A stretch of 63,998 nucleotides of DNA, filler included, from Circinaria calcarea (GCA_051942165.1; 8 parts of 8 records of this genome joined end to end with filler, not necessarily neighbours in it); one strand, 5' to 3'. Counted from the whole stretch's first letter, positions 1-63,998 are shown. A program made the numbers and translations. The notes: generated from the sequence alone by a model not told the origin.

Positions 1-2999
1 AGCAACTTCTTGAAAGAGCGACTATTTGGATTGTCGAATCCCCAGGGTAATCACGGTGAAAGCATTAAAGAGGCTCACTTCCACCTCGATGATACACCTA
101 CAGTAAACACTCCCTTAGGACCTCCTCACAACGCTACTGACATTCGTTCCAGCACTCCTATATGAAGTACCTGTATAAGTATCCGCAGAAGAGATTCCCT
201 TATGAGGACCTTGTGACAGAGAATGCTAAGAGAGGCAAGACCGAGAGGGAATATCAACTCATTGATACTGGGATCTTCAACGAAGACAGATACTGGGACA
301 TCTTCATCGAGATTGGCAAAGATACTGATGACGAGGAGGAGCTGCTTTTCAGAGTGACCGCCTATAATCGAGGCCTGGAACCGGCGCCGCTACATATCAT
401 ACCACATGTGTGGTTTAGGAACACATGGACTTGGGGACACGAGGAAGCACAAAAAAAACCCAACATCCATCAGATAGCTTCAATGACCGCTCAATCCAAA
501 CACTGGAAGCTTGGTGACCGGTTTTTCCAGCTGTCTCCCTCACCTGGCATTGGAAACAGTGGTCAAGATGTGGAGCCACAGATGCTCTTTACCGAGAACG
601 ATAGTAATTACGAGGCACTGTATGGTTCGAAAAACTCTCAGCCATACGTCAAGGACGCCTTCCACCGATTCATCGTAAATGGAGAACGAGGCGCTATAAA
701 CCCTCACTGTAGAGGGACCAAAAGCGCAGCGTGGTACGCCTTTGATGAAGGGGAAGGGGTAGCACCAGGTGAGTGTGCTGTTGTACGCTTTCGACTCTCG
801 AAGAAGTTCGAAGGCTATATTGATGAAGAATTGTTCGACGATGTGATCGAGTTAAGGAAGAACGAAGCAGATGAGTTTTTCTGGCGAATAAGCCCACTAC
901 CCATGGCCGATGACCTTCGAAACATCCAGCGTCAGGCTCTTTCCGGAATGCTGTGGACTAAACAGTACTACCATTTCATATGGGACCAGTGGGCGAATGG
1001 AGATCCTGCAATGCCCCCGCCTCCTCCAGCGAGGAGGAACGTACGAAATCATAATTGGAAACACATGCATTTGGATGATGTATTATCTATGCCAGATTCC
1101 TGGGAGTATCCTTTCTTCGCCGCTTGGGATACGGCGTTCCATTGCATCCCACTCGCTATGATCGACCCGAAATTTGCTAAGAAGCAGCTAGACCTTCTTA
1201 CCAGGGAATGGTACATGCACCCCAATGGCCAATTACCAGCATATGAATGGAATTTTGGCGACGTCAACCCCCCTGTACATGCTTGGTCAGTATTCCGTAC
1301 TTTCAAGATTGAACGTAAAATGTACGGTCGCCAGGATCTAGATTTCTTGGAACGTGTGTTCCAAAAACTGCTGCTCAACTTTACGTGGTGGGTGAATCGG
1401 AAAGATTTTGATGGCAAAAACGTATTTGAAGGAGGCTTCTTGGGCCTTGATAACATTGGACTCTTTAACCGCTCAGATCCTTTGCCAACTGGAGGTGTTC
1501 TTGAGCAAGCTGACAGCACGGGTTGGATGGCGTTCTACTGTTTATCGATGCTGAACATTGCCTTGGAACTGGCCAAACATCGCAGAATTTACGAAGACAG
1601 TATGTTAACTTAGACATCGCAGCTTATTCTTGGCGTTCCATGCTAATGACTACTCAGTCGCATCCAAGTTCTTCGAACACTTTATACTCATCAGTGATGC
1701 AATGACCTTCCGAGCAGGAGGGAAGGAGACATCTTTGTGGAACGACGAAGATGGGCAAGTATCTTGCTTTTTGAATTCGATGACCTGTGTTGATGACTTT
1801 TGCAGCTTCTACTACGATGCTATCTCGTGGGGTGGCTCTTGGACACAGCAGCTACCCGTTCGCTCGTTGGTTAGACTGATTCCATTGTACGCTGTTTTAA
1901 CTTTGGAGCCGGAGCTTGTCAATAAATTCCCATCCTTTAAGAGACGCCTCAACTGGTTCATTGAAAACCGACATGACGTTACAGAGCGGAACATCGCAAA
2001 CATGAAGCGACGTGGGAAGGATGACAGGCTACTGTTGTCCTTGGTGAGTAAAGAGCGGCTGATCAAAATACTTAAGCGCATGCTCGATGAAACTGAATTC
2101 CTTTCTGACCATGGCATCCGATCCATGTCGAAGTACCACGAAGCTCATCCATACTCGATGTGGGTAAACGGTCAAGAATTCAAAGTCGGATATGTTCCAG
2201 GCGACTCGGATAGTGGCCTGTTCGGTGGCAACAGCAATCGGCGAGGGCCGATCTGGCTATGTGTTAATTTTCTACTCGTCGAATCACTTTTACGGTTTTA
2301 CATGTTCTACGGTAAATCTTTGCAGATCGAGTGTCCAACGGCCTCTGGTGATCATATTCACCTGGGTCATGTTGCCGAAGAGATTCAGCACCGCCTGCAG
2401 CATCTATTCGTGCGTGGCGATGATGGCCGGAGAGCTGTTAACAACGGAAATGACATGCTTGATTATGACCCTCACTGGAAAGATTACTTATGGTTTCATG
2501 AGTTCTTTGACTCTGACACCGGTCGAGGGTTAGGAGCGAGCCATCAGTGCGGTTGGTCCGGCTTGATTGCAAAGATGATCCACGACACCGGGTAAGCATC
2601 AGCCCATCCTTTTTGCTCACGTGCATCCCATTAACATCTTACAGGATCAACTGCCGGCTCCCTCAAACCCCTCGAACACCATCTACGGCAGCGGCTCACT
2701 ACTTCGATGATATTCTGTCACGATCAGCGAAAGCGTCCAGTGTCAAGCCACGTTTCCGACGATCTTCAACCAATAGATCCATTGGCAATTGTAGCAGTTT
2801 CGGTACTTCGGTCAACGGTGGTGCCGATGATGAGGACTCCGTCGCGAACTCGGCAGCTCCGGATGTTGCCGACACGGAGAAAACGGAGGCGGATCAGCAC
2901 ATTGTAAATCACATTGCGGATCAGCTCGAGCGTATTCGCAGCAACGAATCAGCCGCCGTGTACGAGGACGAATTCGAGGCTCAGTTAGACGACCGCTGA
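1..2999 (+). CDS. GH63-like six-hairpin glycosidase (YMR196W/MGH1-like glucosidase), 5'-partial, multi-exon
   Basis: Motifs [58 protein letters not shown]. Introns at about 103-152, 1600-1657, 1755-1805 (GC-AG) and 2592-2644; TGA ends at 2999. Confidence 0.9.
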
Positions 3000-3481
3000 T
3001 GTTTCACCTTGACTCACGTCCAATTTTCGTTACCATCCGTGTTTATCCTTCATTCTAATTGTCTGCTAGGCCTACTGCGTCTTGTTCCTACTAGACTTCT
3101 GCATGCGTTAACGACCATAGACATTAGTCAGATGTCCTAGACCTGATAAACTCTGCATTTGGAGGCGTACCCTAATCGGCTACATGTAGCCAGGGATCGA
3201 AGGATTCTTAATTCGGGCACACACCTGTAACTTCCGAAGTGTCCAGGGCAAATGCAATCGGTGTCAAGTGAAGACCACGAGTATTGTACGGAAATGTCTG
3301 GGCCGTTGATCCAACAAAATTTAATTGTGGATACTTTTTGCAAATGTACATCACCAACAATGAAGTGAGGCCTTCCACGTGCAGTGATGAGTGTCTGTCT
3401 CTGACTTTTCTGCATGTTATAGACTAGACACTATAGTGGTTGGGTGTATACTTAATAACAGTCTTGTCATTCCAACCCGCT

Positions 3482-4420
3482 CTATAGAGCATCGGTCAAT
3501 AGCTTGTTCATCTTGGCAATCTTGGAAGAAACGCTTAGGTCAATGGTGTTTTGCCCAATCTCAACAATCAGTCCGCCCATGATGTCTGGATTCACCTGTG
3601 AGGTCTTGGTCAGTACTCGTATGGTAGACCCGAGGCCGTTGATTCCACAGATAGAGACGGACCTTGGAAATCACCTTGAGCTTCTTCCCCTGGCTGTACT
3701 CGGACTTGGCCACGGCAGCCTCTAGTCTCTGGAGAGTTTTCGTATCTAGTTTCTAGAGGGAAACGCGTGAGTCAGTTTGCCATATGCCAAGTGGTCAAGG
3801 CATACAGATGCACTCGTCACAATTAAATCAACCTCGCCCCGTGCGGCACCCATCAATGTTGCGAACTTGTCGCACACACCCTCGAGTATTCCCAGTCGAT
3901 TGTTTTCGGCCAAAGTGTTGAGAAAGTTCTTAATAGTGTCCCCCTTGTCAACTCCGCCCATGTGCTTCTGTAACTCTTGGATGATCTGGGATTTGTCGCC
4001 TGGGTTTAAGGTTGGGGCTGTTAGGATGACTGAAAGTTTGGGGTCTTTCTTGAACACCTCGGACAGGAGCGCGAGAGCCTTGGAGGTGCTGTCGAGGGAG
4101 GATGTCTTGGCTGCGGCTGTGTACTAGGACGATTGATAAAGCATCAGCCAAAAATGCCAATCTTCCGCCGGTGATGTCCATTGACTGTTGTGGTACGGCC
4201 GAAACAGAGGGGGCGAGGCATTGAGTTGAACAAGGGAACGTACTAGAGCACTTGCATATGTACCGTCTAGACCAAACAGGGCGACAGGAGGCTTCGAGTT
4301 TTGCGGTGTTGCTACCTGTGCATAGGACCTGGCGTGAGGAGCTGCGACAGCAGCCTGCTTTGCGACTCTCTTAGCAACAACAGACCTCAGAGCAGTAGAA
4401 CGCGCATGAGTACGGAGCAT
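3482..4420 (-). CDS. ATP5: Mitochondrial ATP synthase subunit 5 (OSCP)
   Basis: Arg/Ala-rich transit peptide, KPPVALFGLDGTYASAL, NFLNTLAENNRLG, and C-terminal VNPDIMGGLIVEIGQNTIDLSVSSKIAKMNKLLTDAL; split by GT-AG introns. Confidence 0.95.
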
Positions 4421-5477
4421 GGTGGCAGTGAGTACAGAGTAGGAGAGCAGACTTGTGTAGGCTTCGTAGCTCTGCTATTCAGATTCTACGTTTGAGCTCC
4501 TCTGCGCTAGTCCGTAGCGCCTCCCTCTGTAGATAAAGCCCGAATTTTCGGAACTTCAAAGTCACCTCGTATGCATCCAATTTCGACTACAAAACTCATG
4601 AATCTAACTATTACTCGATACGCACCAGGTTCTTTCCATTGAAGATTCAATGTGCACTAGATCTAGTAGTATTCCATCAATCTTCAAGTTTTGGATTATT
4701 CTAGTATGAATCTGGAGAGTAATTTGTGATTTTCCAGGAATGTAAGCCATATCATTCGAGCTTGCGATTTAACGTGTAAAAAACACCAATCCTAATAAGA
4801 CCACTATCCGTAATGGCCAGGCTAGCATCTTCTAAAAACCAGAGGTTCACTTGGATACCTTATAATCTAAAGTATCCGAAAATTTGTTAAGTTGTAACTG
4901 GTGGCTGTTGAGTAAATGAATGATTAGTTGATTGAAGTGGTTTTCGATGACTCGGGGGTTCCAAAACGAAAGCCATTTTTGGAACAGGATTTGACATGCG
5001 ACGGTAGTCTAAGCAATGGCCACTTCCAAAGTCTAATGCCACTGGCAGTCTTAACGAGGTGCAACAAATAGGAGGCGGGTATAGAGTTTCATGGTAATTC
5101 CAACTCGACAGTATCCTCTCAAAGCCTTTCGTGCACTTCAGCATTCTCCCACATAGAAGAGGGTCAGACGCCGAGGATCTGGTTCAAAGACTTGCATAGG
5201 AATCGCATCACGTACTCGGACCATTGCATAGGGTAGGCTGCTAAAGACACATAGGTGGCTTCTGATACTCCACGATCGGTGGATAATGCTCAGTCAAGTA
5301 GACACAGAATGGCATTGGCTATTGAAACTCGTCCTACTTTCATGATACATCTCACAGCCGGGCAAGCCGTAGCCTCATTCCACGCCGAGCCTCACCATAA
5401 TACCTGTTCACGCATAATGCATACATATCTCAGCAGAAGCTCTGTCTTCGCCACGCTTTGCCCAGCTTTGCTGTTTG

Positions 5478-6517
5478 TCAGTCACTCCGCAGCATACTGT
5501 CCTGTAAGGAAATTAGGAGAGGATCGTAGCGACAAGGATGGTGAGGAGCAACGGGGTGTCATACCACCAAATCCCCCAGTGGACCCCAAAAGTCCTTGCC
5601 GCTGGCCAAGCCATGCTCATCAATGAACAGTACATAATGCTTAAAACTAGTGTTGAGGTGAGGCTCAAGTCCAAGCTGAACAACGACCGGATAGTGGTGG
5701 CAATATATATGGGCATACACACGATAAAGCCGTTTGAACAATTGACGGATCTGGGTCGGAAACGTTTTCGGGAATGGTACACCTAATTATCAGTCAGCAG
5801 GAATGAGCCATTTGGGCTCAGAGGGACATGCCTATTCTGCTCGGAAACATCTGTTCGTTGTCTATATTGCTCTGAACCCAACCCATGAGATGCTCCACGT
5901 ATTCCGGTGCTGGCATCTTCGTGGGCCTTTTGAAGTTCTCCGTATCCTGCCATAGATATTCGAATCTGTAATAAATCAGCATCGAGCAGGTCAAAGACTC
6001 GGCTGAACTTACTCGTCCGTTGCCTTCATCTCGGGACATGACTGTGGAGAACAAAACTCTGTTATCGAGCCATAGAGAAGGTTGATCTGATTGTAGAAAT
6101 CCACCACTACCTCTCGCCGTTAGCAGTGATTAATCCTCGGAGCCATGCAGGTTTAGGAGCACCGTTGACAGCCAGCCATTCGTTCAGGTCTTCCCCTTCG
6201 GGTAGCTTGACTGCCTTTCGTAGGCTACCACTGCCAAGTGTCGCCTCTGCAAATTGGCGTAACTGGTAGCTGCTTGTCCCTTTATTTGCGTTCCTAGGCT
6301 TGAACTGGCCCCTCGTTCTAGCATTTCTGCAACGCTTGAAATGTCAGCCTGGTGAGTGATAAGCTAGGTAATCCACCTAGGTATCCATGTAGATAACGAT
6401 TGAGGGCAATCCTCGAGTCGAATCTGACACTTCCTGAGAAGCGCAGCACAGGAGGGACTGGTAGGCGCATCTGAAGAAGGGAGTGTGGACGTACATTGTA
6501 GTGATGAACGAAGCCAT
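5478..6517 (-). CDS. MOB1: Mob1 kinase co-activator (MEN/SIN pathway)
   Basis: Exons give MASFITT..., [62 protein letters not shown] and terminal DSMLRSD-stop. Confidence 0.95.
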
Positions 6518-7547
6518 TGGAAGAGCCGAAAATACACACAGGGAGCCTCTCTCCTTGGCCTTCGTTTTCTAGTTTGGATGCGGCGTTCCCTTGGAGGCCG
6601 ACAATGTAACTCGTACGTCGGATCTCTCTGAAGATTACGACAGCCAACAAAATTAAGCAGGTAAGAGATGCTCAATGGTCTGCTTGTCGCTTCAGTCAAG
6701 GTAGGTTTGCATCGAAATAAACGGCGCTATCTGCTATACGTTGCCTTCGAAATCAGAAAGGCGGTTTGTCGTGGTCTTTACGAATACAAACAAGCCCCCG
6801 TTGGCCGAGCAATCGCTTTCTTGCTCGCCAACATACGAGGCCAACAAGCAAAAGTCGTTGCCGAAAACAGCAATTGTATTGATATGGTACTGGAGGACTC
6901 CTTACACTGGAATCAGACGTAGAGATATCCGGTTTAAAGACTCGGCAGAAGCAGTGAGAACGGAGCAGCTTTCATGCACTGGTTTGTCTTTCACCACCAA
7001 CAACATTTTCATTATCAATTCAAGCTACACGGATAGTGTTATATATCCTCGTCAAGGAGCTGGTGACGCTAATTCTTCCAACTGAATGATACCTCCCTTT
7101 CTTCAACCCTATGAACAGTCAATCTGCCCGCGACGCTACTACCAATGCAACAGAGCCCTCTTTGCGTTTCAGTCTGCTCGGCTTCGATTGAACCCTTGTG
7201 TCCCTGCCCTGAGATTACATACTTCCACACTGATCCCAACATTCGATCGGCCCTTAAATTGACACCGCATGCCCTATTTCACGGAAACCGAAACTGCTAG
7301 CCGAAGATATAAGGCGTACATATAGATTGATGATGTGTTGGATTCTTGGCTACCACCGGCTACCTGGTGATAGTATGGATGATCAAGCTCCAACAAGGCC
7401 CATCGAAGATTAGCAAGGTAAATGCAAAGACGAGCCAGCTTTCTTAGGAGCGATGCATATTCCCAAACAACAGAGTGATCAATATCCAAACATCTAATGC
7501 TGTGAAAGGTACTGTCTCTCGAACCGTATTTCAAGGCTCTATTCAAC

Positions 7548-7988
7548 TCATATTGGGAAGCCACCAACCTGGACATGCTCGTCCGAACCCCCAGATGCAC
7601 CATACACTCTGATTGGAACGACCACGTCAAAGCTGTCGCATAGAAGCGTTTCCACGGCCGCAAGGCTTCTTTGCCCGTCATCCTCTCCAACGTCCTCCAT
7701 AAGTCCTTCCGGTCTTTCGTCTCGATTTGCTTTAGGTGTCATGAACTCGAATCGCAGGCCCCATTCGAGACTGACACCAGACGTAATGAAACCCGGAGTC
7801 GCGTTGATCGGAACGGTGGCTGCAAAAGTAGCCCTCTGTGCGCAGACAGTATACTCCGACCCCACTGCATGCACTCTCTGTGTGGCACGTTTGATACTCG
7901 AACTTGATCGTAGGGCTAATGTCGGGTCGATGGCTTCGGATGATTCTACGGTTATATGGACTGATAAGCAGGGGACATCGGCGTCTTG
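7548..7988 (-). CDS. RGP1: Rgp1-domain protein, C-terminal part (cut by contig end)
   Basis: IDPTLALRSSSSIKRATQRVHA...VPINATPGFITSGVSLEWGLRFEF...CDSFDVVVPIRVYG resembles the fungal Rgp1 C-terminus. Confidence 0.75.
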   Translation of the reverse strand, partial: QDADVPCLSVHITVESSEAIDPTLALRSSSSIKRATQRVHAVGSEYTVCAQRATFAATVPINATPGFITSGVSLEWGLRFEFMTPKANRDERPEGLMEDVGEDDGQRSLAAVETLLCDSFDVVVPIRVYGASGGSDEHVQVGGFPI

Positions 7989-8088
7989 NNNNNNNNNNNN
8001 NNNNNNNNNNNNNNNNNNNNNNNNNNNNNNNNTTAATTAATTAANNNNNNNNNNNNNNNNNNNNNNNNNNNNNNNNNNNNNNNNNNNN
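7989..8088. other. Artificial contig-joining linker
   Basis: 44 N + TTAATTAATTAA (stop in all six frames) + 44 N. Confidence 0.98.
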
Positions 8089-8452
8089 GGCGAGGCAAGC
8101 TCTTCCGGTGCAAAGGCCAAGTCCCCCGGGGGCGGGGAGTAGTCCTCTCATTGAGAGAAAATAGGTCTCCTATGATTGCATAGCACTCACTACCATTATG
8201 TTTGCTTTTCGTGCCATGTAAAAAAAAAATTCAATTCCGATCTCGGTTACGTGGCATTATCTATCTTCCGTAGAATCAGGCCCGCGCCCATTGGGTATAC
8301 CATAAAAGCGCCGAATGCCCTCAAGTTGATTTCCCCATCGTCCTTTTTTTAAGAGGATCCAAATTCCCCATCCAGATCTGTAAGTAATAACCACTTTCTT
8401 CGAAAGAAAGAAACAAATCGCCCGGTCCCCTGAAAGCGAAAAAATCCATTTG

Positions 8453-11400
8453 CTACCCACCACGGATTCCGCTCTCCACAATCCGAAGGAGATCTGCCAC
8501 ATGCGCGGCCAATGGCCGGTTGTGAGCCATGACATTCCATAAGCTGCCCCTCAAAGGTGCGAACAGCCTCTCGATCGATCCGTCCACCCCTTCCGCCTTT
8601 GTCATCAGCGGATTCCCGGTTTCATCCTCGAGTCCAATGGTCGCCTTGGGGATATGTCGCGCTAGATTCCTAAGGACGAGGACGCTAGTCAGAGGAAGAC
8701 CGGCCGCTTCACCTCGCTCGTCGACGGCGGTGGTATACCAACTCTGATATTCACAGACCGCATCACGGTTCTGAAAGTCGGTGTCGGCAGGTATGTAATT
8801 ACGGAAAGCGAGGTCGCCTCTGCTGGGTGGAGTGGTGGGAATGGAGCGGTTGTGCTTGGCCTTGTGACTTGCTAATACGCTCGTATCCGGGAGGTGGGTC
8901 TTGACGTGTATGGCGAGTTCGTATGGGTTGTCGGTTCCCCCTTGACTGGCAAAACGCTCGCATCCAGCCCAGTAACAGTCATACATCTGCGATTCGTTGT
9001 GGTTTGTAGCTGTAGGCTCGGAGAGATCCAATTTATGGTCTAATCTCGGCGCGGGTGAAATGTGTGTAGATACAATATGATCCCAGATTTCTTGTGGCTT
9101 GAGGAAGAAATGCCCGCATACCACTTGATGACCAAGAGGTTTCCATAAACAGCGTGAATAGAGGCGGTTCTTTGTATCCATGGGTAGATGCCGAGAACGA
9201 ATACCTTTGATAATGAACTTTTGGACTCCGCCTTGGCCAGTGATGACTTGGGCATTAGCAGCAGGAAAAGTGGCACTAACATTCTTGATGAATTCTGCAG
9301 CGGCTAACAAGGGGACTTCAGGACTGCTAAACTCCGAAAATCGAGATTGATAGGCTTGCCAGAGAGCGATTTGCGTGATTTCGCTTTGAGCGTCCTCTTC
9401 AAAGCATGCTCGAAGCCAATGAGATGAGCGGTCCGGTTCGCTGTATTGGATGATCTGATCAAACAAGTCTTTTGGTACTGCAGGAACTTCGGTCGCGGCA
9501 GCGTGGGGAATGAAAGGAGAAATGACACGCGAGGAAGTGCTTTCTTTAGCATGGAACAAGAGAAGTCGAGTTAACTGAGAGAGGAATGGATCAAGTAACA
9601 GACGTTTTGCATGCATCTGAGATAGGAGGAAGGCGACATTTTCGGGAACTGCGGTGTACTGGTATAGGAAGTCTAAACAAGAATGTACAAGTTCCTCGTC
9701 GTCCAACAGAATCCAATCGCAAAGGTGTTGGATAGCTGAAAGCGGAACTCCCTTGAGGCGATTAGACTCGTCGAGATTCATAGAGATGCGACTTATGGAA
9801 CGCAAAGTTGTAAGTATCGCGCCGCGATCAGATATCTCGAGCTGATTTAGTAGGGAGAGGTAGAGTGGATCGGAAGCATCCAATATCCAGTATCTCGTCA
9901 GCTGCTCTGCAATATCGAGCGCGTAATGTTTGAGTTCGGTCAAAGCAGTAGAGGGAGGTAGATTTAGTGCGATTGAAAGAAAGTCTCGTAATGGATACTG
10001 GTCCGAAAGATATTTGGCGTTGTCTTCGAGCAAGGACATGTTTCGTATTACTAGTCCAGCCTCATTGATTTTCGAGAGCTTCCGGTTGAATTCCTCGGTT
10101 TCCATCTCGTCTGAAAGGTCACGGAGTTGCATGCTCTGAATACGTTGAAGTATGTCCTTTGTGCCGTTCATACCATCAAGCACATATAGTTCATCGCGTG
10201 CGTTATCGGCTGCATAAGAGATCTCCCATTTACCCTTGTAGAACAAAGTGCTGACCTCAAGCACCTTTTCTATCAGACCTTCAGCAAGGCTAGGGAAAGC
10301 TTCAAACTTGTACTTGTCGCCTCGTTCGTGAGATATCTTGACAAGATGATGTAGCGCGTAGTCTTGTTCTTCGGGAACATTAGACCGTAAGGCAAGTAGG
10401 GTCCGCACATAGATATTAGGTCCATCAAAACCGGCTATGAATTCCATTAGGTTTGATATGACTAGCTACAATGGGTACTTACTTCCTGGTAGCATCATGC
10501 CCTTGTAGCTTGGCTTTGTTTTACCTAACCTTGTTGCTTTCGCCTCTCGCATCAACCTTACCCTCTCTTGGAATAAGCTTGGATTATTACCAGGAGTTAC
10601 AACAGGGCGAAGTGTAAGAGGTATCTGTGGTCGAGGTTCATAATTTGCTATGCTGAATGACATACTGTTTGGATTCGAGGAGGGATTGTAAGCATAGCCG
10701 CCATTTACGGACCCAACCGTAGGCTGTGGAGATTGCAGGTGGGACGTATGTCGAGTCTGCCGGGAAGAAGATACATCGGGTTGGAACAGAACACGTTGAG
10801 GTGGTGCTTGACGCAGGCCTGAATTTTAAAGCGAGCATCAGAACCTGACTTCCTATCTTGACTTGTATGGGACTGGCTTTGGGAGATGATACCTCTCGTT
10901 GTGCGCCCTCCTCCACTGCCAGGCTCATCCAAGTCCATCTTTTCTTGCTTGGGTGTTGTTTTGTGCTCTTCGTCTCCAGACCCATCACTCTCCTGGCCAT
11001 TAGCCTGCTGCTCGCGACTCTGAGGAGGCCTGAAGTTGTCCATGGTGCGGCTCAAGAGATCACCCCCTTTTGCACTAATGTTTTCGAGGATCTCCTTGGG
11101 TGGTGGTTCTTTGTTATGGATATTTTTGATTTCGAAAGCACTAAAAGTCTTAGGTCCATGTGTGTTAGGAACGGGTAGGGCAACGCACGCGAGGTTCTTA
11201 TAGTAGACGGTTTTGAGCGCAAAGGCGTAAGCAGCTGTATTTGTTTGGCCCAAATTGAACTCTTGGCCAACTTTTCGCCAGGCCAGCTTCTCGGAGCTTA
11301 CTACATCATAGCCACCGCGGCTGCCTACGACGTCGAAGAGCTTAAAGAGATCGATGTGTTTGCCATTAACGCGCGCAGTGGTATCAAGATTGGTCCTGAG

Positions 11401-11551
11401 CAGGAGTCAAATTAGCTCTGGTGTTAAGCGGAGTTTGACCATTCAACACATACCCCCTCTGCGCATGGAAAGCTCGTAGCTTTTCGAAGAACTCATCATG
11501 GCCAAAGGGCATGTGCCCTCCGGCTACTTCTGCCTCCATTTCTGGAGCCAT
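8453..11551 (-). CDS. RSC9: RSC chromatin-remodelling complex subunit Rsc9 (ARID domain)
   Basis: ARID exons (FFEKLRAFHAQRG; IDLFKLFDVVGSRGGYDVVSSEKLAWRKVG; AAYAFALKTVYYKNL), then a 664-aa exon with GFDGPNIYVRTLLALRS, EITQIALWQAYQ, AAEFIKNVSATF, GLPLTSVLVLRNLAR. Confidence 0.92.
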
Positions 11552-11977
11552 GCTGCGCATACAACGGTTACGACGTCATATGGATTCTATGGCAAGCTTG
11601 ACCACCAGCATCACAGCCGACAGAGGAGAGCCTAGTCGTGGGGTGCGCAATTCAATTCGGCGATTGAGCTTTCAGACAATCAACGTTCTTCGGGTTCCCG
11701 AGACGTGACCGCAACGCAGCGCGTGAAATTTCCCAGCCCTACCATACCATACGAGGATACAAGTGCAAGGTACATGGATCCGCTAAGCCCTATTTCACCT
11801 TTTCCTAAGTGGAAAGGTTCTTTCAACCTCAGGACATGTCGACCACACGACGTATACTGCAAGGAAGACTCTCCTGCAGCAAAGTCGTAGAAGACATTGT
11901 TATCAGAAGGTCATTCTTATAGTGTTAACGACTGTGAAGGCGACTGGGTTTGAATACAATCTCCTCTTTTACGAAAC

Positions 11978-13668
11978 ATGGCATTGTCTTCTCAAGCCAA
12001 TACTCTCGAGGCTGAAGGTCTAACGACTCTTCCCCTGAAGAAATTCTCCTATGTCACGACGCGAACCTCACATGGGAAGCTTCTGTGGACGCATTTGCCA
12101 CAGCGGGACAATCTCTTTGCAGTTTTCGATTTTACTACAACCAAAGACCTTGAGGGGCTAACTGTGAAAAAGAGATTTCTGAGGTTTATACGTGGTGTCG
12201 AGATCTTGGTATGCAGCTCCACCGACAAACTCTACTGGTGAATAGTTTCTACTCTAGTGGTTCACTGTTCTGATTCTTCTTCGACGTTTAAGGAGGAGAT
12301 AAATCTCGCAGAGCTAGTATATCAAGCACGCCACGACGTTGATACAGCAGAATCGCAATCTCAGCCTATCTCCGATTCTCAGCGCGCCATGGTAATTATA
12401 TCCAAGAAGCCTATGATAGCCTTACGCTACCAGCTTCCGAATGGTCTGGTAAGCTTTTACGCTTCAGCCTGTTGAAAGGCTCTACTGCTCAACTTCATCA
12501 GATTCGAAGGCTACAGATCAACTTTGATCCTATTTCCGGCTATGACACGGCTTTAGAGTTACTTAACACTCTTGCTCTTCCCGTAGAGAACAGAGATGTA
12601 GAAAGTCAAAACCAGCAAGCGTTGGGTCCAGACCCTGATAGGACACCGGCCGTACCACCCTCAGCCCCTGTTGGCTCGTTGACTACTCAAAGTTGTTCTC
12701 CTCGTCGAATTTGCACATCCAATGGCCGCCTTGACGCTGGCGCCATGCAGTCTGCCGTCGCTGTATTTAACTCTGCCGAAGCTCGGCCAGGTATTGTGGA
12801 CACGACTCGCCGGTCTCTGTTTCAGCGAGAGATTACAGAAGCTCGTCGTCCAGTTACGGTCTCCACCCCTCTTCCTGACGATACGCTAAGCCAAATACTA
12901 CCTCCAAAGCGTATCCTCCCTTTTCCTGATCCACCGGCCAAGTCTAACCGTCAAAAGCACCTTTCGGAAGTCTTTAGGCCCATGTCTGACACTTTGGGCG
13001 CGAAGAAAGCAAGCGCTAAAAAGCTTAAGCCGAGCAAGGGTGCCGCTGGTAAAAAGAAAGCCGCAATTGGAATTGGTCCAAGTAGCAGTTCTATGGCACC
13101 TCCGAGCTCATCTGCTCCAGTTATGAGTAAAAAGGACGTGAATCTTAGCATCAGGACGTCCACGAACGGACACGCGACGTCTGGCTGTGCCGACCCCTCA
13201 GGATGCCAAGGAAAGGGTGCTGATCATCAGGATAATCTGACAAGCTCAACGTTCGGCGAGCCTATTGCACATGCACAAATCGCTACAATCGAGCAAGGTA
13301 GCAATCGGCTGGAGAAAGCTGACCAAGATGCAGGGATTCTAGTATCTGCAGACTGGGTCGCACAGGTGAATTCCTTTATGGAGAACCACAGCGCTATGCC
13401 TACGAAAGAATGCCGAGTCGAGGATACACTCACAGCTGAATTTAAGGACAGGGTTAATGTCTTCATGGAAAATCATGGTGGCTGTTGGGCACCCGAGGCT
13501 CCCACCCAGCCGCAACCATCTGGACTCGCGGAATTTACCAAGTTATCGGAAACTGAGCGGTCGGCGGCGATGGATGCCCTCATCGTCGAGTGCCTTGACG
13601 ACGACGAATTTATGTGCCTCGTTGACGAAGTGGACAAGTCGTGGCAGAGGGTTGGGTGGAAGTTGTGA
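11978..13668 (+). CDS. REC114: Probable Rec114/Rec7-family meiotic double-strand-break protein
   Basis: Exons about 11978-12208, 12292-12448 and 12502-13668. N-terminal PH-like blocks (LPLKKFS..WTH..IALRY..IRRLQINF), disordered middle, and C-terminal LIVECLDDDEFMCLVDEVDKSW resembling the Rec114 C-terminal motif CLxDxxFxxxVxEVxK. Confidence 0.65.
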
Positions 13669-14441
13669 AAACTAACAAACTCGCAATAGATACTGGTGAA
13701 GAGGGGGGTTGTCCTCTGATTTCTCTGCTTTTGAGCTATATACCCCCTATTTTGCATCGACTCTTCTGGTTTGGCTATTTGGGGCAGCGGGTATCTTGAT
13801 TGTCCGCTAGAAAGGGATCATTGTTTAGCTACGTCTTTAGCTTTAGCTTATCTACTGAGCATTACTCATCTCACGAATTCACTCACGAATCTGTTCCTGC
13901 GCACTCCATACCCGACAAGCATTGGTATAGCTCCTCGCCCTCACGATTACGCGGACAGCCTTGGTCTACTGCAATAACTACCTAGGTAGACCCCCTTCCG
14001 TGGCCAGGAGGTAAACGCTTATCGTTCCCTCACTTTCCATGTTAGCTGCATATCCCAGATTCCCCTAATTAAGTTATGTACGCATTTTCAAGACCCTCGT
14101 CCTCGTCCTCGCCCTATCTGGATCTCTCGAAGACGGGGGTATTAGAGCCGATCATTGCCTTGGTTGTTTAGAGAAAGGGATTCGTTGAGCCCGGCTTACA
14201 CGACTATCGTGATAGAATGGTAGATAGGAGTGGACGTGGGTGTTACGTCCCTAAGCTTCTTAGGCAAAGGCAATGCTAGTCACTGGTATAAGGCGGGGAC
14301 TCTGTAATATGCACTAAGGTTCTATACCAATCACTTGGCAAGTAATAAGTGGCAATAGAAGTATATTGCTACAATTGTAAGGTCTTGACCACACAGGTCA
14401 AATACTACGGAAAGGACTGTGCCTATATACCTTTTCCCTGA

Positions 14442-14577
14442 CAGGGGTCATAGTAGTGATCCCTATGATCCCACTGCTCCACAGCCAGATCAACCGGATC
14501 ACTCAGATCACTAGTGCTCCCATTGATCCCATACGTTACACAAGGGATCACTCGGATCATCCTCCTGAATACCCTTG
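14442..14577. repeat. Short GATC-motif array, probable non-autonomous DNA-transposon relic
   Basis: About eight GATC cores in 135 bp; imperfect CAGGGG...CCCTTG ends; collinear similarity to 18363-18510. Confidence 0.4.
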
Positions 14578-14708
14578 GTACGCGTAGTACTGGTCATGGC
14601 TGGTGGCGCCATTACAGAAAGCTTGGCGACCCCCTCTAAACACGGGGGGTTTTTTTGAAAGAAGTCTGAGGGATATATAAACAGCTATGGCTTAAGTATA
14701 TAATGCAT

Positions 14709-16075
14709 TTAGCTTTCAATATCGCTGTTGTCAGTTTCACTTGCAGTATCTAATGTAATGTGCTTATTATTCTCAGATTCAACCTCACTCTCAGTCTCTG
14801 ATTTTAGTTCCGGGCTGTTGAGGCCGTGTTCCGTGTATGGTGTGACACCATCCCCATCCCCATCCCCAGTGACAATACTCTGCTGTTCGGAAGATGGTGA
14901 TGTCGACGCATACTCAGGGCCGTTTTCTTCAAAGTTGTGCTCTGGGTGCAGGATATCTTGTGACCGGTAGCATTTATAACAAAGGTGGAAATCGCAGCTA
15001 CTGCAATTATAATCAATTCCGACAATAATCTAACACTTTTATTAGCCAAATCAAATAAGGAGAAGCACTGTCTGGCGCAGGTGCTAGCGGCTCTCCTATG
15101 CAAGCCACAAGGCACTGACCCTAATAAGAAAGTGAAGGCACTCACCATAAAACAGCTGTCGCAATACGTGCCCGATTTATAATCCGCCATCTTTGATATG
15201 TGAAACTCATCATCCCAAACCTCCTCTTTTCCGCTGGGCAGGATTCTCTTCTTTTCCTTCGGAACAAGAAGAGTGCAAACCTCATCACTGGACCCATAAT
15301 ATCTAGAAGCCTTAAGAGGCGACCATTCCCTATCAACCCCCTTTCCTCTCACCCAGAGACTGGCCTCACGTTCAAGAAACTTCTCAATTAGTTCGGTCAC
15401 TGAGAGATTTCCCTTTGCAAGCCACAGCAGCGGAGTCCAGCCATCAACATCAAGGATATCTACGGAACCGTTCGCGTCCAGGAGAGGATCAATCTCCTCG
15501 TTGAAGTTGTTGCCGGCGGCTGCGAAATGTAGAGGTGTCATCTTGAGCTTGGTTTCGGCGGCTGTTTCTGCTCCTGCCTCAATGAGCGGGCTAATCGAGT
15601 CAGTATTCTGAAACGCCGCCAGGTGAATGGCTCTTCTGCCTTGCCTGTCTTCTCTATTAGGGTCCGCTTCATTGTCAAGCAGATAGCGGACAATCTCGCC
15701 TCCGTGATTGAAGGCGGATCGGAGCAACGGATAGACAAGAACGCGGTCGGATTTGGCATTAACATCGACCTTGGCCTCCTTTACCAGGTACTTCACAATA
15801 TCCAAGCGAGCGTCGTTCGTGTCTCCTGCGCAGGCAGAATAGAGAAGAGTTTCCTTATAGCCACTGGCGTCTGCTCGGTTGATGTCAGCGCCAGCGTCAA
15901 TCAAGACCTTGAACATAACGTAGAACCCCTCGGTAGCTGCAACATGAAGCGGAGTGCCGAGCTCTGGCGCGTAAGCATTTGGATCAGCCCCTTTGGACAG
16001 GAGATACTTTGCGAGTTCTTGATGGTCCGCAGATATAGCCTTGGTGAGTGGCGTGTAACCAGCCTTGTTAGAGGC
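14709..16075 (-). CDS. Ankyrin-repeat protein with C-terminal ZZ-type zinc finger, 5'-partial
   Basis: Ankyrin repeats (GTPLHVAA, GRRAIHLAA, MTPLHFAAA, GWTPLLW). YCDSC, then an intron near 15030-15145, then YNCSSCDFHLCYKCY..HPEH and an acidic tail. Confidence 0.8.
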
Positions 16076-16175
16076 NNNNNNNNNNNNNNNNNNNNNNNNN
16101 NNNNNNNNNNNNNNNNNNNTTAATTAATTAANNNNNNNNNNNNNNNNNNNNNNNNNNNNNNNNNNNNNNNNNNNN
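16076..16175. other. Artificial contig-joining linker
   Basis: Same 100-bp N/TTAATTAATTAA spacer. Confidence 0.98.
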
Positions 16176-16872
16176 ATCTGTCGCGGTTGTTTTGACCACG
16201 TCTTTCATGTTGTAGACCTTCGGCCTTCCATCGGGATTGTCGGCAAAAGATACCAGCCTAAGACCATGCTGGAATAGAAACAGCCCGCCTAGGCAGTACG
16301 GATGAAACCACCTTCAAGTTTGTGGTCAGTAAGGTAGGTTGCTAGGAAAGGAGTCTACAGAAGGGACCCTTACAGGTGAGCCTCGCGGGTTCGACGCAAA
16401 GTTTCACGTATAGCAAAGTCGAATTGATAGTTGTTCTTGTATAGCTTGCTTTTGACATCTTTCTTGATTTCATCTAGAGTTGCAAGGACGTTGACCGGCT
16501 CGATATCGACCTTGGCCTCCTTTGGCGGATTTTTCGAGTAGGCCAAACTGGATTGGAATGCCAACACCTTTTTCAATTGGTCAATGGTCTTGATAGAAAT
16601 GTCTTGGTTTAGAGGGATACTGGTCAGGCATTTATATGCCTCGTCAGGGGTTACGAATACTGTCTTGGCTGCGTGGAACGGATTAGCGGTTCAATATCCT
16701 GAGTGACACAATGGCCAGAGCATCCCATACGTTTGGTGGCTGGTGGTACGATAGCAGGTATTGCCGGAATGTTGATACAGCCAGTCGAGCCAACGAGCTC
16801 CCTATTGCCAATTGTTGACTGCAAGGAGGCTTGGATGAGAACAAGCAATAGAATAGACAGGTGAGATAACAT
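16176..16872 (-). CDS. Secreted peptidase S41-family protein, N-terminal part
   Basis: Signal peptide, intron (gtatgg...cgcag), then AYKCLTSIPL..LAFQSSLAYSKNPP..YKNNYQFD..REAHL, typical of fungal S41 N-termini. Confidence 0.7.
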
Positions 16873-18362
16873 CTTAAAATGAGTAGACTATATACAAATA
16901 GGAATGCAATTCAATAGGGGGAAGGCTTCAGTAGACGCGTAAGTTTTGGAAACAACTATAACCCGTTTTATATACCCCTATAAACAATGGGACCACGCGA
17001 AAATTATAAAGAAATTGGAAAGGCATCGTTGCCGGTTCATTCATTAACGTAGCCTGTTCTTTAGTGTCCTTCCGGCTCGCGGTTGCTCTGCAATTACCGT
17101 TCTTGAATGCTTCTGTTCAATCTCGAAAGTACCATTGTTTTGCCATAGCCATGGAGACTAGCGATGCTAGGGAATCGACCATGCCCCGGCATAATCACTA
17201 CAGCAAGGATGAAAGGTTTGCGGAATTACCCTGGCTGGCTGAACAATGCTCGAGCCGCCACAAGGGAGGAAACAAAGTCAGCCTCAGACGACCAAGACAC
17301 CTGATCAGGTTGATAAAATAGTGTCTGTGGGATCTTGGCGGAAGGAGAGTAGAGAAACTCCCCAGGAACGGGGTAGCCTGTAAACCCTCTGGCATGGTTG
17401 TTCTAGAACCATAGCCATGCGAAGGTAGGTAAGGTTGAGGCCTACGGAAATATGCCAAGGGTAGTGGCTTTCGCATTATCGGGGTGTCCCTGGTACTGCC
17501 ATTGAGAAATATGGTGTCGATGGAAAAGCGGTGCGCAGAACCATCTTCCACTAAACCAGCGCTTTCACGTCTTCCCAGAGCTGATGTACTTAGTCTTGGT
17601 TCAACACCTACTGCGAAGTATGCTCATGGACAGCCAAGTGTTCTTTAATATATTTTGGCCATCCCATTCCGAGTCGGGGTCTTGCCCAGAGCCGCCGGCC
17701 TTGCCCAGCAATTGTGTAGCGACTTTAGGGCGATATAATAACGGCCGTACGAAGCTGAGGTTCATGCTAGCGTTGTCGTAGCGAATTGGTGATCCTGTTT
17801 TACATAAACACCAACGCACGAACTTCTACGGTCCCGATGAAGTTTGTGGTTGAAGGTTAACGCCGAGACGGTGTCCCCAGTCCCAAAGGTGCAGAGTTTG
17901 ATGTTTCGATCCGATTTTACGCCACTAAAGTACATACCTCGAGATCTCTTCATGGGTAATGACTTTGGCAAGTTCATCTGGAAAGGCATCTATCTGAAAA
18001 AGGATAGGGCACCGAATATATACAATCACGTGAAAGGCAGTCTGTATATTCGCTGTTTGGATAGTTGCAGGGGTAACAGTTGTTAGTGCCATTTTCGATT
18101 ACCCTGTACCAGAGATCCCTGAGCTATGCCGTATCCGGCCCAATACCGCATTTTCCCCGCATTCTAACCATTATTTTAAAAAATTATTATTCTATTAATA
18201 TAACCCCAATTGATTCAGCTTTTATAAATCTAGATATTTAATTACGCCCGAATATACGAACCACCGCCAGAAAATACGGCCTAATCGAAAATATCCTAAA
18301 AAAATACTGGAAAAACCAAACCATATCTGTTATGGCGCTACGCCATACTGACTACAGCCTAG

Positions 18363-18510
18363 CAAGGTTACGGGACGGAACGGGGCAACGTGGGAGCGAT
18401 GCTCTCGTTGCTCAGTTGTGTAACCATAGGGAGCAAAGGGAGCATCCCTATGCTCAGGTGTGCTCGGGGTGTGAGCAAAGGGAGCAACCAGAGCAACCAT
18501 ACTATATAGG
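18363..18510. repeat. Short GAGCA/TGCTC-motif array, probable non-autonomous DNA-transposon relic
   Basis: Multiple GGGAGCA/TGCTC cores; aligns with the reverse complement of 14442-14577; lies in AT-rich decayed DNA. Confidence 0.4.
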
Positions 18511-19056
18511 CAGGTTATTCTGCGCTCATTAGAATAGCATGCTTATAGACCGTGTTCAATAGACTCCATACTATTGAGCCTAGGGCAACAGTTCAACTAC
18601 ACCCTATGTAACCGTGCTATCACCAATCGAGACTTAACATATTCCTCATTAGGCCTCAAGGATTGCAGCGCCCTTACAAAGGGGCGCGATATTATATTCG
18701 TTTAAAAAATTCGGTTTCGCGTAATAAGCGTTTTGAATAGTCGGCTTTTATTATGATTATTATTATTTGATAGTTAATAAAATATAGGAGGTGTGTAAGC
18801 AATAACCGCAGTCGTATTAGCAGCTATAATAAAGTATTTAAGCACGTTGTATAGTATATATTAATTATATAAAACAGCAGGCAGTAATTGGGTGCTATAT
18901 TATTATAACGGTTATAAACAGGGACTCTGGACCGGAGGAACCTTAAACCGGTGAGCCAAAATATTAAAAAATAGCTTATAATAAATTATAGCCTGTGAAA
19001 ATCGGGCTTTGCCGAAATGGCCCAAAAAAGAGCCGAGAGTCGGTCGTGATTGGGAC

Positions 19057-19276
19057 TGTAAGGATCCTTTACGAATAGTGTAATGATTTTACGAATAAGG
19101 GTCGGTAAACTGTGTGACAATGAGCTCAATGGGTTCGCATAGCGTATGAATTATTACTAAAGAATTCTCGTGTAACGCTTCGCGAGGAAAACCTTTCTCG
19201 CTAAGCCAGTACCCCGTGACCTCGGTTTATAGTTCACCCGTAGGGTTCGTAGGGGTTCTCGGGTAGAGCCCTTACA
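19057..19276. mobile_element. LTR-like repeat, copy 1
   Basis: 220 bp, TGTAAGG...CCTTACA inverted ends; near-identical to 21278-21507 and 59347-59567; no target-site duplication seen. Confidence 0.8.
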
Positions 19277-19371
19277 CGAAGAATTGGATACGAAAGATAT
19301 CTTATTACTATAAGTAACACAAAGATTGCCTCAATCGGTCGGCAGCAACTTTCATATCTCATCACTATTTA

Positions 19372-20633
19372 TCATAGCCTCTCGTACTTTCCCCCCTCCC
19401 CTTGAGGCATCATGTAGCTATCCTTTGGGAATTTTGCATCGCCCTCCACAATACTGAAGGTATATGCGATTCTGCTCCTTGAGCTCTTATTGAAACCGCT
19501 TCTATGTAAGAGATTGCCGTGGAAGAGGATGAGAGTCCCTTTTGCAACGGAGAGTGGGGTGTAAATGTGCTCTTGCTTTACTTCCTCCATCCTCTGTTTC
19601 TCTCTTTCTTGGGCCCATACCGGCGCCGCCAAATCAATAAATCGCGGCTTGCCATCCTCGCTTTGAACCAATCGCTGCCTCAACGGCTCCTGAATGGAAT
19701 AGAGGTCAGCATTGCCCGTTCAAAGTATGCATTGTATATCAAGGATCGTCGCTTTCCCCAGCCCTCTACAATGGCGATACAAGAAGACTTTAATTCACGT
19801 ACCGTTAGATGAGTTCCAGCAGCAACCTCCAGACAGCCATTGTCGACCATGCAATCTTCGAGAGCATACCAAAATGTGAGACAGCTAGGTGGGTCTGTGA
19901 AACTGACGCAGCCGTCTTGATGCGAAGTGATGCGACCGCCAACACCGGCGAGCTTGGCAATAATTTGAGATTGAGTGATACTTGGGTTGGTGTATCCTAG
20001 ATGGATGCTTACTGGTATCAGCGCCGAATAAGAGTATAAGGCAGGGATCGTTGGAAACAACCTATACTGGAAAACAAACGGAAAATGGATGGAGGCCTCG
20101 ATTGTCTACTTACCTAGGTCACTGGCGAGAGAGTGGTTGAAGAGGGAGCGGGTTATATCCCTAAAAGAAGGAAGCTGATGAACGCCGCATCCTAAGCGAG
20201 CGATACGGCGGGTGAAAGGATTGGGGGCTTGGTCGCCTGGTTAGGAGTATCAGCGAGGGAGCTCTTCTGAAAAGCCTTAGATTACTCAAGCCTCCTGACC
20301 AGGTTCAAAGGTAGCCAAGATCCGGCCCACGGGCGATGGTGTCTTCGACCTCTGACTCGAGACATTGTGCCGAATTATTCCTTCGCCGCCTTCGGAGACA
20401 TGCTTCTTCAAAGCATGAGCCTGATTAAGTAAATCTTCTGCCTGGCTTATGGTCAGGGCGTTGGGGACGACAAGGTAGCCGTTCTCATAATAGGACCGGC
20501 ATTGCGTCTGGGTGAGGCCTGAGACCTGAGATAGTGGACTTTCGGCGCGCAGTCGGAGGGCAAGAGCGTGGTTTGGGAGATCGGGAGCGCCTAGAGGAAC
20601 TGCGCTTAGTATGCAATCACAAGCCAGTATCAT
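19372..20633 (-). CDS. Phytanoyl-CoA dioxygenase (PhyH/PHYHD1-like) Fe(II)/2-oxoglutarate oxygenase
   Basis: YYENGYLVVPNAL, HQD iron motif, FWYALEDCMVDNGCL, GTLILFHGNLLHRSGFNKSSRSRIAYTF; at least three GT-AG introns; start codon uncertain. Confidence 0.85.
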
Positions 20634-20748
20634 ATCTTGGAAACAAAGGCTTCAAAGAGACGACATGGGCTTCTCCGCAGTATCTAGCAACTGATGAATC
20701 AAATGCGGAGAGCTTGAACGGCATTCATAGTGGGGACATCAAACAGCT

Positions 20749-20919
20749 TCATAGGTGCATACCTCCAGAATACAATACCTCCGCGATCTGTTCATGAACT
20801 ATCACTGTACCATTGCCATTGTTAGCGTTGTTGTTTGCGGGATTATTGCCGTTATTATTGTTTTGATTGTTCAACAGCAGGCCTAAGAAAATAGGTGCAT
20901 GACCAACAATTTCTGTCAT
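20749..20919 (-). CDS. Putative 56-aa Asn-rich micro-protein
   Basis: ATG-initiated ORF MTEIVGHAPIFLGLLLNNQNNNNGNNPANNNANNGNGTVIVHEQIAEVLYSGGMHL; Asn codons mix AAC and AAT; no expression evidence. Confidence 0.3.
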   Translation of the reverse strand: MTEIVGHAPIFLGLLLNNQNNNNGNNPANNNANNGNGTVIVHEQIAEVLYSGGMHL

Positions 20920-21277
20920 TGTTAGAATCATTAAGTTGCAGTATGAGGAAGATGAAAGAAGGCGCTTGTAAAGGATTAAGGGCAACGACGTGAGGGGTCG
21001 CCATGCAAGAGGAAAGCAGTACAGCTGCAGAGATGATTGGGATGTCGAGTCAATGATGCATTTACTCGTGACAATGTGCACGCCCACCGTTAAGGGCTGG
21101 CTTTTCTCTGGTGATTGGTTTAGAAAATATGAGGAGGGTATCACGATCTCATATTAGCGGAGCGGATAACGCCTGTGAAATGTCTGATTAAGTTTTGATG
21201 GCGATCGCTGGTTTTCATACTGTATGGTTCAAGTTCTAGAAGTGCATGTTACGATGCAGCTTGCGATCAGCCGTAAA

Positions 21278-21507
21278 TGTAAGGATCCTTTACGAATAGT
21301 ATAATGATCTTACGATAAGGGTCGGTAAACTGTGTGATAATGAGCTCAATGGGTTCGCGTAAGCGTATGAATTATTGCTAAAGAATTCTGGTGTAACGCT
21401 TCGCGAGGAAAACCTTTCTCGCTAAGCCAGCACCACGTGACCTCGGTGTATAGTTCACCCGTAGGGTTCGTAGGGGTTCGTAGGGGTTCTCGGGTAGAGC
21501 CCTTACA
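21278..21507. mobile_element. LTR-like repeat, copy 2
   Basis: TGTAAGG...CCTTACA, with an extra internal TTCGTAGGGG unit; a polypurine-tract-like AAAAGGGGGTAC lies about 10 nt outside on the minus strand. Confidence 0.8.
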
Positions 21508-21735
21508 TAAGGGTAGAGTACCCCCTTTTGGCGTAGTGGCAAAAGAAGCGCGTCGGGGCTCCCCAACAATCTTATTTTATATGGAGATAGAAAGGGTACG
21601 GCGGGTGTTTAGTTACTAGAGGTAACACTAACGACGGGGACAACGGACCAGATGAGCAAAACTGAGCGTACGGTTCTTGGAAATTTTTTTCTAAAAAAAG
21701 CCGATTAATGTACTACAGGCCCTTGGTTTGAATTC

Positions 21736-23079
21736 CTAAACTGAAGGGTGTTCCCCCCCTTGTACCCGCGCACTATCCATGTACGAACCCAACTCTCGCT
21801 CGCTATCCGTCCAGGCAACCTCGTTCCGCACGTAGATAGCGTTCATCGGAATCCCCATCTCCAGCTCCGCCTCACTAGCGCTCCCCTTCCGGATGGTATT
21901 CGTAAACCTTTCCATCTCCCCATCTCCCCCATTCAACCTCGTAAAGTCCTTGATTTCGCTATGCGATGCGGCCTGCTTGTGGGACCGGGAGCGGGCGGGC
22001 GGTGTGGGGGCTTTCGATGAATGGGAAGAGAATTTGGAGAGGCGGGTCGTGAAGCTTTTGAGGAAGAAGCGAAGGCTGGGGAGACAGGCGCAGATCAGAC
22101 CGACGTTAGGCTCGACAATGGACCATATTGCAAGCCCGACCCAGTTCCCTAGGCAGGGAAGTGTTAGATGATTGGGACTTGAAAGGAGCCATAGGACTGA
22201 TGATCTTACATGAAAAGTCCGAGTAGGGGACATCAACGATGATGATCAGTCGGATGATACTGACCGCACAGACACTGCAAAGCCTCAGTGACGTGACCGT
22301 CAAACTCGAACGACGACGGATACTGACAAGCCACCAGCCAAGAATACACCACACAGTTCGATTTTCTGCGATCTCGAAACGTGCAGTTTCCAGATCAGGG
22401 GTAAGGGGATGATTATGATGATAAGGTCGGTAATCATATTTGGGATCGCCGCTCCGAGAAAGGCTTTGTTGATATGAATACAAGTACCGGGTGAGAAGAC
22501 ATTCCACGCTCTGTGAATCGGAGTGCATTGGAAGAGAAAGGTCGCGGTAATGGAGATTTGCCAGCACAACACAACCGTTGCAACGGCCCACAGTACATAT
22601 TTTAGCTTCCTCTGCGGGAAGATCCGCTTATAAAAAAGGAGAATAGAATATTTGACAAGGCCTTGGTCGATATGGTAAAGGAACTCTTCGGAATAGCCGA
22701 TGCGTAGTAACTTGAAGGTCGCATTTGGTGGTAGAGCGACGGCGTGCTGTCCAAGGCCGAGATGTATGCCTAGTCAAGTGGCTGATCAGTGCGGCTCTTT
22801 GGCCTGATAGAAGCTGCTCTTACCGATAAAGTTGCATATATGCTGGCCTAAAATCGGAAGCTATAGTAGGAGAAATTAGTATTTCCACGTATAAATATGC
22901 TAAAGCTGTCGGAATCACACCAGAGCAGCTAGAATCATCCAATCGTCCCACCAAAGTCCTGCTCTTGACAGCTTCCTCGCTAAGAAACGTAATGCCACGG
23001 ATGCTATCGCTAATATGATCATGATAATCTGCCCTATCAGCATTGTAGGCCCGACATTTGCGTGAACATCATAAGACAT
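21736..23079 (-). CDS. PTH11-like (fungal rhodopsin-domain) integral membrane protein
   Basis: VALRFLARKLSRAGLWWDDW, FQCTPI, NMITDLIIIIIPLPLIWKL, WSIVEPNVGLICACLPSLR; several introns. Confidence 0.9.
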
Positions 23080-24159
23080 GATGGGAGATAGAGCAAATTT
23101 GACGGTTGTGCTAGATGAAGCTGACAAAAAAATATGACGGTAGTAGAGGGGCGGCTATGCCCATTTACATATCAACGAAAGGAGCAGAGTTGACATTGAG
23201 AATATACAACGCTGGCAGTACAAGATAGACGTTCTTGTACGATGGTTACAGTACCACAAGGTAGATTATCAGGGCTTAAACACGACCCTACCGATGGTGC
23301 CTGACTCTAGTCCAGTAGTCCAGGATGTGGGAGAGATCCAAAGCATGGCAGTTGCAGACGTCTGCATGCAAGGCCATGTAAGGAAAAGGGTGATAGGGGT
23401 CGAGAATCTCGCATGCTGCTCGAAGCAGACAGACACAGATAGCACGATCATCGAATTGCAGATTTGATGGCCCTTTATGAGATGCAAGCATCTTTTACCC
23501 GTACCGTAAGCGTGTGCCGATCAGCATGGTTAGAACTATCACCGTCAATATTGCGTGCATGAATACGATGCATGAAGGTGGCGCCACAGCGACACCAAGC
23601 AGTAGATCAACATGAGGGAGGTGCAGTGCATCTTCGTTTCGAACAACCCGTCCACTGGATCGCATAGAATAACTCACGCATCGGGTGACGTCAAGCCCAC
23701 AGCGTCGGGACCAATCCACTTCTCATCCCATCGCGCCCCACCCTACCGCCTCGCGATGACGCCGTCGAAGTGGTTACATGGAAGCCACGGCACCAATCTT
23801 CAACGCGCAGCTGCTTCATCCAGAATCGTTATCGCTCCCTATATACGGAGGTAAAAGAAATAGGGGTGCTCCGCGATGCTGTCTCCCTAATGGTGGGCAA
23901 GAACGCTGTCAAGTTCAGTGGGGTAGAGCACTGCACTATCCGAAGAATATCTACAGGGCGAATATGACCGGTACTGACTGCTATAACATGGCACATTATA
24001 TGCATGACAGTCGTACTACCCCTAATCCAGGGGCTCTCCCAAAAACCCCAAACCTCACACCCCCTGCTACAGCATGCTTGCGCCATACATACCCCAGTAT
24101 ACCCAGCCCATTCTAATTTCGCGCGCCCTGGCTCCACCACCTCTGCCACTTGGCAATAC

Positions 24160-24259
24160 NNNNNNNNNNNNNNNNNNNNNNNNNNNNNNNNNNNNNNNNN
24201 NNNTTAATTAATTAANNNNNNNNNNNNNNNNNNNNNNNNNNNNNNNNNNNNNNNNNNNN
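24160..24259. other. Artificial contig-joining linker
   Basis: Same 100-bp spacer. Confidence 0.98.
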
Positions 24260-24540
24260 GTATAACTACCGTTCTTCAACTTCTTCCACGCCGTCTTATC
24301 CAGAGCAACCGAGCTTCCAATACCGCCGATAGTGTCCCCGTATTCGTCTCGGGCATTGGAAGGTATGAAGCCATAGCCGGCAAGCTGTTGGTATGTATAA
24401 CTCTTGCCGTTGCAGGTAGTCTGGTTCACGTACGGCTCTGATTTAGGTGCCCTAGGGTGGATCCCATTGTCGTTTTCTAAGTCGTCAGCAGCCACGGTCA
24501 GTAGTGCGGCGAAGAGAAATAGAGCCGCTTGGAAGAACAT
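24260..24540 (-). CDS. Secreted phytase-like (esterase-like activity of phytase) domain protein, N-terminal part
   Basis: Signal peptide followed by VNQTTCNGKSYTYQQLAGYGFIPSNARDEYGDTIGGIGSS. Confidence 0.7.
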
Positions 24541-27500
24541 TTCGAGATAAAACTTCTTATGCAGAGAAGAATGCTGAGGTCAAGGAAGAAAGAACGGAAT
24601 CAGAGACAGCTAAAGGCCTCTTCTACCCGGGCAGCACCCTCTCTTTACTTGAGGACTAGGATCTTGGACGATCATGATGAACCGAAGATTAATGCAGGTC
24701 CGAGCGAATGAGCAGATCGCACTGCACACGAGGTAACGGGCATTGCAGGGGATTGACCACGCTATGCAGGCATACCCCTTCGAGGCCGTGAATCTTTTCG
24801 GCCAATAATGCGGACCGGAGAAGGCCCCAATAGGCTTTTATTCTCGAGCAGTACGGACTTGGTGACCAGAACGGACAGTGTTTCATGATCTAAAAACCTC
24901 CATGAGGAGGTTGAGGTGGCAAATTATGCACGAGGCTCATGTGGCGCTTCTGATTGGCTGCAGTTTGTGTACTGGGAGATTCTTATAGCAGGCGTAATTT
25001 GTAGGATCGGCTATTCCAAGTGCGACGTCAAAGCCTGATAGCGGATATACTGATGAATTACGGAGATACTAAGTTATTCACGAACTAACGACCTCGGAGC
25101 ATATATGCCGAAGAGATTTTATATCCTCTAACTGTAAAAAACCTAAAGGCCTTGAAACTCTTTCTCAAATAATTTAATATATATATGAGAGTAAAACTGA
25201 GCTACTTGGGGATAATGAAAACAAAGCTCGTTAAGCTGAGGGCGAATTGGGGAGGATAGCCCGGTCGCCAGTGCTAACACCAGAAAGAAACAGCCCAAGT
25301 TTGACAGGATAAAATCCCGCCAGCTTGTATTTTTCACAAAATTCTCTATAATCGAGAATGACTTATCAGATAAGGATATTTCAAGCGGTCCAGCAATTAC
25401 AGTAATTGCACAAGAATTGCAGAGGGCTGTTGAAGCAAGCTTGCGCAATTAGGATATAGGAAAAGATGTCTCGAATGCTAAAGATAAAACGCAGGTTAAG
25501 AGAATGGCTAGGTTTAGAAGAGTATGGTGAAAGGCGAAGAAGGAGCAATACCGTGAAGGCATGGTATTCTGGCGGTTTTTATACCAGCTGTGGTCCCTCG
25601 GAGATGGTCCTGGACCAGAGGTCGTGTTGAAAAAGGGTGAAAGCCCCATCCTCAGATACCAACAAGACCTTGGAAAGACTGGCACTTTAATACCGACATG
25701 TATATTCCCAATCTTGGAGGTGTATCTACTTAGTACACGGCAATGACAATTCTCCAAGACTGGCAAGCTTATCAGATGTTGAGAATCCGATAAAAGCCCA
25801 GGAAAGACAGCAACGATGGTCAAATGATATAGACAGAGATAGTAATATCCGCATGGCAAGTATCCTAAGAGGAAAGCGGCTAAAAATGCGTATCAGAGTG
25901 CTTGGTATTACGTTGTTATTGAGGCCCGTACGTCATATTTGGTGATAAAAGGGCGAAATGACTCCTATAAGCTCATGGCAGCTTATAACGCAATACATGA
26001 GTGGTTTAATAAAGGGAAAAGATACCTCCTTCAGCATGACAACCCGTTATTCCATAACAGATCGCCCGTGGCCCGCCATATACAACGAAGCCAAAATCAA
26101 CCTTTCTTCGCCGAGAAGGACCCGGACAGATACCCCAGGAACAGCGGGGGAATGGCAACGGACCACGGCCTTGCGAGATACATTAAGCATAAGAAGATTC
26201 AGTCAGAGGATTGGAGTTCAGTCTCCGCTATCCTTTTCAGTGTCTCGAGGAAAAGGATAGGCCTTCGGGGTCGTCAGCTGAAAAGAGCGATGAGATCGAC
26301 CCTGTAGCAAAGACGACCAAAACTCCTGATAGTGCTCCACATAGCCAAGGGAGTCGGCAAAGCATCAAACGAGAGCGTGTTACAGAGAGTTCCTCGAGCC
26401 TATCTTGGTCAGTCAAAACACCAGCTCCTGCAGCAAATTCAGCTACGTAGCTCACATTCAAGCCGAATACACGCCTCGAGAGCTCTCCAGCCACAACGTT
26501 GTCGGCAAGCAGAAGCTGCTAGTGATAGTGTCACACGCAGATGGCAGCCGGCATGGAATAAGGACCTGCACCAGTTCTTTCTCTTTTCTCTTTTCTCTTT
26601 TCCAGTGGAGGCGCTATCTCCGCGATTTACATGGATGCTGGTGGCCCGTACGAGTTGCACTCACGACAATTGCACTAAGGGAGCGACTACGCCAGTGCTG
26701 GAAACACCGCAGCGATCTCGTGCCCATTCAGATCAGCTCGCAATTCTCACTTTGATGGCGACTAAAATTGCGCCCGTGGCTCGGGGGCGATGCTTACTGG
26801 GTGTATGCGCGGACCCCGATAAAGACGTCTATACTTGCCATTATTCCAGAATCACGGCGGAAAGTAGCTGTAGAAGAAATCCCAGGGCCCGGTGCCTGGA
26901 CCACCTGGCATGATACTAGGAACCTCAAGCAGGGGGATTTTCGGGTAGCTGTGGGACGGTATAAAAGACAATTTTTTTCATGATACAGCCCACGGAGATG
27001 CAATCCACTAGGAGGGATGAGGGCTTTTGAGAGATGTCAATATAGAGCTTGATCAAGCGAAAAAAACAAATGACTGGATTCAATCGATTGAGATATGCTG
27101 TAAAGGCATGGCTTAGACGCTGGCCGATAAAGCGTAGGAACAACAAGGATACTCAGTACACATTGTAAAAATATAAACACAAAAGAGCAAGAGTTCCAGC
27201 AGCGTAAAGGGGTGAAGGATCATGACATTGAGCCGCCATATTCGTCAGGCGGACAATAGGCTTGTCGAAGCATGTTACTCTAACAGTTCCTAGGGCGTAT
27301 TCAGAGATTACGATATGAGGGAAAGCTATCTTAACCCATACTCCCCGCGGTCGTAGGATGGTACAATTTCAGAGCTAAGCTCCCGGGCAATCGAGGCGGG
27401 TGGGCAGAATTCGTTGCCGATGAGAGAGATTAGGTGCATTGGGTAGGGGGCCTAATACTCACTAGCTATAAGCAATTCTCTTACCAATATCAACATGTTG

Positions 27501-28793
27501 GAGAAATCATAAAAAGTAATATAATATAGTACCTTTATGAATGAGCTCACTCGAGGCCAGTGTAAAATCATTGCCGCTAAAGACGATTAGTATATGAGTA
27601 GGGCGTCCTATGGCCTTGATGAGAACAGACTTTGTCGGCCCGACCTTATTCCATATCCTACTAGCAGTAGTAGTCATTAACCCTCACCGTCTTTTCGACC
27701 ACACCGAATAAACATCAGCCGCAGCTGAGAGACAGCTGAGAGTCTTAAAGGCTTGGTGCGAAGGCATCTGAGTACGGAGGGCTATGACGGGTGAATCGGT
27801 GGACTCGACGACCCGGAATTCCACAGAAGCTCCGAATGCTGCAATCTTGGAGTAATAAGAGACATAATTACTTCGACCATGATCAACTGGGTCTTTTCAT
27901 GCCAGGTCATACCTAGCGTTGCAGGTACGGATTGAAAAGGCGACCTCTTCACCTGCTTGGTAACTTGAGCATGGTGAGATAAGATGAAAACAATACAAAT
28001 GGGTTACGAATCGAGCTTTGTCGTACCTGCGACCCAAAGAAACTCTCCGCGTACTGGCGTGGTCTGCTGACCGCCCTCGAGGCCGCCTTACTGATTAACC
28101 CTTCACAGCCTCAATTGTACTGCCTATCCGAGCTGAACCATACACCGCAGGCTGCCACCATGAGAGGCTCGACTGACGAGCAACTTTCAAGCCGACCAAG
28201 AGCTCTAGCCGTACCTACCTTTCCAGTATCTAAGGCTGAAATACATCACGTTGCATGGCTCGCATGGTTACTCCCTACCTTTCCCCGGAAGTGCTAGGGC
28301 TTGGGATCGCCAAGGCCTAGAGATCGTTGGAAGAAGGCTAATCAGAAGCTACCAGGCTGCCGGGTCTCCACGCAGCTATGATATCGCTGCATTGCCCACC
28401 AGATGGTCTAGCCCGGTTCTGCTCTCTACAGCATGTTTGTCCATATACTCTACGTCGAAAAGTTTCTTTAGCAATGAGTCATATACACTGTCAAAGTGGG
28501 ATGAGCAATACTCGGTGCTGATATACCTGCTTCTGGGGTTTGTCATATAATCTCGTATGTCGAGTCTGACAAGGTCGTCGTATGAGCTCTTGTCTTCCCG
28601 GTCGCCAGAAAGAATGTGACCCTGACATAAGACAGAACTACAACGGTTTTGTCATAATATCCCGCCCCCCCGAACGGTGGCTCAACCCACTCGGCCTACA
28701 TGTACTGACCTACACTACCGGGATTCCTTCTTGTCTTGGAACCCATCCCAAGACTGCGATCCAAACTTTTCCTACTTGTATCGTTTCGCCATC

Positions 28794-30092
28794 ATGGTTG
28801 CAAACGCAGCAGCCTCGAGGAACTTCGAGATAGTCACTGCGTTGGCTGTATTGGCTACCGTTACTGTTTGCCTACGCTTCGTCGCCAAAAGGCTTGTTAA
28901 GGCATCATATTGGGCTGATGATTATTGGATCATCGCCAGTCTGGTTGTTATGTTTGGCTTTCTTGCTGATTGCGCAATTAGTATGTATTCCTAGATATGT
29001 ATGTAACCGCTACATCTCACGACTAAACCTGCATAGTGGTCTTTGTTGGCGGGATCGGCAAGCACATTACGGAGCTGACGCCTACAGAATACAAAGTTTT
29101 CTTCAGAGTAAGTGTTTATAGATTTTGCCGCCGATGCTCGATCGTGTTGCTAATGTACGTATGTCAGGCTGGATTCGCCGTTGAGATCTTGTACTTTCTC
29201 GCCATTACACCCGTCAAAATATCTGTGCTCTTCTTATACGGTCGATTGTTCCCCACGCGGATGCTCCTGCTGGTTGCCAAAATTGTTGGAGCAGTTTGCA
29301 TCGCCTGGTGCTTGGCCAGTGTGCTGGTGACGATATTTCAGTGTAATCCCGTTGCGAGTGCATGGAATCCGCCGATTGGCGGGCAGTGTGTCAGCTACTT
29401 CGCTCATTTCCAGCTAGGAGTTGCCATCTCTAACATGCTTACGGAGATAATCATTCTCTGTATACCTCTTCCCATTATTTGGCGGTTGTCCTTGCCAGCC
29501 CGTGATAAGGCCATTCTCTCTGGCATGTTTTTCCTGGGAAGCTTGTAAGTGCTCTTACTGGAAGCCATTATTGTCTCGAAACAAAGCAGCTAACCTTAAC
29601 TAGCGTCTGTGTTGCGAGTGTGATGCGAATTGTGACCATTGCCGACGTTGAACATTCTGATGCTTCATGTATGTTCTCTATACATGTATACCCAATGAGA
29701 TACTTATTCGATTGACAGATACCGCTTTACCTGGCGCAACATGGTCTGTTATAGAAGCCGAGCTCGCAATCATCTGCGCTTGTCTTCCTACCTTACGCCC
29801 TCTGATCTCCAAAACTGAATGGGTCCAACGGACTAGAAACCGGTTGAGTACATATTCGACCAAGTCCAGAATATCTTCCGTTTCTCGATACTTCGTGAAG
29901 CAAGACTCCTGGAGCGATCGAGTCATCAGCCTCGCTGCAACGGATACACACATCAGCGAAGGGCGCCCTCATTCTGAAGTCGGAGAAGACCCTAGTCAAA
30001 GTCAAATTATCACGGTTGGCATGGTAAGCCAGGACATTGAGTGGGACGACCGACGCATAGAGACGACAAACCATGAGGTGTCTAAGGTATGA
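28794..30092 (+). CDS. PTH11-like (fungal rhodopsin-domain) integral membrane protein
   Basis: VCLRFVAKRLVKASYWADDY, KISVLFLYGRLF, FQCNPV, WSVIEAELAIICACLPTLRP; four GT-AG introns. Confidence 0.9.
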
Positions 30093-32240
30093 ATAATGGG
30101 CAATGAATAATGGCCAAAGAATAATGCTCGAGGAGCCAAGAAACCTCACCTCTGTCGACGCTCTCTGGATCGTTCTGGTAGCTTTTATCGTGCCGCACTC
30201 TACCTGAAATGAGTTTATCGGTTATAGTACTGGACGCGATTTATATACACCACATGCACGATGGTCAAAGATTCGGTCTCCACAGACCATCCATGCGCCA
30301 GATACAACATACACCATGGTTGAAGCTTGCCTATCCGTAACCCGCCCATGCTCCATATACTGTTCCAAGCCTCAAGGTATAGAATACAGCACAACAGGAC
30401 GCATGAAGGGGCTTCGAGGGACAAGTAGGAGGCGTATATCTCCCTTGGGTTTGATATAAGGGCTCAGGCTTGGTGATGCAGCTATGCGATTGGCAATGGT
30501 ATATCAATCTAAATGTGCATATGAAGGAGAAAAGAATAGTAAATAAGATGTTAGTAGCTAGTTTATGAATCGGAAGACAGGCATGAGTTGGTGATAAAAT
30601 TTGCTTGCCTACCTTAATAAATGACGACTTGAATATATATTTACATCCAAGGTTGTTTTTGACACAACCCCCATCCTATCTGATATCAATCATAGATTCA
30701 TCCTTGTTTCCATTCCCTAAATTGTCCTCCCTACGTTTGAGCGTACACCATACACGGGGTATCATCCTAGCCAGTCACAGTATATAACGGCCCCTTTCGT
30801 CTCCTCCCTAAACAGCTTGTTTCTCCATACGATCCCTTTAGCTCCTAGCTGCATTAGGCCCAGATGCGATGTGCACGTCGCAGCATAGAGGGTGTGACTT
30901 GCGGGTTGGACCTGAGCATGTTGGGGGCCGGGAGTCTGAACGTTTGCTGCGTTTTGTAGCTAGAGGGTGGGATAGGAGGAGTGGACCTGCGTGAGGTAGT
31001 CATCGATTTGACTCCAGTAGAATTTGTCCCAAGTTGGCTATTAAGGAATTGAGAGCCGAAGTTTTTAGTTTGGATTCGGCCATTGTGGCATCTTCGAGAA
31101 GCTTGGTATGCTGCTGACGCGAAGGACTGAGATAGACAAGATGATGTGGGATCCCAGTCACATGGGACATTGGAAAGATGTGGGAATCGAGCTTCTTAGG
31201 AACATTTTGGAAATGTCACCGTCGCACGGATGGCTGGGAAGCCGTCAAGTTGATACAGGACTAAACGCCGTCCGAGGTCCGAGGTTGTCGCAACTTTGGT
31301 TAGATAGGAAGTAGGCCAGTATCGGTCCCGGGTACCAACGGAAGATTCCTTACCAGACTCATCATCACCCCGTGATAGCATGAAGATGGGAACCGTCACA
31401 CATCTCGGTTGCTGGCAATCCCTCGAAACGGAGCAAAGAATTGACCGAGAGTTCGCCTCCGAAACCTATAGGATAGCGGCGTCTATGTGGGATAGTAGGT
31501 ACTCTTCGCTGCGGTGTACGACCTGCAGGGCTGGTGACGATATTACGAGTAATCAAGCTCCATCATCCGCGGCCTGTTTCAAGGCCGTATGGCAATCTTT
31601 GTATGATTGGACTTATCGTACCAGCTCGCAAAGCTTTACAATAAAACCCGTTTCAACCCCACGCGGGCTCTACATATCTACATATATATCTTGCTCTCCC
31701 GTCACTCTGGGGGGGCAACTCCAAAGTGAAAGGTTCCAAGAGGGTGTCAAATTGCAAACGCACGATATTCCCATATTACTGTCCGCGAGTTTTCAGAATT
31801 GTTCTGCCTAAAGTTCCTCAAGTTGTATACCTCTCTCTTAAGCTTCTCGTATCGATATCTCTGCCTCGCGTATCTGTGAACCTTCACAGGTGACTCTTGT
31901 CTAAAGATGGGGACCCCCATTCCCAGTCCTCCTGGACTGCCCTTCTTGGGAAACATGAATGCTCTTGATCCGGAAAACCTGATTGCAAGCGTAGAACGAC
32001 TTGCAGATATCTACGGTTGGAGTGCCCCCTTCTGATACGTGACTTTAATTCATGTTCTCTACAGGTCCTATCTGGAAGCTTACCATTCTTGGAACAACAA
32101 GAATCACCATCACCACCCAGGAGCTGTTGAACGAGATGTGTGACGAGAAAAGGTTTATTAAGCAGCCCTCGGGAGGCTTGCTGCAAGTGCGCAATGGGAT
32201 AGGAGATGGATTGTTTACTGCATTTTCGTTTGAAGAGAAT

Positions 32241-32340
32241 NNNNNNNNNNNNNNNNNNNNNNNNNNNNNNNNNNNNNNNNNNNNTTAATTAATTAANNNN
32301 NNNNNNNNNNNNNNNNNNNNNNNNNNNNNNNNNNNNNNNN
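32241..32340. other. Artificial contig-joining linker
   Basis: Same 100-bp spacer. Confidence 0.98.
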
Positions 32341-33547
32341 GGAAGGGGGCTTGAACGTGGATGAGAGGGGCATCTGGGGGGTAGGGCCTTGCATAGCGTC
32401 GGTGTTTTGCAGTGAGATACCTGCATCTGGCTGATTTTGGAATGAGAGTGGAAGCCGGAGGTGCTAGATGGTTTTGGCTGATTATGGCACAGAGAAATAG
32501 ATACCCCACATTGCTATGTAGCTTAGGCACACTTGCAGCATTCTGATTGCCTCCCCCCAAACCCCTTTCTTCGAGTGGAAATACATGATCGAGTTATTTG
32601 GAAGCCATCTAGTCTGTGATACTCTTAACATGAAAATACATCCCTTTTTAATTCCTGATATGAATAAGAATTTTTCCGAACCACTCCCTCTTCTCCCCGA
32701 TGCGGAAGAAAACCCTTCAGTGAGCGCCGCCGAGCGGCGAGGGAGCTCGTGGGTTAATGTGGTTAACCTTTCTATAGAAGTCCCAAGGGAGGAAACCGGG
32801 GAAGGGATATTGAGGAAGGGATATTGGGGAAGGGAGGAGGCCTTGTACGTAGAGGATCTAATGTTTCGTGAGTGGTCAAAGACCAATTATCATAGAGTGA
32901 GGGTTGGGAGTTTATAAGGGCGAAAACCCCCCAAAAAAAACGAAAAAAGAAACATAGCTTCCTTTTATCTTCCCTATCACTTATTCCCTATTCCCTCTGG
33001 GTAGTAAAAGTCCCCTTCTCCCTCCCCGCCCAATCCTTTCCTCTTATGATAAACACCCTCTTCTAATCTACGACTCTAGAGACGGTATAAGTCTGTTCTA
33101 CCGCATACTACTTGCAACTTGACGTTTTCTACTATCTCTGCGGAACCTGGCTTTTGGGTTGGGGATCTTGGGAAGGGAAGGGGTTTGAAAGGGGGGAAGG
33201 AGAGGAGGGGAGGGTTTGGTTTTGAGTGAAGATACCCTTTTCCTCTCGTTTATCCCGTATAGCACAGTTGTTCACGAATAGGCAAAGGGACAAAAACGGC
33301 AGCAAGGCAAGAGTGTTACAGTCTAGTCACTCCCAGAATCCTCTGCTAGTCCACCCCACGTGTGCAATCCTCAAGACGATCAAACGAAGTACGCCCACAG
33401 GTATCCATTTTCATCGGCGTTTTCGTGCTCCGCGAACCAGTCTTGGAAAAACTCTGAAGAAATTGGAAAGCCTGGAACGTAGCGTCAGGAGAAGTCAGCC
33501 ACCGGCCTACTTCTCCAATTACCCATTCAAAAAAAGGAACGACAGAC

Positions 33548-34443
33548 CTAATTGATGAGGAGGTGCTTACACTTGCTGCAGTCCGGGTGGGCGGTATGGT
33601 GGTGATGCTTGGCATGGTGCCAGCGAGTTTTTAAAGCTTCCAATTCGGCGGACTTGGCGCTGCGACCGCTCACCGCACCGTTGTACTGGAGCCTCACGCC
33701 CGCCAGATCCTGCTCGAGCAGCTCGATGCGTTCTTCCATCGCCGCGAGGTCACCCATCTTCTCTTCGTCGGCCCACATCTGACGCATCTGTACGGCGAAC
33801 ATGTCGCCTGCAAAGCGGCCTCCGTCGATAAGCAAATCCTGGACCGCCTGCACTTCGTCACGTTTGAGTTTCTGCAAGACGGGGACGGCGAATTTGGCGA
33901 AGAAGTTATAGAACACCCGGTTGGTCTCGGAATCCGTAGTGCCGTTGTAGATTTTGTAAGCAATCGCGAAGAAAGCGGTGCGGTTCGCCTTGCTGCCGAC
34001 GTAGAAGGACGTGGAAGAGCTTAGCTTGGCAATGACCAGATCCTTCAACAATGGTAGCTGGTACTTATCCGCCAGAATGTAAATGTCAGCCAACTGGTGC
34101 TCGAGTTCGAGGTTTTCGGAGCCTTCGAACGGGAAGTCTCCGGTATAGAGGTATTCCAGCATGAGGCTAAAGTCAGCGGGGTTATCATCGTCTAGGGCGA
34201 TGTTGTGCGTAACAGCCTCCTGGAACTGGCCCTCGCACATGGCCAACAGCACGGGAGATTGGATCAAAACACTAGCATGGACAATGAAACCAGGTTTGGT
34301 GTCTCCAACGATGATGTTGAAGGTATCGGACATGAATCGGCTGCTGTGATATCAGAATCGTCAGTATGATAGGCAACAAATGAGGAGAATGTCACTCACA
34401 GGCCCATGCTAGGTAGAGACTCCTTAGACATGATGTCTGACAT
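33548..34443 (-). CDS. BTB/POZ-domain protein with coiled coil and His/Cys-rich tail
   Basis: FIVHASVLIQSPVLLAMCEGQFQEA..MLEYLYTGDF..IYILADKYQL; short first exon and one intron; ends HHAKHHHHTAHPDCSKCKH. Confidence 0.88.
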
Positions 34444-35480
34444 GATAATCTGCTGAGCTGTAAACAGGAATAGGGGCTAGAGGATTCCTCTGAAGATATA
34501 GAGAGAGAGGGTGTCTCGAGAGATTGTTGAGAGAAGGTCAAGAGAAGAGTGTCCAGGAAAGGTGTCAGAAAGGGCGTCGAGCTTCTGTTTGTTTATGTAG
34601 AATAATCCGAAAGTAGCGCGTCGGTGGCCGTCATAAGCGAGTTGTGTCCATGATAGTGCCATGATATCAAAGACCTCCTAGACCTATCTCGCTTAACTGT
34701 TTTCAAACTGTCATCCTTCGTGGATAGAAACTTCGGTAATGCATACACACTGAAAACACCTGGAGACAGAATGGGAGAGCACGCCGAGAGACAAGCATGG
34801 GAGAATACACTTGGAAGACGAGCAAGGGAGAACACACTGAGGGACAAGTATAGGAGAAAGACATACTGAACCAAATGACTATCCCAATAGAAAGTGTTCA
34901 ATCCATCCTGGGCAGTGGTATGTTAGCAGTACCTAAATTCTGCGCAATTCCGAGTCTAACAAAGTCTATCAAACCTGGATCATGAAGGGAGAGCATTTTG
35001 GCAAAAGAGGACGAGGTGAGTTGAGTGAAAAAAAAGGTACCTAAGTCGATGGTACTTGAGCTGTGGCTAATGAAGGCAAAAGGATATCCTGCAGGGCTGC
35101 CGGTCATCAATACCTCATCATGCCAATTACGGTGCTACTTGACCTTTCACGAGATGTGAAGATGAGGAGAAGGCTTCTTTCCAGACCATCGGTCTTTTCA
35201 TTGGTTCTACTTACAAGCTTGCATCCTGTCTTCCATCTGCTGCCAGCAAAAGGGGCAAGTGTCAAGCAAGTGTGTCCGTTGACTTTCCGCCTTATCCTAA
35301 CTTTGACTATCCACGGCTCCTTGAAAGCATACTGCCAGCCTGCCATACTGCTTGAGGAAATCGTCTGTCAATTCCTGTTAGCGCTTCACATGATACGCGG
35401 AAGGTAGCGTAAGGTTACCTGTCAGAAAGGCTCCGACTTCCTCTGTACAGTTCAATTGAGGGCTGACTTCGGGGGAGAGT

Positions 35481-36687
35481 CTACTCCGAGCACGAGGAGG
35501 GAGAATCTACCCCTAGCATTAGTCCACCGCGGTAGACACGTGTCCTCTTGCCTTCACGTCTACCCGATCCAGTTTCGAGACGGTCCCGTTCCATAGAAGC
35601 TAATTTCGCTCTCAATTCTCTGATCACTCCCAGAGCGTCTTTGTGTTTCTGCTCCAAGTCGCGGATCTCTACTTTGCTGTTGTTTTTGTCAACCATCTGA
35701 AGTCGAAAAAAATCTGCCGCAAGCTTCCCTCCGTGAGTGAGCATAGCTTGAACGACTACACACCCCTGATTCTGAAGAACTACGGAGGCTGAGATCGCCG
35801 TCTCGCAAAAGTACTCATGGAAGATTTGACCGGACTGGGATGCTGCAGTGCCCTGGTAGATCTTTTGTGCTATCACGAAGAATTGCACAGCGAGCTCAGA
35901 AGTCGGGCCGATGCGGCTGGCTGCCATATATGCTGACGTGATGTCTGAAAAATACCACCGCAGCTCCCTCACAATCTTCTCCTTCAAGACAGGTAAGTCG
36001 TATTTGTCTGCGAGCAGGTAGATGTTCGCAAGCTGGTCTGCTCCAATACGCAAATACTTCTTATTTGGGGGTCGGATTTTGCCGGTGTACAGATATTCGA
36101 GTACCACCTTAAAGACCGAGGCGTCATCTTCGGGTAGACAGATCTGGACGGTGGAATTCTCATGGAATGGACCCTCGCACATTCGTGCAAGCACTGGAGA
36201 TTGGGACAACACGCTAGCATGCGCAAACAAAACAGGCTGGGTGTTTCCCACTAGGATGCCAAAGACAGTAGAGGCAAAGCGACTGCATTACAGATTAGCA
36301 AGTGCTAGCCATGCTTTGTATGATTGCAAGAACCTCTTACCTGATCTCGTCGTCTGATTCTAGTGTATCTGTGTCGCTTTCTTCGTTCATCTGTTCATCA
36401 AGGGGTCCGCCTTCCTGCTTCTGATCCTCCTGCTTCTGAGCCTCATGCTCCTGAGCGTCCTGCTCCTGCGGGTCGTGCTTCTGAGCATCATGCTCCTTAG
36501 GGTTGTGCTTCTGAGCATCATGATCCTGAGCCTCGTGCTTCTGAGCCTCGTGCTTCTGAGCCTCGTGTTTCTGAGCCTCCTGCTCCTGAGCCTCGTGCTT
36601 CCGAGCATCATGCTCCTGAGGGTCGTGCTTCTGAGCATCATGCTCCTGCAACTGGTCTTGCACTGGTGTAGTTTCCGCCATGGTCAT
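35481..36687 (-). CDS. BTB/POZ-domain protein with N-terminal pentapeptide repeats
   Basis: Exon 1 carries the repeats; intron near 36285-36341; exon 2 has AHASVLSQSPVLARMCEGPFHE..VLEYLYTG..IYLLADKYDL. Confidence 0.85.
36413..36650 (-). repeat. Coding 15-bp minisatellite (Q-[EK]-H-[DE]-[AP], about 16 units)
   Basis: Units such as CAGAAGCACGAGGCT and CAGGAGCATGATGCT repeated in tandem. Confidence 0.9.
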
Positions 36688-37675
36688 CAAACTGCTGGTG
36701 TTGTGGTTTGTGAGTGATGATTTGTGGGTTAACTGAAGAAGAGGATGTGGATGTAATTTCGAAAGTTATTGTGGGCCTACAACTACGTTCGACCACGTCG
36801 TGCAGGGTTTGGAAACGTAAACAAATCCGGGGAAGACGAGGTACGTTAGGGACACCACACTACTTAGCTTGTGGGATGGCTAACGGTTCCGTTAGAGTTA
36901 CCACTGGGAAAACGGGAAACGCATTTGGACCAAGATTAATCGAAGGCACAGAGCATAGGAGAAAGATTCACTTATCAATCCACTCTACTAAATAATAGTA
37001 CTTGAATTATGATGAGCATTGCTATTTCCCAGCGCCTTGGAAGCTGCCAAGCTGACGACTAAAGAAAATTGCATCAAACTTGCTCCAAGTAAGGAGAGTC
37101 TTACAGCCAAAGAGACCAACCTCGAGTTTGACGAGAGAAGACTCCCAGAGTCTATCGTTGACAACTTAGATTTGATATCTGGAGAGCAACCCATGTGTCA
37201 TTGCTGGCCTGAAATATTCCAATTGCCCCAACTACTGTCATTCTAATCTCTCATAAGCTCCGAAGATGGAGATGTAACTTTCCTTTATATTATGTCACTC
37301 TTCGTATCCATTTTCACCTGTTTGTCATCCTCCTTTCATCATACATGAAAGGTTTTGAGGTGCAATTAGGCATTGACTCTGGATTTTCCAATGCTAAGCT
37401 GCAATATATTGTCGAAACATACTAAACATCTTCTTTGCTGCGTGATGAGATTCTCCTTTGATTCATTTCCTGGCTAGACGGGGCATAAGATGCAAAGCCC
37501 ACGTTGGTTGAAGGCGGTGTGTGATGCAGTTATCCGCCACTGTATAGAGGTTAGAACAAGGGATTGATTCGTTGTGTGGACGCGACATTTCTCATCGTCG
37601 ATCCGCCTGATTCTGACTCTCTCCCTACTTCTCGCTCATCAAAATTGCTCTACCTGAAGAACTTGCCTTGGAACC

Positions 37676-39044
37676 ATGGATGAAGAAACCATCGACCTAG
37701 TATTAAAGCTTCAAATAGAGGACCTGCAATCTCTATTCTCAAAACGCAAAGGGAAAGCCACAGAAGGAAGTGCTCCCAGCGATGGAGAACTAGCTGTGGA
37801 GCTTCAGAGAGAAGAGCTACAGCGATTCCAAACATTACTAGCCGACAATCGAATGACGCGGAGCATCGGTCGGGCTGTTCAAGATGATGGAGCCAGCATC
37901 GTCATTCTGACAGCAGAGGAGCGTCGCTCCACGCAAGACCGCGAAATGGCCTGTAGACTCAGTGGCCAGCCAGCTTCTGCTACACTCAATGGCCCGGACT
38001 GCCGAGCAGACGACGACATCCTTTCCAGGTTTGGTACGCTCAACATCTGTCAAGACGATGATACCGTGTCGTGTTACAGCGAGTCGGCTGTCTCATTCAC
38101 AGGGGTAGAGACCGGCGAGAGTTCATCTTGGGCTGCTGCCCGCCGGTCCACAAAGCGAAGAGAACAGCATGAGTGTGTGGCATGTTCTGAAATGCGAGAA
38201 ACGATTCAAGGACAGTGTCGGCACTACTACTGCCGAATTTGCATAACGCGACTCTTCACCGATGCAACAGTGGATGAGACATTATTTCCTCCGCGTTGCT
38301 GTGGCCAGACTCTTCCTGTCTCTTTGGTTCGCTCGTTCATTAGTACGGAGTTGACAGCAGAGATCGAACGAAAGGCAATAGAGTTTGGGACACCCAACCG
38401 AACTTATTGCACAACGTGCGGAGCGTTCATCAATCCTGACCGGATCGAAGGACATTGGGGTGATTGCCTTGCTTGTAATCAACGTACGTGTATCCTTTGT
38501 AAAGGTAGATTTCATGAAGGAGATTGTCCGAGGGATCCAGGCCTGGAGGATGTGCTTCGCCTAGCCCGGGAGACAGGATGGCAGAGATGCTCGGAATGCC
38601 ATGCTATGATAGAACTCCGGCAAGGTTGTAATCATATCACGTATGTATCATCCACGGCCCTAGGCCGAAATAGCACAACATGAATCAATCTGATCAAATC
38701 CCAGATGCCGTTGTGGAGCCCATTTTTGCTATCAATGTGGTCGAAAGTGGAAAAGCTGTACCTGCATCCTATACGACGAGAACATGTTACGCCGGCAAGC
38801 CAACCAAATCGCGGATCGACCAGCAGAACCTGGTGCTATGATTCAACCACCACGCGCAGAACAGGTCAACCAAATCATGAACGATTTACGGGAACGTCAT
38901 GAGTGCAATCATGCCGGGCGGTGGCGACGCGTTGAGGGCCCACATCGGTGCGAGGAGTGTCGAAACTATCTGGGGCAGTTTATACTAGAGTGTCGGAATT
39001 GTATGCTTCAAGCTTGTGTTCGATGTAGGCGCAATAGACTGTGA
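37676..39044 (+). CDS. RBR-type (RING-IBR-RING) E3 ubiquitin ligase
   Basis: CVAC..CRHYYCRIC..DETLFPPRCC (RING1); RTYCTTC..CLAC..CILC..HEGDC (IBR); WQRCSEC..GCNHIT, intron, CRCGAHFCYQC (RING2); C-terminal Cys cluster. Confidence 0.92.
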
Positions 39045-40319
39045 GGCTATCAGCTGTTACAGCCAATCCCTTGAGATTGCGGATAGAGAGACTTCAAGCA
39101 ACCCTGTTCTTCCTTTTCTACTTAGTATAATGTTTTGTACGTAAGAATACTCACAGGAATGAAGGTTTAGGTGGATGAGTTGTTCCCTCCAAACCGAAAC
39201 GGCGATGTTGCTTGAAGGACACTTGTAGCATACATTTTCCTCCATCCCATTGAGTTCATTCAGCATTGAGGGATGATACGTCGATGCCCATGGGGCCTGC
39301 AATGATCCAACAAAAGACCGCCATCCAGGAGCCGACCTGTGATTGCCATCGCATCAAGCGGGCACTAGGGTTTGCTTCGAATATCGAACAAGCCTCACTG
39401 TTTGGAACTGCTGGCAGCAGTGATGTTGTTGCTGACTGTGAAAATACTTTAGATCTGCTGAGGTTACCCCGTCAAGCTGGGAAGATTCTCGATTATGGCA
39501 GCAAAGAGGCGGACTAACTGCTAGATATCTAATGCGTCAACAAACCGCGACATGTCCAGCACACGCTCACACCAGCGACTATAGAGATCGACACATGAAT
39601 CTCAAGTCCATCATCGTGATGGGGGAGAACGACTTGACAAAGCTAATTACCAATTAGAACAAAGTTATTCGCGATCGGCGATCAGGCATCCTGCACGCAA
39701 CCGCATATGTAACTCAAAAGACCGAATATATCCTCCCTTCTGCTGTTGGATGCATCACATCGGTCTGATCATCGTGAGATCGGTTTCTGCAGGTCGACTT
39801 CCCAAATGGTGGTCTCCACATACCTTATTGGTGCAAAGACTACCGACCGCATTGCCAAATGCCGGTGGCTTCAAACTCGTGGGCTCGAGTAGATACCTAT
39901 CGCAATTGGACATTTCGCCTGGAGTACAACAGAATAACCCCAACACTATTCAAACGAAACCTGAAAGACTTTTGCAGGCATGTTTGAATTGCGCTATACA
40001 CGCCATGTTGGGAACATATCTGCTCAGAAAATCTCGTACTACTCTACACGGGAGTTTCTCCGATGCATTCGGGGCCGTGTAATCTTTAATGTCTGAACGG
40101 GAAAAGGTAATTGCAGCTGAAGTACATACTCCGGATACGAAGTACCCTAAGCCAAAGCTGAGATACTTCCACCTGCCTGCCAAGGTCTTTTGTATACGAA
40201 GGCAGTTACGGACTATGCATGCCTCTGTACGCGCTTTAGCCTTGTCCACCAGTATTTTGATTTGATCGCATTTCTCAAGAGACTCTATATGACAAAAGGT
40301 CATTACAATCTAGTTTGCT

Positions 40320-40419
40320 NNNNNNNNNNNNNNNNNNNNNNNNNNNNNNNNNNNNNNNNNNNNTTAATTAATTAANNNNNNNNNNNNNNNNNNNNNNNNN
40401 NNNNNNNNNNNNNNNNNNN
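40320..40419. other. Artificial contig-joining linker
   Basis: Same 100-bp spacer. Confidence 0.98.
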
Positions 40420-40932
40420 TATTTTGGCCTGCGGTGTAGCAGAGATGACGAGAACCTGGCTTGGAGAATTCGGGTTGAACTCCACATGGTGGACCGGATG
40501 GGTTTCTGAGCTCGCGGACGCCTTTGCTGCAGTAGGATCCACGGATTTGAAAGCACGCAGGGTAGTCGGGGTCATTGAAGCAAAATCGTGTAGCTTGACG
40601 GTACAGTCGGTGGAGCCACTGATCATCCGCGAACCAGACGGATCGACCGTCAAGGTGGTAATTGTGCGCTCATGTGTCTTGAGGACCAGCTCGTGGGAAA
40701 CGGGGTAGTCATCTTCAGGGTCGGAGTCGCCTTCAGACTCGGAGTCGCCATCGCTACCGTCGTCGGCGTCCTGGTGCCCTCCTTCATCCTTTATCGTGGT
40801 TGCCGTTGAGAGGCGCTTCGTTCGCTCAATCTGAGCGGTGATGTTTGCCTCCTTGGTTTGTTTTCCAAAGCCATTGGGAAGGTACTGTCTCAAAGCTTCC
40901 TCTTCATCGATGAGCGCATCACCACTGTTCAT
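40420..40932 (-). CDS. WD40-repeat protein (WDR70/GAD-1-like), N-terminal part
   Basis: LPNGFGKQ, acidic tract, YPVSHELVLKTHER..DPSGSRMISGSTDCTVKLHDFASM..RAFKS. Confidence 0.85.
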
Positions 40933-41307
40933 CGTTCAAAAGGGTGTGCCTCCGAAGCTTTGGGAACGACACAGGAGTCCCCGGTGAGTGGAGTCTGTCC
41001 ATCTGAAAGTGGAGGCGAGAGCTGGGAACCAAATGGAAAGCGGAGGCGACTTTGACCTGCGCTAAACATTGCGATGCGCGAAACTGAATATGTGTACTCT
41101 GACAGTAATTAAAGGTTGCCCATATTATTATGATTGAACTGGCCTTCTTCTATTGACACCTGCGAGGCTTATTCACCTTTTAAAAAAAACACGCACGAGG
41201 ATCAACCTCTGGCAATATAAGGGATCCCTGCGCCATATACACCGTCCCTGCGCTTCCCACACCACTCTACACCCTATCCAACACTCTGTTATCCGAGAGT
41301 CGTCGTC

Positions 41308-41931
41308 ATGGATGAGACATTCACCCTCCTTCCTCTCCATCTCGATCCCCCAAGCAAAGCGATTTCAGCTCCCACCCTCGAACAAACTTCGTCGCTCGTC
41401 ACCGAGCTCGCCCTCCTAAACCAAACCCATCGGCAACTGCTAACGCTCGACACGCCATCTCAAGTGCCTCCAGCTCCTCTACCCCTCAATCCGAAAAGGT
41501 CGGCCCAGATAAATAAAATGCGGGAACAAGGGAACTCAATGTACCAGAAATCCAGGAGCCAACCAAGTGCGACCTCAGAAGCCGGCAAGCTTTACTCCTA
41601 CGCCCTCGAGATGGCACTTTTACGTCCGGCCTGGGAACCTTCAGCGACTGTGAGGGATGAAGTCGCCGTACTGCTAGCCAACAGAGCCCAAGTCAATATA
41701 AGTTTGCAGGCATGGCCGGAGGGGGCCGCAGATGCCGAGGGAAGTGTGGAGATGAAAAGACAGGGGAATGCAAAGGCATGGGGGAGGAGAGGGAAGTGTC
41801 TGGTGGAGATGGGAAGATGGGAGGAGGCAGCTGAGTGGGTTGCGAAAGGACTGGAATCCGAGGGGAATGACGCAGATCTACGGGGGCTGATGAAAGAAAT
41901 TGAGAAAAAGGCCGAGCAAGGTAGTATATAA
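41308..41931 (+). CDS. SEC72: Translocon subunit Sec72 (TPR)
   Basis: DETFTLLPLHLDPPSKAIS..PLNPKRSAQINKMREQGN..ALLRPAWEPS..AKAWGRRGKCL. Confidence 0.88.
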   Translation: MDETFTLLPLHLDPPSKAISAPTLEQTSSLVTELALLNQTHRQLLTLDTPSQVPPAPLPLNPKRSAQINKMREQGNSMYQKSRSQPSATSEAGKLYSYALEMALLRPAWEPSATVRDEVAVLLANRAQVNISLQAWPEGAADAEGSVEMKRQGNAKAWGRRGKCLVEMGRWEEAAEWVAKGLESEGNDADLRGLMKEIEKKAEQGSI

Positions 41932-44900
41932 TTAGGCCATTGCACCAGAATGGCATTGGGATTACATATGTCTCTTGAACTACCCCTCGAGCAAATCGCA
42001 ATGTACACGCTATATTCCTATGGTCGCCAGGCATAACAGGTGTTAGCGTGGTTGTTTTGCAGTAATCATAAAAGGCTCAAACGACACTTTGACTTCATCC
42101 GGAGAGACGGGATATACATCGGAGGATACCGGGAGTTGGTCAAAACCCGCTCTAACATTTTTAAAGCTGCACTTGGTCGGGTATGGGATAGCCGGGAGTT
42201 TAGCGCCTTAGCCAGTAGTTTATCCCTGGGGGTTTCCCACTATAGAAATTCATTCTTCACTTCACACCCAGATCAGCTCATGTCTTATTAGCGTTTAAAA
42301 TAATAAAAGCGATGATCTTTTAACATTATATATATGAATTCTGAGCAGGATTATGCCTTAGAGAAACTTTCCAATTTAATAGCCTAGTATCAAATAGCTG
42401 GTATTTCTTCTATATATATGATACCAATATTCGTAATCCCTTTTCTATTCTCCTTCTATCACTGCAAATCTCTCAAGCACCTCTGACTCAATAAATTTCT
42501 TACCAAAATGAAACAGCTAAACAGCAAACATGACGAGCCCATACCTACCCCCCCACCTACGTGTCCTTCAAGATGCGACTCACACCTCTCTCCCACTTAC
42601 TTCTCAACAACATAAGGTGGCTATCAAGCCTACCACTCCCAGTTACCTCCTCACCTCCAAGTTCGTCAAAATGCTGCTCCGACCTCTCCCCAACCCGCTT
42701 CCCACCGATTTCACAGATCACCCCTCTTCCTCCTCACCTCCGAATAATGAAGAAACCGTCGCTGATTACCCACCCGGCTACTCACCCTTCAGCTACATCG
42801 ATTCCAGCTTATCCAACTGGACTGGGCGAGAACAATATAATCGTTAACTCCGGCTAAGCCGGTTGTCAACCTCCCGGTCAAAGCGGTGGTTAAACTTCCA
42901 CCACCCAAGGCAGTGGTCAAGCTTCCGGTTCCTTCCGCGAAAGAGGGAATGGTTGATAAGAACACTACGGAACAAGAATCTGGGTTTACGAAAGTCAACC
43001 TTACCGCCATCAGCGAGAACGAGGCTAAAGACTCATTTGATCAAGATTGTTCCTTCGGCTCAGAATCGAGGGAACACCCTCCTTAACTTACTGCTCGCGG
43101 TACAATACTCTGGACCGCCAAGTTCAAATATACCGAATCTATTTCTAGCTCAGTAGTAAATTCTCTCTTTCTTTTTATATAAATATATTAATCCAAATAC
43201 GCCGGGCCTGCTGAGCCTTACCCCGAGGAACAGGAGGTCACCTTGTTCACGCGGGATCCTCTCTTTTCTAGAGATTATCGGACCAAGGGCAAGGGAGTTG
43301 ACCGTTCTGTAAGTTTCAACGCGTGTAGCCCGCCAAGCCGTTTTCTAATAAGCAGCAGCGTTCACAACAAAGACAGCCACCCCAGCAGTCTCTTATATCC
43401 CCTGCTCGAATTTTACCCTCTACCACCTCCAATGCTAGCTCAACGTCGCTCCCTTCCCTGCATCGGCCTTCTAGATTGGATCTGGCAAGCAATGAAAACG
43501 AAGATAAGGAGACGTTTGTCTCAGAATCACCTCTTGTATTCTTATAGTTTTCGGTCGCGTTCCCTAACCATCACCTATTTCCTCTCCCGTTTTCCCTGAT
43601 AACATTTATCGTGTATTCTGGAGTTGCATTTAATCCTCTGGTATCCTACCATTACTTCCCACGAGAGTCCTTAGCCTTGACTACGTAATTGCCTTGTAAC
43701 GAGAGGTTTCCGGCTCGAGCTAGCATTCTCATAATCCGGTTTCACTCGGCTCGAGCTGCTTATTAAGTTTAGCAATGAATACTTTGACTAGGTTACCCTA
43801 ATAGGATTAACGTCTACGAAAGAGACTCTGGCTACTTTTCATCATATGAACTGATCCCTTCTACTGTTCTCATTCTCCCTCACCCCGAAGCATAGATATT
43901 CACCTATATATTTTCTTCATCCCCCAACATACACATTCTTCCACACATTCACCCACACATTCACCCACACATTCACCTTGTCCGGCTACCTCTCACAGTG
44001 GCCCTAGCTAGCCCCGAGGCCTACCAAGCCCATCCCAAAGACCGACACCCAGACTGAAAAGAGGCTGGAACCTGAGGCACCAGCTTCTACCAAAGCCTCA
44101 ACGCGTGCCTGGCCCCCGAAGCCTCCCAGGGCCCCTAAGGAGGTAATAGGTATGTGTCAGCAAACTTTTGCCTTAGTATTCGGAATTCGGTTTTAATAAT
44201 AATAGATTTGTCCGGTCGGGAGTTGACCAACATTCAAGATATCACTCCATTGAGTGATATATGCCCAAGAGCACTCATAAACAGACGCTGCAACAGCCTT
44301 TCGTGCGATAGGATCAAAAGCATATGCAAGGTATGTTACCTCCATTGATCTACTTATAATCTCTCACATTTTGTTTCACTAGGAATATGAGAAGTCTGGT
44401 AAATGCGGTGATCAATCCTGTGCTAAGGCGCATGTACTGAGTACATGCGTCTCCATGATACGCGGTGTCTGTAAGTACCAGCCGTATTGCAAGTATCGGC
44501 ATGGGCAAGACAGAGAGTCCCACTAGAACAATCGTGACGAGAGTTATAAGATTTTCGAATAAACATAGGCCAATTCGGGACTGGTCTATAATCAAGGGGC
44601 TGGACGGGACCACTAGCGACTTTGGAGATTACATCTCTTCGTTTGTCATATCGCAGACAGTACATTTTATCGGTAGAACAAACACTCTCTTTCGCTCACT
44701 TGATTTGTTACTCACATCTTCACCACGAAACACTATTTCAAAAATTCTTCAACATCGCTCAGAATTGATCAATAATAATATGTGTTTGTACTTTGACGTC
44801 AGTCTCACCACATGTTCCTGGAGCAAAGAAGGACTGAATTGCTTCTTCCATAGTCGGACGGGGCGTGGAGTCAGAGATTGGCGCTTAGCTAACAGCATCT

Positions 44901-45739
44901 GTTCAGCCTCTTAGAGCGGGGTTCTCCCTAGTGGGAAAGAATCATACTCCACTCCGATGTTATTGATATAGGCGTGACGGGATCAGGCGAGGATGGATAT
45001 TACGAACCCCCAGAGATCTCCTCCACCGAGTGAAAGTGCAGACACCTAAAGAAACAAAATTTTCTTTATAAACCAACTCACGTTTTGGTCTTCGTCTTCG
45101 CAAGCGTACGGCCTCTAGGAGTGCCAACACCATAAACACGGCCTTCAGGAGTGCCAATACCACGGATTCTTTTATCGGGGTATGCCCATTCGATCTCATC
45201 GGAGAGAGATATAATACACCCAATAATGGTTGCCCAGACAAGAAGGTATGCACGGTAATTATCTCGCCTTTCTTTTAAATAAATATATACTAATTTGTCT
45301 AGGCATATAATACAGCCAAAGGCTGTTAAGAGCATTCTTATTTTAACGCCTACATTATTCTATCATATCTCTCTGCTTTGAAGAATCTTAATAATGGGTG
45401 CAATGATTCAACTTGTATTTTAAATCACGATCGCAATCGCCGGAATAATTTTCGGCGTCGATACAAGATAGGTGCCCATTAACATAAGACGCCGATCAGA
45501 GATCATCATAGTCAACGCAATATATGAGTATATCGGCCCGTCCGAGAGGTGGCCGATTCCATGACGGAGCGGGATAGCATTACAGTGTATCGCCACGTCC
45601 GAGACGTGTCGATTATTTTCATGGAGTGGAATGGTGTTGCATGGGTGTTCCGAGCTAGCTTTTACTGTTTTCCTGTTTGTGGTCCTCGAAACAGTGTCGG
45701 CTTCGTTACCAGTACATCACTGAGGCAGAAGCCCAGGGC

Positions 45740-46430
45740 AGCATCTCGCTCTTCGACTTTGCATGGTGTTATCGATAGAGTCCTCGATGGTTCACATCCG
45801 TGGAACACCAGCAACTGGCAAGACCACGTTAGCGATGCTATTAATACAGTACATCAACAATTCCGCAGAAATCGAACAAAAGGCAATCTATATTGCCATA
45901 CCGGCCCCTCCGCCTCCGGACCTCTGGCTCCGGACCCCAAGGCGGACCCCAAGGCGGACCCCAAACCTATCCCGTTAAGCCATACAGCGTGCGTTGTAAC
46001 TAGTATGAAACGCGACGGACAAAAACATCAAGATTAAGCAAGATAATAAGCTAATTATCGTATTGGACGAAGGGCAACATACCTATCAGGATTACATATT
46101 CTGGGAGGGCATGAAATTAAACAACGACATAGTGGCGCCAGTTACAAATACACCGTATTATGTTCCTTTCTGTGTCCGGGGAAGTCCATCGGGAAAACCT
46201 TGGGATCGCGAATTAAAACCATCCGAAAGTAATCTTTCGAATATTACGTTGTCTTCATCACAGCGTTTAGGTTTCATACCCGATCTGGGTAAACTGAGTT
46301 TATTCTTCACTGAATCCGAATTTCAAGATGCAATCAATTCATACGAATATCGTAACCATAAACCGTTCAAGGTCGACTCGGAGGCGAGGGAGTATCTTTT
46401 TGCTATTACGTGGTCCATGCTCAATACTCT
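45740..46430 (+). pseudogene. Degenerate P-loop NTPase (resembles fungal Crinkler-associated NTPases)
   Basis: Walker A VHIRGTPATGKTTLAMLL, Walker B LIIVLDEGQHTY..W, FCVRGSPS, LFFTESEFQDAI..EAREYLFAIT in one frame, with three stops at 45976-46008 and a probable frameshift near 45785. Confidence 0.7.
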
Positions 46431-46545
46431 TTATATATCTCAAAAAGCGTTCTCCGCTATACTAACTTTGAGAGTTACAAATATAGATGGGATTATACAC
46501 CACTACACATACTGCTCGACACTTTCTCTGCCACCAATCACATCG

Positions 46546-47777
46546 ATGGACTCACCAGAATCCAAAGGCCCCAAGATAAACGAGGGGCCGGAGAAGATAA
46601 AGCCGAAAAGTACGGGATGGACAACGCTCTCCCATAATGGTTCTATGTTTCCAGCTGAGTACAAAGCATTCCCAGAAGATGTGACGTTGAAATACGACGG
46701 AATTCCAGTCTTGATATCCATCGATGTATAGGAAATAGCAGAAGCCTACGCTGTTTAGTATATTTTGAAGGATAAACTCCTATCAGCCACCGAGAAGATC
46801 AATTTTTTCAATAATTTTAAGAGTTTGATTGAGAGCACAGGAGGAGCTAAAAGCATCGACGGTATTCTTATCCAGATTCAAGAATGCGATTATTTAAATT
46901 TTGACTCTGTGGTCAACTACACCAAATTAGGGCAGAATTATAACCCACGATATTTAGAAGCCGAGGGAGCTTTTAGATTCTATATCTGCGAGGGGATCGA
47001 CGAGAAAACAGAAAGCTATCGTATCGAGGCACCAGGTATCTTTTAGGGAAAGGCTAATAAAAACAAGAGTGGTAGAATAAGAAGGAGGATTGAGCCCGAA
47101 GATATTACTATTAATATTAATTAAGATATCCCGGGGGCACCGGAAGGACGAGAAGTAGGATATAATCCTAAACGTTAATAGAACTTGATTTTATGGGCAA
47201 GGAAGGTATACGCTTTAAAAAATAGGTTTTTGTAGGAGAGGATGTTTTCAATAATTTCCATTCTTTCACAGCATTCCCGAAGGTGACTACAAGTAAGGTT
47301 TTTGACCTTATAACTATTGGTATACCTTTCTACTTATTCAAGCATAACTCCATCAATAGTCACCTTAACGAGTATAAGTTAGGATTGACTAGCAAGGCTT
47401 TCCGAACCTTTTATGCATCAATTTTAATGGATACTTTACTTCGACAAATACTATTCCCAATCGCCGATATCGAAGCTATCAACGCGTTCAGGATAGCCCT
47501 TCAAGAAGTGGCTGAATTTTGCAACCATAAACATACGGCCAGAGGAGGTATGCATGAAGAGGTTGCGTCCACAAGAACCATAACGGTACGCGAATGATTA
47601 TAATAGAGAAATTTAGTAGCATTATCAAACTAACACATCTAGTACTGCATTGACCCACGCATCATCGTTGCTTTTGCAAGGCGAGGTGGCATCCCGTTGG
47701 AGAAGTTCTTCCCGGGTCGACTAATCAGACGATTTCAATGGGCTATTTTAGAGGTCGATGGAAACTGGCAATACTAA
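46546..47777 (+). pseudogene. Diverged, truncated type IB DNA topoisomerase (Top1-like) paralogue
   Basis: Collinear Top1 motifs WTTLSHNG, LKYDG, NFFNNFK, YRIEAPGIF*G, RRRIEPEDITINI, DFMGKEGIRF, GLTSKAFRTFYAS, EVAEFCNH, intron 47586-47642, YCIDPR..PLEKFF..RFQWAI. Stops at 46729, 46756, 47044, 47122, 47223. Confidence 0.88.
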
Positions 47778-48394
47778 CGAGCCCGGTCTCTAGTCTGGGT
47801 CAGGGGCTACAGTCAATGGGAATCGAAAGCTATGTGTGTTTAGGGAAGAAGCTTGTGATGGAAAAGCTAGAGCACTCAGTAACAACAGAAAAAACTACTG
47901 CTAAGAGGGTCCGATAGCCCTACCAGGTTAATCTTGTACCAGTAGGGATAAGAATTAGTATAATATCTCAGATTCTCATCGTGCTCTCCTGTTATTAAGT
48001 GAGTAAAGCGCCTTTTACTTCACCAAAGTAAATGCTTGTCTGAAGTAAGTGACTTTTAATGCCCGTTCTTGGGCCTATAAGATAATATTTCATTAATTTA
48101 TTTTTCACTTTATTGATATAATACGCTACTAAATACCAATCTCACCATCCTCTTCAATCGAACAGCAGGGGAGGGTTTGGCCCGAGCCAAACGTTTATCA
48201 TGTTAAAAGAACGCTGGGCTGAGGGGGACGGTGATGGCGACCCCGTCGACAACAAAAGCATAAGGAAAGCGAAAGTCCTTCCACTAATGCTTAAAAAACG
48301 CCCGCACACGCAGACAAACGCAGTTGGAATACAAACTTGCTCCGGTGATACCTCCCTTCCTTCTTTTCCCTCAGTCTGCTGCCCTGCCCTGCCC

Positions 48395-48494
48395 NNNNNN
48401 NNNNNNNNNNNNNNNNNNNNNNNNNNNNNNNNNNNNNNTTAATTAATTAANNNNNNNNNNNNNNNNNNNNNNNNNNNNNNNNNNNNNNNNNNNN
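48395..48494. other. Artificial contig-joining linker
   Basis: Same 100-bp spacer. Confidence 0.98.
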
Positions 48495-49487
48495 CCATTT
48501 AACAATCTCCTCCCCCTTTAAAGCTCTCCGACCTTCTCCATCTCCAATCCCCGCGTCTTTTACGGCTTATGGTCTACGGTTTTTATCCTCCTGAAAAAAT
48601 CCTTTTCCCAAAACACCCCCAACCCCCCCTTTCCCGGGAGGTCCAGCAACGGATTTTTCCCCCATATTTTCTTTTTTAGTCTCTACATTATATTATCCAG
48701 ATGGAGATAGAGATATCGGTAGATACTTTCTATCCATTCCATTCCATATCTCCATTTATTTCAATTCCATTCCCGGTGCCCGAAACTTCAGTAGATGAAA
48801 TGGAGAAAGAAAAAAAGAAAAATTTACAGAACTACTGGTAATCTTACAAAGTAACTTGCCTGGCTGATTTGAAGAGGAAGAGGAAGGGGGGCCGGACGTT
48901 CTCATTGAACACATGATTAAAAAAGCGCTACGTTTGTTTGTTTGTTCCCTACGTAACTGATATACAGGAGATGTGGAAATGGAAAAAAGGAAAAAGGGGT
49001 GAAGAGAAGGGAAGGAGGTAAGGTGGGTGGGGGTATGTAAATTATGATACTCAAAAGTCCCCAATCCCAATCTCAATCCCGGTTCATTCGGGGCCTCCTC
49101 CATCTCAAAGGGCAAAAAGGGTACCTATTCATGTGGGGATTTCTGGGCAGCGTGCGCGGGATATGAGGGGGACCTTTTTGAGGGGGACCCTTGGGTGGGA
49201 ACTTTAGGAAAGATTAAAGGTGAGCTGAGAACCTTCCCTCCCCGGGGGGACCCAAAAAAAAAAGCCCCAAAGGTACATATCCTGGATATCTTGGACTAAG
49301 CTGAGCGAGGGCGAGGGTTGGAGCTGGAAAGGGGAGGAAGATAGATGGGACGACCTGGCTGTTGAGGTTTTCAGGATGCTATCGAAGCGGGGATACGGTA
49401 CTCGGAGCTTTAGAACGGCAATGGTTGTGGAAGGAAGGAATTTCAGTGTAAGCTAGACTGATTTCCTATCCTAGGTCTTAATCCGAA

Positions 49488-50532
49488 TCAGATCCGCTTC
49501 TCGACCATCCGCAGGAAATCCCCCAGCAGCGCGCCTCCGTCTTCCACCAGCAGCTCCTTGAACTCGGGCGCTTTCACCAGGATGTCCATCTCAAACCCAA
49601 TATAGCGTACCAGCAGTTCCCTTAGGTCTTCGACCCCGTCATCGACGTCTGCGGTATTGGCGTAGACGTACCGGATGAGCTCGACAATGTCGCCCGCGCG
49701 CTCCAGGTAGAGGGTGTAGATGGCGAGGGTTTGATGGAGGTTCTGGATTGCTTGGGGTTTTAGGGGTTGGATGTCGTATTTCTCGGCGAAGACGTAGAGA
49801 CGGGTGTGGGAAAGGAAGACCTCGGTGTAGTCTTCACTATTATCGCGGTTAGAGCGAGGGGGGGGAGGGGGAGGGTGAGTTTCCAGGAATGCATATCCGA
49901 GCTCGATGAAGGACTCCTTTAGGGCAGTTTTGGAAGATCGTTGCTGCCCGAATCCCACGCTAGGCGGAAATCCTACGGCCTTTTGACTTTTCTTATCCTT
50001 CTTTGAGTGTCTTGAAAACCCACTCCATCCGGAATCAACCGCCGCTTGAGATGCTGGAAATTCTGACACCTGTGCTACTTCTACTGTCGGTTCCTCCGCG
50101 GTTTGTACCGAAAAATTGGATAGCGAAGGTATTGGACTCGTTACTAGTTCCACTTCCGGTATAGGTTTCTTTAGTTTAATCTTGCCTCCACGTTCCTCAA
50201 GAACTTCAAACATTGGGCTCTCCATGCTGCTTTCATAAGCTGCACTATGTGCTGCTGGAAAGTAATACCCAGTGTAGGCCCACCGAATGAAGCGGGTGAA
50301 AGTACCAACGTCCACATCATCGAGGACTGCGAACCCCTTTTGTGCTTCTGACATGCGGCCATTGATCATACGATCAAGGGGCTTGGAATGTTTGGCCACC
50401 AGCGCCGAATGAATATACAGCGATTTGCCCTCGACAATGAACTTGAAGGGTGTAGAAGCGAAAATACTAGACAGTCAGATTGTATTAGAGACCGACAGGA
50501 AACAGAGCTTACACTTCGTCGGGATCGGACAT
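49488..50532 (-). CDS. BTB/POZ-domain protein
   Basis: Short first exon, intron, then LYIHSALVAKHSKPLDRMINGRMSEAQ..FTRFIRWAYTGYY..EDYTEVFLSHTRLYVFAEKYDI. Confidence 0.88.
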
Positions 50533-51309
50533 GTTTAGAGAAAAAAGATGTTATGTTACCGAGCTGAGTATTGTGTAGAAACGCGGTCAAAATTTTTAAA
50601 ACACGAAATGTGATGAAGACGAGAGATAATCTAGTGGAAAGCAACAAGCCATTCCAAGTTGTTTTCCACACGAGACCAAGAGGTGCTAATGGCCTTATAC
50701 GTGTAGTCGACGTGTCTGCGTTACACAGCATTTGACAGCTTGCAATCCAAGCCTCAGCCAGGGTCGAGTGTGACTGCAAACGCTGGCCATGCATGCAGCC
50801 GGGAAGGCACCTTCATCCTCATCGATTCATGTACGGCCAACCAATTAACGGTAGTACTGGATGAGCATAGCTTCGAGAGTTGTAGTAGATCAGTGATGAG
50901 AGGGATATAACTTGAGAGTCTTGAGTTCCAGCTATAGTACCTATTTGAGAAGGGCAAGGACGGACCCTTGGTGGTGGATGGTGATTACTTGGCCCTACCA
51001 CAATATTTAACTCGTGTCATAAGAACTGGGAAATGGTCAAGGAAGATTACAATTAGAGTAGTAGGTATGGATGTTATACTCATATTCTAAGAGCTTCTAT
51101 GATAAATCACATCATCTAGCCCATATCGCAAATGATTGATACTCGGCTGCTTCCACCAATCGCTAAGCTGAATATCCAGAATCCTATCCAATTTCATTGG
51201 TTTTTACACCTCCTCTTTTCCACCCTCCTTCGTAAACTATAATTTCGTTGGCCCCGTAAGTTCATAATCGGTCGGACTCGAACAACGCGCATGTCAGGAG
51301 TCTTTTATC

Positions 51310-53068
51310 CTATACCGCCTTCTCGGCGAGTAGATTGTCCCCTATCTCCGGTCTATTCATAAGCTCCTCAAACCCAGCAAAACCCTCTTCCACAACCCAC
51401 TTTCCCCCACCCGTACCCTTGAGCACCTCACAACTCCAGCCCAGCACTAAAAGGCCTGGAGGCCGACTGCCTTCTTCCTCGACGGCTGCGACTACATGCT
51501 GCAACGTACTGCGGATAATGCGTTGATCTGGGCAAGACGCTCGTTCAAGCACAGCGCATGGCGTCGTTACAGGCCACGGAGAAGAATTTGTTTCGGTTCC
51601 CGTTTCGGACTTGTCACAGCTCGACGGAACGCCGGTCAACGATTCCACAAGATCCTTGAGGCGGTGCAGAGCCATCAGGAACACCACCGTTTGCGTTTCT
51701 ACATAAGGCGGTGGTCGAGGCTTTGCCCCTTTCCTTCCTGTCCCTGTGCAGATTAAGACTTGATCCGCAACGCTCCGGTGCGTCGGCGGGATAGCTGCAA
51801 ACAACGGCGCGCTCAGACTGCTAGTAATGCCCGGTAGCACCATAGGCGGATATCCATGATCGCTGAAGAACTGGTACTCTTCTCCCCCTCGCCCATAGAT
51901 ATATGGATCGCCTTGTTTCAGACGGAGGACAGTCATTCCCTTTTTCAGGGCATCGAGTCCAAGAGAGAGGAGTTCAGCTTGAGCAGCGTCGGCGTTGCCA
52001 GGAAACTTGCGCGCTATATGCACAGGTGTACGGCGGGGAATCAAGTCAAGGACAGGGGCCGGAACCAGCTTGTCAGCAAGGATAAAAGATGCACTTTGGA
52101 TGGCGCGATGCGTCGCTAAGGTCAAGAGTTCGGGCGAGCCAGGGCCAGATCCTGCAAGGATGATGAGTGGTTTCGTCGGAGCAGGAACTTGGGGTCCAGT
52201 AGAAGTAATCTTAAGAGATGGACTTAGATCGGGGCATTGAGCAGTGTAAGACTGTAGGATATTATCGACATCGGTATCTGTTATGGACGCCAGCCTTCTG
52301 AGGGGCCAGTATTCGCAGATCTGTGAAAGCCAACGTATGCGGCGTGTCTTTGCGGCGTTGTGATCTGAATCAAGGATAAGCTTGTTGAAGTTTGGCTTTT
52401 GCGCTGGTGAGTCGTCATCGGAAACGTCGACCGTGGGCTCTGAGAGCTCGTAAGCACGGTGATCTTCTTCCCATATCCGTCGTCGTATAATTCCGAGACG
52501 CTCCACAGCTGCCCCAAGGCCCGGTGGGAGGGAAGCGGCGACTTCCCGGCGAATACGTGCGGCTAGCTTGCATCCTTTGCCGGAGGTGGTAATACCTATT
52601 TGAAGCGGGCCATCGGAGTGGGTAGAAAGAAGGGTAAAAGTGCAAAGATTTGGAGCATCGACGACATTAACTGGGATACGGAGCCGACGGCACAACGTGG
52701 AAATATGCGTGCCTATTCATTGTTTCAGTAGGAGTCTCAGATTCGTAAGGCAGATAGATATTGCGTCTACTTAATGGATTCTTGCCTCCCAATGTCACAA
52801 ACACGGCGTCGGCGACATTGTCTACTTCGTCTCTCCCACAAGTCTGCAGAATTTGGTCTTCAAATTGGCCCTTTATCCGCTCAACTTGTCCATCTTCGAT
52901 TTTCTTCTGCAAGGCATAATGCATTTCTGCGTCGGCAGGCGCAACGACAATCGCTTTGGCTCCAGCCTCAAGACTTCTGTTACATCTTGCGCTTGCTAAC
53001 GAATTCGAACCAACAACCAAGTGAACATGACCAGTGGCATCATGGGCAGTCAGAACGGGAGTCGGCAT
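51310..53068 (-). CDS. MET1: Siroheme synthase / uroporphyrinogen-III C-methyltransferase
   Basis: IPVNVVDAPNLCTFTLLS, LAGSGPGSPELLT, ADKLVP, LRLKQGDPYIYGRGGEE, LPGITS; one intron near 52715-52770. Confidence 0.93.
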
Positions 53069-53797
53069 TGACTCGAAGTAAGAATATTCCAGATAACCAA
53101 CCTGAGGACGTTGCCCGAAGTCTATATAGTGTCCAAGTTTCACCTTCAAGGGACGTGATAGTCAATTGCAACAAGTAAACTCGACCTCGTCCTATGCACC
53201 TGCACTACGGAAGAAGTAGTCGGTGCCATTGCCATTGATATAGGTGTTTCTCTGGGGCGAAGTTGACTAAGGGGAAAATGCCGATGCTGAGAGATAACGC
53301 CATTGATGGAAGTCAGGGTCCCTCCTGCGCTAAGGATTGGCCGCCGCGGAGATCGGAGAGTTACACTCCGGAGAAGTAGTCCTGGGGAGATTGTACTTCC
53401 TTAAGAGGAGCTCTATTTAGATCAATCTCAGTATTGTTATCTTATGCTCTGCCCAGCTTGGTGGCAGGATGCTATAGGTTCAGGGGCTCAGCAGAAGGGA
53501 TGCACACTTGGTCTTGCGGGAACTTAGTGGATGCGGTGTGAACTGTTGTTGCAGATATGCCCTCGCCTTCTGGTCCAATTAATAGTAAAAGAAAAGCAAA
53601 AGGTACCGCAAACTCTACCTTCGATCTGCATCTCTTTATCATGTGCAATTCCCACTTGCTCTTATTACAGTTGATATACTCCTGGGAATGCTCCCCCAAC
53701 CGTGATTGGTCTTTCTGACCTGAAATGTCCTGTTTAAGACGACACTTCCCTGGGAGGTGAAGAGCTCCCTACAGAACCCGCCGTGGATCTCAAAGAT

Positions 53798-54949
53798 ATG
53801 ACAACTAGGTATACGCAAGAAGAATGGCTCGCCATAATAGATCGAGCCCGGCAGGAGTTGCCGGCGGAGCGGATATACTACAAGGCTCCTGATATAGGAA
53901 CATACTACAAGGCTCCTGATATAGGAACATACTACAAGGCTCCTGATATAGGAACAGTCGAGTTTGCCAAGTGCATCGATCATACCCTACTGAAGCTAGA
54001 CGCTACGAAGGAGCAGATTGATCACCTTTGCGAAGAGGCAAGAACATATGATTTCAAGGTAGGCACAATGCCGTGGCTTCGACATTTCTAGACTCATCCC
54101 CGCTCCACGGAATTTCAAATTTTTACTCGCTGCTATTCCTTTCATCACGCCGACAAGAGAGCCTTGGTGTTCTTGGATACAGGGAAGACTTGCTCAAATC
54201 ACAATTAGCTCGGTTATGACATACTTATCCCAAAAGGATGAATTGGTCTTTCTCTAACACCATTCTCTTTAGTCGGTGTGCGTAAGGTTAAAGTGGGTGG
54301 AGCGGGCCGTGCAAAATCTTCGAGGTACCTCAATTGTTGTAGCATGCGTGATAGGTTTTCATGAAGGAACCTACTCCGTCTCAGAAAAAGTCCGGTAAGT
54401 TATATGTTAAAGAGCTTACATTGAGGAACTTCCTACTAAAATCATTTTAGCGAAGCAACTCAAGCCATTTCTGCAGGCGCTTCGGAGCTTGACATGGTCC
54501 TCAATTATAAGTTGCTGATGGACAAGGAATATTCTGCTGTATTCACGGAAATTGCGGCAGTAAGGAGTACAATCTCTCACCTAACCGTCCTGAAAGTGAT
54601 TCTTGAAACTTCTCAATTATCGACCACCGATGTTATTGCTGGATGCAAAATTGCACAGGCAGCGAAAGCCGACTACGTCAAGACGAGTACTGGTTTCAAT
54701 GGGGAAGGGGCCACAATCGAAAATGTGCTATTGATGAAGAGTGTGATTGGAGACAGTATGAAAGTCAAGGCTAGCGGGGGCGTCAAAACAGTGAGAGATG
54801 TCGTTAGAATGATGGAAGCAGGAGCGGAAAGGATTGGGACCAGCAATGGAGTTCATATTGTGAAGGAGGCAGCCGAACTGCTTAAGAACTTTACACACCA
54901 AGTTGGCCAAGGGCCAGTGGAGACGACTAGAATTTGGACAGATTATTAG
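53798..54949 (+). CDS. DERA: Deoxyribose-phosphate aldolase
   Basis: IDHTLLK, SVCV, VIGFHEG, GASELDMV, KVILET, YVKTSTGF, VKASGGV, RIGTS; two introns. Confidence 0.93.
53876..53956 (+). repeat. Perfect 3 x 27-bp coding tandem repeat (YYKAPDIGT x3)
   Basis: TACTACAAGGCTCCTGATATAGGAACA occurs three times without mismatch. Confidence 0.95.
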
Positions 54950-55238
54950 GCTTTGGAGGGGTTTCATCTACTCGATGCTGCATTAGCTCGAAATCTCACC
55001 TTAAACTAATGGACAGTCTACTCCATACCCTTCCTGGAGATTTACCATGTGCTGTCTTGTAGAGTCTGGTCTTGAAAGGAAGCATCGCAATCCATCATCA
55101 ATTTTAGACCTATGGTATCACCCAATGTGACTACCCCTGCGTATGCTAGTAAATTCATCGTACTCAAATAGCGCAAATGTCGCGCTCCCCCAGCCGATCT
55201 CCCCAAAAAGTCCTTTGAACCTAGCAATGAGTCCCTTC

Positions 55239-55697
55239 CTAACCGCAACTCTTGCATTCAGGGGCCCGGATATCACTAATCATGCCGAGCTTCCTTCCTC
55301 CACCTCCTCCACTCCCCGGGCCGGGACCTCCTCCACCACTGCCACCTCCACTTCCACCCCCACCGAAGAATCCCTTGCCCGTCCGCGTCCCATCTCTTTC
55401 ACGGTTATTGACATTGTAGGCTGACATGCGCCCCGAGGCATAAGGATCCAACTTATTTTGGCGTCAGACTCATTGTTTCAGCGGGTTATGGAGCGGTATT
55501 ATAGGCGCTTACAGCAAAGAGCGTACTCAGATAGAGACCGAGGAAGAGAGTAGCATTATCGAAGAAGCCACGAAGACGCGCGGAGAAGGGAGGACTGTAG
55601 CTTTGGTTTAGTCTGCTATCACTGCAAGGCTTTGAGGGATGGAATACCTAGATAAAACCCGCCCATTCGACACATATGGTGTAGCTGGCCTTGCCAT
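55239..55697 (-). CDS. SelK/SelG-like small membrane protein (Cys form)
   Basis: Three exons: MARPATPYVSNGRVLS, hydrophobic FFDNATLFLGLYLSTLFA, Gly-rich tail RKLGMISDIRAPECKSCG-stop. Confidence 0.7.
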
Positions 55698-55936
55698 AAT
55701 GGCTGATTTGTTGACGTAGTTATGAAGCTGAGTATTTGGTTATACTTTGTGATCTGCAGAGGGTCTGATACAAAGCCACGTTTGAAAGCCCCTGCCAGCC
55801 CTACATTAGCACATCCGCCAGCACTACGGAGTAGCTCTGTATTTTAGCTCTAACCTTATTAATTCCCCAGGTTTTTGATGATCCTCATATTGACCCATGC
55901 ATCGGACTCCTCTATCATGCAGTCTGTTCAGATACG

Positions 55937-56468
55937 ATGGCTGGCCACGATTCTAAGGTTTGTCCTATTCATTTATGCTAATTACCGTTACTGAATGTTA
56001 AAGCCTTCTAGAAGCGGAAAAGAGAGACACCTTACCTTCCTAAAGATGAGGTTGATACATCGAAACCTACCGCAGTCTTTGAGCCATCGGCGGGCAGGAA
56101 GTGCACCCTAAGCATTGCATTACCGGGTAGTATCATAGCAAAGTACGCTTCTCAATCGCAAAGACCAACCGTCCACGCTAATATCTTCCTCAAAGTGCAC
56201 AATCTCATGACCTCAAAACAATCCTAGCGGGGCAAATCGCCCGTGCTTTAGCTGTTTTCTGTGTGGACGAAGTTGTCGTCTTTGATGATGGACAAGGGAA
56301 GCAATTGAACAGTTACGATACCTACTCAGAGTCGCTGAATGGAAATGGAGAGAACTCCTACACTGGCTACTCGGATCCTAATCACTTCCTCTTGCATCTC
56401 CTTTCCTACCTCGAAACGCCAGCCAATCTTCGCAAACACCTATTCCCCATGCATCCAAACTTACGCAC
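55937..56468 (+). CDS. SPOUT-family RNA methyltransferase (DUF171/SPOUT1-like), N-terminal part
   Basis: TLSIALPGSIIA, AGQIARALAVFCVDEVVVFDDG, LLSYLETPANLRKHLFPMHPNLR. Confidence 0.88.
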
Positions 56469-56568
56469 NNNNNNNNNNNNNNNNNNNNNNNNNNNNNNNN
56501 NNNNNNNNNNNNTTAATTAATTAANNNNNNNNNNNNNNNNNNNNNNNNNNNNNNNNNNNNNNNNNNNN
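56469..56568. other. Artificial contig-joining linker
   Basis: Same 100-bp spacer. Confidence 0.98.
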
Positions 56569-56747
56569 GTTCTGGAGGGTGGGTTCTGAGGCTCCCACTA
56601 ATCTTACTCCTTAATGCTTAGCGCTGGCTGGAGTCATCGCTAGAGGAACTGCCTGTGTAGATATATATGGCAGGCAATAGTAAACTTGGTCCTCCTATCA
56701 AACTCCTCACTACTTCCCAGATCGATCTAGGCAGTCTATTGCATATA

Positions 56748-56851
56748 AAGAGTATAGACAGCTCCGGCTAGAATGTACCAGGCAGGTTTTAAGGCTAGTA
56801 TTGCTCATAATACAGCCCCTGTATATTCTAGCCGGAGCTGTCTGTACTCTG
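56748..56851. mobile_element. MITE (Tc1/mariner-type, TA-flanked), 104 bp
   Basis: About 27-bp terminal inverted repeats AAGAGTATAGACAGCTCCGGCTAGAAT / ATTCTAGCCGGAGCTGTCTGTACTCTG, TA on both sides; relative at 63344. Confidence 0.85.
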
Positions 56852-57297
56852 TAAATGGCTTAACGGTGAGTGTGGAGGGCGGCCATCATGGCAGGTGAGA
56901 AGGCTGTGGTCTTATTCTATTGGGGTCAGGCTTAGGCTAGCGGGACCCCAACTCAACGTGAAACTAATCAAAGGTAGGTCTGCAAGAAAGAGGCGAACGT
57001 TACAGTGGAGATATGCAGGGAAAGAAGTGGGGAAACAGCGCTAATTGAGAGCAATTGTGGCTCTACATCCGATCCCCCGAGTTTTCTTCTAGATTCATAG
57101 CACTTTCAAGCATACCACACATATTCAGCATACCCTTAGTGTTTCATAGTATTCCCATAGCTTTTATCAATACAGGCGCCCCTTTCTATATTGCTCCTCT
57201 TATCTGGTGGAACCTTTTAGTACACAAAGTTTCTCCACTTTCTGTTAATATAGCTGCCATTTCCCACGCCAAACTTCTCACTGCAGCATCCTCGTTG

Positions 57298-57960
57298 ATG
57301 ACTGGCACCATGGAGACTATTACATTAGCCTCATCTATTGCGAAATTGCTAAAGCTCGCAGCAGCTACACTCGAGCCTCTCCAACGGCTTGAATCCACCA
57401 AGCATTCAACGAGGAATATTAAGTCCCTTCAAGTCGAAGTTTCAGCTCTCTATGAGATCCTCCAACGCCTCAGACTGTTGATCGTCGGCAGCGAGACAGA
57501 AGAATCGATTGTCCCGGACAATTTACTTAGGACTTGCCAGGAAACCCTACGATCAATCATGAAACTTATTGAGAATTATCATTCAAGCCCTAAGCTTACA
57601 CGAGCGATAACATTGCTGAAACAACAGGTTGAAATAGAGCGTTTGAAAAAAGACCTAGACCGACAAAAGTCTTCCTTTGCACTCGTTCTATCTAGTTACG
57701 CAAGGTATGTTTCTATTCGGTGCTTTGCTCAAATCGGAAATACTAATAGCGCTTCTTACGGTAGTATGCGGATATCTTCTACTAACGTCGATATTCGAGC
57801 CCTACACGATCAACTTGAACGCATGCAAAGTCTCAGTGCAGTGCAGATGCAGAACTACGAATCAAAGCTTCGAGAGTCGACTAGGAAATTGCGACATTTC
57901 TTTGGAAATCTTTCTTTTGCGTCTGGATTACTGATCTGACAGCGTCTTCCCTCTCTGTTA
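57298..57960 (+). CDS. Fungal STAND/NLR N-terminal helical (HeLo-like/SesA-like) domain, apparently without a downstream NTPase
   Basis: METITLASSIAKLLKLA..IKSLQVEVSALYEILQRL..CQETL..IERLKKDLDRQKSSFALVL pattern; no NACHT/NB-ARC frame follows. Confidence 0.55.
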
Positions 57961-58266
57961 TATCAGCTAAATGAGGGGGGGGGGAGGTGGGCCTATAAGC
58001 TAGTTCCTTGGAATGCCGAGTGGATGGTTGCAATTGTGGTGCGGGTAAGGAGTTATAGCGCCAGTCCCTAATTTAGCTTGTCAAGACCTTCGCGGCCTGC
58101 CTCGGTCGCAAAATTATGGGTTGAAGCGTACAAACTTAGGATCTTCAGCTTCAGTGCCACAGATATCACCTTTGCTGCGATTGCAGAGGCAGATGACGGA
58201 TATTGCTCCTCATAAGAGCCATTGTGATCCGGCCCCCTAAATAGTAACTCAAATGATAGAAAGGTA

Positions 58267-58497
58267 TAACCTATCACATGTAAGCTTTCAAGCCCTCATA
58301 GTTACACAATTCCCAGAGTCTTGTTTCTTTGAATAGCCTTGGGCAGGAATGCATAGTGAGGCTGCATTTCCGGCCGCCGAAATAACCTATCATGCAAGCT
58401 TTCAAGACTTCACAGTTACACAATTCCCAGAGTTTTATTTCTTTGAATGGCCTTGGGCAGGATGCATAATGAGGCTACATTCCTGGCTACTCAAATG
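58267..58497. repeat. Diverged ~116-bp tandem duplication
   Basis: Two copies starting TAACCTATC at 58267 and 58383, sharing AAGCTTTCAAG, AGTTACACAATTCCCAGAGT and GCCTTGGGCAGGA. Confidence 0.85.
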
Positions 58498-59346
58498 ATT
58501 CGCTGGGTAATAAAACCCTATTTAAGGATCCCGGTATGCCTTCACCCTGATATTTTCATTAATATATATCCATCATGCTAACCGTATTTTCCGCCGAAAA
58601 CCAGCTTGATTCTACTTACGACCTCATCGAAGACTGTGGCCTGCAATTTTGCCTTGCCGAAATAAATCCGCTTAGTTTAATATTTCATAAAATGTCTTCA
58701 CAATATCCTGCGCAGGCCCCCAACACCTATTACTACACCCCACATAATGGCACTTCCCAGAAGCCCAAAACAATCAAACCGCTGCCAAATTCCTCCTCAA
58801 TGTATACGGGGACGGTGGGGACGGTGGTGACGCCCCCACCTCGAATTCAGCCCATGAGCCCGAGCTCCATTTAGCCAGCATCCGGTCAGCCAACATCCGG
58901 GCTCCATTCAAACTCAGGTCAGCCCAAATGCTGCGACTGTAGTTGGCATGGTATCACCTGCTACAAAGTAAGTGATACCCATTCTCAGATTCTCTGTATC
59001 AGAGGAAAGCATCAGCAAAACAACTAACATTTGTGTCTTTCTTTAGTAAAGGTGTTGAGGACAAGTCTTATGGTGGAGCCAAGGCGATTAGTGGCTGGGC
59101 GGGCATATGGAATGGGCAGGCAGGCATGGAGGACTCTTACACATATACTTCTTTCAATAAGTAGCACACAGCAGAGCAGCAGAGCAGCAGAGCAGCCGGA
59201 AATACGATACTAAAACCCATTCTAATATCTCCTATATATGTGTACTATGCTATAGTAGTTAATTCATGCTATATACCTCTTGATTCTTTATTATTTAGGG
59301 TCCCGTTACTTATTCTCGATAGCGTTTTTACCTATATCTTAGAAAC

Positions 59347-59567
59347 TGTAAGGATCCTCTACGAATAGTATGATGATCTTACGAATAAGGGTCGGTAAAC
59401 TGTGTGATAATGTACTCAATTGCTTCGTATAGCGTATGAATTATTGCTAAAGAATTCTGGTGTAACGCTTCGCGAGGAAAACCTTTCTCGCTAAGCCAGC
59501 ACCTCGTGACCTCGGTGTATAGTTCACCCGTAGCATTCGTAGGGGTCCTCTGGTAAAGACTCTTACA
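59347..59567. mobile_element. LTR-like repeat, copy 3
   Basis: TGTAAGG...TCTTACA; same family as 19057 and 21278, on a different contig. Confidence 0.8.
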
Positions 59568-60720
59568 ATTATATATTAACAAATGTTATTAAAATAAGGA
59601 TAACAGTGCCAAATTGCTAATAGAATCGGTACAAAGACTTCGTGCGCGCTTATAGCTAGCATAATAATCCAAACCAGATTCTGGAATTATAACCGCGCTC
59701 CACCTTAGATCAGGACTGCATATAGGGCTTATCGTCCCCACCAGCTTTAACATAATGCTCGATACCGGCTTGGAATTGGCAGTTCTGCGCAGCTCTGCTT
59801 GCGGAGTTTGAAGAGTTTTCGTTGGCCGAGCTTATTGGCGAGCCGGTCTCCGCAGCCACGCCGATATCAGCGCCGGTGGTTGGGTTGATGCAGTATAACT
59901 CGCTTTCATGGTTATAAAATCCGGTGTATAAATAATCCTGCAGTTGCCGTCGCTGTCACATAAAATCTGGTACTCAGTTGCATTAACCATGCATGTGGTA
60001 TCTCTCACAGCCGTAACAAACTACCTAGCTGGCAGCCGTAAGTGCCAGCGTTAAGCCGGGAACGGTTCGTCTGAGTAATATAACAATACTATAAAATTAA
60101 TACCGAATGCTAAATAAAGTTCCAGCGAGAAAATTTGCTCAGTCACAATTTCCCGAGCGTGAATAATGCCATTTTGCATCGGCGGTGGACTACCTACCTT
60201 AGGTACCTAATCTAGCAGCACTAGAGTGAGTACCCTAACGGACTCGCCAGCCCCGCTTCCATATGGACGGCTTATTAGGAGTATATTAACATGGTCAGCT
60301 TGGCGCTATGATTGACTGATCAATCCGACTTATCACCGGACGGTCCCATAATTAAGAACGCAGTAGGGAAAGCCTACTACGTAATTATATGACTATATAG
60401 TTACGGTGCTGCCGCATAATCCTACAAATTACTTCATCTGTGCTGCTACTCTGCCCGTCTCGGAACCATCTGGGTACTCAAAGGCAGCCTCTGCCAGGCC
60501 TTGGATGCATGCATGCGAACCCCTTTGAGCTTAGCAGCTATGTACAAACCAGCAACGACAAACGGACTGGGTGATCATGACGTGGTCAAAGCTATTCCGA
60601 CCATAAGTTACTACTCGACCCCAGCTACTGTTGTCTGCACTTGGGTATAAAGTTGGACGATGGCCAGAGAAGGGGATGGATCAGTCGCAGCGGCTACATG
60701 CAAGCAAGCTTTCCAACATC

Positions 60721-61836
60721 ATGCCTTCTCTATCTATTCTCGCATTTCTGCTTGCTACCACCGGCACCCTCTCGTCCCCGCTCCAGGCCCGCGAGGTTGT
60801 TGTCACCGTCGGCCAGCAAACGGTCGTTGCCGCATCAACCCCCTCTCCGGCAGCGTTTCAGTGGGACAGCGGTGCCGTGGCTGACATTCCCATTCACCCC
60901 TCATGCAATGCCACCCAGCACACTTACATCCGCAACGGTCTGAACGAAGCCATTGCCCTGGCCGCCCAGGCCCGAGACCACCTTCTCCGTTGGGGCCCAA
61001 ATTCTCCCTATAAGGTTAAGTACTTCGGCAACGCCTCGACCGCCGAGCCGATCGGATGGTATACTCGCATCGTCTCTGCTGATCGCGGGAACATGACCTT
61101 CCGATGCGACGATCCAGACCGGCAATGCACCACGCATGTTGGTTAGTCGCTCTCCTTTCCCTCCGCCCTTTCGCCCATCTCTCTTGTGCGGCACATGCTC
61201 ACCGTTTCAGAGTGGCGCGGCCACTGGCGCGGAGAAAACGCCACCCACGAGACGGTCCTGTGCCCACTCACATTTAGCTCGCCCCTGCCCCTTGAGCAGC
61301 TGTGCATGCATGGCACCACCGTCGCCAGCTCCGAACTCAACGTCTTCTTAGCCGTCGACTTGATGCACCGCCTGTACCATGTGTCCCAGATCTCCGAAGA
61401 CGTCGTGAGCCACTACTCGGAGAACTACACTGACGCGCTTGACCTGGCACGCGAGAACGCCACGTACGCAACCAAGGACAGCCATGTGCTGCAGCTGTTC
61501 GCGTGGGACGTGTATGCGTACGACATCGCCGTGCCAGGCGTCGGCTGCTCGGGCGATACAGTGGCGCAAGAACTTGTGCCCATAATTTCCAGCTCCTTAA
61601 TGGCCGCGGCGAGCAAGAGCAGTGCCGTGTTGGCGTCTATGAGCTCTGTGCGCGCAACTGCGACGCCCGCTCCGGCGGCTCCCACTACAGCTTCGGCTTC
61701 GGCTTCGGTTTCGCGGGCGGCTAGTACGAGTGCGGCTGCGGTGAGTATTTGAGCTACCCTAGGCAAAGCGTTCGTGCTGACTTGATAGGCTTGTCACACC
61801 CATGCTGATGGGGCTGTCCATTGCGGACCGGAATAA
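60721..61836 (+). CDS. PRA1: Secreted zincophore of the Pra1/Aspf2 family
   Basis: Signal peptide, PIHPSCNATQ, FRCDDPD..C, WRGHWRGENATHETVLC, DLMHRLYH, and last exon ACHTHADGAVHC; two introns. Confidence 0.92.
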
Positions 61837-62089
61837 GCTGTCCGCTTATGGGGCTGGATTAGAAATGCGTTCCACACCCGTTTGAAGGAGCCAGAAGCCA
61901 ACACCCAGAAATGGAAATATAAGGTAATGTCGAACTAGGCACAATACACGCGGACTCGCAGTTTTACACGTGTAATTACGCGAGGAATTAGCGCTGTGAA
62001 ACACACATAAAAGCGTTGTTTTTTCTCTCTTCAAAACCATAGACTTTTCTCTGTTACAAAGAGGCCAGAATTCTCCCGTCCAAATTATA

Positions 62090-62896
62090 CTATCTCAACC
62101 ACCGTGCGCTCTTAACACCAGCCGCAGGACGAGCCGGAAGAGGATTTGATGCATTCCGCTTCAGCCAACAGTTGACCATATTATTAAACCTCCACGTGAC
62201 ACCCATACATGTAGGGGAGAGATTATACTGATTGTACGCCACGCACTGGTCGATGCATTACTCGAGGGTTTCGGTGGGGAGATTCTGAATGTCGTTTTCG
62301 GTGTTCTCACGACTTAAGGAACCGAGATCGACCAGACAGAGAACTTGGTATTTATCGGTGCCATTACCGGCTGGGGACGTATATTCGGAGTTGTTTATAT
62401 CTGGACAGTTTGTCTTGAGTGGACCTTTTGGAGGTAGAGAAGTGATAGATGTTGATATTGCTATAGGGGCGGTGGATACGGATAATGACATTATAGTTGA
62501 AGCCGTTAACGTGGGTGATATGCCTGTTGTATTGCTATTTTGCTGTTAGCTGTAACACCATTTTTGTTTCTTGCCACGGTGACGGTACCTATCGCTGGAC
62601 TTTTTCGTGGCCTTCGAGCCTCCGACTCCTCCGCCAATAGCTCCAGCCACCAAGATTAATAAAATTAGTGCGACTATAATCCAAAATATATTTCTACGCA
62701 GCCCACATGTTCTTTGCTGGTGTTTCGTTTTTAGAATCGGTTCATGGATAGCGGTGGCATTTGTGCCTTTCAAATCATGATCAGGTTGGTACTCTCCCGG
62801 TTCGACGATTGCCTCTAGGTGTGACGAGTTTATAAACTCTGGAAACGCTGGAGGGTATGCTGCTTGTAGACCATCATCTTGTTTTATAGTGTCCAT
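62090..62896 (-). pseudogene. Single-pass membrane protein with PAN/apple-like Cys domain, disrupted
   Basis: CGLRRNIFWIIV..GAIGGGVGG anchor; LE*CIDQC has an in-frame stop at 62258-62260; CMGVTW..CWLK continues in another frame. Confidence 0.6.
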
Positions 62897-63343
62897 GTAG
62901 TTAAGGGAGAGTGGTATGGGCAGTCGTCGCTGTTACTGACATTGGTCAACCAACGGCTTCGGTACCTTCAAGGCTAGACTATCTGTTGATTCGACTGAGC
63001 TAAGACGAAGCCAGTTCCAAGTCTCACGCACAGTTCAGGGCTTCAGGAGTATTGGAGCACCGTGCGCTTATACTGCAATCCGCAACAGTTCAATTGGCCA
63101 ACACTTCCGCCAGTATGCAATGATTCAATCTTCCAATGTTCAAGCTCTGCATCTTTCTGCATGGATTACGAACCAATAACATCAAAACACCGCCATTACG
63201 AGAAGTCTGTACCCGTTATGTTGACATGAATAGGAAATTGTATTATATGGAATTCCAACCAATTTCCCAGCCGCGGGAATTCTGTATGTACCAGGTCTAT
63301 ACTCTCATATCAAAACAAGAGATCAAAGAATGATAGGACAGTA

Positions 63344-63485
63344 CAGAGTACAGACAGCTCGGGCTAGAATACACCCGGGTGGTATATTACTGCACGGACC
63401 GTTTTGTTGTGTGAACACAGGGATCAGAGTCAGTATTAATCATAATAGGCACCTGTATATTCTAGCCCGAGCTGTCTGTACTCTG
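63344..63485. mobile_element. MITE (Tc1/mariner-type, TA-flanked), 142 bp
   Basis: Perfect 28-bp terminal inverted repeats CAGAGTACAGACAGCTCGGGCTAGAATA with TA on both sides. Confidence 0.9.
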
Positions 63486-63752
63486 TATTCTGGGAATAGT
63501 AAATGCAGCTGCAGGAGGGCGTTGAGATGTCGAAACCAATCTTGAAACTAAGGGGTACGCATATGGAAACCAGCCGCCCGCGGCTATTACTTTGCCGGGC
63601 GGCCCGAACTCCAAAACGGGCAAGTGCTATGACATCATAGCAAGCATGGCTCGAATGGAGCATCTTTTACATGGCAGTAACTTCGAGTGAAGCTGGATTG
63701 ATGCAGCATGGAGAACATGTCCCATCGATGGTGATCTTCGGTGTCTATCCCA

Positions 63753-63998
63753 ATGTCTCCTCCCCTTACCGGCGCGCGCATTATTGCGCAGTCTCTCCAC
63801 GATCTTGGCGTCACTGTCCTCTTCGGCATCGTTGGCATACCAGTTGTTGAGATCGCAGAGGAAGCAATCAACCTGGGCATTAGGTTCATCGGCTTCAGGA
63901 ACGAGCAGGCTGCTAGCTATGCGGCGAGCGCATATGGCTACTTGACGGGCAGGCCGGGAGTTTGCTTGGTAGTCGGGGGCCCGGGGGTCTTGCATGCC
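63753..63998 (+). CDS. 2-hydroxyacyl-CoA lyase (TPP enzyme), N-terminal part
   Basis: [82 protein letters not shown]. Confidence 0.9.

Follow-up and report, generated by a model that had tools for sequence, protein, structure and literature searches.

The stretch of DNA considered here (the window; 63,998 nucleotides including filler, from Circinaria calcarea) contains, between positions 46546 and 47777, a reading frame that yields the motifs of a eukaryote-type topoisomerase IB (TopIB) when it is translated through stop codons. Fungi are taken to carry a single nuclear TOP1 gene, and the locus raises the question of whether it is an ordinary dead copy of that gene or what is left of a second, distinct enzyme. 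The original prediction took the latter view, proposing a linker-less paralogue with a remodelled active site that evolved as a separate protein before it was inactivated. The reading that we favour, and regard as probable though by no means secure, is that the sequence is a dead remnant of a duplicated ascomycete nuclear TOP1 that went through in-frame trimming, a period of selection, an out-of-frame deletion and a short phase of neutral decay.

Setting of the locus

The window consists of eight pieces of 7988, 7987, 7984, 7981, 7979, 7975, 7974 and 7430 bp, separated by spacers of the form N44-TTAATTAATTAA-N44. These are draft-assembly contigs sorted by size and do not form one stretch of chromosome. 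Because the contigs are only ~8 kb long, the genomic surroundings of the TopIB locus extend no further than 40420-48394, in which a six-frame Pfam scan gave the following:

Contig 40420-48394, minus strand: end of a WD40 gene (six-frame Pfam scan)
41221-41931: TPR frame (six-frame Pfam scan)
Between the TPR frame and the NTPase and TopIB relics: stretch of ~3.5 kb in which no gene is recognisable

Beyond the WD40 gene end, the TPR frame and the TopIB domains, the scan of this contig found nothing. The idea that the locus was a self-resistance copy of TOP1 is without support, since the scan shows no sign of a biosynthetic cluster on the contig; among the texts returned by a literature search there was no published report of TOP1 as a cluster resistance gene and none of a fungal TOP1 paralogue, although absence of this kind is no proof. 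No terminal or inverted repeats, which would mark a mobile element, flank the TopIB locus, and no second TopIB copy is present within the window.

A broken topoisomerase IB gene

Translation through the stops, Pfam and tblastn identify 46546-47777 as the broken remnant of a eukaryote-type topoisomerase IB, with the following parts:

46546..47777, plus strand: whole TopIB-like pseudogene, from ATG to native TAA (translation through stops, Pfam, tblastn)
46618..47148, plus strand: cap or DNA-binding domain, Pfam Topoisom_I_N (PF02919), profile positions 3-182 of 213
46729..47225, plus strand: span of five in-frame stops (TAG 46729, TAG 46756, TAG 47044, TAA 47122, TAG 47223)
47149..47178, plus strand: junction of an out-of-frame deletion, where the frame changes (Pfam, tblastn, human TOP1 alignment)
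47178..47564, plus strand: catalytic core remnant, Pfam Topoisom_I (PF01028), profile positions 88-207 of 228
47529..47585, plus strand: replacement of the linker, 19 codons from CNH to the splice site or Tyr
47586..47642, plus strand: probable 57-nt intron (GTACGC ... ACTAAC ... TAG), GC 0.30
47643..47774, plus strand: C-terminal domain, Pfam Topo_C_assoc (PF14370), profile positions 30-70 of 70, free of stops

All three eukaryote-type topoisomerase IB domains are therefore present in the order of the family and each scores well above its Pfam cut-off: Topoisom_I_N matches 46618-47148 with 108 bits (E 6e-31, cut-off 25), Topoisom_I matches 47178-47564 with 88 bits (E 8e-25, cut-off 23.7) and Topo_C_assoc matches 47649-47774 with 43.3 bits (E 3.5e-11, cut-off 25.1). 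Thus, Top1 motifs do appear in the correct order when the stops are read through, as had been predicted. Five stops and one frameshift interrupt the reading frame, but five stops in ~390 codons compares with a mean of ~24 per 390 codons in the other five frames, and the TopIB frame is therefore far from what chance would give.

The cap domain carries an ascomycete-type STGGAK insertion (46834-46851, plus strand) and its charged helical region is ~12-14 residues shorter than in fungal TOP1 (tblastn); the last 31 positions of its profile have gone with the deletion. The core remnant contains a 9-residue in-frame insertion and is incomplete, positions 1-87 of the PF01028 profile being found nowhere in the whole window by Pfam or tblastn. 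By tblastn, the native stop (TAA, 47775) corresponds in position to the C-terminus of fungal TOP1.

A further lesion is found at the frame change. Alignment to the human TOP1 chains shows that a block of ~124 residues (human ~400-523, R488 among them) has been lost from this junction, where ~118 Pfam profile positions are absent; the predicted loss of the R488-containing block at a frameshift near 47155 is borne out, the frame change falling within 47149-47178. No trace of the block was found elsewhere in the window by tblastn with full-length fungal TOP1. A 27-nt GT-AG intron at the frameshift (47155-47181) was considered but is too short, and splicing could not restore the missing block. The out-of-frame deletion is likely to be the lesion that inactivated the gene.

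The catalytic residues

Equivalents of K532, R590 and H632 had been reported to remain, and alignment to the human TOP1 chains agrees. On the plus strand, the K532 equivalent lies at 47199-47201 within DFMGK (47187-47201), that of R590 at 47403-47405 within AFRT (47397-47408) and that of H632 at 47526-47528, at the end of CNH (47520-47528). The R488 equivalent is absent, as it falls in the deleted block.

The position of the catalytic tyrosine is less straightforward. The pseudogene reads YCIDPR (47643-47660, plus strand), with a Tyr codon, TAC, at 47643-47645 followed by a Cys codon, TGC, at 47646-47648. The Y-x-DPR spacing is constant in all 94 true instances of the motif in the database matches (a 95th match to the regular expression, at a different DPR site, was left out of the count), which places the Cys in the Tyr slot; a home-made C-terminal-domain HMM gives a gap-free alignment with the same result. 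MAFFT and phmmer, by contrast, align the neighbouring Tyr to Y723 and treat the Cys as a one-residue insertion, so that three conserved residues, including the Tyr, are kept. The proposed change of NYIDPR to YCIDPR thus holds on the first alignment but not on the second. The gap-free and one-codon-slip alignments are about equally good and, under both, the nucleophile is out of the canonical Y-x-DPR register.

Three database matches, all with short linkers (12, 35 and 54 residues), have 'YY', that is, a Tyr at the N722 position; in the pseudogene, the residue at this place is Thr or Tyr depending on the alignment chosen. Given these three matches, an ancestor with YY and a single A>G change would be enough to produce YCIDPR. 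The Cys in the Tyr slot can be explained by a single late A>G substitution or by a slip of one codon and, with about a quarter of the invariant residues decayed, the Y>C change may be just one more lesion. Loss of the R488 block is likewise a lesion and not a matter of design, as it was caused by the out-of-frame deletion. The proposal that the active site was remodelled in the living protein is therefore not supported: R488 was lost through the inactivating deletion, and the change in the Tyr slot may have come late. Nor did we find evidence for any of the roles suggested for such a protein, as a DNA clamp, decoy or altered nuclease.

Loss of the linker

The coiled-coil linker, a usual but non-essential feature of TopIB enzymes, is absent from the pseudogene, and alignment places the deletion exactly at the domain borders. 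Splicing out 47586-47642 leaves 22 residues from CNH to Tyr, and reading through it leaves 41. Both motifs occur in 92 of 149 database matches, and in these the distance has a median of 93 and a range of 12-319; seven of them have 30 residues or fewer, a natural precedent for so short a connection. In the nearest fungal TOP1, from Bacidia, the distance is 172. At 22 residues against a median of 93, the description of the gene as linker-less is well founded.

The segment 47586-47642 has a perfect ACTAAC 9 nt upstream of its TAG, and five of its 19 in-frame codons are stops, compared to five in ~390 elsewhere. The C-terminal-domain HMM scores 51.0 bits for the spliced form, 47.5 for the read-through form and 47.4 for exon 2 alone, a small difference, and phmmer and Pfam can align the read-through segment to the conserved segment that precedes the Tyr. 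We put the case for an intron, rather than decayed coding sequence, at about two in three.

Relatives and descent

An exhaustive search of 1.84 billion representatives with a 138-residue core query gave 175 matches (E <= 0.001), none with more than 45% identity. The top match (P0007) is spurious, being a repeat protein in which a 32-residue stretch matches 16 times. Among the true matches to the core, the best (41% identity) comes from a lichen-forming ascomycete, Bacidia gigantensis, and is its canonical TOP1 of 883 residues; over 364-370 columns, the pseudogene is 35% identical to this protein. A word-index search of longer proteins with the N-domain produced two distant canonical matches from 459 candidates. 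A scan of metagenome contigs for TopIB relatives found none, one locus (L001) fitting the search pattern alone without TopIB homology, and a scan of viral contigs gave eight pattern matches with no relative of the TopIB relic among them.

Phylogenetic placement depends on the set of sequences used. A 42-row tree leaves the pseudogene unplaced at the midpoint root, where its end branch is 3.55 long and the median is 0.79; overall, the branch comes to 3.6-3.9 changes per column, the median being 0.74-0.79. In a tree of 22 rows, the pseudogene groups with six of seven fungal TOP1 rows on a branch with SH-aLRT 99, the nearest being that of Bacidia gigantensis (P0008), with the seventh, from Gigaspora (P0043), lying outside the group. 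An S/T-GG...DG insertion in the cap is, among 41 aligned rows, common to the pseudogene and the Bacidia protein alone; it is also found in the fungal-looking P0009 and in yeast Top1 (1OIS, an N-terminal fragment). When the N-domain is compared with the PDB, the yeast fragment also ranks first (E 1e-24, compared to 4.5e-16 for human). As the pseudogene is unplaced in the larger tree, its fungal placement rests on the smaller tree and on one insertion. The tree grouping, the cap insertion and the match to 1OIS together point to descent from an ascomycete TOP1 rather than distant import, and on these comparisons the pseudogene belongs to the fungal TopIB lineage.

A possible upstream P-loop frame

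The TopIB frame does not begin abruptly at the ATG. Upstream of it, and continuous with it, are two further segments:

46009..46545, plus strand: upstream open frame, continuous with the TopIB frame, with 0 stops in 179 codons and a GC as low as that of the TopIB part
45724..46008, plus strand: decayed P-loop segment in the TopIB frame, with a Walker A-like GTPATGKTT at 45802-45828

Over the same 179-codon stretch, the other five frames contain 8-16 stops, and 46009-46731 as a whole forms one open frame of 240 codons. A Walker B-like motif lies inside the upstream open frame (46051-46077, plus strand), whilst in 45724..46008 the Walker A-like motif is followed by a low-complexity stretch and three clustered stops.

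These observations raise the possibility that the TopIB was never free-standing but formed the C-terminal half of a fusion with an AAA-like P-loop NTPase, now decayed (45724-46545). We treat this as a tentative alternative that has rather less than an even chance of being correct. The Walker A-like and Walker B-like motifs and the TopIB cap domain share one frame, and the sequence runs from the NTPase to the first conserved TopIB residue with neither an in-frame stop nor an intergenic stretch; with neither stop nor spacer between the two modules, the possibility of a chimeric ATPase-TopIB gene has to be taken seriously. The upstream frame (0.41/0.37/0.43) and the N part of the TopIB (0.44/0.36/0.43) are also nearly equal in GC by codon position, and eight intact ORFs of the window differ from both. 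An Atlas feature search with the upstream frame pointed to clusters in which AAA_35 occurs in 28-31% of members (scores 0.88-0.92), which we take as a lead only. The open frame is not decisive by itself, however, as 0 stops in 179 codons has P ~0.1 at the decay rate of the TopIB, and a deletion could join two dead neighbouring genes in frame with a chance of 1 in 3. All P-loop Pfam matches fall below their cut-offs, the best being to KaiC ATPase (E 0.0015) and nSTAND3 (E 0.0034). Word-index searches gave no homologue of the 240-codon open frame (0 of 1037 candidates, longer proteins) or of the read-through NTPase region (0 of 4310 candidates, proteins of similar length), and no N-terminal NTPase was seen in any of the 15 scanned matches of at least 889 aa. 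An AlphaFold2 model of the read-through NTPase region, made without an alignment, was unusable (mean pLDDT 30.5, pTM 0.17).

A fusion of this type could have arisen if a partial TOP1 duplicate lacking its 5' exons recruited an upstream gene, a refinement that is compatible with the history we favour for the TopIB part. The boldest version, that the locus is the fossil of a chimeric AAA-like ATPase and compact linker-less TopIB, ATP-coupled or ATP-regulated, that was selected in a lichen-type ascomycete lineage and has intact relatives in unsampled fungi, seems to us unlikely. If the fusion were real, it would constitute a new enzyme architecture, so far found nowhere else, in which a type IB enzyme would parallel the way reverse gyrase pairs an ATPase with a topoisomerase.

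Probable selection before decay

Whether or not it was once joined to an ATPase, the TopIB part could simply have decayed since the duplication. This alternative holds that a segmental duplicate of the host TOP1 was dead from birth and accumulated random deletions, the apparent conservation of motifs being an artefact of detection. Several observations are in keeping with it. Protein, metagenome and viral searches found no intact relatives; changes have reached 13 of 52 nearly invariant residues as well as the Tyr slot, and there is one large out-of-frame deletion; and an alignment anchored on conserved residues will inflate their apparent retention. The low GC of the locus and a shift of dinucleotide indices in the direction of RIP can be added to these.

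The distribution of changes speaks against it. Ordered by falling conservation, the pseudogene matches the consensus at 39 of 52, 25 of 37, 23 of 60, 22 of 79 and 18 of 122 columns, where the first bin comprises columns that are at least 95% conserved and the last the most variable. Save for the ~25% loss at invariant columns, this gradient resembles that of very divergent living TopIBs, and it bears out the earlier observation that motifs are conserved and spacers heavily diverged. Relative to other fungal TOP1s, identity to Bacidia TOP1 is retained at a ratio of 0.74-0.78 in conserved columns and 0.47-0.55 in variable ones, using five fungal proxies in which TOP1s from basidiomycetes, chytrids and blastocladians served as conservative stand-ins for the ancestor. 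A uniform retention of 0.75 predicts ~96 matches to Bacidia in 262 variable columns, but only 62 were observed (z ~ -4 by our own binomial calculation).

The number of stops tells the same story. In a neutral simulation, run on a proxy ancestor obtained by back-translation and with a simple model of mutation, five stops correspond to ~0.14 substitutions per site and ~75% amino-acid retention. Decay to 35-44% retention, in the range of the 35% identity that is seen, would bring 12-14 stops, with P 0.005-0.01 for five or fewer. Length changes are similarly biased. Each of the three tblastn segments is in a single frame and only the deletion of the R488 block shifts it; the shortening of the cap, a 2-residue gap, the 9-residue insertion in the core and the loss of ~150 linker residues are all in frame, so that at least five of six length differences preserve the frame (P ~0.02 by our own calculation if indels are frame-blind), and the linker deletion, as noted above, respects the domain borders. 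Amongst the 25 replacements at columns that are at least 80% conserved, 12 are conservative (K/R, L/I/M, D/E, F/Y).

The spectrum of changes is not RIP-like either. Of 42 minimal changes inferred at codons at least 80% conserved and at four of the stops, only 5-6 belong to the C>T or G>A class, which is no excess. The usual RIP thresholds are a TpA/ApT above ~0.89 and a (CpA+TpG)/(ApC+GpT) below ~1.03. The two indices are 0.91 and 1.09 for the whole locus and 1.08 and 0.97 in 47001-48000, compared to 0.82 and 1.21 for the window, and both thresholds are crossed solely in 47001-48000. The spectrum agrees with the contention that the changes are not of RIP type, although with indices that are mildly shifted the framing is largely moot. 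GC at the TopIB locus (0.38-0.41) is lower than in neighbouring non-coding DNA (0.45), a difference that a short neutral phase does not explain.

Read from these alignments and simulations, the pattern of change is not that of uniform neutral decay, and we consider the dead-from-birth alternative quite improbable. The phase of selection is deduced from one sequence, as neither an intact nor a broken relative was found; the conservation gradient, the few stops and the in-frame indels nevertheless suggest that the gene probably functioned as a protein for a long time before its death, in agreement with the proposal of a distinct linker-less paralogue that was later inactivated. One of the two findings that the original prediction had set against itself, the lack of intact relatives, is what our searches of proteins, metagenomes and viral contigs returned. 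Horizontal transfer from a virus, a mobile element or a distant eukaryote with a compact TopIB, followed by decay, is very improbable: compact short-linker eukaryote-type TopIBs do occur in metagenomic sources, the GC of the locus is below that of host genes and the TopIB part and the upstream frame are both orphans, but the pseudogene groups with fungal TOP1 (SH-aLRT 99) and has the ascomycete-type insertion and a typical short ascomycete-style intron, lacks flanking terminal repeats, has no relative in the viral contigs and is no more similar to short-linker forms than to canonical TOP1.

A proposed history

The history that we favour, in-frame trimming and selection of a TOP1 duplicate followed by its death, would run as follows. 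A duplicate of an ascomycete nuclear TOP1 gene would have lost three regions in frame: the charged N-terminal domain, some of the cap's charged helical region and the entire coiled-coil linker. The compact protein that was left, resembling a type IB topoisomerase, would then have evolved fast, but under purifying selection. Death would most simply have come with one out-of-frame deletion of ~370 bp that removed the equivalents of human residues ~400-523. Neutral decay of ~0.14 substitutions per site could afterwards have produced the five stops and the loss of about a quarter of the invariant residues.

The properties of the living protein can be suggested with less weight. With cap, core and C-terminal domain present and three of the four testable catalytic residues still in place, it most likely relaxed DNA by the usual tyrosine-phosphodiester mechanism, through a normal covalent Tyr intermediate. 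It may have been more distributive than canonical TOP1 and less sensitive to camptothecin-type poisons. The latter prediction follows from passages in PMC3120799, according to which TOP1 does not need the linker (human 636-712) for its catalytic activity, and which tie the absence of the linker to reduced sensitivity to camptothecin drugs; N722S is among the resistance mutations listed there.

A second TOP1 lineage of this kind would show an enzyme that was naturally pared down yet kept by selection. The parts that were shed, namely the N-terminal domain, some of the charged cap helices and the linker, are those thought to guide DNA rotation and drug sensitivity, so that the gene would amount to a natural experiment, both on controlled rotation and on resistance to poisons of the camptothecin type. 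With no living relative found, it is a curiosity and not a new system: the gene is dead, single and without relatives, and its value is as a lead for searches of ascomycete genomes, those of lichen-forming species first.

Comparison with known enzymes

The closest comparison is with ascomycete TOP1, represented by the Bacidia gigantensis protein (XP_044666274.1) and by the yeast enzyme (1OIS). The pseudogene has the same three domains in the same order, the S/T-GG...DG insertion, equivalents of K532, R590 and H632 and a homologous C-terminus and stop. Unlike Bacidia TOP1, it lacks the charged N-terminal domain, has shorter charged helices, a 9-residue insertion in the core and 22 rather than 172 residues from CNH to Tyr, and has lost ~124 core residues; there is a Cys in the Tyr slot (on the gap-free alignment), and five stops and a frameshift break the frame.

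Natural TopIBs with short linkers offer a second comparison. In P0071, P0077, P0088, P0107 and P0112, and in the 'DNA topoisomerase 1' of Gigaspora margarita (P0043/P0161), all of them eukaryote-type TopIBs, the CNH-to-Tyr distance is 12-26 residues and the cap, core and C-terminal domains are otherwise complete. The pseudogene may share a Tyr at the N722 place with the three short-linker 'YY' matches, but the natural forms, unlike the pseudogene, are intact and keep their Tyr in the Y-x-DPR slot. They are 35-40% identical to it, no more than canonical TOP1 is, and P0077, the sole short-linker form in the alignment, is without the ascomycete insertion. Loss of the linker in the pseudogene therefore looks independent.

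Two further enzymes work without a continuous linker. Human topo70 without its linker has the architecture predicted for the living protein, but it is an engineered human protein rather than a paralogue that arose in nature. In Leishmania, TopIB is heterodimeric (PDB 2B9S chains A and B) and also functions without a continuous connection between the core and the Tyr-bearing C-terminal domain; its chain B (2b9s_B, E 1.6e-5) ranks first among the PDB matches to the C-terminal part of the pseudogene. The Leishmania enzyme consists of two separate gene products, whereas in the pseudogene the parts belong to one gene and are joined by ~20 residues. The fusion with an ATPase, should it prove real, would call to mind reverse gyrase, the enzyme of thermophilic prokaryotes in which a helicase-like domain is fused to a type IA topoisomerase; the parallel, a P-loop ATPase together with a topoisomerase, is purely conceptual and implies no homology.

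The sequence upstream of the topoisomerase IB domain

Immediately upstream of the TopIB pseudogene, at 45724-46545, lies a putative decayed P-loop NTPase in the same reading frame as the TopIB domain, with 179 codons free of stops leading directly from the NTPase side into that domain. Two motifs can be recognised:

45802-45828, Walker A-like motif
46051-46077, Walker B-like motif

Word-index protein searches found no homologues of this region among 1037 longer and 4310 similar-length candidates.

The gene-free part of the same contig (42500-43100, 43931-43977 and 45108-45162) contains low-complexity frames rich in proline, together with short tandem repeats, among them three copies of a 12-nt unit of the ACACATTC type and two copies of a 30-nt unit; across 42501-43500, RIP-like dinucleotide indices pass the usual thresholds.

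Composition of the window

The window is made up of separate contigs of 7988, 7987, 7984, 7981, 7979, 7975, 7974 and 7430 bp (largest first), joined by N44-TTAATTAATTAA-N44 spacers, and any gene neighbourhood spanning these is not real:

7989-8088, spacer
16076-16175, spacer
24160-24259, spacer
32241-32340, spacer
40320-40419, spacer
48395-48494, spacer
56469-56568, spacer

Elsewhere in the window are three open frames with BTB/POZ domains, two of them sharing one 8-kb contig:

33548-34351, BTB/POZ frame, shared contig
35481-36287, BTB/POZ frame, shared contig
49488-50474, BTB/POZ frame, different contig

Comparison with database TopIB proteins

Among the database matches to the TopIB core query, P0140, P0108 and P0069 form a group of large proteins (1000-1350 residues) with additional C-terminal NADAR, GDSL lipase or OGFr_N domains (Pfam), in which the gap between the Pfam matches to the core and to the C-terminal domain is only ~10 residues. 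Three of the matches in all (P0043, P0057 and P0128) have tyrosine in place of the asparagine ahead of the catalytic tyrosine ('YY'). The linker is short in each of these 'YY' proteins, at 12, 35 and 54 residues versus a median of 93 (from the 92 of 149 hits with both motifs), and it is possible that the Asn to Tyr substitution and linker loss are connected.
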